Source: Candidatus Micrarchaeia archaeon | Lineage (GTDB): Archaea; Micrarchaeota; Micrarchaeia; Anstonellales; J096 | Direction of reading: 5' to 3' | DNA: 40,976 nt | Assembly (NCBI GenBank): GCA_041500865.1 | Contig: JBGQMY010000009.1 | Coordinates: forward strand, 1-40,976 | Shown here: in pieces, positions 1-40,976 of the stretch | How the letters are laid out: each line of letters begins with the position of its first letter | Numbering within the stretch: position 1 is the stretch's first letter | The notes under the pieces: model-generated | The model's input: the letters and a program-made list of their open reading frames with translations, nothing else | Told to the model about the DNA's origin: nothing | Databases searched by the model: none | Made by a program: the position numbers and the translations under genes

Positions 1-586
1 CAACAGGCTCGCCATGCCTTTTGCCGCGGATTATCTTCCTTATCAGGTCAAATATGAAGTGCATCTGCCTTCCGTCAGTGTGGTAATGGGGCCCATAAAG
101 CGTTGAAGGGATGAACTGCATGTATTTCAGCCCATATTGCTTGTTGAGGGCAATCAGGCCGGCATACAGCATCCTCTTTGTCATCGCATAGGTGAACAGG
201 CTCTCTATCGGGATTCCTTTCAGGTAGTTTTCCTCCTTTAGCTCATATGACGGGTCGTATGAGCAGCTTGTGCCCATCGCAACAAGCTTTGCCTGCGGCT
301 GCTCCCTTGCCCAATAGTCCAGAATGTTGGTGTTTATCCTCTGGTTTATGACCCACTGCTCCCCGCTGTGATACAGGCAGAAATCGCCTGCCTGGGTCCA
401 TGCCGCCAGATGGTATATCATGTCGAACTTTCCTTTCTGCTTCCCGAACGCGGACTCTATGGAGCCCTGCTTTGTCAGGTCGCATGTCTTTGAGCTTATC
501 TTCTCGATGCTGTGACCATCCTTCTCCAGCTTGGAGCACAGTGGCGTTCCAAGGAAACCCGTTGCGCCAGTCACAAGGATTTTCAT
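1..586 (-). CDS. NAD(P)-dependent sugar epimerase/reductase, GDP-L-fucose synthase-like (3' end runs off the window)
   Basis: Manual translation from ATG at 586: MKILVTGATGFLGTPLC...YHLAAWTQAGDF...GTSCSY...YAMTKRML...PSTLYGP. GxxGxxG and YxxxK motifs present. Absent from the ORF track because it is truncated. Confidence 0.85.
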   Translation of the reverse strand, partial: MKILVTGATGFLGTPLCSKLEKDGHSIEKISSKTCDLTKQGSIESAFGKQKGKFDMIYHLAAWTQAGDFCLYHSGEQWVINQRINTNILDYWAREQPQAKLVAMGTSCSYDPSYELKEENYLKGIPIESLFTYAMTKRMLYAGLIALNKQYGLKYMQFIPSTLYGPHYHTDGRQMHFIFDLIRKIIRGKRHGEPV

Positions 587-587
587 G

Positions 588-1793
588 TCAGCTCTCCTCC
601 TTCGGGTCTACGGGAAAATAAAACTCAACGCCCTTTTCTACCAGTTCCCGGTTCTTGGCCAGTATCTCCTTTTTGAAATTCCATGCCAGCACGTAGTATA
701 TGTCCGGCTGCCTTTCCAGGTTCTTTTCAAGCACTATCGGTATGTGCATGCCAGGCGAGTATAGGCCTTCCCTGAGCGGGTTTATCTCCACAAGGCAGTC
801 CAGGTACTGCGTGCCTATGCCGAAGTAGTTGAGCAGTGTGTTGCCCTTCACAGGGGCGCCCATGCCGTATATCGTCTTTCCATTCTTTTTTGCGTCGTCA
901 AGGTACGCTATGTTCTTGCGCTTTGCCTCCTTTATCTTTTCTGCAAAGGCCCTATAAGTTTCAATCTCATTGGTTTTTGCCTCGCGCTCCTTGCGGACAA
1001 GCTCCAGCAGCCTTCCAGACTTTGGCCTCTTGCCGGTGTGCGAGGCGAATCCCATGACAGAGCCGCCATGGATGGGCGCCACGTAAGCGTCAAACAGGGA
1101 CAGGCTGTGCCTGTTAAGCAGGTTCTCTAGCGTCTCAAGCGTATAATAGAGCAGATGCTCGTGGTATATCTGGTCAAATGCCAAATTTTCAATGACGTTC
1201 TTCATGTATATGAACTGCACGACAAAAACGCCGTCATCCTTGAGCGCCTCGGATATAGCCTCAGATACGGAATGAAGCTCCTCCAGATGGAAGAATATGC
1301 CTGATGCGTTTATTACGTCAAACTTTTTGCCTATTTTTCTTCCTGTTTCCAGGTTGAAAAACGCATGCATAGTCGTTATTCCGGCATTGTTCGCCATCTC
1401 CGCAACCCTTTTGGATGACTCCACGCCCAGCACGTCATAGCCGAGCGCCTTGTAATGCTTCAGCTGCGTCCCGTCGTTTGAGCCTATGTCCAATACCGAC
1501 TTTTCCTTCTTTCCGCTGAAAAACCTGCCATCAACCTCGTCTGCGAGCCTCCTGAAATGGTCGCCAAGGGTCTTTGTCATCCCCGACAGGTAGGTGTGGT
1601 CGGAGAACATCACCTCCTTTTTCACGGTGTAGTCAAGCTGCGCTGCCCTGCAGTCCCTGCAGTAGACCACGCGGAGAGGGTAGAACGGCTCCTTCCCAAC
1701 CTGCTCCTTTGCCAAAAAATTGTTGCCCCATGGCTGGCTGCCAAGGTCTATCACCGGCTCTAGGTTGCGAGAAGAGCAAATCCTGCATTCCAT
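588..1793 (-). CDS. NDP-sugar C-methyltransferase (TcaB9/KijD1-like, N-terminal Zn finger)
   Basis: CRIC...CRDC Zn motif, VLDIGSNDG SAM motif, FDQIYHEHLLY, YGMGAPVKGNTLLNY, AWNF. Start placed at MECRIC (1793) because a TTTTAAA box lies ~25 nt upstream on the minus strand (1818-1824). Confidence 0.88.
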   Translation of the reverse strand: MECRICSSRNLEPVIDLGSQPWGNNFLAKEQVGKEPFYPLRVVYCRDCRAAQLDYTVKKEVMFSDHTYLSGMTKTLGDHFRRLADEVDGRFFSGKKEKSVLDIGSNDGTQLKHYKALGYDVLGVESSKRVAEMANNAGITTMHAFFNLETGRKIGKKFDVINASGIFFHLEELHSVSEAISEALKDDGVFVVQFIYMKNVIENLAFDQIYHEHLLYYTLETLENLLNRHSLSLFDAYVAPIHGGSVMGFASHTGKRPKSGRLLELVRKEREAKTNEIETYRAFAEKIKEAKRKNIAYLDDAKKNGKTIYGMGAPVKGNTLLNYFGIGTQYLDCLVEINPLREGLYSPGMHIPIVLEKNLERQPDIYYVLAWNFKKEILAKNRELVEKGVEFYFPVDPKEES

Positions 1794-1830
1794 TGCCAAT
1801 AACTGGTGCGCATAGCATTTAAAAGTTTGC

Positions 1831-2637
1831 TTAGGCCGGATTTTGCTCCTCGCCCCAGCTGCCCGTCTTGACAAACTCCATGTATTTCCTTATGGCGTCC
1901 CTGCTTTTTGGGACAGCCGTGAACCTGCAGACCTTGGATATGTTGGCATCATACGTTTCGCGCGGCTGCTCGTACAGCGCCATCTCGAGGCTCTTTCCTG
2001 CCATTTCCGCTATTTCCTCGCCGCTGACCGTTCCGTCGCCGCACAGGTTGAACGTCTCGTTCTCAGTGCCCTGGCCCGCCAGCATGTCTTCCATGACCCT
2101 TGCCACGGACGGGGTGTCGATGTACTGGTATTTGGAAAGCGGGGAAACGAACGTCTTGCCTGTATGCACTATGTCATAAACCAGGTTTTTCTTCAGGTTG
2201 GGCCCGACCATGTTGCCGAGCCTGAATATTAGATAGTTTTTTGCATACCTTTTGACAAGCCTCTCGGCCATGCACTTGTCGAAGCCGTAGTTTGAGAGGT
2301 ATTTCCCCTCTATCTCCGCGTCCTCCCTGTTCCTGTCCTGGTCCTCATGGTCGTTGTAAACCGCGATGCTGGACACATAGACGTATTTACGGAACGTAAA
2401 ATCCGAAAGCGTGTCCATGACTGAGCTTACGTTCATGCCAAAGTCCGCCTTTGGGTCGGAGTCAGCGAGCCTCTTTATGGAGTTTCCGTTGGCATTTATG
2501 AGGATGTCAAAATCCTTTGGCGTCTCTGCATAGTTTTCCTTTGATATGCCAATAACGCCGTAAGGGTATTTTGTCCAGAAGTATGCGTATATCGCCGAGC
2601 CCAAGAACCCGTTATATCCGATTATCCCGATTTTCAT
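1831..2637 (-). CDS. NAD-dependent epimerase/dehydratase (extended SDR, RmlD-like)
   Basis: GYNGFLG Rossmann motif, YVSSIAVY, YGFDK catalytic motif, FRLGNMVG. Confidence 0.8.
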   Translation of the reverse strand: MKIGIIGYNGFLGSAIYAYFWTKYPYGVIGISKENYAETPKDFDILINANGNSIKRLADSDPKADFGMNVSSVMDTLSDFTFRKYVYVSSIAVYNDHEDQDRNREDAEIEGKYLSNYGFDKCMAERLVKRYAKNYLIFRLGNMVGPNLKKNLVYDIVHTGKTFVSPLSKYQYIDTPSVARVMEDMLAGQGTENETFNLCGDGTVSGEEIAEMAGKSLEMALYEQPRETYDANISKVCRFTAVPKSRDAIRKYMEFVKTGSWGEEQNPA

Positions 2638-2663
2638 AGTCCCGCCTTTTTCATTTCATTTTA

Positions 2664-3494
2664 TCATTTCTTCTCAGCAACAATCAAAATTTCGCCCATG
2701 CAGGTGGCGTAACGGACAGGCCGCCTCAGGATGGCCGATTTAAAAAATCTCAGGACGTTTATGAGATGGATTTTTGCGTAGGATGCGGAGAACAGGAGAT
2801 ACCTGAAAAAGGCAATCCCTGACACCGCGTACATGAATCTGAAATAGGACAATTTGGCGTTGTTGAAAAAAGAAAGAAGCGGTTTGCTGCCTGAAAACAG
2901 CCTGCGGATGCGGGGCTCAAATGGCAGCCGCGGTACCCAGTAGAATCTTTTGAGGACCGGCGTGAAACCGGAACGCTGCAATGAATCGGAAAGCAGCTCA
3001 AGGTTCCAGCCCTGCAGGTGCCCCAGCTCGTTTACTGGATTATTGGAAGGCTCAAAGGTTTGCACCTCGGCCGGCAAAACCATGATAACCGCTCCCCCGG
3101 CCATGAGCTTGCTGTAAAACTTTTTTAATTTGGAAAACGGGTCTTCCACGTGCTCAAGCACGTGCGAACAGTATATCGCGCTCGCTTTGCCGTCGCCAAT
3201 TGAATCTATGTCGTTGACGCAGCCAATCCCGTTGTCTTGCATGTAATGAAGGGCGCCCGTGTCAACCTCGACAACAGTGACGTTTTGCAGCTTTCGGGTC
3301 TTTTCCCCGATTCTGCCCCCAAAATCCAGCACGCGCTCCCCCCAGTCGCCCTTTTTGCCAAAATGGAAAAGGAAGGCGTACTCGCTCTCCTGGGCGACGT
3401 AATCTTCCACGCTGCCGCCATTCTTTTTGATGTCGCCCAGAACGTTATCTTCAAAAAAATGCGAATAGTCCTTTGCGTTCATACCCCTGTCCAT
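2664..3494 (-). CDS. Class I SAM-dependent methyltransferase with hydrophobic C-terminal segment
   Basis: VLDFGGRIG motif I, VEVD, YCSHVLEHV, KLMAGG. Paralog of 12610-13410. Confidence 0.8.
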   Translation of the reverse strand: MDRGMNAKDYSHFFEDNVLGDIKKNGGSVEDYVAQESEYAFLFHFGKKGDWGERVLDFGGRIGEKTRKLQNVTVVEVDTGALHYMQDNGIGCVNDIDSIGDGKASAIYCSHVLEHVEDPFSKLKKFYSKLMAGGAVIMVLPAEVQTFEPSNNPVNELGHLQGWNLELLSDSLQRSGFTPVLKRFYWVPRLPFEPRIRRLFSGSKPLLSFFNNAKLSYFRFMYAVSGIAFFRYLLFSASYAKIHLINVLRFFKSAILRRPVRYATCMGEILIVAEKK

Positions 3495-3504
3495 TTCATG
3501 CGCC

Positions 3505-4494
3505 TCAGTAGTTCCTGAACCTGTAATCGCGGAAGGCCTCGTAGCCCTTCACGAGCTCCTGTATGCCCTGCTCAAGCGGATACTTGAACGTGAACCCGGT
3601 TGCAAGCATCCTGTCGTTTGAGACCACGTAGTTTCTCTTGTCAGGGTCGCTCCCTATGTCCCCGTAGAATATGTTCAGGTCAGGTATGAATTTCTTTATG
3701 GCGAGGGCAAGCTCCTCCTTTGTTATGTTGTAGTCCGGATGCCCGACATTGTATATCCTGTTCTTCATCTTGTCCCAGTTCGCAATCGTCCACAGGAACG
3801 CCCTGCCTGCGTCCCTCACATGCGCAAAGTTCCTTTTGAACGTTTTCTCAAAAAGCACGAGCGTCTTGTCCTTGAACGCCCTGTAAACGAAATCGTTGAC
3901 CAGCGGGTCGGTCCTCATCCTCGGCGAGAAGCCGAACAGCGTGGCCAGCCTGAAGCAGACGTAGTCCCCGGCTTTCGTTATCTCCTGCTCGGCAGCAGCC
4001 TTGCTCCTGCCGTACGTTGATATGGGGTTGAGCGGGCTTTCCTCGGTGCATGCGGACTTCCCGTCAGTGATGCCGTATCCGGAATTCGTTGTCGGGAATA
4101 TTATCCTGGAGCCTTTTTTCCTGTATTTGAGGATTGTCTTTATCGCCCCGTGGTTTATCATCCAGGTTATCTCCGGTTTCTGTTCCGACACCGGGAATCC
4201 GACGACCGCGGCCAGCGGGATTATGAACTCGTACTCTTCCTTTTCCAAAACGCCCTTCATGAAGTTCTCGTTCGTCACGTCGCCGTACACGAACCTGATG
4301 TTCCCGCTGTGGAAGAGGTTGAACAGCGTGTTCTGCGCATAGCTGAGATTGTCAATCACCGTTATATGGAACCCCCTTTCCACAAGCATCTCGCAGAGCA
4401 CCGAGCCAAGGTAGCCTGCGCCGCCTGTCATGAGTATCCTGCTGCTTTTTGCCATCTCCCTTAGCCTTTTTTCCGTGTTACCGTCAAAATCCAT
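3505..4494 (-). CDS. NAD-dependent sugar epimerase/dehydratase
   Basis: TGGAGYLG, PLAAVVG, YGRSK, FRLATLFG. Start uncertain (4494 has an SD-like GAGGG; 4527 possible). Confidence 0.85.
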   Translation of the reverse strand: MDFDGNTEKRLREMAKSSRILMTGGAGYLGSVLCEMLVERGFHITVIDNLSYAQNTLFNLFHSGNIRFVYGDVTNENFMKGVLEKEEYEFIIPLAAVVGFPVSEQKPEITWMINHGAIKTILKYRKKGSRIIFPTTNSGYGITDGKSACTEESPLNPISTYGRSKAAAEQEITKAGDYVCFRLATLFGFSPRMRTDPLVNDFVYRAFKDKTLVLFEKTFKRNFAHVRDAGRAFLWTIANWDKMKNRIYNVGHPDYNITKEELALAIKKFIPDLNIFYGDIGSDPDKRNYVVSNDRMLATGFTFKYPLEQGIQELVKGYEAFRDYRFRNY

Positions 4495-4580
4495 CGCAAA
4501 AACCCTCTTTTCTGCCTTGGTTTTCATTAACTTGCAATCTTTTTTAAAATGTTGTCTAATGCATAACAAAAGGTGCAATT

Positions 4581-5141
4581 ATGGATATAATATCCGAAAA
4601 CGCCAAAAAGACCATCCAAGGCCTTTCAAGCGTGGACTACAAGCAGATATACAGCGTCGGAAAAATAGTGGCGCATGCGATGAAGGCAGGAAACAAGCTC
4701 CTTGTTGCAGGCAACGGCGGCTCTGCTGCTGATGCCCAGCACCTTGCAGGCGAGCTGGTCTGCAAGTTCCTTAAGGACAGGAAGGGCTATCCGGCCATTG
4801 CGCTCAACGCCAATGCCAGCGTAATCACGGCATGGGCGAACGACGTTGGCTATGACACGGTCTTTGCCAGGCAGATAGAGGCGCTTGGGAAAAAAGGGGA
4901 TGTTTTCCTTGGCATAACGACCAGCGGCAACTCTAAAAACATCATCGAGGCTTTCAAGAAATGTAAGGAGATTGGCATAACGACCGTGCTGCTTGAAGGC
5001 GGCAAAAAAGGAACAGCAGAGGCCTACGCCGACATCGCCATAAAAGTAGGCCTTGACGAGACCCCGAGGATACAGGAATGCCACATCTTCATTGTCCACA
5101 ACCTCTGCTATGTGATAGAGGAAGAGATGGCAAAGGCCTAA
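4581..5141 (+). CDS. gmhA: Sedoheptulose-7-phosphate isomerase (SIS domain)
   Basis: GNGGSAADAQH, TAWAND.GYD.VFARQ, TTSGNS, RIQECH motifs; AGGTG SD upstream. Confidence 0.95.
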   Translation: MDIISENAKKTIQGLSSVDYKQIYSVGKIVAHAMKAGNKLLVAGNGGSAADAQHLAGELVCKFLKDRKGYPAIALNANASVITAWANDVGYDTVFARQIEALGKKGDVFLGITTSGNSKNIIEAFKKCKEIGITTVLLEGGKKGTAEAYADIAIKVGLDETPRIQECHIFIVHNLCYVIEEEMAKA

Positions 5142-6178
5142 TTTTCCGTCCTCCAGGTGACCATGCCGTTGAAGTCAAAGTCAAAGTTCACGAGCCTTGC
5201 GCCTTCCCTGGCCATGGCGTTTATTATCTTCTTGCGTTCAGCTATGTCGCTCATGAAGAACAGGAACCCGCCCCCGCCCGCGCCGCACAGCTTTCCGCCG
5301 TATGCGCCGGCATCCATGCCTGCCTTGTACATCCTGTCTATCTCCGGATAGGTGACGCCGGGAAGCTTTCTCTTTTCAATCCAGCTTTCATTCAGCAGCC
5401 CGCCCATCGTCTTGACATCCCCGTTTATGATGGCGTCCTTCATCCCATAGGCGCAGTCCCTTATCTTTTTTAAATATTCTATGCTTTCGCCGCCCTTCCT
5501 TATGTCCCTGTCCTTCATTTCCTCCACCTTGGACGCGGTCTCGGCCCTTGGCGTAGGCGTCTCAAAAAGCAGCATTGACGAATGCAGCTCTGAAACAAGG
5601 TCAGATTCCAGCCTTAGCGGGAACATCCTTATCCTTTCCTTCCTGAACTCAATGAAGTTGAATCCCCCGAATACGGCCGCATACTGGTCCTGGTACCCGC
5701 CCGCCCTCTTGAGCACCTCCCTTTCTATATGGTATGCGGTCTTTGCAAGCTTGTCCCTGTCCATGAGCGGCTTGCCGGCTGCGTTGAATATGGCAGCCAT
5801 GAGCGAGACCACGAGGCCGGATGAGCCTGCCAGTCCGGAGTTCTTGGGCGCTGCGGAATGGACTATCAGCCTGTACCCGTCCTTTGGGTCCAGCTTTGCG
5901 TATTCCATGACCGCCTTGACTATGTCCACGTTTGTTTCCCTGTTTTTATCAAACTCAAGGCCCAGGTCCTCTATCTTCTTGTCAATGTCCCAGTCATGGG
6001 ATATTACCCTTGTGTTTTTCTCGTTTGTCTTGGAGAATGCCGTGTATGAGTAGAGGTTTATGCCGACGTTCAGGACTGCCCCCCCATGTTCATGGAAGAA
6101 GCTCGGCAGGTCGCTGCCGCCCCCGCCTATGCCTATCCTGGAAGGCGAGCGCGCCTTTATCGTTATGTCATGGTCCAT
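5138..6178 (-). CDS. hddA: D-glycero-alpha-D-manno-heptose 7-phosphate kinase (GHMP family)
   Basis: PSRIGIGGGGSD, PKNSGLAGSS, GGYQDQYAAVFGGFN, GGKLCGAGGGG; next to gmhA. Confidence 0.88.
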   Translation of the reverse strand: MDHDITIKARSPSRIGIGGGGSDLPSFFHEHGGAVLNVGINLYSYTAFSKTNEKNTRVISHDWDIDKKIEDLGLEFDKNRETNVDIVKAVMEYAKLDPKDGYRLIVHSAAPKNSGLAGSSGLVVSLMAAIFNAAGKPLMDRDKLAKTAYHIEREVLKRAGGYQDQYAAVFGGFNFIEFRKERIRMFPLRLESDLVSELHSSMLLFETPTPRAETASKVEEMKDRDIRKGGESIEYLKKIRDCAYGMKDAIINGDVKTMGGLLNESWIEKRKLPGVTYPEIDRMYKAGMDAGAYGGKLCGAGGGGFLFFMSDIAERKKIINAMAREGARLVNFDFDFNGMVTWRTEN

Positions 6179-6200
6179 ATACTGCTGTTCCAGCGCGGTA

Positions 6201-6208
6201 TTTAAAAA
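6201..6208. promoter_or_regulatory. Putative shared TATA box for divergent hddA and mtnP-apt
   Basis: TTTAAAAA ~22 nt from the hddA start (6178, minus) and ~22 nt from an in-frame ATG at 6231 (plus). Confidence 0.55.
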
Positions 6209-6305
6209 TTATATCATCTTTGATTATCAGATGGCGGCAGGCGGCTGCGCCAGGGCAATCCTTATCCCCGGGCGCGGAACCGCCGATGTTGCAGGGGCGC
6301 ATGGC

Positions 6306-7643
6306 ATGGCGAAGATTGCGGTAATAGGCGGCTCTGGGCTTGACAACCCGGACATCCTGAAAAGCGAAAAGGAGGTGGCAGTGCACACAATGTACGGGCC
6401 CGTTACTGTCAGGGAGGGGGTCTTGGACGGCGTCTCCGTAGTGCTGCTTGCCCGCCATGGGGCCAAGCATGAAACAGCAGCGACCTGGATTAACTACAGG
6501 GCCAATGTCTTTGCCCTGAAAAAGCTGGACGTGACGCATATACTTGCGATGACTGCGGTCGGGTCCCTCCGCGAGGAAATCAGGCCCGGCGACCTGGTCT
6601 TTCCGAGCCAGTTCATAGACTGGACCAGCCAGCGCGCGCTGACATTCCATGAAAATGCCGTTGTCCACACCCCGCTCTCAGAGCCGTACTGCCCCGCGCT
6701 GCGGCAGCTTGCGGCAAAGGCCGCAGCAGGGCTCAAAATCCGGCACCACAGCGACAAGACGCTTATCGTGATAGAGGGCCCGAGGTTCTCAACGCGCGCC
6801 GAAAGCAACGTATACAGGATGCTTGGCGCGGACGTGATCAACATGTCCGGCGTGCCGGAGGCCCAGCTCGCCCGGGAGGCAGGCATCTGCTACCTGCCAA
6901 TCGCGATGGTTACCGACTACGACTGCTGGAAGGAGCATGAGAAGGCAGTTACGTTCGACATGATAATGGACCAGATGGCAAAGAACGCCCAAACAGGCAC
7001 CTCCTTTTTGCGGGCCATCATCCCGGAAATAAAGGACACCGATTGCGGCTGCGCGGCAGGGATGCATCCTGCGATGAAAAGCCAGCTTGAAGGGCCGGCT
7101 TCGCCGCAACCCGGCGGAAAAAGCGATTTATCTTCATATATCAGGACAATCCCAAATTTTCCTAAGCAGGGCGTCATGTTCCGCGATGTTACGACGCTTT
7201 TCAAGGACAAGGCCGGGTTCAAGCTGATGATAGACAGGCTGCTTGGCATCTACAAGGACAAGAAGATAGACAAGATTGTCGGCATAGAGTCGCGCGGCTT
7301 CATCATAGCTTCGGTTTTGGCGTACAAGCTGGGCGCAGGGGTGGTGCTTGCAAGGAAGCCGAACAAGCTGCCCGCAGAGAAGATATCGCATGAGTATGAG
7401 CTTGAGTACGGCAGGGACAGGATTGAGATGCATGTTGACGCGATAAGGAAAGGCGAACGCGTTGCAATAGTTGACGATTTGATTGCGACAGGCGGGACCG
7501 CGGCAGCGGTCGCGAAGCTTGTGGAGCGGCTGGGCGGGGAAATAGACTCCTTTGCCTTTGTCGTGGACTTGCCGGAGCTTGGCGGAAAGGAAAAGCTGAA
7601 GCCGCACAAGATATACACGCTTGTGGAGTTTGAGGGAAAATGA
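6306..7643 (+). CDS. mtnP-apt: Fusion of 5'-methylthioadenosine phosphorylase (MTAP) and adenine phosphoribosyltransferase (APRT)
   Basis: N-half: IGGSG, LARHG, NYRAN, AVGSL, EGPRFSTRAES, INMS, VTDYDCW, C-terminal CGC. C-half after a Pro/Gly linker: IRTIPNFPKQGVMFRD, GIESRGF, RKPNKLP, YELEYG, VDDLIATGGT. Single uninterrupted ORF; alternative start 6231. Confidence 0.92.
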   Translation: MAKIAVIGGSGLDNPDILKSEKEVAVHTMYGPVTVREGVLDGVSVVLLARHGAKHETAATWINYRANVFALKKLDVTHILAMTAVGSLREEIRPGDLVFPSQFIDWTSQRALTFHENAVVHTPLSEPYCPALRQLAAKAAAGLKIRHHSDKTLIVIEGPRFSTRAESNVYRMLGADVINMSGVPEAQLAREAGICYLPIAMVTDYDCWKEHEKAVTFDMIMDQMAKNAQTGTSFLRAIIPEIKDTDCGCAAGMHPAMKSQLEGPASPQPGGKSDLSSYIRTIPNFPKQGVMFRDVTTLFKDKAGFKLMIDRLLGIYKDKKIDKIVGIESRGFIIASVLAYKLGAGVVLARKPNKLPAEKISHEYELEYGRDRIEMHVDAIRKGERVAIVDDLIATGGTAAAVAKLVERLGGEIDSFAFVVDLPELGGKEKLKPHKIYTLVEFEGK

Positions 7644-7662
7644 AGTCCTTAGTGGTGTTGCG

Positions 7663-8803
7663 ATGACAGTTCCAGGCGTTGCCAAAAGGGGCAGGAAGGT
7701 CTTTGTCAGCCTTTTTCCAGCCTGCGAGGACCAGCACGTTGCCAAAGACTCCTGCATGATAGCTTATGTCATGGGCCGGGATTTCGGATACGACGGCATT
7801 GTGGCTTGCAATAGGAACGGCGAATATCCGTCGCTGGCAACAGAAACGCCAGGCCTGAAAATGGATTTCATAGACTGCACAGGCATCCGATTTTTTGACC
7901 GCCTTATATACATTTTGAAAAATGCCGGAAAAATTGACGTGCTGCAGGTCATGCAGTTCTCAGTTCCCAGCCTGCTCTGCGGCGCACTCTACAAGAAACT
8001 CAACCCAAAAAGGGATTGTATACATAAAGACGGATAAATCCGCTGAATATATATGTGCAAATCCAAACGGCATTGGCATAGACGACTTCGTGTTCTTCTC
8101 AAAATTCGCGCACTTCGATGTCATCAGCGTCGAGTCGCAGGAGGCCGCGAAGCTCCTGCATAACAACCCAAAGCTCCAGAAATACAAGGATAGCATCATA
8201 TACCAGCAGAACGGCGTCGACGCAATGAGGCTTTCCGAATTCAGGATACCGTTTGGGCAGAAGGAGAACATTGTCCTGCATGTCGGCAGGATAGGCAACT
8301 GGCAGAAGGCGACCGATGTCGCCATTGAGGCATTCTCAAGGATATGCGGCGATTTCCCGGAATGGCGCCTTGTGATTGTCGGCCCGATGAATAAGGATGG
8401 CCCAGGATTTGCGCCGGAAACATCCAAGAGGGTGTCAAATCTCGGCAAAGTGCCGAAAGAGGAGCTTTTCAGGACATACGCGAAGTCAAAGATACTGTTC
8501 GCGCCGTCCAGGAGCGAGGGATTGCCGGCAGCGGCATTGGAAGCCGGCTACTTCGGGACCGTGCTTCTGGGATCGGCAATGAACTCAATGAAGAACCAAA
8601 TAAACAACAATGATGAGTTTGGCGACACATGCCCGATAGACGACGTGAAATGCTTCGCTTCCAAGCTGGCAGCGCTGATGAAGGGCGGCGACAGGCTCAA
8701 AGAAATGTCCGCCGGGATAGCAAAGCACATAGAAACCAATTTTGAATGGCACGCGGTATGCGCGCAGCTTGAGGAAGAATTCAACAGGGTGAGGCAAAAA
8801 TGA
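7663..8803 (+). pseudogene. GT4 (group 1) glycosyltransferase interrupted by a +1 frameshift at A5 (8007-8011)
   Basis: ORF1 ...LYKKLNPK| and ORF2 |GIVYIKTD...HVGRIG.WQK...SEGLPAAALEA. Deleting one A from CCAAAAAGGG gives one 379-aa reading frame. Confidence 0.8.
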
Positions 8804-9714
8804 AGATTGTAGTTACAGGAGGGGCGGGCTTCATAGGCTCGCATTTGGTGGACAGGCTTGTGTTGGAGCAAAACGATGTGCTTGTCCTGGACGACCTTTC
8901 CACAGGGAGAGAGGAAAATGTCAATAAGGGTGCCCGGCTCATCATAATGGACCTGATGGACCCGAAGCTTGCAACGGTAATCAAGGATTATGATGCGGTT
9001 TTCCATCTTGCGGCGGACCCGGACGTGAGGACAAGCTTCTCAAATCCGGAAAGATCGTTCAAAAACAACGCAGTAGCGACCTTTGGCCTGCTCGAGGCGA
9101 TGAGGGACGGCGGCCCGAAGAGGCTTTTGTTCACATCGACTTCCGCAGCCTATGGGATAGCCAAGATTCCGACCCCGGAAACTGCCCCATGCGCGCCCAT
9201 AAGCGTGTACGCGGCATCCAAGCTCGCGTGCGAGGCGATGATATCCGCATATTCATATTGCCACGGAATAAAATCGACAATAGTGAGATATGCAAACATA
9301 TTCGGCGAAAGATCCAGGCATGGCATAATGTACGATCTCTTCCTTAAACTAAGCAAGGATCCGTCTTCGCTGGAGGTGCTTGGGGACGGAAAACAGGCAA
9401 AATCATATCTCCATGTCTCGGATTGCGTCAATGCCACCCTGCTTGCATTCAAAAAACAGCAGAGCCAGCTGGAGGTCTTCAATATTGGCAGCGAATCGAC
9501 AACCACCGCATATGAGGTAGCCAAGATGATGGCAGAAGAAATGGGGATTGAGCCGAAAATCCGGTGCGCCGGCGGCGAGGCATGGAAGGGGGATGTGACA
9601 AGGATGCTTCTGGACACCTCAAAAATAAAGGAACTCGGCTTCTCGCCGCAAGTGCCGTTCAAGGACGGCCTGAAAAGGTATGTGAATTGGCTAAGGGGGT
9701 CTGCGAGGCCATGA
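8800..9714 (+). CDS. UDP-glucose 4-epimerase-like extended SDR
   Basis: TGGAGFIGSH, DDLSTG, FHLAA.PDV, YAASK, RYANIFG, GDGKQAKSYL. Confidence 0.88.
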   Translation: MKIVVTGGAGFIGSHLVDRLVLEQNDVLVLDDLSTGREENVNKGARLIIMDLMDPKLATVIKDYDAVFHLAADPDVRTSFSNPERSFKNNAVATFGLLEAMRDGGPKRLLFTSTSAAYGIAKIPTPETAPCAPISVYAASKLACEAMISAYSYCHGIKSTIVRYANIFGERSRHGIMYDLFLKLSKDPSSLEVLGDGKQAKSYLHVSDCVNATLLAFKKQQSQLEVFNIGSESTTTAYEVAKMMAEEMGIEPKIRCAGGEAWKGDVTRMLLDTSKIKELGFSPQVPFKDGLKRYVNWLRGSARP

Positions 9715-9715
9715 C

Positions 9716-10624
9716 ATGAAAGTATTAATAACTGGTGCAGCTGGATTCGTCGGCTCCAGGCTCTGCAAGCATTTCGAGTCAAGAGGCCATGAGGTGATAG
9801 CATGCGACAACTTCCGCTTCGGGTCGCACAAAACGCTTAAGGGATTCAAAGGGAAGGTGTTTTCCAAGGATTTCTCATCGATAACAGACGATGATTTGGC
9901 CGGAGTGAATGCCGTTTTCCATGAGGCTGCGATATCCGATCCCACTTTCAAGTCAGAGACTGAGATAATGGAGACCAACTTCCAGGATGCGTCTGCGTTC
10001 ATGGACCGCTGCTGCGGCCTTGGGATACGTTTCATATATGCTTCCTCATCTGCCGTATATGGAAATACCAAGACACCGAACGTTGAATTCATGGACGAGA
10101 AGCCGCATAATGCCTATGCCATGTCCAAGCTTAAGCTGGACCATTATGCCATAAAAAAGATGAAGGACGGAAACAGGATAAACGGCCTGAGATACTTCAA
10201 CATATATGGCCCTGGCGAGGAGTTCAAGGGCAAGCCATCGTCAATCGTATTCCATTTCCTGAAAAGCTTCCTTTCAGGGGACCGCCCGGTGATTTTCGGG
10301 GACGGCAAACAGAGGCGCGATTTCATATACATAGAGGATATCCTCAATGCGAACGAGCTGGCCATTTCAGCCAAGGAAAGCTTCATAGTCAACGTGGGCA
10401 GCGGAAAATCAACATCTTTCAATGATCTTTATAGGCTGATAGAGGAAGAGCTTGGAATGGAAGAAACAGGCCCGATATACAAGCCGAATCCATCCCCCAG
10501 CAATTACCAATACAATGTCGAGGCCAGCCTGGACTTATGCGCGCACAAGCTTGGATTTGTTCCATCCTGGAGTCTAAAGAACGGCATAAAGGAATTTGCC
10601 GCATATCTGGAGGCGGTATTATAG
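9716..10624 (+). CDS. Nucleotide-heptose 6-epimerase-like SDR (HldD/RfaD-like)
   Basis: TGAAGFVG, FHEAAISD, METNF, YASSSAVYG, YAMSK, GLRYFNIYGPGEEFKG, QRRDFIY; heptose gene context. Confidence 0.75.
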   Translation: MKVLITGAAGFVGSRLCKHFESRGHEVIACDNFRFGSHKTLKGFKGKVFSKDFSSITDDDLAGVNAVFHEAAISDPTFKSETEIMETNFQDASAFMDRCCGLGIRFIYASSSAVYGNTKTPNVEFMDEKPHNAYAMSKLKLDHYAIKKMKDGNRINGLRYFNIYGPGEEFKGKPSSIVFHFLKSFLSGDRPVIFGDGKQRRDFIYIEDILNANELAISAKESFIVNVGSGKSTSFNDLYRLIEEELGMEETGPIYKPNPSPSNYQYNVEASLDLCAHKLGFVPSWSLKNGIKEFAAYLEAVL

Positions 10625-10689
10625 TGAGCAGCAATCCGTATAAAGACTCCTGGTGCCAGCCTTTAAAAGCTTAGCGCGCATGTATTATT

Positions 10690-11613
10690 ATGGACAACTT
10701 ATCGCATGTTGTAGTCACCGGCGGAGCGGGATTCATAGGAAGCAATATCGCCAGGAAACTCATCCAAAGAGGCGATGAAGTTTCAGTTGTTGACAATATG
10801 CACACCGGCTCGCCCGGGAACCTAGGCGGAGTCGGCATAAAGAAGCTGTACAAGGAAAATGTCGGAAACATCGGCAAGCTCGGGATGGGCGATGTGGATT
10901 ATATCTTTCATGAGGGGATATATTCCTCATCTCCGATGTACAGGGAAGATAAGAGGCTTACCGGCAAGGCCGTTTCGGAATTCATAGAGCTGATGGAGTT
11001 CGCGAGAGCCAAGGACATAGGGGTTACTTTCGCGTCAACCTCTTCGATATACAATGGATTTAAGCCACCGCACAGGGAAGACATGCTTCCGCTGGTAAGG
11101 GATTTCTATACAGAAGCCAGATATCCGATGGAGAGGATAGGCAAGCTCTACTCCGACATATATGGGATAAAGGTAATTGCGCTGAGATACTTCAGCGTTT
11201 ATGGGCCACACGAAAAGGCAAAGGGCGAGTATGCAAACCTGATTACCCAGTTTATGCTGGGCATGGCAAAGGGAAAGAGGCCGGTGATATACGGGGACGG
11301 AAGCCAAAGGCGGGATTTCATCAATGTTGATGACGTTGTCAAGGCAAACATCATGTCGATGGAGAAGAGAAATCTGAATTATGGTTTTTTCAACGTCGGA
11401 ACCGGAAAGAGCTACAGCCTGAATGAGATGGCGGGGATGCTGAACAAGAGCATGAGGAAGAGCATAGCTCCGAGATATGTAGAGAACAAGGCTTTCAATT
11501 ATATTCATGAAACGCTTGCGGATGCCTCGCTGTGCAAAGAAAAGCTTGGATTTGAAGCCAAGATTAGCCTTGAAACAGGGATAAAGAATCTGGTCAGTTT
11601 CTACGGATACTGA
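10690..11613 (+). CDS. NAD-dependent epimerase/dehydratase (YxxxR variant)
   Basis: TGGAGFIGS, FASTSSIY, YTEAR, LRYFSVYGP, GDGSQRRDF. Confidence 0.85.
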   Translation: MDNLSHVVVTGGAGFIGSNIARKLIQRGDEVSVVDNMHTGSPGNLGGVGIKKLYKENVGNIGKLGMGDVDYIFHEGIYSSSPMYREDKRLTGKAVSEFIELMEFARAKDIGVTFASTSSIYNGFKPPHREDMLPLVRDFYTEARYPMERIGKLYSDIYGIKVIALRYFSVYGPHEKAKGEYANLITQFMLGMAKGKRPVIYGDGSQRRDFINVDDVVKANIMSMEKRNLNYGFFNVGTGKSYSLNEMAGMLNKSMRKSIAPRYVENKAFNYIHETLADASLCKEKLGFEAKISLETGIKNLVSFYGY

Positions 11614-11629
11614 TTGAAAATGGCAGAAG

Positions 11630-12524
11630 ATGGATAATATGGCAACATTGGAGATAACAACCCGGATAGGATGCAGCAATATGTGCGTGTATTGCCCGCA
11701 GAAGCTTCTTTTGGATAGTTATGCATTAAGGAACGCAGAGGCAGACAAATATGTAATGTCATTTGAGGACTTCAAAACCTGCATAGGCAAAGTGCCAAAA
11801 AACGTGCATATACACTTTACCGGCTTTGCCGAGCCGTTCCTGAACCCAGACTGCATGGAAATGGCAGAATATGCGGATAAGGCAGGATACCCAATTCATA
11901 TTTATACCACGCTTATGGGCATGCATCCATCAGACATGCATAAAATTTCTTTGATGAAAAACCTTGTCGGGCTTGTCGTGCATCTTCCAAGCAGGCAGAA
12001 TGACACGAAGATAGTTGTTGACGGCAAATACCTCAATAACCTTGAAAGCGCATGCGAGCGCATCAAGCCGCTGGAATTTGTCTATTTTGGCGAACTGGAC
12101 GACAGGATTAAAGGAATCGTGGGGGGGGGGGGCTTACCTGAAAGACAAGGCAACGCTTCATGACAGGGCCGGAACATTAAGCGAGGATAAATTGGTTGGA
12201 TTCAATTCTGTTTCAAAACAGGAAAGGAAAAAAGGCGTCATAACCTGCTATTCCTGCGGAAACAAGTTAGACCACAATATCCTTCTTCCAAACGGCGACG
12301 TTGTACTGTGCTGCATGGACTATGGCATGAAACACGTTATTGGCAACCTGCTGACAGACGATTATGTCTCGTTGTTCCAGTCCAAAGAATACAAAAGGGT
12401 AAAAAGCGGACTTTCAAACCCAAATGAGGACATTATATGCAGGGATTGCTTCAATTCCATTGAAAGAAAAGGCGTTTGGGGATGGATAAGATACCTCAAT
12501 GCAGTGCGGAAAGAATGGATTTAA
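11630..12524 (+). pseudogene. Radical SAM/SPASM-domain protein, out of frame at a G12 tract (candidate phase-variable gene, OFF state)
   Basis: ORF1: CSNMCVYC (CxxxCxxC), FTGFAEPF, YTTLMG. ORF2: HDRAG, C..., LLPNGDVVLCCMDY, IGNL, CRDC (SPASM). G11 would join them into 297 aa. Confidence 0.85.
12121..12132 (+). repeat. Homopolymeric G12 tract
   Basis: ATCGT GGGGGGGGGGGG CTTAC; by far the longest homopolymer I saw in the window. Confidence 0.97.
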
Positions 12525-12609
12525 GGACGTTATGGCATTAGCGAATAGCGTTAAACCCAGCTCCCAAACCAAAGCATAGTTTTTTATATTTCCCGCACGG
12601 TATGCCGTT

Positions 12610-13410
12610 ATGACCTGGGAAGAGAAAAACTATCAAGGATATTCGAGCGGAACGCTTGGCAGCGCCCTTTTGGAAGAAAACGTCTTTTATGAATCAGAAC
12701 GGGCCTTCAGGCTTCATTTCAACAGCGCTGCAGATTTCGGCAAGTGCATCGACTTCGGCGGCAGGATAGGGGAAAGGACGAGAAAAATACGCGATATTGT
12801 TGTATTTGAGATTGACAAGGGCTCAATAGAATGGATGAAGAATGAAAAAATACTATGTATCGGCAATATCGAGGGCATACAGGACAATTCGCTGGACATG
12901 GTCTATTGCTCCCATGTTTTGGAGCACATAAAGAACTATAACATGACATTGGACACGATCCGCAGGAAACTGAAGGATGGCGGGCAGCTTATTCTGGTGG
13001 TGCCCGTCGAGTTCCCAAAGATTGATTTCGGCGGTTTTGTAATAGACGAGAACGGCCATATACAGAATTGGGGCCTGCCGAACATTTTCACGGTCCTTGA
13101 CAACAGCGGCTTTGCGGTTGAGGGCTGGAAGACGCTGTTCGTCCCCCTAATCCCATTCTCAAAAAGGCTGTTCTGCCATTCCAGGTCAGTTCCAAGGGCG
13201 GTTAAGACAGCATACCTTGACATCCAGTCCAAACTTCTCAAACACAAGACAATCCGCTTTGTGGCGTATGCCATATGCGCAGCCATGTCGTTTTCCATAA
13301 ATTCATTTATAGTTTTTCCGTTTTCCGTTTTTGGGAAGAGGCCCCCTTCATTCTTCATAAATCCGATTCTTGGCGAGATTGTCGTTTACTGCAGAAAACC
13401 GGGGCAATAG
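12610..13410 (+). CDS. Class I SAM-dependent methyltransferase with hydrophobic C-terminal segment
   Basis: IDFGGRIG, FEID, YCSHVLEHI, KLKDGG. Paralog of 2664-3494. Confidence 0.8.
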   Translation: MTWEEKNYQGYSSGTLGSALLEENVFYESERAFRLHFNSAADFGKCIDFGGRIGERTRKIRDIVVFEIDKGSIEWMKNEKILCIGNIEGIQDNSLDMVYCSHVLEHIKNYNMTLDTIRRKLKDGGQLILVVPVEFPKIDFGGFVIDENGHIQNWGLPNIFTVLDNSGFAVEGWKTLFVPLIPFSKRLFCHSRSVPRAVKTAYLDIQSKLLKHKTIRFVAYAICAAMSFSINSFIVFPFSVFGKRPPSFFINPILGEIVVYCRKPGQ

Positions 13411-13543
13411 CCAAGAATAAGCGTTTTAAACCCGACAACCGGATGCTTTTTAAATTCGGGCTGCCATCGCTATTTTCAATGTTCCATCAGCTCAAGGCGC
13501 AGCGTTTAGGCATTAAAAATGATGTAGCATCCTGGCGTTTCCC

Positions 13544-14431
13544 ATGAAAACCATAATGTCCAGGACCGGCGAAAAGCTGGGGATAACCCTGTTTGACAAT
13601 GGCGGCAACGCGCGGGAGCTGGAAAGCATGGAAGAATACTATTTCCTGGTCAACCTGTGGGGGAACGCAAGGCGCTGCCTGAAATACATCATAGCGAAAT
13701 CTTTGGTAAGGATGGACGCTGTCTCGCTGTTCGTGCTTTCCAAGTTTCTCATGAAAAAAATGGCTGGCGCCGAAATCACTACCGAGCGAGACCAGCTCTT
13801 TGAGAGGCTGTCCGGGATTCACCATTTTGAGCTGCTCTTCAGGGGCAGGAGAATCCAATTTTCCCAAAATCCCGGCTTCATCTTCAACACCATCCACCAG
13901 GTATTCACTGAAAACCAGTATAATGTAAGCGAAAAGAACGTAATGGGCAAGATTGTAGTTGACGCTGGCAGCCAATTAGGAGATTTTTCAATACTTTGTG
14001 CCTGCTATGGGGCAAAGAAAGTCTATGCCTTTGAGCCAATAGAAAAGGATTTCAAGATTTTGCAGCAGAATATAAAGCTGAATGGATTAGAAGATATCAT
14101 AATCCCATTCCAAAATGCGGTCGGATCAGAGAATGGGAAAGTCAACATTGGCTCCGCTACAAGTCCAGTGGATGTTGATTGTATAGCATTAGACACTTTC
14201 CTAGATGGAGAAAGGATTGATTTCCTGAAGATGGATATAGAAGGAGATGAGGAAAAAGCGCTCATCGGGGCAAAAGAGACTATCAAGAAATTCAAACCAA
14301 TATTGTCTTTTGCAGCATACCACTATAATGGCAAATATAAGACTAGGCTTCAGGAAGTAGTGCATTCAATAAGGCCTGATTATGCGATAAAGCTGAACTC
14401 GTTCTACGAGGAGGACTTCTACTGCGAATAG
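13544..14431 (+). CDS. FkbM-family methyltransferase
   Basis: VVDAGSQLGDFS, VYAFEP, NIKLN, IDFLKMDIEGDE, AAYH. Confidence 0.88.
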   Translation: MKTIMSRTGEKLGITLFDNGGNARELESMEEYYFLVNLWGNARRCLKYIIAKSLVRMDAVSLFVLSKFLMKKMAGAEITTERDQLFERLSGIHHFELLFRGRRIQFSQNPGFIFNTIHQVFTENQYNVSEKNVMGKIVVDAGSQLGDFSILCACYGAKKVYAFEPIEKDFKILQQNIKLNGLEDIIIPFQNAVGSENGKVNIGSATSPVDVDCIALDTFLDGERIDFLKMDIEGDEEKALIGAKETIKKFKPILSFAAYHYNGKYKTRLQEVVHSIRPDYAIKLNSFYEEDFYCE

Positions 14432-14464
14432 CGTTTTTTAAACCCAACTTCTTAACTGAAGTAT

Positions 14465-15592
14465 ATGCAGCTTGCGATACTTTGCGGCGGATTGGCTACG
14501 AGGCTCGGCGGCCTGTCCAAGGGCGTCCCAAAGGCCCTGATGGGCATCAACGGCAGGCCCTTCCTTGATTTGATATTCGAAAGATACAGGGCAGCCGGCT
14601 TCACCAGGTTCGTGCTTCTTGCAGGGTACCTTGCAGACCAGCTCAAAGGTTACGAGTCGGCGGACACATCGATGGTGGTTGAGCCAGAGCCCCTTGGCAC
14701 AGGCGGCGCGGTGCTAAACGCCCTTGGCCAGCTGGAAAGCAGGTTCTGGCTGGCAAACGGCGACACCTACCTCATGGCGCCGGATATGGCGGAATTCGTG
14801 GCATTCTCAATGGACAAGCCGGCCTCCATGTACATGACGTACGAGGACGCGTTCGACAAGGATGTCCCGAGACTGGAAAATGGCAGGATAACCGGCTTCA
14901 CCAGGAGCGACACAGGCAGGGACTGGGTCAATGCAGGGCTTTTCTCCTTCTCTAGGGATGCACTGAAGGGGTTCGGCAAAGGCAAGCTGGAGCTCGAGAA
15001 GGACGTCCTTTCAAAAATCGCGTCACAAGGCGGGCTTTACGGCTTCAGGGGGAAAGGCAAGCTGTTTGACATAGGCAGGCCCGAGCGGCTTGAGCTGTTC
15101 AGGAACTTCATGAAGGAAAAGGGCAAAAGGAAGGCAGTGCTGATAGACAGGGACGGGACGATAATGGAGCATGTTCACTACATCAACGACCCGGACAGGG
15201 TTGTCATCAGGGAGCTTGTCGTTGAAAAGCTCAAAGCGTTCCGTGATGCGGGCTACATGGTTATCATGGTCTCCAACCAGAGCGGGATAAAAAAAGGCCT
15301 GATAACAAAGGAGCAGCATGACGCGGTCATGCAAAGGATGGACGAGCTGCTGGCCGAGAAGGGCCTGGAGCTGGACGACGTGCTCTTCTGCTTCTCAACG
15401 GACAAGGACAACGACCCAAGGCGCAAGCCAAGCCCTGGCATGATTTTTGAGGCGAGGGACAAGTACGGCCTTGACCTTTCGCAGTGCGTCATGGTCGGGG
15501 ACAGGGAAGACGTTGACATGGAGGCTGGCAGGCGCGCAGGCATCGGAAGGTGCTACCTTGTTGATGATTTCGTCAAAAGCGCAAAACCCTAA
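14465..15592 (+). CDS. hddC-gmhB: Fused heptose-1-phosphate guanylyltransferase (HddC-like) and heptose-1,7-bisphosphate phosphatase (GmhB-like HAD)
   Basis: N: LCGGLATRL, PKAL, EPEPLGTGGA, NGDT, NAG, FDIG.PE. C: DRDGT, VSNQSGI, RKPSPGM, MVGD...D. Confidence 0.9.
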   Translation: MQLAILCGGLATRLGGLSKGVPKALMGINGRPFLDLIFERYRAAGFTRFVLLAGYLADQLKGYESADTSMVVEPEPLGTGGAVLNALGQLESRFWLANGDTYLMAPDMAEFVAFSMDKPASMYMTYEDAFDKDVPRLENGRITGFTRSDTGRDWVNAGLFSFSRDALKGFGKGKLELEKDVLSKIASQGGLYGFRGKGKLFDIGRPERLELFRNFMKEKGKRKAVLIDRDGTIMEHVHYINDPDRVVIRELVVEKLKAFRDAGYMVIMVSNQSGIKKGLITKEQHDAVMQRMDELLAEKGLELDDVLFCFSTDKDNDPRRKPSPGMIFEARDKYGLDLSQCVMVGDREDVDMEAGRRAGIGRCYLVDDFVKSAKP

Positions 15593-15624
15593 TGTTTATT
15601 AAGTTTTCAGCGCAACTAGCAACC

Positions 15625-15933
15625 ATGATAAGGATTTACTACATAGCTTCAGAGAAGTTCAAGGACGCGAAAAAGCTGCTGGAGGAGAATCCTTATGCAG
15701 AGGACAGCTTCGCGCATGCGGGATACACGCTCAAGGACGCCAAGGACTACGGCTTCAAGGCATCCGGCTACTACATTTACGTGGACAGCGACGAGGCGTT
15801 CATAAAAAAGGCGGATGCCAAGCTCAAGGGCATGGCGGATGTCGTTGAAGGCAAGGAGCTTGAAGGCGTAAAGGCCAAGATAGACGAGGAGCAGAGCAAC
15901 GCCATAAGCGGCTTCGGGTCGATATTCGGCTGA
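15625..15933 (+). CDS. Hypothetical protein
   Basis: Host-like codon usage, TATA-like TTTATTAA ~22 nt upstream, C-terminus AISGFGSIFG; function unknown. Confidence 0.65.
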   Translation: MIRIYYIASEKFKDAKKLLEENPYAEDSFAHAGYTLKDAKDYGFKASGYYIYVDSDEAFIKKADAKLKGMADVVEGKELEGVKAKIDEEQSNAISGFGSIFG

Positions 15934-16166
15934 TGGCGGCTATGCCTTCATGCCCAGATATTCCTTTTTTGTCATTTTTGCGCCTCTTATGCAGGAATTT
16001 ATTATGACATTCTGCTGCCTTGACCATTCCCTGTCGCTGTGGCTAAGGACATATTTGGACCATAGGTCAACGAACTTTAGTCTCTCTTTTTGGTTTTCCT
16101 CAATAAATCCCATCAATTGATTTCATCAGCCTTAGCTTTAAATCCCTTTGGGATAATTAGAATATC

Positions 16167-16682
16167 GTGACAGAAGAACAGGAAACAAGGAAGATTGCTT
16201 CGAGAGGCATACCGTCCAAAGAGTCCATCTACCTTCCGGCGCACAACAGCCCGGAGGTAAGGCGCTTCCAGGACGACAACGAGAACGGGACAAGGAACGT
16301 CTGGCAGCTGGCAGAGATTGTAAATTTTGTCTTCCCGTCCAAATACCAGAGGGTATACAACGATATTGCGCTGAAGTTCATGTCAAAGGTCATAAGCAAG
16401 CTGGAGCTGGACTCAGAGGGCATAACCGGGTTCGTGAAGGAAAGCGGCGTGTCCAAGGCAACATTCTACAACAGGATACTGCCCAGGCTCAGGCGCGTGG
16501 GCATGATAAAGCTGGAGCGCGAGATTGAAAGCGATTTGAAGGCGACCAAGAAAAGGAGGAAGATGAGGATTTCGCTGAGCAAGACATTCGGAAACTATTT
16601 TTCAAAGATAGGGGAAAGCTGGCTTGCGTTGGTTGACGACGCAAGGAGCTCAACTGAGCAGGAAAAGCAAAGACGGCTGTAA
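16167..16682 (+). CDS. Hypothetical protein, probable winged-helix DNA-binding domain
   Basis: GTG start ~23 nt after TTTAAA; HTH-like segment FVKESGVSKATFYNRILPRLRRVGMIK. Confidence 0.65.
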   Translation: MTEEQETRKIASRGIPSKESIYLPAHNSPEVRRFQDDNENGTRNVWQLAEIVNFVFPSKYQRVYNDIALKFMSKVISKLELDSEGITGFVKESGVSKATFYNRILPRLRRVGMIKLEREIESDLKATKKRRKMRISLSKTFGNYFSKIGESWLALVDDARSSTEQEKQRRL

Positions 16683-16683
16683 T

Positions 16684-18075
16684 TCATTTCTTGTGGTTAT
16701 GGCCTTTCAGCTTGCCGGCCATCTCCTTTGACTCGCTGGCTATCTTCTTCAGCCGCGACTTCTTCTGGGCGATTTCTTCCCCTATCTTCGCCTCGCCTTC
16801 GGCAATCTCAGATAGCCGTTGGTCTATCTTGGTTGACGTCCTCTCAAGCTCCCCGAGGTACGACTCTATGGCCCTTGCGCTGGCCTTCTCGTCTATGTCC
16901 CTTATCTCGGATTCCGCCTTTGTGACAAGCCGCCTTATGTCGTCCGTTTCCTTCATGTAGGACTCAAGGTACCTGTCCAGCTTGGCCTCAAGCTTCCCGG
17001 TCTCCTCTATCTCCTTTTTCAATGACTCCACTTCAGCTTTTTTCCCTGAAACGGCCTTCCTTGCCTTTGAAACCCCTGTGAGGAACTCGTCCCTCTTTCC
17101 GTTTATGGCGTTTACCGCAGAAAGCGCATCCTCAAGCTGTTTGTTGATTGCTGCTGCGCTTTCCTTGATGGATTCCGCCTTCCTTTCAGTGTCCTTCCTT
17201 GCCTTCTCAACGAGCGAATACGTGTCTTCAAGCGCCGAAAGCCTTTCCTGGTCCTGCATAAGCTCGGCCTCAAGCTCGGTTATGCCCTTTTCCATGTCCC
17301 TGTTCTTTTTCCTGGTCTCGTCCTTGAGCCCCCTAAGCACGGAATCCAGCTTCATGTACGCGCCGCTTGCCTCGTCCACAAGCTCCTTCGCCATCCTGCC
17401 CCTCTGGCTCACGTGCGACGCTATCTCCTCTGCGCCCTTCAGGTCCTTCCTGAGCCCGTTTATCCTCTTTTGCAGGGCAGCGACCTTTTCCACTATGCCA
17501 TTGACTTTTTCTTCGCCGTACCTTTCAAGCTGCGGCAGTTCGGCGTTGAGCTTGCCCTGCTTGGCCTCAAGCTCCTTTATGCCGTTGCCCAGCGTTTCCG
17601 CCTCTTCAGCGTATTCCGCCATCTTCTCCCTTATCTTCGCGAATGAGGCCTCTGCCTTTGATTCCTTTGCCGGCGCAGGCGCTCCCTCATCATGCTGCGC
17701 CCTCTTTGGCATCCTGTTGTCCTGGGATATCTCGTGCGCCCTTCCCCTCTCGTGCCTGCGCTCCTCTTCCCTGGCAGCAGGCATTTCCACCTCTGCTATC
17801 GCCTCTTCCGCGGTCTCCTTTGCCTGCCCTTCGCTGACATACGGCAGGCCAGCAGCCTTGCTGCCGCCCAGGTCAAGAAGCCACACCGCAAAAATCTTGG
17901 TCAGCTTGTATTCCAATTTTAAGTAGCCCTCGTCCTCAAGTACAAGCAGCCATTTCTTTATCTTCTTCTTGTCAATCCCAACCTGTTTGGCAAGCTCGTC
18001 CAGCTCAATCCTCTTTTTCTGGCTGAGCAGGTCTATAAGCCTGTCTATCTCGGTGTTTATTACGATGTCATCCAT
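16684..18075 (-). CDS. N-terminal winged-helix plus long coiled-coil protein
   Basis: IELDELAKQVGIDKKKIKKWLLVLEDEGYL wHTH-like; remainder E/K/A-rich heptads; no Walker motifs. Confidence 0.75.
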   Translation of the reverse strand: MDDIVINTEIDRLIDLLSQKKRIELDELAKQVGIDKKKIKKWLLVLEDEGYLKLEYKLTKIFAVWLLDLGGSKAAGLPYVSEGQAKETAEEAIAEVEMPAAREEERRHERGRAHEISQDNRMPKRAQHDEGAPAPAKESKAEASFAKIREKMAEYAEEAETLGNGIKELEAKQGKLNAELPQLERYGEEKVNGIVEKVAALQKRINGLRKDLKGAEEIASHVSQRGRMAKELVDEASGAYMKLDSVLRGLKDETRKKNRDMEKGITELEAELMQDQERLSALEDTYSLVEKARKDTERKAESIKESAAAINKQLEDALSAVNAINGKRDEFLTGVSKARKAVSGKKAEVESLKKEIEETGKLEAKLDRYLESYMKETDDIRRLVTKAESEIRDIDEKASARAIESYLGELERTSTKIDQRLSEIAEGEAKIGEEIAQKKSRLKKIASESKEMAGKLKGHNHKK

Positions 18076-18598
18076 CGCGCTTTTCCCCCACCTTGACTTT
18101 CCACGTGCCGCTGAGCTTCCTTGCAGCCCTTTCCAGCGCCTTCCTGGCCACCAGGTCGTGCTGGCCGTACGTGTCTATCTCAAAAAGCGTCTGGCCCTTT
18201 GCGACGAGCGCTGCCCTGTCAATGGGCTTCCCGAAGGCGCCCCTCATCCCCTTCTGGATCCTGTCCGCCCCTGCGCCCGCGACCATCTTGTTTTCCCTTA
18301 TTATGTGGTGCGGATACACGCGGACTTTCGCGAAAAACCTGTCAAGCAGCTCCTTTTCCAGCACCTTGTTCATGGACTGGCGCGCAGCCTCTATGGCATT
18401 GTCCCTGTGGTACATCTTCTCAGTCGCTACCAACTCGTACCTGCGGTCGTAATCCGGCTTCTTTACCCCCATTATGAACTGGTGCAGGTCCGCGTGCGGC
18501 ATGGATTTCACGAAGCTTTTCCTGGGCCTCCTCCTGCTGAACCGCGTCCATGCTACCTTGTTGGCGTCCCTTATTGATCTTGCTGGCCTTATGCTCAT
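18068..18598 (-). CDS. rpl10e: 50S ribosomal protein L10e/uL16
   Basis: RPAR, RDNAIEAAR, RVYPHHIIRENK, GAGADRIQKGMRGAFGKP. Confidence 0.95.
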   Translation of the reverse strand: MSIRPARSIRDANKVAWTRFSRRRPRKSFVKSMPHADLHQFIMGVKKPDYDRRYELVATEKMYHRDNAIEAARQSMNKVLEKELLDRFFAKVRVYPHHIIRENKMVAGAGADRIQKGMRGAFGKPIDRAALVAKGQTLFEIDTYGQHDLVARKALERAARKLSGTWKVKVGEKRDG

Positions 18599-18695
18599 TC
18601 TTCATCACCGGTGTTTATTGAATTTGGTATAGGTCATTCTTAGTGAAAAGCTTTTTAAATGGTCGTTTCTGGCCCGCCTGACGGCTACGAATCAG

Positions 18696-19571
18696 TTATA
18701 CAATACCAGGGAGCAGCATCCCAACAGCAGTGTATAGCCCAATCCCAACCACTATGGAGCCGACTATCGTGGGAAGGGCCGGTATCGGCCTCCTCAGGCG
18801 CCTGAGCGCCTCCATGGTCGCAAAGAACCCCAAGAAGGCAAACAGCAGCGCAAACCAAAGCATGGCCCCGTATTTCATCGAGCAGACAACCATCATGGAC
18901 GCCATGAACAGGTCTCCAGTCCCCAAATCAAGCCTCTTGGACTTCTCTATCTCCTTGTTTTCAGAGAAATCCGCCTCTGCCCCAGGCCTGGCAACAGTGA
19001 CGACCATGGAGATGTTGTTCGTTATTACGGCCTTTGCTATCTCCATCATGTGCCTTGTCATGAACACCGCAATGAAGTCATACGCCACCATCAGGGCGCC
19101 GAACAGCAGCACTGCTTCCATGCCCAGCATCATGCCGAACAGCGCTCCCAGCACCGCTGAAACAATCATGCCATAGACATTGTTCCGTTCCATGGGGAAC
19201 AGCAAACGGCGCACAGAGACAACGGCGCCTATGAAATATCCCGCCATCTCGGCATAGTCAGCATTCACTCCGGCATACTGCATGACTATGGCGGATGCCA
19301 ATGCGAAGCAGAAGAATATGGATATGATTTCGACCAGCCTCATCGCGTATTTTATGAGCCCTAGCCTGTTGATTAGCAGGAATCCGATTGCGCCGATGAC
19401 GATGTAGGCGAAGATGGCCAGCGCGTCCACGATGGGCCCGCCCCCCGTCGGCGAGACGCCCTGCAGCTCCGCGATTCCGATGGGCGCCGTTGTCAGCATC
19501 ATCGCGCCCAGCATGGTCGAGAACAGCACGGTGTATGCGTAGATGAAGAACAGCTCAAGCCTCAGGTCCAT
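18696..19571 (-). CDS. Presenilin/signal-peptide-peptidase-like GxGD intramembrane aspartyl protease
   Basis: Multi-TM protein with YD (AYDFIAVF), LGTGD and PALP motifs; start chosen from TATA spacing. Confidence 0.88.
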   Translation of the reverse strand: MDLRLELFFIYAYTVLFSTMLGAMMLTTAPIGIAELQGVSPTGGGPIVDALAIFAYIVIGAIGFLLINRLGLIKYAMRLVEIISIFFCFALASAIVMQYAGVNADYAEMAGYFIGAVVSVRRLLFPMERNNVYGMIVSAVLGALFGMMLGMEAVLLFGALMVAYDFIAVFMTRHMMEIAKAVITNNISMVVTVARPGAEADFSENKEIEKSKRLDLGTGDLFMASMMVVCSMKYGAMLWFALLFAFLGFFATMEALRRLRRPIPALPTIVGSIVVGIGLYTAVGMLLPGIV

Positions 19572-19601
19572 GACTCGCATGTGCGGCAAAGGGGTTAAAA
19601 A

Positions 19602-20069
19602 TCAGATGCCGATGCAATCGCTGAACGGCATGATGAACGCGCTTCCAATCAATCCAAAAAAGTCTATTGACTCAAGCATCCTAGAGGTCCGGCCATGGCC
19701 GCGCCTTCCGGCAACCATCGATGCGGTCCATAGGTCATTGTCAACCATTGCAACAAGCTTCTTTATGTCTCCGCCGGCTTTTGCGCATTCTTTCATCAGA
19801 ACCATGCAGTTTTTGGTTTGTCCGAAGCTTGCAGCCCAGTGCATAACAGTCCAGCCGTCTTTGTCTTTTGCAGTAATGTCAGCTCCTGCCTTGATAAGCC
19901 GCTCTATCTCTTTGTCGTTCTCGTATATTGCTGCATCAATAAGAGCATCGTTGAGATTCTTCTGCTTTTCATCCGGCAATCCAAGCTTCCCGCTTGGCGC
20001 TATGTCATGCTTTGGCTTTATTCTTAACTTTTCAAGCATCCGCTTGAGGAGGGGTTTCTTTTCCTGCAT
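19602..20069 (-). CDS. Ankyrin-repeat protein
   Basis: LIDAA...LIKAGADITAKDKDGWTVMHWAA; ends FSDCIGI. Confidence 0.88.
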   Translation of the reverse strand: MQEKKPLLKRMLEKLRIKPKHDIAPSGKLGLPDEKQKNLNDALIDAAIYENDKEIERLIKAGADITAKDKDGWTVMHWAASFGQTKNCMVLMKECAKAGGDIKKLVAMVDNDLWTASMVAGRRGHGRTSRMLESIDFFGLIGSAFIMPFSDCIGI

Positions 20070-20099
20070 GCCTTTATCTGGCACAAAAGGTGTTAAAAA

Positions 20100-20561
20100 T
20101 CAGGAGGCAAGGCAATCCCTAAAAGATGCCATGAACGGGGCGAACGCATCATCCATAAAATCCGCAAATGCGATGAATGGCCTACTTTTATAATTGCCAA
20201 TTTGCCTGGCTGTTTCGTTATTCATATTCTCTGCGGCAAGCAGCTTCCTTATATTCTTGCCTTTTTTTGCGCATTCTTCCAGAAGCATCATGCAGACTTG
20301 GGCATTTCCAGTCTGGGCAGCCCGATGCAATGCTGTCATGTCTTCGCCATCCTTTGACATGATATCGGCGCCTTCTTTGATGAGCTGAGGTATCCTTTTC
20401 ATGTCCATGCCCCAGCCATAATATGCGCATTTGCGAAGCTCGGCATTGAGATTCTCCTGATTTTCTGAAATTAGCTTAGGATTATCGCTTGGCAGGATGT
20501 CGGATTTGGGTTTTGCCGGCTTATCCGTTTGCGCATTCTTCCGGAGCATTTTTTCCTGCAT
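20100..20561 (-). CDS. Ankyrin-repeat protein (tandem paralog)
   Basis: LIKEGADIMSKDGEDMTALHRAAQTGN; shares the MQEK start and ECAKxG..I.KL segment with its neighbour; ends FRDCLAS. Confidence 0.88.
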   Translation of the reverse strand: MQEKMLRKNAQTDKPAKPKSDILPSDNPKLISENQENLNAELRKCAYYGWGMDMKRIPQLIKEGADIMSKDGEDMTALHRAAQTGNAQVCMMLLEECAKKGKNIRKLLAAENMNNETARQIGNYKSRPFIAFADFMDDAFAPFMASFRDCLAS

Positions 20562-20602
20562 AACCGCATCATGCGCCAAAGAGAATAAAAATAGCGTTGG
20601 CG

Positions 20603-23600
20603 CTAGTCTCTAGTAACCACTTTCACGAACCCGTGCTTCGGGAAATAGATTTCCCCGTTCCTCATCAGCTCGTCTATTATGCGCCTTGTCTTGCCCTCCT
20701 CTATGTTCACGCCCTTCGCCTCCTGGATTATCATCTCAACCTCAACCGCGTCATACTGCGAGGACAGCTCCTTGACTATGTCCATAACTTGGATAATCTT
20801 CTCCCTTTCGCTCTGGCTCCTGCCCGTGCTTATGATGTCAACGTCAATACGTCCAGTCTCCTGGTCAGTCATTATCGCCTTCATGACGTAGTTCATGATA
20901 TCCACCGCAACCTTGGCGTCCCTTTCCTGGACAGTGTCGCTCAGCCTCAGCTTCGCGTTCGCCTCAGCCAAACGGACCAAGCCCTCAAGGTACCTTGGCG
21001 TTATGGGGACAGAGCCGGTCCTCTGCCCCAGGCTCCTCAGGCTCAGGTAAAACTCCTTTATTGCCTTTGCCGCCTCTGCCGTGAGCCTGGGATTGATGTT
21101 CTTCTTTGCGTACGCGATGTATTTCCTGAGGACGTCGGTGCTTATTATGTCCTCCCTCTTTTCGGTTTTTTCATCCCGCTCCTCGCGCGAATCCAGGGCA
21201 TTGAGGTGCGTTCCGAGTATGTGGTCGGCCAGCCTCTCGTCCCTTTGCACGTCCAGTATGTCCAGTATCGGGAATATCAGGTCAAACCTTGAAAGCAGGG
21301 ACGGCGGTATGTCAAACTGCTCGCTTATGTGCTTGTTCTGCTGGAACCTCCCGAATTTCGGGTTTGCCGCAGCCACTATCGCCGTTTTCGCCCTTAGCGT
21401 TGCCACGATGCCAGCCTTGGCTATAGATACGGTGTTGTGCAGTACGGCGCATTCGGATATGAATGCCTGAGTTGGCCTAACAGTAACATCGTAAACCCAT
21501 GCCTCGTTTTCATTCCTTACCTTCTCGGTTTTCCTTATTGCCACAAAGCCGATGTCCCCTGTCGCAAACCTCTCAATGAGCCTGAACTGGCCTTCATTTT
21601 CCAGCATTTTTGCAAGCATGGCCTTGATGGCAGAGCGATACCTTCCAAGGAATATTTTCCTGCATTCCCAGTATGAGACAGTCGCCCTTTTTATCCCGGA
21701 AAATGCCTCAATGTCGTATTGGGACAGGTTTAGCTTCCTGCGGAGCATTATCAGCTCATCATAGCCGCAATTGTCAGCGCTTCCCATCGCGGCGCGCAAG
21801 GCATCAACCTTCTTTCTCATCGTTGCGCATACCTTTTCAAAGTTCCTGCGTGTAAAGCAGAATCCCCTTCTTTGGCTGTAAAGGCCGTAGCCAAGAACGG
21901 AATTTTCATCTATCTTGAGTTTTTTGAGAAGGCTGAGCACGGTTTTTGCGCATCCTGGGACCACGTCGGTGGTGCTCATGTTCCTCGTTTCCTTTTTCAG
22001 GTATTCGTCAAGCCTCTGCCTTTTCTTCTTTCCCAGAAAACCTATGGAGTCGCGGTACCTTTGGATGTTGTCTCTCCCTGTTATTGTCAGGCGGAAGACG
22101 TTTCCATCGGCAAACATATGGCTCCTTATGCCGAACCTCAGAAGAAGCGTCTGCACCTGCTCGATGAAGAACCTGTTTTCCCCGACTAGGCCTATGTAAT
22201 GCTCTGAGAAAGTCCCGTCAGAATCAAACATTGCGCGCAGCATTGCCGACACATGCTCTGGCTTGGCAGACATGAACTGGGGCGGCACTATCTTGTCTGC
22301 GCCCTTGCCGACAAGCGAAGGATGGAGCAGCTCCATCTGCCTCAGCGCACCCATGGAAATCATGCGCACAGCCTTTACCCCAGTTCCCGCCCTTTCCGTA
22401 AAATATGGCGCAACCCCGAAAGAGGCCGTCGCCGCCACGCTGTAATCATCTATCAGGTCATCGTCCTTGTTGTAGAAGTTTATCCCGTTCTTGCAACCGC
22501 GGTTTAGCTCATAGCCGCCGTCTGTTATATGATATCCGGTGACCTTTAGCAGTTCAGGCCTGAATTCTTCCCTGGATTGCGAAAGCGGAAGGCGGCGCGG
22601 CATAAGCGTATAATCCTTTGCTGTCAGTTCTTCCGCCGGCTTTGTCATGACTTCCCCGTTTTCCACCACCCAGAACGGGTGCTCCGGCGTGACCAGGACT
22701 TCGCGCCCGGTCTGCATCACCACCTTTATGAAATATTCCGGGGCCTTGTGCTTGCTGATTTGGTACGGCGCGGTTTCGCTTATCTTGCTGAAATCCGTAG
22801 TAAGGAGCCTGATGCCCCCGATCCCTTCCCTCAGGATAAGGCAGTCTTTTCCGGCCATTATCTTGTCGCGATTCGCTGCCATCAATCCCTCGACCAGTTC
22901 GCCAATCCTCATCTCAATGCCGTCTGAAAGCATGATTTTTGTGTTGAAGTGGTAGCTTTGGCTCTCCATCACTTCGTGAAGCGAGCCCCTGTCCTCGTCG
23001 TCTATCTTGTCGAACTCGTCTATCGCCGCTATGCCGCCGCTTGCCAGCACCAGTGCGCCTGCCTTTAGCGTCCAACCTTCCCCAGACAGCTCGTCCTTTT
23101 CCGCGCTTGCTGTCAACCCAACTCCGGAAACGCTCTTTCCGCTCACGTATATGCTCTTCAGCGCTATGGCTACTGTCTGCTGGAGGAACCTCGTCTTTGC
23201 GATGCCCGGGTCCCCGACAAGCAGCACGTGTATGTCGTCCCTTATCTTTGAGCCGCCGCTCGTTATCTTGTCCTTTGTCCCGCCGAAAAGCTGGAGCGCC
23301 AAGGCCTTCTTGATTTCCCTGTAGCCCCATATGTCCGGGGCGATGGAGTTCGTTATCATGTCCTCAAGGTCTTCCCTTGCCGCAAGCTTGAGTATCTCAG
23401 CCTCGTCCTCCTTCGTTAGCGGTATGTCCTCAAAGTCCTTCTTCAGCTTCCTTATGTGCACGATGTCCACGTGCTTTGAGAAGACGGTGTGCGACTTGTT
23501 CTTGCCCTGGTTCGGGCTTATCCTCAGTATGCCGCTCACCTCGACGTTGTCGCCGGGTATGATTTTGTTGACCAAATCGTCCTCCAGGTTGCATATCACC

Positions 23601-24181
23601 TTGGACGTGGGGCTTCCGGACCTCACCCTTTCCAGCATGTCCTGGACCTCTATCCTCTGCATGTCCAAAAACTTGCTTTCATCCAGCATTTCCTTGAGGA
23701 AGCCCTTCTTGCATATCGGGCACTTTGAAGGCGGGGTGAAATCCTTGATTACGACAAGCTCGAACCTCTCGCTGCACGAGCCGCACTTGTACACGAGCTT
23801 GTGCGCCTTGTTCAGCACGTCGCCCCTCCTGCCAATCAGCCCTTTGAACGAGAAGAACTTGTTCAGGTGCCTTGAGCCTATCTGCTCGACCAGCAGGTTC
23901 CTGTCCGGTATGCCGAAGAACCTAACATGGGGCTTGAAAGCATCCCCGGACGGCGTGGCTATCTTCAGCCCCTCAACGGCTGTCTCGGCCGCCTTTATGA
24001 GGTCGTCAGGGCTGTCGTTGAGCGCGTTGGCCAAGTCCACGTCAAATCCAAGCAGGTCCTTGAAGTCAACCTCAATGCTCCTGTTCTTGGGATAGTCTTT
24101 GAGTATGCGTTCAACCTCCTTCTGGTAAAAGGACGTGAAGAACTGCTCAAACTGCGGGACATATCCCTCAAGGTCTGCCAT
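20603..24181 (-). CDS. mcm: Replicative helicase MCM containing an intein
   Basis: CGSC/CPIC Zn finger, LVGDPGIAKT, AGALVLA, IDEFDK, AAANP, SRFD arginine finger; AGGAGGA SD. Confidence 0.97.
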   Translation of the reverse strand: MADLEGYVPQFEQFFTSFYQKEVERILKDYPKNRSIEVDFKDLLGFDVDLANALNDSPDDLIKAAETAVEGLKIATPSGDAFKPHVRFFGIPDRNLLVEQIGSRHLNKFFSFKGLIGRRGDVLNKAHKLVYKCGSCSERFELVVIKDFTPPSKCPICKKGFLKEMLDESKFLDMQRIEVQDMLERVRSGSPTSKVICNLEDDLVNKIIPGDNVEVSGILRISPNQGKNKSHTVFSKHVDIVHIRKLKKDFEDIPLTKEDEAEILKLAAREDLEDMITNSIAPDIWGYREIKKALALQLFGGTKDKITSGGSKIRDDIHVLLVGDPGIAKTRFLQQTVAIALKSIYVSGKSVSGVGLTASAEKDELSGEGWTLKAGALVLASGGIAAIDEFDKIDDEDRGSLHEVMESQSYHFNTKIMLSDGIEMRIGELVEGLMAANRDKIMAGKDCLILREGIGGIRLLTTDFSKISETAPYQISKHKAPEYFIKVVMQTGREVLVTPEHPFWVVENGEVMTKPAEELTAKDYTLMPRRLPLSQSREEFRPELLKVTGYHITDGGYELNRGCKNGINFYNKDDDLIDDYSVAATASFGVAPYFTERAGTGVKAVRMISMGALRQMELLHPSLVGKGADKIVPPQFMSAKPEHVSAMLRAMFDSDGTFSEHYIGLVGENRFFIEQVQTLLLRFGIRSHMFADGNVFRLTITGRDNIQRYRDSIGFLGKKKRQRLDEYLKKETRNMSTTDVVPGCAKTVLSLLKKLKIDENSVLGYGLYSQRRGFCFTRRNFEKVCATMRKKVDALRAAMGSADNCGYDELIMLRRKLNLSQYDIEAFSGIKRATVSYWECRKIFLGRYRSAIKAMLAKMLENEGQFRLIERFATGDIGFVAIRKTEKVRNENEAWVYDVTVRPTQAFISECAVLHNTVSIAKAGIVATLRAKTAIVAAANPKFGRFQQNKHISEQFDIPPSLLSRFDLIFPILDILDVQRDERLADHILGTHLNALDSREERDEKTEKREDIISTDVLRKYIAYAKKNINPRLTAEAAKAIKEFYLSLRSLGQRTGSVPITPRYLEGLVRLAEANAKLRLSDTVQERDAKVAVDIMNYVMKAIMTDQETGRIDVDIISTGRSQSEREKIIQVMDIVKELSSQYDAVEVEMIIQEAKGVNIEEGKTRRIIDELMRNGEIYFPKHGFVKVVTRD
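21434..22957 (-). mobile_element. 508-aa intein with LAGLIDADG homing endonuclease and an XRE-type HTH
   Basis: Splice junctions HEVMESQ/SYHFNTKI...VLHN/TVSIAKAG; block B VTPEHPF; GYHITDG and AMFDSDG motifs; VYDVTV block F. Removal leaves a 684-aa MCM. Confidence 0.95.
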
Positions 24182-24380
24182 CGTTAATCCTCCTAATGCC
24201 GCTTTTTATTGCATCCCAGACCCCGTTGCCAGCGGCCGGCTTGCGGAGTTTACGGCAATTGCTTGCCATTGCCCGTTTAAAAATGCCGGCTTCAAACCTT
24301 GAACAGGGGTCGCACTTCCGCTAATATTTAGTTAGTTTTATATTCTTTGTCTTATAACATATTCCCAAAGGTAGTTAAAC

Positions 24381-24917
24381 ATGGCAGACTTCATGCTTGT
24401 TTCAGACCCGTATTACAGGGGCGTGCTGGAGAGGTTCGGCTACGACTTTGAGCCGGTCAATGCGGAGATAAAGGACAGGGAGCTGTCAGACGCGAAGAAG
24501 ACCGCGATGTTCAACGCGTTTGTGCGGGCATTCAACCTCAACGAGATGATAAATAGGAACCTTCCCATTATATCGGTCTGCTCATACCTCGGCGTCGGCA
24601 ACTCCATAGTCGGCATAACCAGGGACGAGGAGGCCGCAAGGAAGGCCTGCATGTCCATGTCTGACGCATGGGTGTCCATGCACTGCGCGGTCTCCGCGGC
24701 ATACAAGAACAGCATAGCGACTGAATGCGAGACGCTGGACATGAGGATGAAGCACATAGACATGGACTTTGTCAACAGCATAATCAAGACGCAGAACCTG
24801 CATGAGAAGCCCGGATGCCTGTCCATAGACTTTGTCAAGGAATGGAACGGCGACATCGGATTGATGAAGGGGACCGGCAGGGAGCTGGTTGACAAGGCGC
24901 TTGCAAAGGTAATGTGA
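24381..24917 (+). CDS. Divergent Maf/ITPase-fold protein, catalytic residues apparently lost
   Basis: Pattern colinear with Maf along its length (FMLVSDPYYRGVLERFGYDF; IVGITRDEEAARK..MS; HEKPGCLSI; NGDIGLMKG) but lacking the SPRR, GADT and GKP motifs. Confidence 0.55.
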   Translation: MADFMLVSDPYYRGVLERFGYDFEPVNAEIKDRELSDAKKTAMFNAFVRAFNLNEMINRNLPIISVCSYLGVGNSIVGITRDEEAARKACMSMSDAWVSMHCAVSAAYKNSIATECETLDMRMKHIDMDFVNSIIKTQNLHEKPGCLSIDFVKEWNGDIGLMKGTGRELVDKALAKVM

Positions 24918-25717
24918 TGCTTGAGTTTATCAACCAATATTTCATCAACCCAATCAACGAGCACGCAGGATACAACATGGTCAACACGGCCGTTTATGTC
25001 GTCATAGCGCTCGCTGCGCTATACCTAATAAGGCAGTTCCTGAGGTCCCGCAAGGTTGAGATTGACAACTACTTCATTTACACTGTCATCGCGTTCGTGC
25101 TTTTCGGCTCTACCAAGAGAGTCATAACAGACGCGATAGACTCAGGCATGCAGTTCAATCCGCTGGTAAACAGCCTGCTTTCGTACAACGCCTTCAACGT
25201 GACGCCCGGCATCTACGTCTTTGTCGGAGGCCTTTTTTTGATTTCAGTTGCCATTGATTATTTTACAAAAAGGAAGGTCGCCCTCTGGATAGGAGTAGCC
25301 TTATTCTTGGCCCATCTCCTGGTCCTTCTTTCGCTGCTTTACCGCATAAACCTGTTCTATTTCGGGATGATAGGCGTGCTCGCCGCCATTCCGTTTGCCG
25401 CGCTCTATCCGTATTTCAAGGACAAGCTGATGCCATTCGTGATATTTTCCCAGGCATTGGACGGAGGGGCGACCTTCACGGCCCTTGACCTGAAGGGCGG
25501 CTATTTTGAGCAGCACGTCTTCTCCAATTTCATAGGCCAGAACTTCGGCTTCTTTGCTTTCTACCTGCTAAAAGTGGCACTGGCCACAGCCTTCGTTTAC
25601 CTGGTTGACAAGGAGAAGATGGACAGTTTTGACAAGCGCTACCTGCTCGTCATTGCCATGGTTTTCGGCCTTGCGCCGGGCTTGAGGGACCTGCTCAGGA
25701 TTGCGTTTGGCGTTTAA
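24914..25717 (+). CDS. DUF63-family integral membrane protein
   Basis: GYNMVNT, RVITDA, TPGIY, QALDGGAT, YFEQH, GLAPGLRDLLR motifs; many TM helices. Confidence 0.85.
   Translation: MMLEFINQYFINPINEHAGYNMVNTAVYVVIALAALYLIRQFLRSRKVEIDNYFIYTVIAFVLFGSTKRVITDAIDSGMQFNPLVNSLLSYNAFNVTPGIYVFVGGLFLISVAIDYFTKRKVALWIGVALFLAHLLVLLSLLYRINLFYFGMIGVLAAIPFAALYPYFKDKLMPFVIFSQALDGGATFTALDLKGGYFEQHVFSNFIGQNFGFFAFYLLKVALATAFVYLVDKEKMDSFDKRYLLVIAMVFGLAPGLRDLLRIAFGV
25671..25717 (+). repeat. 47-bp direct repeat, copy 1 (3' end of DUF63 gene)
   Basis: TTGCGCCGGGCTTGAGGGACCTGCTCAGGATTGCGTTTGGCGTTTAA; 45/47 identical to 26348-26394. Confidence 0.95.
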
Positions 25718-26084
25718 TCTCTTTTTCCAGCTGCCTGTCAAATGTGAGCGCCTTCTGCCCATGCTTTTTTGATACGAGCAATATTGCGTAATCCACATAG
25801 CTCATTCTTTGTCCGGTATTTTCTGCCATTTCGAATGTTTCCTCTTCTTCGGACTTGTCCAGGGAATATACCAGGATTCTGCGGTTTGCTTTAAGTTTTC
25901 CGATGCATTCAATGGCGAATCCAGTGCCCTTCTTGTATACAAGAACCGTAAATGTTTCTTCCAGCACCCTGTCCAGGGCGATTATCTCCTCTTTGCCGCT
26001 TTCAAGCGACATTTCAACAGCTTTTTCATGATGCTCGTCATTGGCCAGGAAAAGGGCAACAAGGAAAGACGTGTCCGCAATCAT
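25695..26084 (-). CDS. vapC: PIN-domain toxin (VapC)
   Basis: MIADTSFL, VLEET, SYVD, LTFD acidic PIN residues; ATGA overlap with the antitoxin stop. Confidence 0.88.
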   Translation of the reverse strand: MIADTSFLVALFLANDEHHEKAVEMSLESGKEEIIALDRVLEETFTVLVYKKGTGFAIECIGKLKANRRILVYSLDKSEEEETFEMAENTGQRMSYVDYAILLVSKKHGQKALTFDRQLEKEIKRQTQS

Positions 26085-26314
26085 CTGGAAACACCGTAGG
26101 CTATCCTGTCCACGTTTTCGCTTATCCTTTCCTTTTTCCTGCTGCGTCCGGGAAGCCCGCCAATCCATTTCAGCAGTTCCGCCCATCCCTCGGTTTTTTC
26201 CTCATTTCCGGTTTCCACACTGGAAATTATCACGTCGCTGAAGCTCATGCCCTCCTTTTTCAGCAGCCTCATGCGCCTGTACGCCTCCTCGGATATGCTT
26301 ATGACCTTTACCAT
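26081..26314 (-). CDS. vapB: Archaeal VapB-type antitoxin
   Basis: MVKVISISEEAYRRMRLLKKEGMSFSDVI N-terminus; directly upstream of the PIN gene. Confidence 0.85.
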   Translation of the reverse strand: MVKVISISEEAYRRMRLLKKEGMSFSDVIISSVETGNEEKTEGWAELLKWIGGLPGRSRKKERISENVDRIAYGVSR

Positions 26315-26347
26315 ATGCATATAGCATGCGCATACATTTTAAAAACA

Positions 26348-26394
26348 TTGCGCCGGGCTTGAGGGACCTGCTCAGGATTGCATTTGGCGTATAA
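26348..26394 (+). repeat. 47-bp direct repeat, copy 2 (orphan DUF63 3' end)
   Basis: TTGCGCCGGGCTTGAGGGACCTGCTCAGGATTGCATTTGGCGTATAA. Confidence 0.95.
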
Positions 26395-26465
26395 CCGCCG
26401 GAGCATACCACATTTTAAATCCTTTTTATACACAATAGCCATGTTGCCGGTTTGGATGGTCAGAC

Positions 26466-27578
26466 ATGAATGTGGAATGCCCTAAGTTTGCATATGAAAA
26501 AATTACAAAAAACAAGGCGCTTCACAGCAGAATCATCAGGAAAAAGGACAAATGGGGGGACGTTCTAATAGGATGTGGCCTTGGCGGAACAGAGTGGAGG
26601 ATAATTGACAAAGCCAAAAAATACCTCAAGGACATCAAGGACTTGTCAAAAATAGACATGATGCTCAAGAAAATCTATTTGGATATTCTTGAATTTGACC
26701 AGATAATGGAAAGGCTTGATTATTTTTGCATAGACAAAAGCGAGTTGCTGATAAAACACCCTACGTTACTGGCATATGCGATTCTGGGCAAGGATATCCT
26801 CAACCCGCAAAAATACGGCTTCAAGTCAAGGCGTCAGCTTGAGGAGTCAATAGCAAGCTTCTGCATCGGGGAACACTGGAACCTTGGCTATGCCCATGGA
26901 GAAAGGTATGTCTGGAGAAATCGGCAATACAAAAACATGTTCTGCAATGCCCCGCATGGCGACCTCTCCTTAAGCCAGGTAGAAGTGTCCGGCTACCACC
27001 GGACGTTTGACACCTTATTCGGGACTGAGGAGGATTTTGACACATGGAAAGACACAGGGGATTATACGGAATACCTCACATCATTCCAGAACTGGAGCAG
27101 CATCCTGATGTGCGTCCTCAGGTACGCCGAGGCAATCGGGAAAGGGAGGATTCCCGAGATAACCGATTGGAAAGAGATAGAAAAAGGGCTTGGCGGTTCC
27201 GTTCCTGCGACTGCAGAGGCATTGTTTGGAGGCGACCACTTACATCTGGAATTTCTGGTCGATTACCCTATTTTGATTGAGGGAAAAGATGTAGACCGCA
27301 TGCCCCTGGGCGTTATGTCCGGCATCAGCGATGAGGCGTTCCTGAATTTAGCCTATGTTAAGGGCGGCAAACTGTGTTTCTTGAGGGAAGACAAGAATGG
27401 AAGCATATCCCCGCTAAACAGGGGGTATTTCAAGGGCAAAAGGTATTCCGTCCACATGGATTTCGAGGAATCGGACCTGCCGGATTTGCTGAAAGGCATA
27501 TACAAGCTTTACTCAAGGGACAAGAGGGAGCTGCCTAAGCTCATGGACGAGTTCATGAAAAACCCCACCTCTAAATGA
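26466..27578 (+). CDS. Hypothetical soluble protein (370 aa)
   Basis: Long ORF with natural composition; no motif recognised. Confidence 0.7.
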   Translation: MNVECPKFAYEKITKNKALHSRIIRKKDKWGDVLIGCGLGGTEWRIIDKAKKYLKDIKDLSKIDMMLKKIYLDILEFDQIMERLDYFCIDKSELLIKHPTLLAYAILGKDILNPQKYGFKSRRQLEESIASFCIGEHWNLGYAHGERYVWRNRQYKNMFCNAPHGDLSLSQVEVSGYHRTFDTLFGTEEDFDTWKDTGDYTEYLTSFQNWSSILMCVLRYAEAIGKGRIPEITDWKEIEKGLGGSVPATAEALFGGDHLHLEFLVDYPILIEGKDVDRMPLGVMSGISDEAFLNLAYVKGGKLCFLREDKNGSISPLNRGYFKGKRYSVHMDFEESDLPDLLKGIYKLYSRDKRELPKLMDEFMKNPTSK

Positions 27579-27894
27579 GCCCAACGGCAAGCGACGCCGC
27601 ATTGCACACTAAGCTGGCCAATATGGCATCTTCCCACCCTATCTTTCCAAACAGCCAGCGGTAAACGGCTGCTTCTACACCAAAGGCAAACAGCTCCGCA
27701 ATTGATGTTCCAATAAGCCAGCCAAAACCAAATGCCGGAAACGCAAACCAGACGAACGGCAGCGTGAGCGAGTTCGCGGTTATTGAATTCCGGGCGATTA
27801 GCCAGGCCGGATATCTTTTGTGCAACAGCAGGAACAGCAAAACAGTCTCAACCGCAACAGTGACAATATACGCAGACGCGAAATCCAGGGGCAT
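27571..27894 (-). CDS. Small integral membrane protein
   Basis: About four hydrophobic segments with TVAVE, ANSLTLPFVW, AELFAFGVEA, CNAAS. Confidence 0.75.
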   Translation of the reverse strand: MPLDFASAYIVTVAVETVLLFLLLHKRYPAWLIARNSITANSLTLPFVWFAFPAFGFGWLIGTSIAELFAFGVEAAVYRWLFGKIGWEDAILASLVCNAASLAVGLI

Positions 27895-28404
27895 TCATCT
27901 TCCCCTTGCAAGCGCCACTATTGCCACGAACCCCAGTATGGCAAGCGAAGGGCAAAGCGGGCTCGGCGGAGGGCTTGGATGGGGATTTTCCTCTGATGCG
28001 TTCAGCGCCCCGGTCGCTATGTCAAGCGTAAACTTGTAATATCCGCCCTTCTCAAGCGAAATTTCCTGGCTCGTCAACGTCCCGTTCTCGGCCTGCACCA
28101 TGAACATGCCAGTTGAGTAGAAGCAGGGGTTCGAATAAGAGTACCATTCGAACCATTCGCTGGCTGCGCATATCCCATTGCTGCAGTTGATTGCGATGTT
28201 GCCGGGCTTTGTGTCGCTTAAATTCGTGATAGTGTGGTTTCCAGCCAATGAGCAAAGATAGGTTAATTTCGCCTCGCCGGCATAAGGCTGGCCGTTGTTG
28301 GCAAGGCTGATGTGGACGCTTGGCTGCATGGGCGGCGGGGCGTCCGCAAAAGCAAGAGCCATGATAAGCAGCGAGAGAATGGCAACGACAGGCAATCTTC
28401 CCAT
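27895..28404 (-). CDS. Secreted protein with signal peptide and C-terminal membrane anchor
   Basis: MGRLPVVAILSLLIMALAFA-DAPPP; Cys and N-x-S/T sites; PSPPPSPLCPS-LAILGFVAIVALARGR tail; TATA ~22 nt upstream. Confidence 0.75.
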   Translation of the reverse strand: MGRLPVVAILSLLIMALAFADAPPPMQPSVHISLANNGQPYAGEAKLTYLCSLAGNHTITNLSDTKPGNIAINCSNGICAASEWFEWYSYSNPCFYSTGMFMVQAENGTLTSQEISLEKGGYYKFTLDIATGALNASEENPHPSPPPSPLCPSLAILGFVAIVALARGR

Positions 28405-28584
28405 GCCTTGATTATGCTTGCCATGTTTTAAAACATTGCCATCCTGCAAGGCGCTGGGCCTTGCCGTATGAGAAACACATCCACCCTTCCATTTACCATA
28501 ATCAGGCCGCGCAGAATCCCGGCCAGCGAAAACATCGCCGCAGCATGGGCATATTTTATAAAACAGATAGACGAAAAGCGTCTC

Positions 28585-30945
28585 ATGGAAAAGCACTTCG
28601 GCCGCGAAACGGAAGAAAAAATCCAGCGGCTCTGGGAAGAAAACAGCATTTACAGGTTTGACAGGGAGGCAGCGGTCAGCGGAAAAAAGCCAATTTACTC
28701 AATAGACACGCCCCCTCCGTTCACAAGCGGCACAATGCACATGGGCCACGTTCTCAGCTACACCTATTTCGACATAGTCGCGCGCTACAAGAGGATGAAC
28801 GGCTTTGAGGTCCTTTATCCCCAGGGCTGGGACTCCCAGGGCTTCCCGACGGAGGTCAAGGTGGAAAAGAAGTTCGGCAGGCTGCCAAGGGAAGAGTTCA
28901 GGAAGAAATGCGTTGAGTTCAGCTGGGAGATGATAGGCAAGATGAGGGCGCAGATGAAGAGCGTCGGCTTCTCGCCTGACTGGTCTTTAGAGTATGTAAC
29001 GATGACGCCGGAATACCATGCAGCCGTCCAGCGCTCAGTCATAGAGATGTACAAAAAGGGCGAGGTCTACAGGGCAGACCACCCGGTCCTCTGGTGCACG
29101 CACTGCAGGTCCGCAATCGCGAAGTCAGAGACCAACGAAAAGGACGAGGAAACTGCGCTTTACCATTTCCCGTTCATGTTCAACAATAGGGAAGTAATCG
29201 TAGCTTCCACAAGGCCCGAATACCTCCATGCCTGCGTCGCGCTAATGGTGCATCCGAAAGACGAAAGGCACAGGGGCATGGCAGGAAAGGCCGTCAAGAC
29301 GCCTTTCGGCAAGGACGTTCCAGTCATAGAGGACAGCGAGGTTGACATGTCCTTCGGCACAGGCGCGGTCATGCTTTGCACGTACGGGGACAAGCAGGAC
29401 GTGATGTGGCAGAAGAGGTACAGCCTTCCTGTGATAAGGGCAATAAGCGAGGACGGCAGGATGGTGGGCAGCCCGCTTTACGACGGGCTAAACGTCAAGG
29501 AGGCAAGGAAGAAGGCCATTGAATATTTGGAGCAGAAGGGCATGCTGAAAAAGACCGAGACGCTGAAGCACACGGTCAAGGTGCATGACAGGTGCGGCCA
29601 TGCAGTAGAGATGCTGCTTTCCAAGGAATGGTTCGCCAACGTGAAGGAAAAGGGCGACGAGATACGGAAGATGGCGGCAGAGATAAAATGGTTCCCTGGT
29701 TTTGGCATACACTATCTGACTGACTGGCTGGACACCATAGACTGGGACTGGGTCATCAGCAGGGACAGGGTTTTCGGCACGCCCATCCCGTTCTACGTTT
29801 GCGACAAGTGCGGGGCGACCGAGCCGGTCCCTGATGCCGAGATTCCGTTTGATCCTGACAAGGCGAAGGGCATGAAGTGCCCCAAGTGCGGGGCCGCGAT
29901 GAAGCCGGAGCCCAAGGTCTTTGACGTGTGGATAGACTCCAGCATAACGCCGCTCATAGTGTCGGGATGGAAAAGGGACCCGGAGCTTTTCAAGGTCGCA
30001 TACCCGACATCGCTTAGGCCACAGGGCGTTGAGATAGTGCGCACCTGGGCGTTTTACACAATCTACAGGTCAGGCGTCGCGCTCACAGGCAAAAAGCCGT
30101 GGAACGACATACTGCTGAATGGCAATGTTCTGGCTCCGGACGGCAAGAAGATGTCCAAGTCGCTCGGCAACATCATAGATCCCAGCGACCTGATGAAGGA
30201 ATACCCGGCTGACGCAATCAGGGGATGGGCGGCGATGAGCGGGGCTATGGCAAAGGACAGGCCCTTCAGCTTTGAGGACATAAAGTACGCAAAGCAGTTC
30301 CTGAACAAGTACTGGAATGCGTCAAAGCTTGTCATGACCGCACTTGAGGGATATGACGGAAAGGCGTTCAGGATGGACGAGCTGAGGACAGTTGACAGAT
30401 GGATGCTGTCAAGGCTTTCGGCAGTCACGAAGCAGGTCACCGAGGCTTACGATGCTTATGACTTCAGGGCCGCAATATCCGCTCTGATGGGGTTCTTCTG
30501 GGGCGAGTTCTGCGACTATTACCTGGAATACTCCAAATACAGGATTTACGAAAACGTTGAGAAAGAGAAGTGCCAGTATGTCCTCCGCACGGTGCTTTAC
30601 AATTGCGGCAAGCTGTTCTTCCCGATATTCCCGCACATAACTGAAGAGGTTTACAGGGAAGTGCTAAAATCGCCTGATGGCGTTTCAATACAGAAAACGA
30701 CGTGGCCATCGCTTTCGTTTGAGGACAAAAAGGCCGAGGAGACGGCAAAATCAGCCAACGAGATAATGAGGCAAGTAAGGGAGCACAAGGCAGGCAAGCA
30801 GCTTTCAATGAAAGAGGAAATCGCAAAGGCAAGGGCATTTTCGCCTGTTGAGCTGGGCGACTTCATTGAGGATATCAAGAAAACAGGAAAGATAAAGGAA
30901 CTGGAAGCCGCGAAAGGGGACGCGCCGAAGTTCGAGGCGCCCTAA
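28585..30945 (+). CDS. valS: Valine--tRNA ligase
   Basis: IDTPPP, HMGH, GWD.QG.PTE, DWVISRDRVFGTPIP, KMSKS; start from TATA TTTTATAA at ~28554. Confidence 0.95.
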   Translation: MEKHFGRETEEKIQRLWEENSIYRFDREAAVSGKKPIYSIDTPPPFTSGTMHMGHVLSYTYFDIVARYKRMNGFEVLYPQGWDSQGFPTEVKVEKKFGRLPREEFRKKCVEFSWEMIGKMRAQMKSVGFSPDWSLEYVTMTPEYHAAVQRSVIEMYKKGEVYRADHPVLWCTHCRSAIAKSETNEKDEETALYHFPFMFNNREVIVASTRPEYLHACVALMVHPKDERHRGMAGKAVKTPFGKDVPVIEDSEVDMSFGTGAVMLCTYGDKQDVMWQKRYSLPVIRAISEDGRMVGSPLYDGLNVKEARKKAIEYLEQKGMLKKTETLKHTVKVHDRCGHAVEMLLSKEWFANVKEKGDEIRKMAAEIKWFPGFGIHYLTDWLDTIDWDWVISRDRVFGTPIPFYVCDKCGATEPVPDAEIPFDPDKAKGMKCPKCGAAMKPEPKVFDVWIDSSITPLIVSGWKRDPELFKVAYPTSLRPQGVEIVRTWAFYTIYRSGVALTGKKPWNDILLNGNVLAPDGKKMSKSLGNIIDPSDLMKEYPADAIRGWAAMSGAMAKDRPFSFEDIKYAKQFLNKYWNASKLVMTALEGYDGKAFRMDELRTVDRWMLSRLSAVTKQVTEAYDAYDFRAAISALMGFFWGEFCDYYLEYSKYRIYENVEKEKCQYVLRTVLYNCGKLFFPIFPHITEEVYREVLKSPDGVSIQKTTWPSLSFEDKKAEETAKSANEIMRQVREHKAGKQLSMKEEIAKARAFSPVELGDFIEDIKKTGKIKELEAAKGDAPKFEAP

Positions 30946-31358
30946 AATTCCCTTATCAGCATCGTCCTGTAATACCCGAATCCCAATTTTTTGTATATCC
31001 TGTTTGCAATCCTGTTTTTCCTGTCAACCGTGAGCGAAATGCTTTTCACGCCGCGCTTTTTCATCGCGGTGACGCATCCTTTCACCAATTGCTTGCCGAT
31101 TCCCTTGCCGCGCCATTCCTTTGCCATGAAAAAGGACTGGATTCTGGCTGCATTTGGGACAAATGTAATCATCCTTGTCCCAAACACTGCGCCGATTGGC
31201 TTTCCTTTTTCCTCGGCAACCAATGACGCGCCTGGAATTCCATTATCAAGAAAAAAGCCGAATGCAGCAAGCACCTGTTTTTCGCTGTCGCCGAATATCT
31301 TGGCATTGAGCCTTGCGAGTTTCCTAAGGTCTTTTTTCTGTATTCTCCTGATTTTCAT
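30942..31358 (-). CDS. GNAT-family N-acetyltransferase
   Basis: WRGKGIGKQL acetyl-CoA motif; N..A..IYKKLGF. Confidence 0.88.
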   Translation of the reverse strand: MKIRRIQKKDLRKLARLNAKIFGDSEKQVLAAFGFFLDNGIPGASLVAEEKGKPIGAVFGTRMITFVPNAARIQSFFMAKEWRGKGIGKQLVKGCVTAMKKRGVKSISLTVDRKNRIANRIYKKLGFGYYRTMLIREF

Positions 31359-31395
31359 TGTTTCACATGCCTTGCACTTGCAAAATAAGGATGAT

Positions 31396-31935
31396 CTAAT
31401 CGCTTGACTCAACATACCCGACTATGTATATGGGTATGATGCTGGTTGTGCTGGTGCCGTCCTGCATAGTTAGCAAACAGCCCGAATTTATCGGTTCGTA
31501 ACAGTTTGTGAAATCCACTTGCATATCCACTTTTGCCGTAGTTCCCTTGCCGGGATATGTTACCCCACTTGGGCCGCTCATCTGGTTGAGGTTGAACCTG
31601 TAGACCTTGCTTTCGCCCTGCCTGAGCGTGTCGTATTCGGTAAAGGTATGGGTTGCGTCCCTATAGCTCAGCGTTATCCCGGTTATCTCGACTTTGTACC
31701 CGAAGTTGTTGGACAGGTTGAGTGCAAGGACGGTGTTGCCATCCGTTCCCGCCATCAGGAAGCTGCTTACCGGCATCTGGGGCGGCGATATGGCATAGTT
31801 GGCAGCGGAATTCTTTGGAGAGAATATGCCGCTTCCGATTATTATTGCGATGACTGCGGCTATTATCAGGATTGCCCATCCGTATGTAAGAAGGTACTCA
31901 AGCGAGGCCTGTCCTTTCATCCCTTTTGATGGCAT
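31396..31935 (-). CDS. Class III signal peptide (type IV pilin-like) protein
   Basis: KG/QASLEYLLTYGWAILIIAAVIAII. Confidence 0.85.
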   Translation of the reverse strand: MPSKGMKGQASLEYLLTYGWAILIIAAVIAIIIGSGIFSPKNSAANYAISPPQMPVSSFLMAGTDGNTVLALNLSNNFGYKVEITGITLSYRDATHTFTEYDTLRQGESKVYRFNLNQMSGPSGVTYPGKGTTAKVDMQVDFTNCYEPINSGCLLTMQDGTSTTSIIPIYIVGYVESSD

Positions 31936-32021
31936 AGTGGGTATTTGCCGGTATTTGTTTTTAAATCTTGGCTGGACCGGCCATGCGGCTTTTATAAACA
32001 GCTTGCGCCACTAATGGAAAC

Positions 32022-32474
32022 ATGAGGCAGCTAAATGCCCGGAAGCCCCGGAAGCGACAAGGCGCAAAGCGGATTCTACACGAGATACTGCCAAGCGAGA
32101 AGCGTTCTGAAGTGGAGCAGCATGTGCTTAATGCAGGGCTGTATAACTCTGCGATTAAAGGAAATATTGCCGGAATGAAGCGTGCCCTGGAAGGCGGCGC
32201 AGACATAAACATGAGTTCAGAAGAGGGCGTCTGGAATACGCTTTTGCATACGACCGTAATCCACAATCAAGGCAAAGCCTGCGCTTTCCTCATAAAAAAA
32301 GGCGCAGATTTATTCGCAACTGGCGATTCGGGGCACACGCCGCTGCAGGTGGCCGCTAAATGGGGCCGCTCTGAGATTATGCGTATTATTGCCGATGGGA
32401 TGGCCGGCGCCCTTGTCGGAAGGAAAAACGAAGAGGCATTCATCTCGTCTTTCCGCGCCTGCGTTTCATCCTGA
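32022..32474 (+). CDS. Ankyrin-repeat protein
   Basis: ALEGGADIN, TLLH, LIKKGAD, GHTPLQVAAKWG; ends FRACVSS. Confidence 0.88.
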   Translation: MRQLNARKPRKRQGAKRILHEILPSEKRSEVEQHVLNAGLYNSAIKGNIAGMKRALEGGADINMSSEEGVWNTLLHTTVIHNQGKACAFLIKKGADLFATGDSGHTPLQVAAKWGRSEIMRIIADGMAGALVGRKNEEAFISSFRACVSS

Positions 32475-32503
32475 TTTTTAATCTCTTCGCCCAAGACACA
32501 GTT

Positions 32504-33271
32504 ATGCCAAAAACAGGAAAGGGCAGCCTTTCATTGGTCGGCCTCGGATGCTCAATCGACCCCACGCTCAGGGGGATGGAGGCGATAAAGGCAGCCGATG
32601 AGGTTTACCTTGACGGATACACGAGCCCTGTTGCCAAGAACATGAAGGCGCTTGTTGAGAAATCAATCGGCGCCAAGGTCAAGGTCGCTGACAGGAAGAT
32701 GATTGAGGAAGGGGCAATATTGAAAGAGGCAAAGTCAAGGAAGGTGTGCCTGCTTGTCATAGGCGACCCGATGTTCGCGACTACCCACATCTCGCTCATC
32801 AACGACGCAAAAAAGCTAGGGATTGAGACGCGCATAGTCAGCAACGCCGGCATCTTCAACGCAGCCGGTAAAACAGGGCTGAGCCCCTACAAGTTCGGAA
32901 GGACCGTGACGCTTTCATACTGGAGGGAAAAATACAAACCAGTTAGCCCGCTTGAGTTCATTGAAAAAAACAGGAGCATTGGCCTGCACACGCTTGTGCT
33001 GCTTGACGTGGCCGAGGATTTGGGGCCGATGGACGCGAAGCTTGCAATAAGGCAGATAAGGGACATGGAAAAGGCGATTGGAAAAAGCATCATTAAGGAA
33101 ATGCTTGTGCTGAGCCGCATTGGCTTCAGCGACGAAAGAATAACGTCCGGGACGCTGGAAAGGCTTGAAAAGGCGGAGCTTGGGAAGCCCCTGTTCTCGT
33201 TCATCGTGCCAGGGGAGATGACAGACATGGAGAAAGAGTTCGCGAAGTCAATGGTCAGGTTCCTTGGCTGA
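32504..33271 (+). CDS. dph5: Diphthine synthase
   Basis: LVGLG, YLDGYTS, IGDPMFATTH, GLSPYKFGRTVT, GLHTLVLLD. Confidence 0.93.
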   Translation: MPKTGKGSLSLVGLGCSIDPTLRGMEAIKAADEVYLDGYTSPVAKNMKALVEKSIGAKVKVADRKMIEEGAILKEAKSRKVCLLVIGDPMFATTHISLINDAKKLGIETRIVSNAGIFNAAGKTGLSPYKFGRTVTLSYWREKYKPVSPLEFIEKNRSIGLHTLVLLDVAEDLGPMDAKLAIRQIRDMEKAIGKSIIKEMLVLSRIGFSDERITSGTLERLEKAELGKPLFSFIVPGEMTDMEKEFAKSMVRFLG

Positions 33272-34433
33272 AGTCCATCAGCGTTTTTTGCCTCAAAATC
33301 CTGCTTTTGTAAACGTAATCCGTGATTCCAATAGTTAGCCTTGTCTTGAGATAGGACAGGGCGTCCTTGACGTCCTCAAAAACCAAGGGCCTCTGCTTCA
33401 TGGCGTTCCTCACGTTCTCGCGCACCTGCCACACGCCGACCGGGATGTTGAACCCTTCATGGACCTCCCTTATGACGACGACTGAGGCCTGGCGCCTCAT
33501 GCCCTTCAACGCCTCGGCGACCGCGAACCTTGAGGCGTAGTATCCGCCTGCCTGCGAATCCGCATAGCTGGTCCTTCCATCCCATCCCTCATACTCCTCG
33601 CTGACGAAGTAGCTGCCGCCCGCGCCCCAGCTCGTCTTGGGCGCCCATGCCTCAAAGTTCTCGAACCTCCAGGCGCCGGGCATGAGAAGGACATGAAAGT
33701 CGTTGAAAAGGTAGGAGCTTTCAAAAAGCATGACCTTGTCCACGCTTTCAAAGCCCTTCAGCCTGCCTATGTTGAATTTCCCTATGGTGTCGTCCACTGC
33801 AGTTATGCTCCAGCGCGTGGGCACTATCTTCTTGTCCTCGCCAAGGACGCCTGCTGAAAAAATCCTCGTTATATAATATGGGTCAAAGTCCCTGACATAC
33901 AGCTCCTTCAGCCCTATGTTGGTCTTTGCCTTCTCGCTGTATAAAGAATAAACTTTCCTTGGGATGCTGCTTATGTCTTCCGTTTCTATTATCCTCTTCA
34001 GGGGCGCGGAAGGGCCCATGGGCTGCACCACGGCGCTCAGCGTTATGTTGACGCTCGGCTTCTTTGAAAGCAGCATCTCCATGTAGTGCGGCCTCTCTGC
34101 CATCGCAATCGCCTGTATCTGCTCTATGTTGGACGGCTTCTGCGACGTTGCAAACTTCCTTCCCATAACCTCGCTTACTCTGCTTTTTATCAAGTCCGAA
34201 TATCCGTGGCCGAAGAGCCTGTGTATCGGCGTGAACTCCCTCATTGCTACGGCAGGCCCAAAGCTTATGTTTGGAAAATCGTATGACGAAACGAAGAAGT
34301 CGCAGCCTTTCCCGTATATGTCGTCGCTGATTATGGCCTTGAGCTCCTCCTTGTACTGCTCGGTCTCGCTTAGCAGGAACGAGGAGCGCAGCCACTCCTT
34401 GTGGCGCTCAATGCTCACGGGCGGCTTTACCAT
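33255..34433 (-). CDS. nreA: Nre-family archaeal DNA repair protein
   Basis: VPTRWSITAVD, GGYYASR, IPVGVWQVRE; C-terminal PIP box QKTLMDF. Confidence 0.88.
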   Translation of the reverse strand: MVKPPVSIERHKEWLRSSFLLSETEQYKEELKAIISDDIYGKGCDFFVSSYDFPNISFGPAVAMREFTPIHRLFGHGYSDLIKSRVSEVMGRKFATSQKPSNIEQIQAIAMAERPHYMEMLLSKKPSVNITLSAVVQPMGPSAPLKRIIETEDISSIPRKVYSLYSEKAKTNIGLKELYVRDFDPYYITRIFSAGVLGEDKKIVPTRWSITAVDDTIGKFNIGRLKGFESVDKVMLFESSYLFNDFHVLLMPGAWRFENFEAWAPKTSWGAGGSYFVSEEYEGWDGRTSYADSQAGGYYASRFAVAEALKGMRRQASVVVIREVHEGFNIPVGVWQVRENVRNAMKQRPLVFEDVKDALSYLKTRLTIGITDYVYKSRILRQKTLMDFSQGT

Positions 34434-35085
34434 GTGTGCCTCCCAGCAGCCTTTTGGCTTTCTTTATCATCCGGTGATACATCCTCTCAAATTTGTTTAT
34501 CCTCTTGACGAGCACCGGCTTTCCCCTGGATACCGCCCTAAGCAGGCCTTTTGGGGAGGATATGTCGATATCCGCGGTTTCCACGTAGGCGCAGCCAAAC
34601 CCCTCCAGCCAGTGCGAGTCGCTGCCTGCCCCCATCAGTTTTTTGTTCCTTTCGGCAAAGTCGCGCGCCCTGCCGTCGCTGACGAACATGCTCCTTGGAT
34701 TAAAGACCTCTATTATGTCGCACATCCCCATCGCGGGCTCGTATGCCCCCAGCCCATGCCTGGTAAGCGAGTACGGGTGCGGGACGTATGACACCGCGCC
34801 CTGCTCCCCTATCCTGTCCATTGTCTCTTCCGGGGAAAGTCCTTTCGGTATCCCCTCAGTCAGCATAAGGCCCGAAACCTCGCCCTTTGATGTAAGTATT
34901 TCCTCGCCAATCACAAAGGGCCAGCCATGCTTCCTTGAGGCCTCCTTAGCCTCTTTTTCCGCTGCCATCGTGTTGTGGTCGGTTATGAAAGGCACAATCC
35001 CCATTTTCTTTCCTTTTGCTATGAGCTGCTCCGGCGTTGCGGTGCTGTCGGAGTAAACAGTGTGGTTATGCATGTCAAGCTTCAT
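34408..35085 (-). CDS. PHP-domain phosphoesterase
   Basis: DMHNHT.YSD, ITDHN, GEEI, PHPY, IEVFN, GSDSH. Confidence 0.9.
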   Translation of the reverse strand: MKLDMHNHTVYSDSTATPEQLIAKGKKMGIVPFITDHNTMAAEKEAKEASRKHGWPFVIGEEILTSKGEVSGLMLTEGIPKGLSPEETMDRIGEQGAVSYVPHPYSLTRHGLGAYEPAMGMCDIIEVFNPRSMFVSDGRARDFAERNKKLMGAGSDSHWLEGFGCAYVETADIDISSPKGLLRAVSRGKPVLVKRINKFERMYHRMIKKAKRLLGGTHGKAAREH

Positions 35086-35143
35086 GGTTTCATATGGCTA
35101 TTGACATATTTAATGGTTTCGCCGCCCCCTTGCCACGGCTTGT

Positions 35144-35551
35144 TCATTTTACTGAGTCGATTGCCTTAAGGACGGCATCTGTCGCCTTTCTTCCTGCCAG
35201 CTTGGCTAACGTCCTTTTGCTTTCTTCAAGAAGGACCTTGCATACCTCCCTGTTGCAGAACTCCTTTGCAAGAGAGTACGCGGTCTTGCCTTGCTTGTCC
35301 TTTGCATCGGGCCTTGCCCCATGCCTAAGAAGGAAGCGGCACATGTCAGGCCTGTCCCAGGCTGCCGCATGCATCAATGCCGTCCTTCCATGCTTTAGGT
35401 AAATGTTAATGTCGAAGCCCTCCCTGATGGCCTTCTTTAGCGTGTCAAAGCCCCGGTCCTTGAACATGCCTTCCAACAGCGTTTGCGCGTCCGTGAATTG
35501 GGGGCGCCTTGGCTTGGCGGCTGTCTTGCCATTCAGCCTACTCTTTAACAT
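35144..35551 (-). CDS. Ankyrin-repeat protein
   Basis: GRTALMHAA, LLRHGARPDAKDKQGKTAYSLA. Confidence 0.88.
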   Translation of the reverse strand: MLKSRLNGKTAAKPRRPQFTDAQTLLEGMFKDRGFDTLKKAIREGFDINIYLKHGRTALMHAAAWDRPDMCRFLLRHGARPDAKDKQGKTAYSLAKEFCNREVCKVLLEESKRTLAKLAGRKATDAVLKAIDSVK

Positions 35552-35582
35552 AATCAGATTATTGCGTGAAGGAGTTAAAAAG

Positions 35583-35969
35583 TCATTCCTTCACAAGCAC
35601 GCCGCTTAGCACGCCGTGCTGGCCTGGCCTGCTTGTTATCCTGACCTTGCCCATTTCCGTCTGGACTATGGCGCCCTTTGTCATGATGTTCTGCCTCGTG
35701 AAGTCCGGGGTGTTGCCCTTAATCACGTTGGTTATCCTGACCCTTTTTGCGCCCTTCTCCGACGGGACGTTGACGAACTGCGTTTTTCTTATCCTGACCT
35801 TTGAGTTTCCGCCGCCTGTCCTCGTCTTCTTGAGCTCCTCCTTCTCGCTAAGCTTCGTGGCAGTGAACGTGCCCCCGGCATGCACAAGCCTCTTGTCGGA
35901 AAACTTGACCTTCTTGCCGCCCGTGCCCTTTGATACCTTTCCCCTGTAATTCTCGTGATATTGATCCAT
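35583..35969 (-). CDS. rps8e: 30S ribosomal protein S8e
   Basis: GTGG, RTGGGN, RQNIMTKGAIVQT, ITSRPGQHG. Confidence 0.95.
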   Translation of the reverse strand: MDQYHENYRGKVSKGTGGKKVKFSDKRLVHAGGTFTATKLSEKEELKKTRTGGGNSKVRIRKTQFVNVPSEKGAKRVRITNVIKGNTPDFTRQNIMTKGAIVQTEMGKVRITSRPGQHGVLSGVLVKE

Positions 35970-36069
35970 AAAGCATCACTTTGCGTATGGGATTAGCCTG
36001 GATAGCCTTTTTAATGCTTTGCAGGATGCCGAGTCAACATTTAAAAGTCCGGCGCCGCAAAGTCAAACC

Positions 36070-36912
36070 ATGAAGAGCCTTGCGTCCGTTCTTGTGTTCG
36101 CCGCCATTGTTTGCGGCCTTGTTTCAGCGATAAACATAATAAAGCCCATAAACGCCGCGATAGTTGACGGCGCATCATATGACCTCGGAAGCATGGGGCC
36201 CGGCCAGGCGATGAGCGTGCTGATTTCAAGGACTGAAACGACCGGAGGCAAGTTCGGCACTGGCGGGTATTTTGACTATGCCAACGCAACCGACCTTCCG
36301 GCAGGCTGGAACATGACGCCTTCCCAAATATACGGGAACCCGTTGCAGATAGTCATCATTTCCGGGGCGGACGCAGCCAACGGGAATTATACAATACCCA
36401 TAAAGGTATATGATTATCCCGCAATCTTCTATGAGAATGATAGCGGGAACAACAGCGAGGGCCTTGGGGACAGGATGTTCCTTGCTTCCATACACATAGA
36501 CGACAACGTCCTGGGCCTTGGCAGGGTTTCAGGCACGTCCTATGCAGGGGAGAACCAGCCGGTCCGCTTCACCATGAAGCTGGAAAACAGGGGCAACGCA
36601 GGCGACATATTCGTGATAGAGGGCGTTTCGTTCAAGCAGAGGATAGTCAGGGAGATTTACGTAGCCCCGGAAAGCGAAACTCTTGTTCCGTTTGAGTTCG
36701 TTTACCAGGGCTCGGGCCCGCAGACAGTCAACTTCACCGCATATTCCAAGAACAGCCCGGCAAGGGTGAGGAAGTCGCTTTCATATCCAGTCATGATAAG
36801 GAACACTTTGCAGGCGGACCTCAGCTCCATGGGCTACGGCGTGGTCATATTCCCGCTTTTTGAGCACGGCAGCTATGCCCTTGGGCACCTCCTGTCCTAT
36901 CTGCTTGGGTAA
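36070..36912 (+). CDS. Secreted/membrane-anchored beta-rich protein (Ig-like domains suspected)
   Basis: Signal peptide MKSLASVLVFAAIVCGLVSA, several N-x-T sequons, LENRGNAGD segment, hydrophobic C-terminus. Confidence 0.7.
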   Translation: MKSLASVLVFAAIVCGLVSAINIIKPINAAIVDGASYDLGSMGPGQAMSVLISRTETTGGKFGTGGYFDYANATDLPAGWNMTPSQIYGNPLQIVIISGADAANGNYTIPIKVYDYPAIFYENDSGNNSEGLGDRMFLASIHIDDNVLGLGRVSGTSYAGENQPVRFTMKLENRGNAGDIFVIEGVSFKQRIVREIYVAPESETLVPFEFVYQGSGPQTVNFTAYSKNSPARVRKSLSYPVMIRNTLQADLSSMGYGVVIFPLFEHGSYALGHLLSYLLG

Positions 36913-36916
36913 TCCG

Positions 36917-38452
36917 TTGTCCAGGCGCAAGGCAATCCGCTTTATCATAGACCGGCTTGCCGCAGGCAGGCGCGACCTTCCGGCCCTCAAGAACGAGGCT
37001 GCAGGCCTTTTTTCGCTTGGCAAAACGGCAAAGAACTCCGAGATAATGCCGCTGCTGCCCAAAGGTTCCGCAAAAGGCGTGCGTACGCTGCTTTTCCGCA
37101 AGCCCATACGCACAGCCTCGGGCGTAACGCCCATCGCCGTCATGGTGCGGCCTTCAGGCAGCTGCAAGTTTTCCTGCATATACTGCCCGACAAGCTCCAT
37201 TGCCCCAAAAAGCTATACGGGCCTTGAGCCTGCGGCAAGGCGCGCAAGGGCCTCATCATTTGACCCGAAAAAACAGGTCAAGACAAGGCTCATGCAGTAC
37301 AGGATACAGGGCCATCCTGCAGACAAGTGCGAAATCATCGCCATGGGCGGCACGTTCCTGCGCATGCCCGAACCCTATAAACATTCGTTTGTCAAGGGCA
37401 TTTATGATGCGCTGAACGGCAGGAAGTCAAAAAACATCGCAGACGCGCAGCGCATAAACGGGCGCTCAAGGCATAGGGTGGTTGGTTTTACGTTTGAGAC
37501 AAGGCCCGACGTCTGCTCTTTGGACGACATAAGGGAAATGCTGCTTTTCGGGGCAACGCGCGTTGAGCTCGGCGTGCAGAACCCGGATGACTCAATATAC
37601 ATGAGAATCAACAGGGGCCACACCGTTGATGACGTCGTTAGCGCCACTGCAAAACTGAAGGACAGCGCGCTGAAAGTCGCATACCATCTGATGCCCGGCC
37701 TTCCTGGCTCAAGCCCTGCCAAGGATGCCTTAATGGCAAGGAAGATATTCTCAGACCCGCGCTTCAGGCCTGACATGCTGAAGATATACCCGACGCTCGT
37801 GATGAGCGGCACAAAACTTTTCAAGATGCAGGAAAAAGGCGAATATTCGCCTTACTCAACCGAAGAGGCAGCAGACACGATATCCGAGATGTACAGGCGC
37901 ATCCCCTATTATGCGCGCGTGATGAGGATACAGCGCGACATACCGACGGATGCCATCTCATCCGGAGTCCAGAACAGCAACCTTAGGCAGATGGTCGAGG
38001 CCATGGCGCTTGAAAAGGGCATTGAGATAAGGGAGATAAGGTTCAGGGAGCCCAGGTCAGCGGCAATGCGCAGGAAGCCCAGGTTATTCAGGGAGGATTA
38101 CGCGGCAAGCAATGGCAGGGAGTCGTTCCTTTCTTTTGAGTCCAGCAACAGGGACACAATATACGGCTTCGTGAGGCTGAGGATTCCGCATGCGCCGTTC
38201 ATGGGGCAGATAGACAATTCAACTGCACTAATCCGTGAATTGCACGTCTATGGCCCTGAGGCCGAAATCGGGAATCCTGGAAAAATCCAGCACAGGGGCC
38301 TGGGGGCAAGGCTGCTGAAAGAGGCAGAAGAGATAGCAAGCAAGGAGTTTGGCATGGAAAGGATGGTAATAATGCCTGGAGTCGGGGCAAGGGACTATTA
38401 TTACAAGAGGGGATATAAGCCGGAGCTGCCGTATGTTTCGAAGAGGCTGTAG
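36917..38452 (+). CDS. elp3: tRNA uridine(34) acetyltransferase Elp3 (radical SAM + KAT)
   Basis: KPIRTASGV, CKFSCIYC, PKSYTG.EPA, MGGTF, ETRPD, VELGVQ, RIQRDIP, RELHVYG, QHRGLG; probable TTG start after the upstream stop. Confidence 0.93.
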   Translation: MSRRKAIRFIIDRLAAGRRDLPALKNEAAGLFSLGKTAKNSEIMPLLPKGSAKGVRTLLFRKPIRTASGVTPIAVMVRPSGSCKFSCIYCPTSSIAPKSYTGLEPAARRARASSFDPKKQVKTRLMQYRIQGHPADKCEIIAMGGTFLRMPEPYKHSFVKGIYDALNGRKSKNIADAQRINGRSRHRVVGFTFETRPDVCSLDDIREMLLFGATRVELGVQNPDDSIYMRINRGHTVDDVVSATAKLKDSALKVAYHLMPGLPGSSPAKDALMARKIFSDPRFRPDMLKIYPTLVMSGTKLFKMQEKGEYSPYSTEEAADTISEMYRRIPYYARVMRIQRDIPTDAISSGVQNSNLRQMVEAMALEKGIEIREIRFREPRSAAMRRKPRLFREDYAASNGRESFLSFESSNRDTIYGFVRLRIPHAPFMGQIDNSTALIRELHVYGPEAEIGNPGKIQHRGLGARLLKEAEEIASKEFGMERMVIMPGVGARDYYYKRGYKPELPYVSKRL

Positions 38453-38453
38453 T

Positions 38454-39005
38454 TTAGCATTCAATTTTATATTCCCAGCCCGGCTGCCAGGCCTTCCTTT
38501 TTCTCCAGTCCTCGTCAATCGCCTGCTCCCATGTCCTGTCCCTGACCAAGACGTCCAATGCCAATTGCGGGGCTTGGTGTGCCATGATGGCGACGCGTTC
38601 CCCGCAGTGCTCTTTCCTTAGGGAACCAAGGAAATCGGCAATCCTTTTTTCCACATCCATGAAACTTTCTCCGTTCGGAAAAGGATTCTCCACGAAATCG
38701 GACATCCTGTCCTTGAATTCTTCCGCGGATTTTCCGGTCAAGCCGCCATAGTTGCATTCCCGCAGCCTTTTGTCCTTGATAATTTTATGGTTTTTTCCAA
38801 AGGAAAGCTCCGCCGAATCAACCGCTCTCTTCAAGTCTGAGCAAAAAACAGCGTCAAAATGCTTGTCAGCAACGGCTTCGCCTAATTCTTTAGACTGTTT
38901 AATGCCAAGTTCGGACAGTTCGCCTGGCGACCAGCCAGTAGCCAAGTCCTTTTCGTTGTCTGTGGTCGTTCCATGGACAAAATCCACGATATTGACAGTT
39001 CCCAT
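38454..39005 (-). CDS. Histidine phosphatase (phosphoglycerate mutase-like)
   Basis: VHGTT.DN, SDLKRA, LRECNYG, FPNGES, AHQ. Confidence 0.88.
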   Translation of the reverse strand: MGTVNIVDFVHGTTTDNEKDLATGWSPGELSELGIKQSKELGEAVADKHFDAVFCSDLKRAVDSAELSFGKNHKIIKDKRLRECNYGGLTGKSAEEFKDRMSDFVENPFPNGESFMDVEKRIADFLGSLRKEHCGERVAIMAHQAPQLALDVLVRDRTWEQAIDEDWRKRKAWQPGWEYKIEC

Positions 39006-39049
39006 GCTTTCGTATCTTTCGAACAGTTTTTATTTTTGCGCCAGCAGGC

Positions 39050-39315
39050 GCCTAGCATAGCTTTTTTTGGGTGCAAAAATAGTTTTCTTTCCGCAACCCT
39101 TTTCTTTCAAAAAGAAAATGGTTTAACGAAAAGAAACGCTTTTGGCTCAGCAGAGCCCAAAAATAGCTTCTTTTGGGGTGAAGACTTTTTCTTCTCTGAA
39201 ATTTGTCGGCGTCGGTTTTTCCCTGGGCTTTTTTCTAAAGTAGTTTTTCTTTCCGCAGAAGCCATGAAAAAGGAAGGTTGAGCCTCAAGGGAACCTTGGT
39301 TCCCTTAGGAAAGAA
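39050..39315. repeat. Non-coding cluster of T-rich repeats and hairpins
   Basis: 39072-39095 identical to 39840-39863 (24 bp); 39210-39234 identical to 39816-39840 (25 bp); hairpins at ~39098-39121 and 39287-39306 (AAGGGAACC-TT-GGTTCCCTT). Confidence 0.85.
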
Positions 39316-39356
39316 AGGGACTGTGCAGGGGAAGAAACCGCCTGCCTGGACTCTTT

Positions 39357-39692
39357 TCATTGGGGCTGCTGACCGCAGACTTGTCCGACTTGCTGGGCAG
39401 CAGCTTCACACGAGATTGCCTGACCTTCGCCGGAACATTGGAAATACTGGTCATCCGAGGTGAGGTAAAAAGACGCAACCGCATCGCGGGTCGAATCGCT
39501 GTAGAAACAGCTGCAGGACTTGATGTTGCAGCTTGGAGACAGTATCCATCCGCTGCAGTACAACTCGGTATCTGGAGGGCATCCAGTATTGGAGTCCATT
39601 GCCGGATTGTTGTCGCCGGATTTTGCTGGCTCGACACAACCGCTGAGAAACAAAGCAATTGCTAAAAATAAAACGATTAATCCAAGCTTCAT
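39357..39692 (-). CDS. Cys-rich putative lipoprotein
   Basis: MKLGLIVLFLAIALFLSG-C lipobox; eight further Cys in ~92 aa. Confidence 0.75.
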   Translation of the reverse strand: MKLGLIVLFLAIALFLSGCVEPAKSGDNNPAMDSNTGCPPDTELYCSGWILSPSCNIKSCSCFYSDSTRDAVASFYLTSDDQYFQCSGEGQAISCEAAAQQVGQVCGQQPQ

Positions 39693-39815
39693 TTGTCATA
39701 CCTACGTGTGTAAGTATAAACCATAAATAATAAGAATAGCGTGGTTAAGGGAAATTGATGCAATATCTCTAGCCCTGCTTCCCATGCATCTAACTTTTTC
39801 TGAGGGATTCGCCAT

Positions 39816-39891
39816 CGTCGGTTTTTCCCTGGGCTTTTTTGCAAAAATAGTTTTCTTTCCGCAGGAGCTTTCTTTTTCTAAAAGAAAGGGG
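39816..39891. repeat. Complete copy of the non-coding repeat with terminal hairpin, abutting the tRNA 3' end
   Basis: CGTCGGTTTTTCCCTGGGCTTTTTTGCAAAAATAGTTTTCTTTCCGCAGGAG followed by CTTTCTTTT-TCT-AAAAGAAAG. Confidence 0.85.
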
Positions 39892-39895
39892 CTTG

Positions 39896-39981
39896 TGCAG
39901 GGGGAGGGATTTGAACCCTCGAACCTCAGAGAGGACCAGACCCTGAATCTGGCGCCTTTGACCAGGCTTGGCGACCCCTGC
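39896..39981 (-). tRNA. tRNA-Leu (anticodon CAG), no intron, CCA not encoded
   Basis: GCAGGGG/CCCCTGC-A acceptor stem, D-arm GCCAAGCCTGGTCAAAGGC, CCAGA-TTCAGGG-TCTGG anticodon arm, long variable arm, GAGGG-TTCAAAT-CCCTC T-arm. Confidence 0.96.
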
Positions 39982-40080
39982 CTAGAGGCTATTTACTGCG
40001 GCAAAGGATTAAAACGGTTGCTATGCGGTCCGGATGAGAATTAAGATACAACTTAGCCAGTAATAAAAAAGAAGGGAGGA

Positions 40081-40239
40081 TTACTCTTCATCCTCGTCTT
40101 CTTCATTGTAATCTTCGTCGTCTTCATCTTCGAAGTCCTCGTCGAAGTCTTCCTCGTCGAAGTCTTCGTCGTCTCCTTCCCCCTTGTCCTTGTCTTTATC
40201 TTTGTTCTTGTCCTTGTCCTCGTCCTTCTTTCCAGGCAT
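40081..40239 (-). CDS. 52-aa highly acidic low-complexity protein
   Basis: MPGKKDEDKDKNKDKDKDKGEGDDEDFDEEDFDEDFEDEDDEDYNEEDEDEE; AGGTG SD upstream; T-rich tract after the stop; below the ORF-track length cutoff. Confidence 0.7.
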   Translation of the reverse strand: MPGKKDEDKDKNKDKDKDKGEGDDEDFDEEDFDEDFEDEDDEDYNEEDEDEE

Positions 40240-40510
40240 TTTAGGCACCTTCTGGGTGTCTCTATTGTGCTAACCTTTTTAAACTTGCTGGACAAGAAAT
40301 TCTGAGTTTTAATTTGGAAATAAATTGACGCACCGCCGTTGCAGCAGCAAAACCAGCGTCTTCTAACGGTAAAGCATACCAAGAATAAGGATTGAAAAGT
40401 ATAAGCTTGCTAGGATATAAACATTGGACGGCTTTAGTGCTGATAGGATGTCACAGTTTTCCATTTGCGCGCATGCAAAGGCATTTATAGCGTTGCAATG
40501 ACCGTAAACC

Positions 40511-40976
40511 ATGCCTTACGTATTCGGCGAAGGGCTAAAAACCCAGCTAAGGGCCCCCATGGGGCCCGTTTATCCCTCAATGCCAGCGTTCCCGGCAGGC
40601 AGGCGCATAATCGCCGTCGGCGACATCGTGGTGCTCGGCCTGCTGAAAAAGAGTATAACGCCCTTTGCCGCGGCCTTTGACCTCAGGACAAGGAGAGCGC
40701 CGATACGCAAGGAGGGCAAAGAGCTGATACTCAGGAGTTTCCCCAATCCGCTGAAAGCTGAGAATCCGCCAGGCACCTTGACAGAGGAGGCGATGGAGGC
40801 CGCAAAGGAAGCAATGGAAAAAGGCGGGGCCGTATTGGTGGACGGCGAAGAAGACCTGACGCTGCTTCGCTCCGCCATGGATGTATCGCGGGATATGATT
40901 TATCTCATTGATCGGGCCTCGATGCGCTACCTCTATGTTAACGATATGGCCTGCCGGTTGACCGGGTATACCCGTG
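40511..40976 (+). CDS. DUF359 / GTP-dependent dephospho-CoA kinase, switching at ~40866 into a PAS-domain-like sequence (partial, probably chimeric)
   Basis: Manual translation: LRAPMG, IAVGDIV, FDLRTRR, NPPGTLT, VDGEEDL, then RSAMDVSRDMIYLIDRASMRYLYVNDMACRLTGYTR. Confidence 0.75.
   Translation, partial: MPYVFGEGLKTQLRAPMGPVYPSMPAFPAGRRIIAVGDIVVLGLLKKSITPFAAAFDLRTRRAPIRKEGKELILRSFPNPLKAENPPGTLTEEAMEAAKEAMEKGGAVLVDGEEDLTLLRSAMDVSRDMIYLIDRASMRYLYVNDMACRLTGYTR

Follow-up and report, generated by a model that had tools for sequence, protein, structure and literature searches.

As a bacterial strategy, phase variation through simple repeats is textbook knowledge, but it is hardly documented in Archaea. 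Among the closest described systems are the poly-G/C contingency genes in the capsule, LOS, and flagellar-glycan loci of Campylobacter jejuni (cf. PMC8224891) and the pgl and lgt genes of Neisseria, in which a poly-G run inside a glycan gene acts as the ON/OFF determinant (for pgtA, cf. PMC2193922). A statistical survey of homopolymers, which takes in 18 archaeal genomes, treats frameshifts at homopolymers as a means of reversible gene inactivation; in its available text, poly(C)/(G) tracts and tracts longer than 8 are not near 5' ends and no archaeal case study appears (PMC2831843). An earlier note on this DNA had held that such a mechanism is little described in archaea, and the literature bears this out: the available text of a 2025 review names the archaeal distribution of phase variation as future work (PMC11868660), that of another source mentions phase-variable systems for bacteria only (PMC10609329), and our text searches of the literature found no description of a simple-repeat phase-variable glycan gene in Archaea.

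Within the window (the whole stretch of 40,976 nucleotides that was analysed), a homopolymer of 12 G interrupts a radical SAM/SPASM gene. The likeness to C. jejuni is fourfold: a glycan-modifying gene contains a long G run, MutS/MutL-type repair appears to be lacking, gmhA/hddA-type heptose genes are in the locus, and a one-base change turns the gene off. Unlike C. jejuni, the host here is archaeal and a gene in the neighbourhood is broken at a site that is no repeat; moreover, C. jejuni has ~ 30 tracts per genome with visible variation in cultures, whereas here there is one tract, found as G12 only. The position of the run inside a glycan gene also recalls Neisseria, but switching was shown experimentally there, whereas here, in an uncultured organism, we infer only that it is possible. 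With the survey, this case shares a homopolymer frameshift as a reversible way of inactivating a gene.

Our leading reading, to which we assign a probability of about 0.4, is that G12 is a real slippage insertion (G11 to G12) and a very recent knock-out of a sugar-modifying radical SAM/SPASM gene. The reading of the earlier note, a working contingency switch, is possible but doubtful; under it, the radical-SAM modification of a surface heptose glycan would be toggled stochastically in a DPANN (Micrarchaeota-type) archaeon with no mismatch repair.

The interrupted radical SAM/SPASM gene

The gene and its parts are as follows.

11630 to 12524, + strand: radical SAM/SPASM gene as a whole, 297 aa if the tract were G11, interrupted by a +1 frameshift and collinear with homologues of 280-306 aa
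11630 to 12163, + strand: N-terminal frame as it stands, with the radical SAM core C15xxxC19xxC22, followed by LPERQGNAS and TGA
12121 to 12132, + strand: G12 homopolymer; read as G11, it encodes Gly-Gly-Gly, flanked by Val (GTG) and Ala (GCT)
12132 to 12524, + strand: C-terminal SPASM/twitch-like half, in the +1 frame and intact to TAA

The sequence at the tract reads T, twelve G, then C. The frame opened by the ATG at 11630 (frame 2) encodes 177 aa, the last 9 residues of which (LPERQGNAS) form an out-of-frame tail, and stops at TGA 12161-12163. From 12015 onwards, frame 0 has no stop until TAA 12522-12524, and G11 (also G8 or G14) joins the two frames, which are offset by +1, so that one G fewer gives a stop-free radical SAM/SPASM protein of 297 aa (P0002). 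The frames and the domain matches agree in placing G12 at the frameshift between the CxxxCxxC and SPASM domains, as the earlier note had claimed, and the one-G-fewer reading confirms its further claim that both halves lack stops and that G8, G11, or G14 would restore 297 aa. The tract lies mid-gene (codons 164-168 of 297) and the product of the OFF state, G12, is a 177-aa Fe-S fragment, which speaks against a switch. Two features of the same site argue for one: a long G run sits in an otherwise intact glycan-modification gene, and, in an alignment of 17 sequences, the Gly-Gly-Gly falls in a gap-rich, length-variable, non-conserved inter-domain linker (IV-GGGAYL here vs IV-KNQQRN in the 56% identical homologue) that should tolerate 2-4 Gly.

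The N-terminal half carries the C15-x3-C19-x2-C22 motif and matches Radical_SAM (PF04055) with 25.6-27.3 bits, below the cut-off of 29.5, a label that is precomputed on many close homologues; the C-terminal half matches SPASM (PF13186) with 35.5-38.3 bits, above the cut-off of 21.5. In the 17-sequence alignment C19 and C22 are invariant, C15 is nearly so, and the C-terminal Cys ligands C206, C227, C270, and C273 are invariant. Relatives of P0002 number 1339 at E ≤ 0.001 among 1840 candidates; they are mostly 280-310 aa long and mostly carry SPASM, with or without the Radical_SAM label. No NCBIfam model matched the protein at or above its cut-off. When the family profile was compared with solved structures, it matched BtrN at E 2.9e-8 in the auxiliary-cluster half and DesII at E 2.4e-3 in the core; these are radical SAM enzymes whose substrates are an aminocyclitol for BtrN (PDB 4m7s/4m7t) and a TDP-sugar for DesII (8hzv/8hzy). 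The gene studied here likewise stands in a sugar-modifying context, but the similarity is distant, and we describe its product as a predicted sugar-modifying radical SAM enzyme with an auxiliary-cluster SPASM domain.

P0002 is collinear with the other aligned sequences end to end, with no insertion needed at the tract, and keeps all 40 invariant columns, 17 of which are downstream of the tract. The alignment thus points to a gene that is otherwise intact and probably under purifying selection, and, because all 40 columns are kept, to a recent break. The N and C halves are 58% and 56% identical to the nearest homologue, respectively, and equal in GC content, which rules out that two genes were joined into a chimera at the tract. 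The untranslated C half has undergone no extra decay; its preservation alongside the N half favours a switch, and its full conservation, although compatible with a recent knock-out, would be equally expected of a switch under periodic selection.

In 10 of the 12 other homologue loci scanned, genes for a glycosyltransferase or a sugar-nucleotide enzyme adjoin the homologue, a context that also suits a switch, and FkbM methyltransferase genes flank it in 3 of the 12. Homologues were found in 3 of 41 genomes, own genome included. An intact paralogue (42% identical) is present in the same genome (C33:1763-2608), where it adjoins a GT1-type gene, and the homologue of a same-genus genome (G002, 44%) pairs with this paralogue and not with the broken gene; it is likely the orthologue of the paralogue. 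At another locus (L029:5998-7248), a radical SAM/SPASM homologue is fused to a methyltransferase domain, with a phage capsid gene 2.7 kb upstream and a GT2 gene adjoining.

The glycan locus and its second frameshift

The genes around the interrupted one are listed below.

4581 to 5141, + strand: GmhA-like sedoheptulose-7-phosphate isomerase (TIGR00441 with E 3.5e-56 and 189.5 bits, slightly below its cut-off of 209; SIS_2)
5138 to 6178, - strand: HddA-like heptose-7-phosphate (GHMP) kinase (NF049969, E 6e-69, below cut-off)
7663 to 8803, + strand: GT4 glycosyltransferase gene with a +1 frameshift, split against homologues of 360-420 aa
8007 to 8011, + strand: A5 run (ccAAAAAggg) where the GT4 frame changes; here the homologue reads LNPNGIVYIK
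8800 to 11613, + strand: three SDR epimerase/dehydratase genes (domain matches)
12610 to 14431, + strand: two SAM methyltransferase genes, class I then FkbM type, directly downstream of the radical SAM gene
14465 to 15592, + strand: sugar-1-phosphate nucleotidyltransferase fused to a GmhB-like heptose bisphosphate phosphatase (domain/family matches)

The 15 kb around the tract also encode a sugar C-methyltransferase-type protein and other methyltransferases, and two of the SDR genes (9716-10624 and 10690-11613) are closest to heptose 6-epimerase (TIGR02197, 234.5 and 150.3 bits, below 274.6). Family-level matches for isomerase, kinase, phosphatase, and nucleotidyltransferase, most of them scoring below equivalog cut-offs and too low to specify the exact nucleotide and sugar, indicate a putative modified-heptose glycan locus; the heptose-type assignment of the earlier note thus held for its GmhA-, HddA-, and GmhB/nucleotidyltransferase-like genes. 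Near its 5' end, the HddA-like gene contains an in-frame G7 (6079-6085, read as C7 on the + strand); within the window, only G12 is a longer G/C run. An ORF at 6060-7643 encodes S-methyl-5'-thioadenosine phosphorylase (TIGR01694, 278.8 bits, above cut-off) fused to adenine phosphoribosyltransferase; because the locus is rich in SAM-using enzymes, this fusion may salvage MTA or 5'-deoxyadenosine by-products.

The host is archaeal, as had been proposed, as indicated by an MCM gene with an intein in the window; this MCM helicase gene (20603-24181, - strand) is split by the intein, which has a LAGLIDADG endonuclease domain. A domain search of the genome, which is 92% complete, found no MutS_V, MutL_C, or NucS_C, suggesting that slippage at the run would go uncorrected. 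This finding favours the slippage knock-out and the switch alike; yet a G11/G12 run without mismatch repair should flip often, and ON cells probably coexist whatever the selection, which weighs against a simple knock-out.

The GT4 gene is broken 4.1 kb upstream of the G12 tract. In the downstream frame, the match to its homologues (360-420 aa) begins only at residue ~ 29, opposite their residue ~ 115, and the read-through N part is continuous with them across the junction (52% identity over 164 aa with E 2e-48, and 42% identity with a second homologue). For this N part, neither Pfam nor a word-based search among longer proteins returned a match, and it was these direct comparisons that settled the frameshift. 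Publicly, the gene is annotated as a truncated product of 237 aa (P0123). The A5 at the junction is an ordinary, non-hypermutable run and not a contingency-type repeat, so that a neighbouring glycan gene is broken at a site that does not switch, contrary to what a maintained switch would lead one to expect. The break suggests decay, or local loss of function, of the locus.

As a check on whether the assembly is prone to errors, 356 ORFs from 397 kb of one same-genus genome were compared with this genome by tblastn. Matches were obtained for 313 of them, with 8 frameshift-like HSP pairs, one of which was the radical SAM gene; judged by eye, the others were mostly gene boundaries, a tRNA region, or ambiguous, and 2 were plausible. 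These two possible frameshifts lie on contig C12 at ~ 27438 (near a T6) and on contig C7 at ~ 14247 (at a T7). An error-riddled assembly was ruled out by the small number of such pairs, within the limits of 397 kb of one relative and of junctions judged by eye. As frameshifts are rare elsewhere, the two breaks among ~ 15 locus genes are a local feature, a post hoc observation that is descriptive only.

Rarity of the tract, public records, and explanations

G12 is the longest G/C run of the 1,043,478-base genome (36 contigs, 52% GC), which extends to the whole genome the impression of the earlier note that it far exceeds any other run noticed. It is followed by one G9, one C8, 19 G7, and 8 C7. 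The single G9 belongs to the G-rich junk that closes contig C30, the last ~ 45 bases of which (5447-5492) hold G7, G7, and G9 with short G-rich spacers between; this end looks like a sequencing poly-G artefact, and G-rich junk at contig ends is typical of two-colour chemistry. The scan for G/C runs of at least 9 that the earlier note had proposed as a check on switching hence yielded, this junk aside, a single tract.

As a chance null, we made 300 synonymous-codon shuffles over 984 called ORFs. Observed and expected numbers of G/C runs were 25 vs 67 for runs of at least 7, 1 vs 4.6 for at least 9, and 1 vs 0.72 for at least 11; a run of at least 11 was present in 53% of the shuffles. GGG makes up 22% of Gly codons and all-GGG Gly-Gly-Gly windows number 1 in 164. 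By run-length decay, G12 is far beyond expectation. The genome clearly avoids G/C runs, with the G12 tract as the lone exception. Given the frequency of such runs in the shuffles, the existence of one tract is by itself not wildly improbable: codon usage could yield one and the statistics are not compelling. The avoidance of G/C runs elsewhere favours a switch, as does, against a mere knock-out, the occurrence of the one long run in a glycan-modification gene, the class typical of bacterial contingency tracts. The codon shuffles and the solitary state of the tract count against a switch.

The truncated product made from the second ATG (P0003, 174 aa) is identical on two NCBI contigs (40976 and 71964 nt), so that the second assembly also gives G12. 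Among proteins of 163-520 aa there was no in-frame or other-length allele, the next match being 56% identical, and neither the protein collection nor the relatives' genomes nor metagenome contigs yielded an orthologue of more than 56% identity. The tract is absent at this site from the 16 aligned homologues, the C33 paralogue, and the same-genus homologue. In JGI metagenome contigs, the flank pattern with a gap of 6-20 nt gave 0 matches, and a protein-based scan of metagenome contigs (49 loci) returned no orthologue; matches over most of the query were at most 42% identical, with a few short C-terminal fragments at 44-53%. The variation in tract length that switching would entail was therefore not seen, G12 being the only length, in two public contigs, and the comparison of orthologues for tracts of variable length, proposed in the earlier note, turned up no homologue carrying a tract.

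Logan contigs of four of the five sediment/wetland runs that a run search returned, in which the word depth of the organism is 2-9x, include none that crosses 12121-12132. In run X1 one contig stops at 12123 and the next starts at 12122; the nearest contig ends are 15-45 nt from the tract in X3 and farther in X2. Such breaks may reflect mixed lengths or poor poly-G sequencing and are uninformative on length. That the tract stems from a poly-G artefact of the reads was dismissed by reasoning, because the unique flanks need spanning reads and the alignment needs no insertion.

Under our leading reading, the gene would encode Val-Gly-Gly-Gly-Ala in a tolerant linker through GTG GGG GGG GGG GCT, and the run would gain or lose single G's during replication, with no mismatch repair detectable. 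At G12, the ribosome would read 9 wrong codons and then stop, so that the CxxxCxxC core alone would be made, the auxiliary-cluster (SPASM) half would be lost, and the enzyme would be off. Because the GT4 gene is also frameshifted, at an ordinary A5, the heptose-glycan locus would be losing function in this lineage rather than maintaining a switch, even if the loss at the G tract would be reversible in principle. The knock-out is favoured by the GT4 break, by a lone, lineage-specific, mid-gene tract, and by a record that is OFF only. Whereas the tract, the frames, the intact halves, the locus content, the second frameshift, and the G12 product on two contigs are observed, slippage as the cause, G12 as the read-level majority, and no selection for switching are what we infer. 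One point against the knock-out is that G12 and the GT4 A5 are known from assembled consensus, and G12 could be a consensus error.

A recent gene loss, or fresh pseudogene, fits at least as well as the contingency switch. Both readings share one mechanism, in which an unrepaired homopolymer gains a single G by strand slippage and the SPASM half is cut off. According to the switch, slippage among G11, G12, and G13 would maintain cells with and without the radical-SAM modification of the surface heptose glycan, and the assemblies would have caught an OFF majority; the sole G12 length in both public contigs and the tract-free homologues make this rather doubtful. If true, the gene would rank among the earliest archaeal glycan genes described as phase-variable through a simple repeat, and reads showing mixed lengths would make it a concrete, testable case from Archaea: a surface-glycan pathway in a lineage of episymbiont type, whose contacts with hosts and viruses may be decided by surface chemistry. 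The role in virus evasion or host recognition that the earlier note attached to switching is speculation, and the case as it stands is a well-characterised candidate.

A consensus miscount, with a real tract of G11 (or G14), an intact gene, and a frameshift that is an artefact of homopolymer calling at low depth, is unlikely. The low word depth in the four runs, the G-rich junk at a contig end of the assembly, and the intact remainder of the gene are what one would expect of it, but the same G12 product is encoded on two contigs, the assembly is not frameshift-prone in general, and the GT4 frameshift is at an A5, which a short-read consensus rarely miscounts. Recoding, in which some full-length enzyme would arise because RNA polymerase slips, or the ribosome shifts by +1, on the G run, is very improbable: long homopolymers can cause transcriptional slippage and tRNA-Gly could re-pair on the run, but the site is conserved in no relative, the run is followed by no stop or rare codon and by no evident stimulator, no RNA run containing the stretch was found, and, to our knowledge, known recoding cases use A/T runs.

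G/C tracts in relatives of the order

G/C runs of at least 10 are present in 50 of 176 genomes of the order and in none of the 18 other genomes of the family, the latter being a further point against a switch. From 50 loci in relatives, we scanned 36 + 26 open frames that overlap a tract. None of the ~ 44 internal tracts of at least 10 G or C in these relatives lies in a recognisable glycan gene; the enrichment of long G/C runs in such genes that the earlier note had suggested looking for was thus not found in the 50 loci, again at odds with a switch.

Five tracts of relatives (G/C 10-13) are inside reverse-transcriptase (RVT_1) genes, at loci L077, L082, L083, L070, and L080 (genomes G100, G122, G123, G087, and G112, respectively). 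In L077, L082, and L083 the run is at the same spot, just before the ADIKHYFD motif, and is out of frame in the first two and in frame in L083; in L070 an out-of-frame G11 separates the ATG from the RT body, and the run of L080 is in frame. Tract-linked frame changes hence recur in these archaea, outside glycan loci, and the occurrence of runs of at least 10 in frame (L080, L083) as well as out of frame (L070, L077, L082) lends some support to a switch.

Several tracts of relatives adjoin IS605 OrfB genes. At L110 and L112-L116 (genomes G070 and G074), G/C runs of 10-12 occur in a conserved flank, gcatgcctattgc-Gn-...cttttat, and are probably part of a repeated mobile element; the run of L114 is just upstream of an IS605 OrfB/TnpB-like gene. 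At L068 (G076:C25), a gene for a Trm5/TYW2-type methyltransferase contains a C18 that borders on an N run and on low-complexity, GC-rich sequence; this C18 is most likely a scaffolding or assembly artefact.

Follow-up and report, generated by a model that had tools for sequence, protein, structure and literature searches.

A vapBC cassette between duplicated ends of the DUF63 gene in a Micrarchaeia genome

The movement of chromosomal toxin-antitoxin (TA) genes without a visible mobile element is poorly explained. Element-free movement has been stated for restriction-modification (RM) systems in a review of TA and RM systems (PMC3874152), and restriction genes are found in insertions with long target duplication, for which the release and re-entry steps are described as lacking experimental evidence (PMC2853133). 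[quoted passage not shown] Short variable segments with flanking repeats are reported to be common in bacteria (10–18%, mostly <30 bp; PMC2884548), and this commonness makes a single vapBC case less surprising. In the open-access literature, at the level of listings and abstracts, neither TA pairs nor cassettes of Micrarchaeota were found described with a scar of the kind analysed here. The vapBC insert described below could hardly be smaller or cleaner, with a precise empty allele in the wild, distinguishable donor and host alleles, and a host family in which no site-specific recombinase was detected.

The window, the whole stretch of DNA analysed, is the 40,976-nt contig JBGQMY010000009.1 (C9) of assembly GCA_041500865.1 from Candidatus Micrarchaeia archaeon. 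The genome that holds it (G000) is 1.04 Mb and 92% complete, and its gene content is archaeal, with MCM and thermosome genes. It was compared with two congeners (G001 and G002, making three genus genomes), a sister species (L069), the 19 family genomes including G000 (77–94% complete), and a wider set of 61 genomes from the family and order. Contigs from four of nine listed sequencing runs (X1–X4, four studies) were placed on window positions 24000–28000; runs X5–X9 (shares 0.05–0.11) were left out of this comparison. Upstream of the locus, the MCM gene (20603–24181, minus strand) carries an intein containing a LAGLIDADG domain and encodes 1192 aa vs 684 aa in the G002 and L069 orthologs, which thus have no intein. 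Positions 10000–14500 have lower GC (0.41–0.48) and genes that by eye resemble those for sugar-nucleotide enzymes, and were likely acquired. Short repeats lie downstream of a tRNA-Leu gene (39072–39095, 39210–39262, and 39816–39868), and a 25-mer from beside this gene has five copies in G000, located near tRNA genes by coordinates.

The anchor of the cassette is a DUF63 membrane-protein gene (24917..25717, plus strand; PF01889, E 1.5e-43; alternative start GTG 24914), a family matched in 59/61 genomes searched. Two direct repeats of 47 nt, at 25671–25717 and 26348–26394, are 96% identical with two mismatches, and their spacing of 677 equals 630 unique bases plus one repeat copy. The first 34 nt of the repeat are identical between the copies and match twice in the window and not at all in 100 shuffles, and blastn revealed no third repeat copy in G000. 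The left copy (plus strand) forms the functional end of DUF63 and carries the alleles GCG and GTT, whereas the right copy (plus strand) has GCA and GTA at the corresponding positions (25705/26382 and 25714/26391). Both differences are synonymous in DUF63, whereas in the overlapping vapC frame they are non-synonymous (left alleles, IKRQTQS*; right alleles, IIRQMQS*). Read on the opposite strand, the left copy encodes the last seven codons and the stop of vapC, the stop itself lying at 25695–25697. The earlier note, made from the window's sequence, had reported a 47-bp duplication of the DUF63 end 677 bp apart with two synonymous mismatches, and had placed vapB-vapC alone between the repeats with the toxin stop inside the left one; repeats, alleles and gene content are as it claimed, and to the content we add a 33-bp promoter region, beyond which the interval holds nothing else. 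Terminal inverted repeats at the cassette ends were absent among the 25 longest inverted repeats listed, and none spans vapC, so the cassette does not have the terminal inverted repeats and short target duplication of a transposon or MITE. No junction hairpin was seen by eye at the DUF63 cassette, and a single 8-bp stem occurs at the C2 case described below. An origin through an RNA intermediate was also considered and is unlikely, as a TATA-like run lies inside the cassette.

The cassette genes are both on the minus strand. The vapC gene (25695..26084) encodes a 129-aa PIN-domain toxin (PF01850, E 2e-10) in which the acidic residues D4, E42, D98, and D116 are invariant among eight aligned homologs. 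Such acidic residues are catalytic in PIN domains. A match to VapC20 in the PDB is weak (E 2.5e-4), and the GC3 of vapC falls at the 2nd percentile of G000 genes. The vapB gene (26081..26314; PF02697, E 6e-11; alternative start ATG 26320) encodes a 77-aa antitoxin and overlaps vapC by 4 nt (ATGA). Upstream of it, 26314..26347 (minus strand) is a predicted promoter/operator, assigned from a TATA-like run (26337–26345) and two palindromes (26314–26321 and 26326–26333); the cassette junction falls 2 bp beyond the TATA-like run, and the region is conserved upstream of a homologous module in genome G246. VapC toxicity and the resulting addiction are predictions from family membership alone.

Across the family, PF02697 genes mostly sit beside ftsZ or RFC-like genes (labels assigned by eye), with no repeat spanning them. 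Spanning repeats (score ≥17) were found at 5 of 29 other vapC loci and at 0/29 DUF63 control loci; four of the five are AT-rich, promoter copies or likely chance, and the only clean gene-end case is in G246. There, another gene is followed by a homologous promoter-vapB-vapC (61% DNA identity) that has the opposite orientation and a 66-bp duplication of its own, making G246 the exception among the six closest vapB modules, of which the other five have no flanking duplication.

The cassette is a real insertion/absence polymorphism among near-identical genomes. In X2, a 1,263-nt contig (depth 5.8) joins 25670 to 26348, skipping exactly 677 bases with no other difference; 34 letters beyond the join fit either side, followed by the right-copy alleles, and the crossover position accordingly lies somewhere within the first 34 bp of the repeat. 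The same run holds a 151-nt piece of the cassette (depth 2.5), so both alleles are present, with cassette-free cells in the majority. The left junction is spanned in X3 (24992–26025) and X1, and the right junction in X4 (26180–26424) and X1, the X4 record reaching 30 nt past the repeat, just below the 31-nt bridging rule. In X1 the cassette stands at flank depth (8.6 vs 9.4 and 7.9). An assembly that merged two strains would agree with the coexistence of filled and empty alleles in X2, with the lack of any single record across both junctions and both flanks among the X1–X4 contigs listed, and with the missing X1 record for 26378–26622, a gap that in itself proves nothing. Such an artefact is nevertheless extremely improbable, since the junctions recur with 0 differences in different studies and gene-end duplications also occur in G002, a separate genome. 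That the cassette is a recent insertion or loss, in line with the earlier note's reading, is borne out by the empty site, found in another study, and by both junctions, found in other runs.

The DUF63 site also differs among relatives. In L069, whose DUF63 is 92% identical at the amino acid level, the gene lies directly against a 107-aa gene (27571..27894, minus strand, in the window), an insert-free state with neither vapBC nor the 370-aa gene that stands between them here. The latter (26466..27578, plus strand; no match in Pfam, NCBIfam or Atlas) lies outside the cassette and is an older variable gene at the same site: G002 has a 123-aa gene and then a homolog of the 370-aa gene (69%) behind DUF63, and G001 has a different gene. 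Because L069 and the congeners G001 and G002 carry no vapBC at DUF63, the cassette is, on these comparisons, not the ancestral state of what is a variable site. The different cargo that the earlier note had proposed to look for at the DUF63 end of relatives is thus present, and a duplication-free TA pair as the ancestral state, its own counter-scenario, was not seen. A vapBC pair directly behind DUF63 in L096/L097 was considered as such a state and rejected, being unrelated (32%), co-directional and free of duplication, in a distant host. Given the variable site, the absence of the cassette from relatives and the right-copy alleles of the X2 empty site, the right copy is likely the displaced resident DUF63 end.

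Among 110 DUF63 loci, 100 could be scored, and the 3′ duplication occurs only at the window locus; the 99 others, 75 of which had ≥700 bp downstream, show neither the duplication nor a larger element. TA pairs are common survivors of decaying elements, and the cassette could be what remains after internal deletion removed the integrase and most cargo from a larger integrated element. Besides the lack of any larger element at these loci, however, no relic lies between the repeats, and a gene-sized layout of this kind is found again at many sites, so that we regard this origin as highly improbable.

The closest VapC, P0002 (81%), bears on where the left copy came from. The antisense of its last residues can be read as a G002-type DUF63 end at 7/7 positions, compared with ≤3/7 for five other homologs. 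These seven residues suggest that a vapBC module overlaps the DUF63 end in another species, in which case the overlap would be older than the duplication and the left tail would have travelled with the cassette; the tail of the left copy thus likely came in with it. A metagenome scan for the DNA surrounding P0002 confirmed 0/270 candidates, and a VapC scan of GTDB contigs gave one distant match of 159.

Gene-end duplications are not peculiar to DUF63. A scan of G000 found terminal or near-terminal duplications of 29–76 bp at seven low-copy genes and one mid-gene case, and 7/8 terminal has a probability of about 1e-5 under uniform placement. The terminal cases are DUF63 (47 bp), the thermosome gene (76), a gene on C2 (64), the 5′ end of a gene on C1 (43), an AMP-phosphorylase-like gene (29), an ABCE1-like gene (32; obtained with a looser filter), and Lhr (44; decayed). 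The count excludes C8 (a tandem paralog at a contig end), C3 (a repeat pair beside an RT gene), and C16 (a repeat protein), and no inverted repeat pair of score ≥20 was found at G000 low-copy genes. The G000 cargo is diverse and includes a dihydroorotate dehydrogenase fusion, Fic, ankyrin, and ASCH genes and a pta-ackA-thiolase block. At the thermosome and ABCE1 sites the G000 cargo is absent from G001 and G002, and at the AMP-phosphorylase site both congeners have the pta block next to this anchor with no second copy, an arrangement that looks donor-like. In G002, a scan of 691 kb (40 stretches, about three quarters of the genome) gave four clean cases of 21–64 bp, one of them around a HEPN-nucleotidyltransferase pair, and two have an empty site in G000; paralog, ankyrin, promoter, repeat-pair or old mid-gene matches accounted for the 18/22 listed direct pairs that were excluded. 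Together the two genomes have at least 11 unrelated targets with repeats of 21–76 bp, among which no common motif was seen. By cargo, spanning repeats occur at 3/19 Fic homolog loci vs 0/29 DUF63 control loci.

Several related observations were made along the way. The sole mid-gene case in G000 (C22:11741–11772 and 14004–14035) is a 32-bp copy of mid-gene sequence upstream of the neighbouring gene; we take the source to be topoisomerase VI A-like and the neighbour B-like. The RT-like gene of C3 (18403–20715) has an 83-bp diverged repeat pair and a similar locus in G002 (L249), presumably resembling a diversity-generating retroelement. Contig C36 (2413 bp), which could be either a circle or a collapsed repeat, has a terminal repeat of 141 bp and features that we assume to be group II intron-like. 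G000 also holds about 100 paralogs, of ankyrin type by the members scanned, often inserted beside core genes and sharing an upstream motif. A more distant archaeon has a perfect 23-bp duplication of the Kae1/TsaD 3′ end (L097:2280–2302 and 3043–3065), which delimits a 763-bp two-gene cassette with no Pfam match. In another distant archaeon (DUF63 32% identical), a gene-start duplication of about 165 bp surrounds 1.76 kb of cargo (L146:2119–2284 and 3880–4046), so the scar is not confined to the group of G000. In another family, a perfect 61-bp direct repeat flanks a Fic gene with 77% identity to the one carried as cargo in G000 (L204:1420–1480 and 2386–2446).

The duplications at several other sites (76, 43, 26, 21, and 64 bp) are free of mismatches, as would be expected if foreign DNA were patched into a staggered break and both copies were host-derived, diverging later in the manner of a long target-site duplication; double-strand breakage has been proposed for the restriction-gene cases (PMC2853133). 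At DUF63, however, two differences fall inside a stretch of 13 bp, whereas 1,263 flanking bases are the same as in X2, and the overlap of vapC with DUF63 appears from P0002 to predate the insertion. A staggered break is therefore very unlikely as the source of this duplication.

A dedicated recombinase was searched for by domain. PF00589 (tyrosine recombinase) and PF07508 (large serine recombinase) were each found in 0/19 family genomes, and PF00239 was not found in G000; the earlier note's "no integrase" thus extends from the element to the rest of the genome, where the search for PF00589 was likewise empty, and no recombinase of the kind by which an integrase element is recognised was found in element or genome. 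Mobile helper elements are often absent from bins, and the cassette could be a non-autonomous element moved in trans by a recombinase of a virus or plasmid, with the 47 bp as attL and attR. The layout matches that of an integration in which the 3′ end is replaced, protein genes can serve as targets of archaeal integrases according to PMC8371274, PF00589 is present in 22/61 genomes of the wider set, and the repeat head contains a 6-7-6 imperfect dyad. Against this, similar dyads occur at 158/783 gene ends, a background level at which the dyad is more likely chance than an att core; no recombinase was found in the family; at least 11 unrelated targets with repeats of 21–76 bp share no motif that we could see; and the viral contigs gave no exact match to the 32-nt repeat pattern and, among 40 candidate stretches aligned to VapC, no relative of it. 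We consider a helper integrase improbable. The description of the duplication as "att-like" is therefore not supported, in a family in which no such recombinase was found and with variable-length duplications at many unrelated gene ends.

The account that we favour, held at about even confidence, is that the promoter-vapB-vapC segment entered without an integrase, through host recombination with DNA of a close relative whose DUF63 end already lay against vapBC. Host recombination is suggested by the many unrelated targets, the variable repeat lengths, the position of one edge at a gene end and the lack of a recombinase. In such an event, donor DNA comprising the DUF63 end and vapC-vapB-promoter would enter the cell, and its DUF63 part would recombine with the resident gene (RadA is present in 3/3 genus genomes), so that the last codons of the gene would be those of the donor. 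Just past the promoter, the donor's opposite end would form an illegitimate joint 47 bp ahead of the resident stop, and the resident DUF63 end would remain downstream as an orphan copy. New cargo would land beside the anchor gene and push older cargo, here the 370-aa gene, downstream, and through the perfect 34-bp head the two copies could recombine or slip, so that the cassette would be lost precisely. The duplication is then best read as a scar left by capture rather than as a dedicated att site, and the genus likely often gains genes at core-gene ends by such capture. Of the origins that the earlier note had offered, a donor relative with homologous recombination is the likeliest, and mobilisation by a trans-acting integrase is not supported, PF00589 and PF07508 having been found in none of the 19 family genomes.

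Several observations sit less well with capture, among them the experimental rarity of homology-facilitated illegitimate recombination mentioned above. Such recombination usually removes recipient DNA instead of duplicating it. The three genus genomes gave no DprA, all genomes are incomplete (G000 at 92%), the donor arrangement is read from the seven residues of P0002, and 5/6 closest vapB modules have no flanking duplication. Moreover, if X2 represents a never-filled ancestor, the 0 differences over 595 bp upstream would make the donor tract very short, which fits a circle better than an extended linear anchor. A 677-bp circle of the kind the earlier note had suggested, excised from a relative that had the duplication, could have re-integrated without an integrase by a single homologous crossover in the 34-bp head, the cassette shuttling among congeners at DUF63. 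The left repeat and interior would supply the promoter, vapB and the whole of vapC with its stop, and the allele pattern is the one expected, with a differing left tail, an empty site equal to the right copy and no upstream differences. The 34 bp lie just above the roughly 30-bp threshold for E. coli RecA quoted in PMC2884548; the open-access literature gave no usable threshold of this type for archaea. The X1 cassette record starts and ends with the same 30 bases, although this self-overlap follows from the repeat alone. No "go back" joint of the kind a circle would give is listed among the contigs of the four runs, and the X1 cassette depth is that of its flanks. Re-entry of a circle also leaves the first formation of the duplication at each new site unexplained, as it does the donor-like state, free of duplication, at the AMP-phosphorylase site, and we rate it as rather unlikely.

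Capture and circle re-entry yield the same product and may be stages of one cycle. More speculatively, the lineage could possess something like an integron without an integrase, in which a recombinase-free lineage captures gene-sized cassettes behind core-gene ends together with a spare gene end, small circles excise and re-enter related cells by short homology, and vapBC is an addictive circle shuttled between species at DUF63; this wider proposal seems to us unlikely. The locus nonetheless suggests that small-genome archaea routinely gain genes at the ends of core genes, and island finders based on integrases would miss such gains.

As proteins, the pair is a type II vapBC module (PF01850 and PF02697), with a PIN toxin of conserved acidic residues and an upstream, coupled antitoxin, and it shares with that class the antitoxin-toxin order, the 4-nt overlap and the promoter palindromes. 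It differs in that the VapC C-terminus is encoded by the antisense of the target gene; the proteins are otherwise ordinary, with predicted activity. As an insertion, the cassette resembles the insertions with long target duplication in being small and without a mobility gene, in its near-identical direct repeats (46–47 bp), which can overlap a gene 3′ end, in the single copy at the empty site and in its addictive-type cargo (PMC2853133). By the definition of Furuta 2010, its duplication exceeds 30 bp (47) and is single at the empty allele (X2), and its insert is below 20 kb (630 unique bp) with no other mobile element. The genes inside are PIN and PF02697 only, in place of R and M, and for lack of RM cargo the cassette is a variant of this class and not a member as defined. 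The cargo is a TA pair whose toxin is an RNase by family, with no DNA-cutting enzyme, so the proposed source of the break is not in cis. The toxin reading frame enters the repeat, and the same scar here also brackets metabolic, ankyrin, Fic, and HEPN cargo. The host, too, is an archaeon, and no archaeal case is reported to have survived the Furuta 2010 screen (PMC2853133). With the tyrosine-integrase elements and their non-autonomous derivatives (PMC8371274), the cassette shares the replacement 3′ end on the element side, the displaced host end downstream and the precise empty site; in contrast to them, no integrase was found in the cassette, the genome or the family, neither target nor repeat length is fixed, and the repeat has no significant core dyad. 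The V. cholerae T6SS arrays (PMC5361080) are alike in combining one homologous anchor in a conserved gene with one illegitimate joint, and in placing new cargo beside the anchor while older cargo, together with an orphan 3′ end, shifts downstream. They differ in that here an ordinary core gene serves as the anchor and regains an intact end, in a genus whose three genomes gave no DprA.
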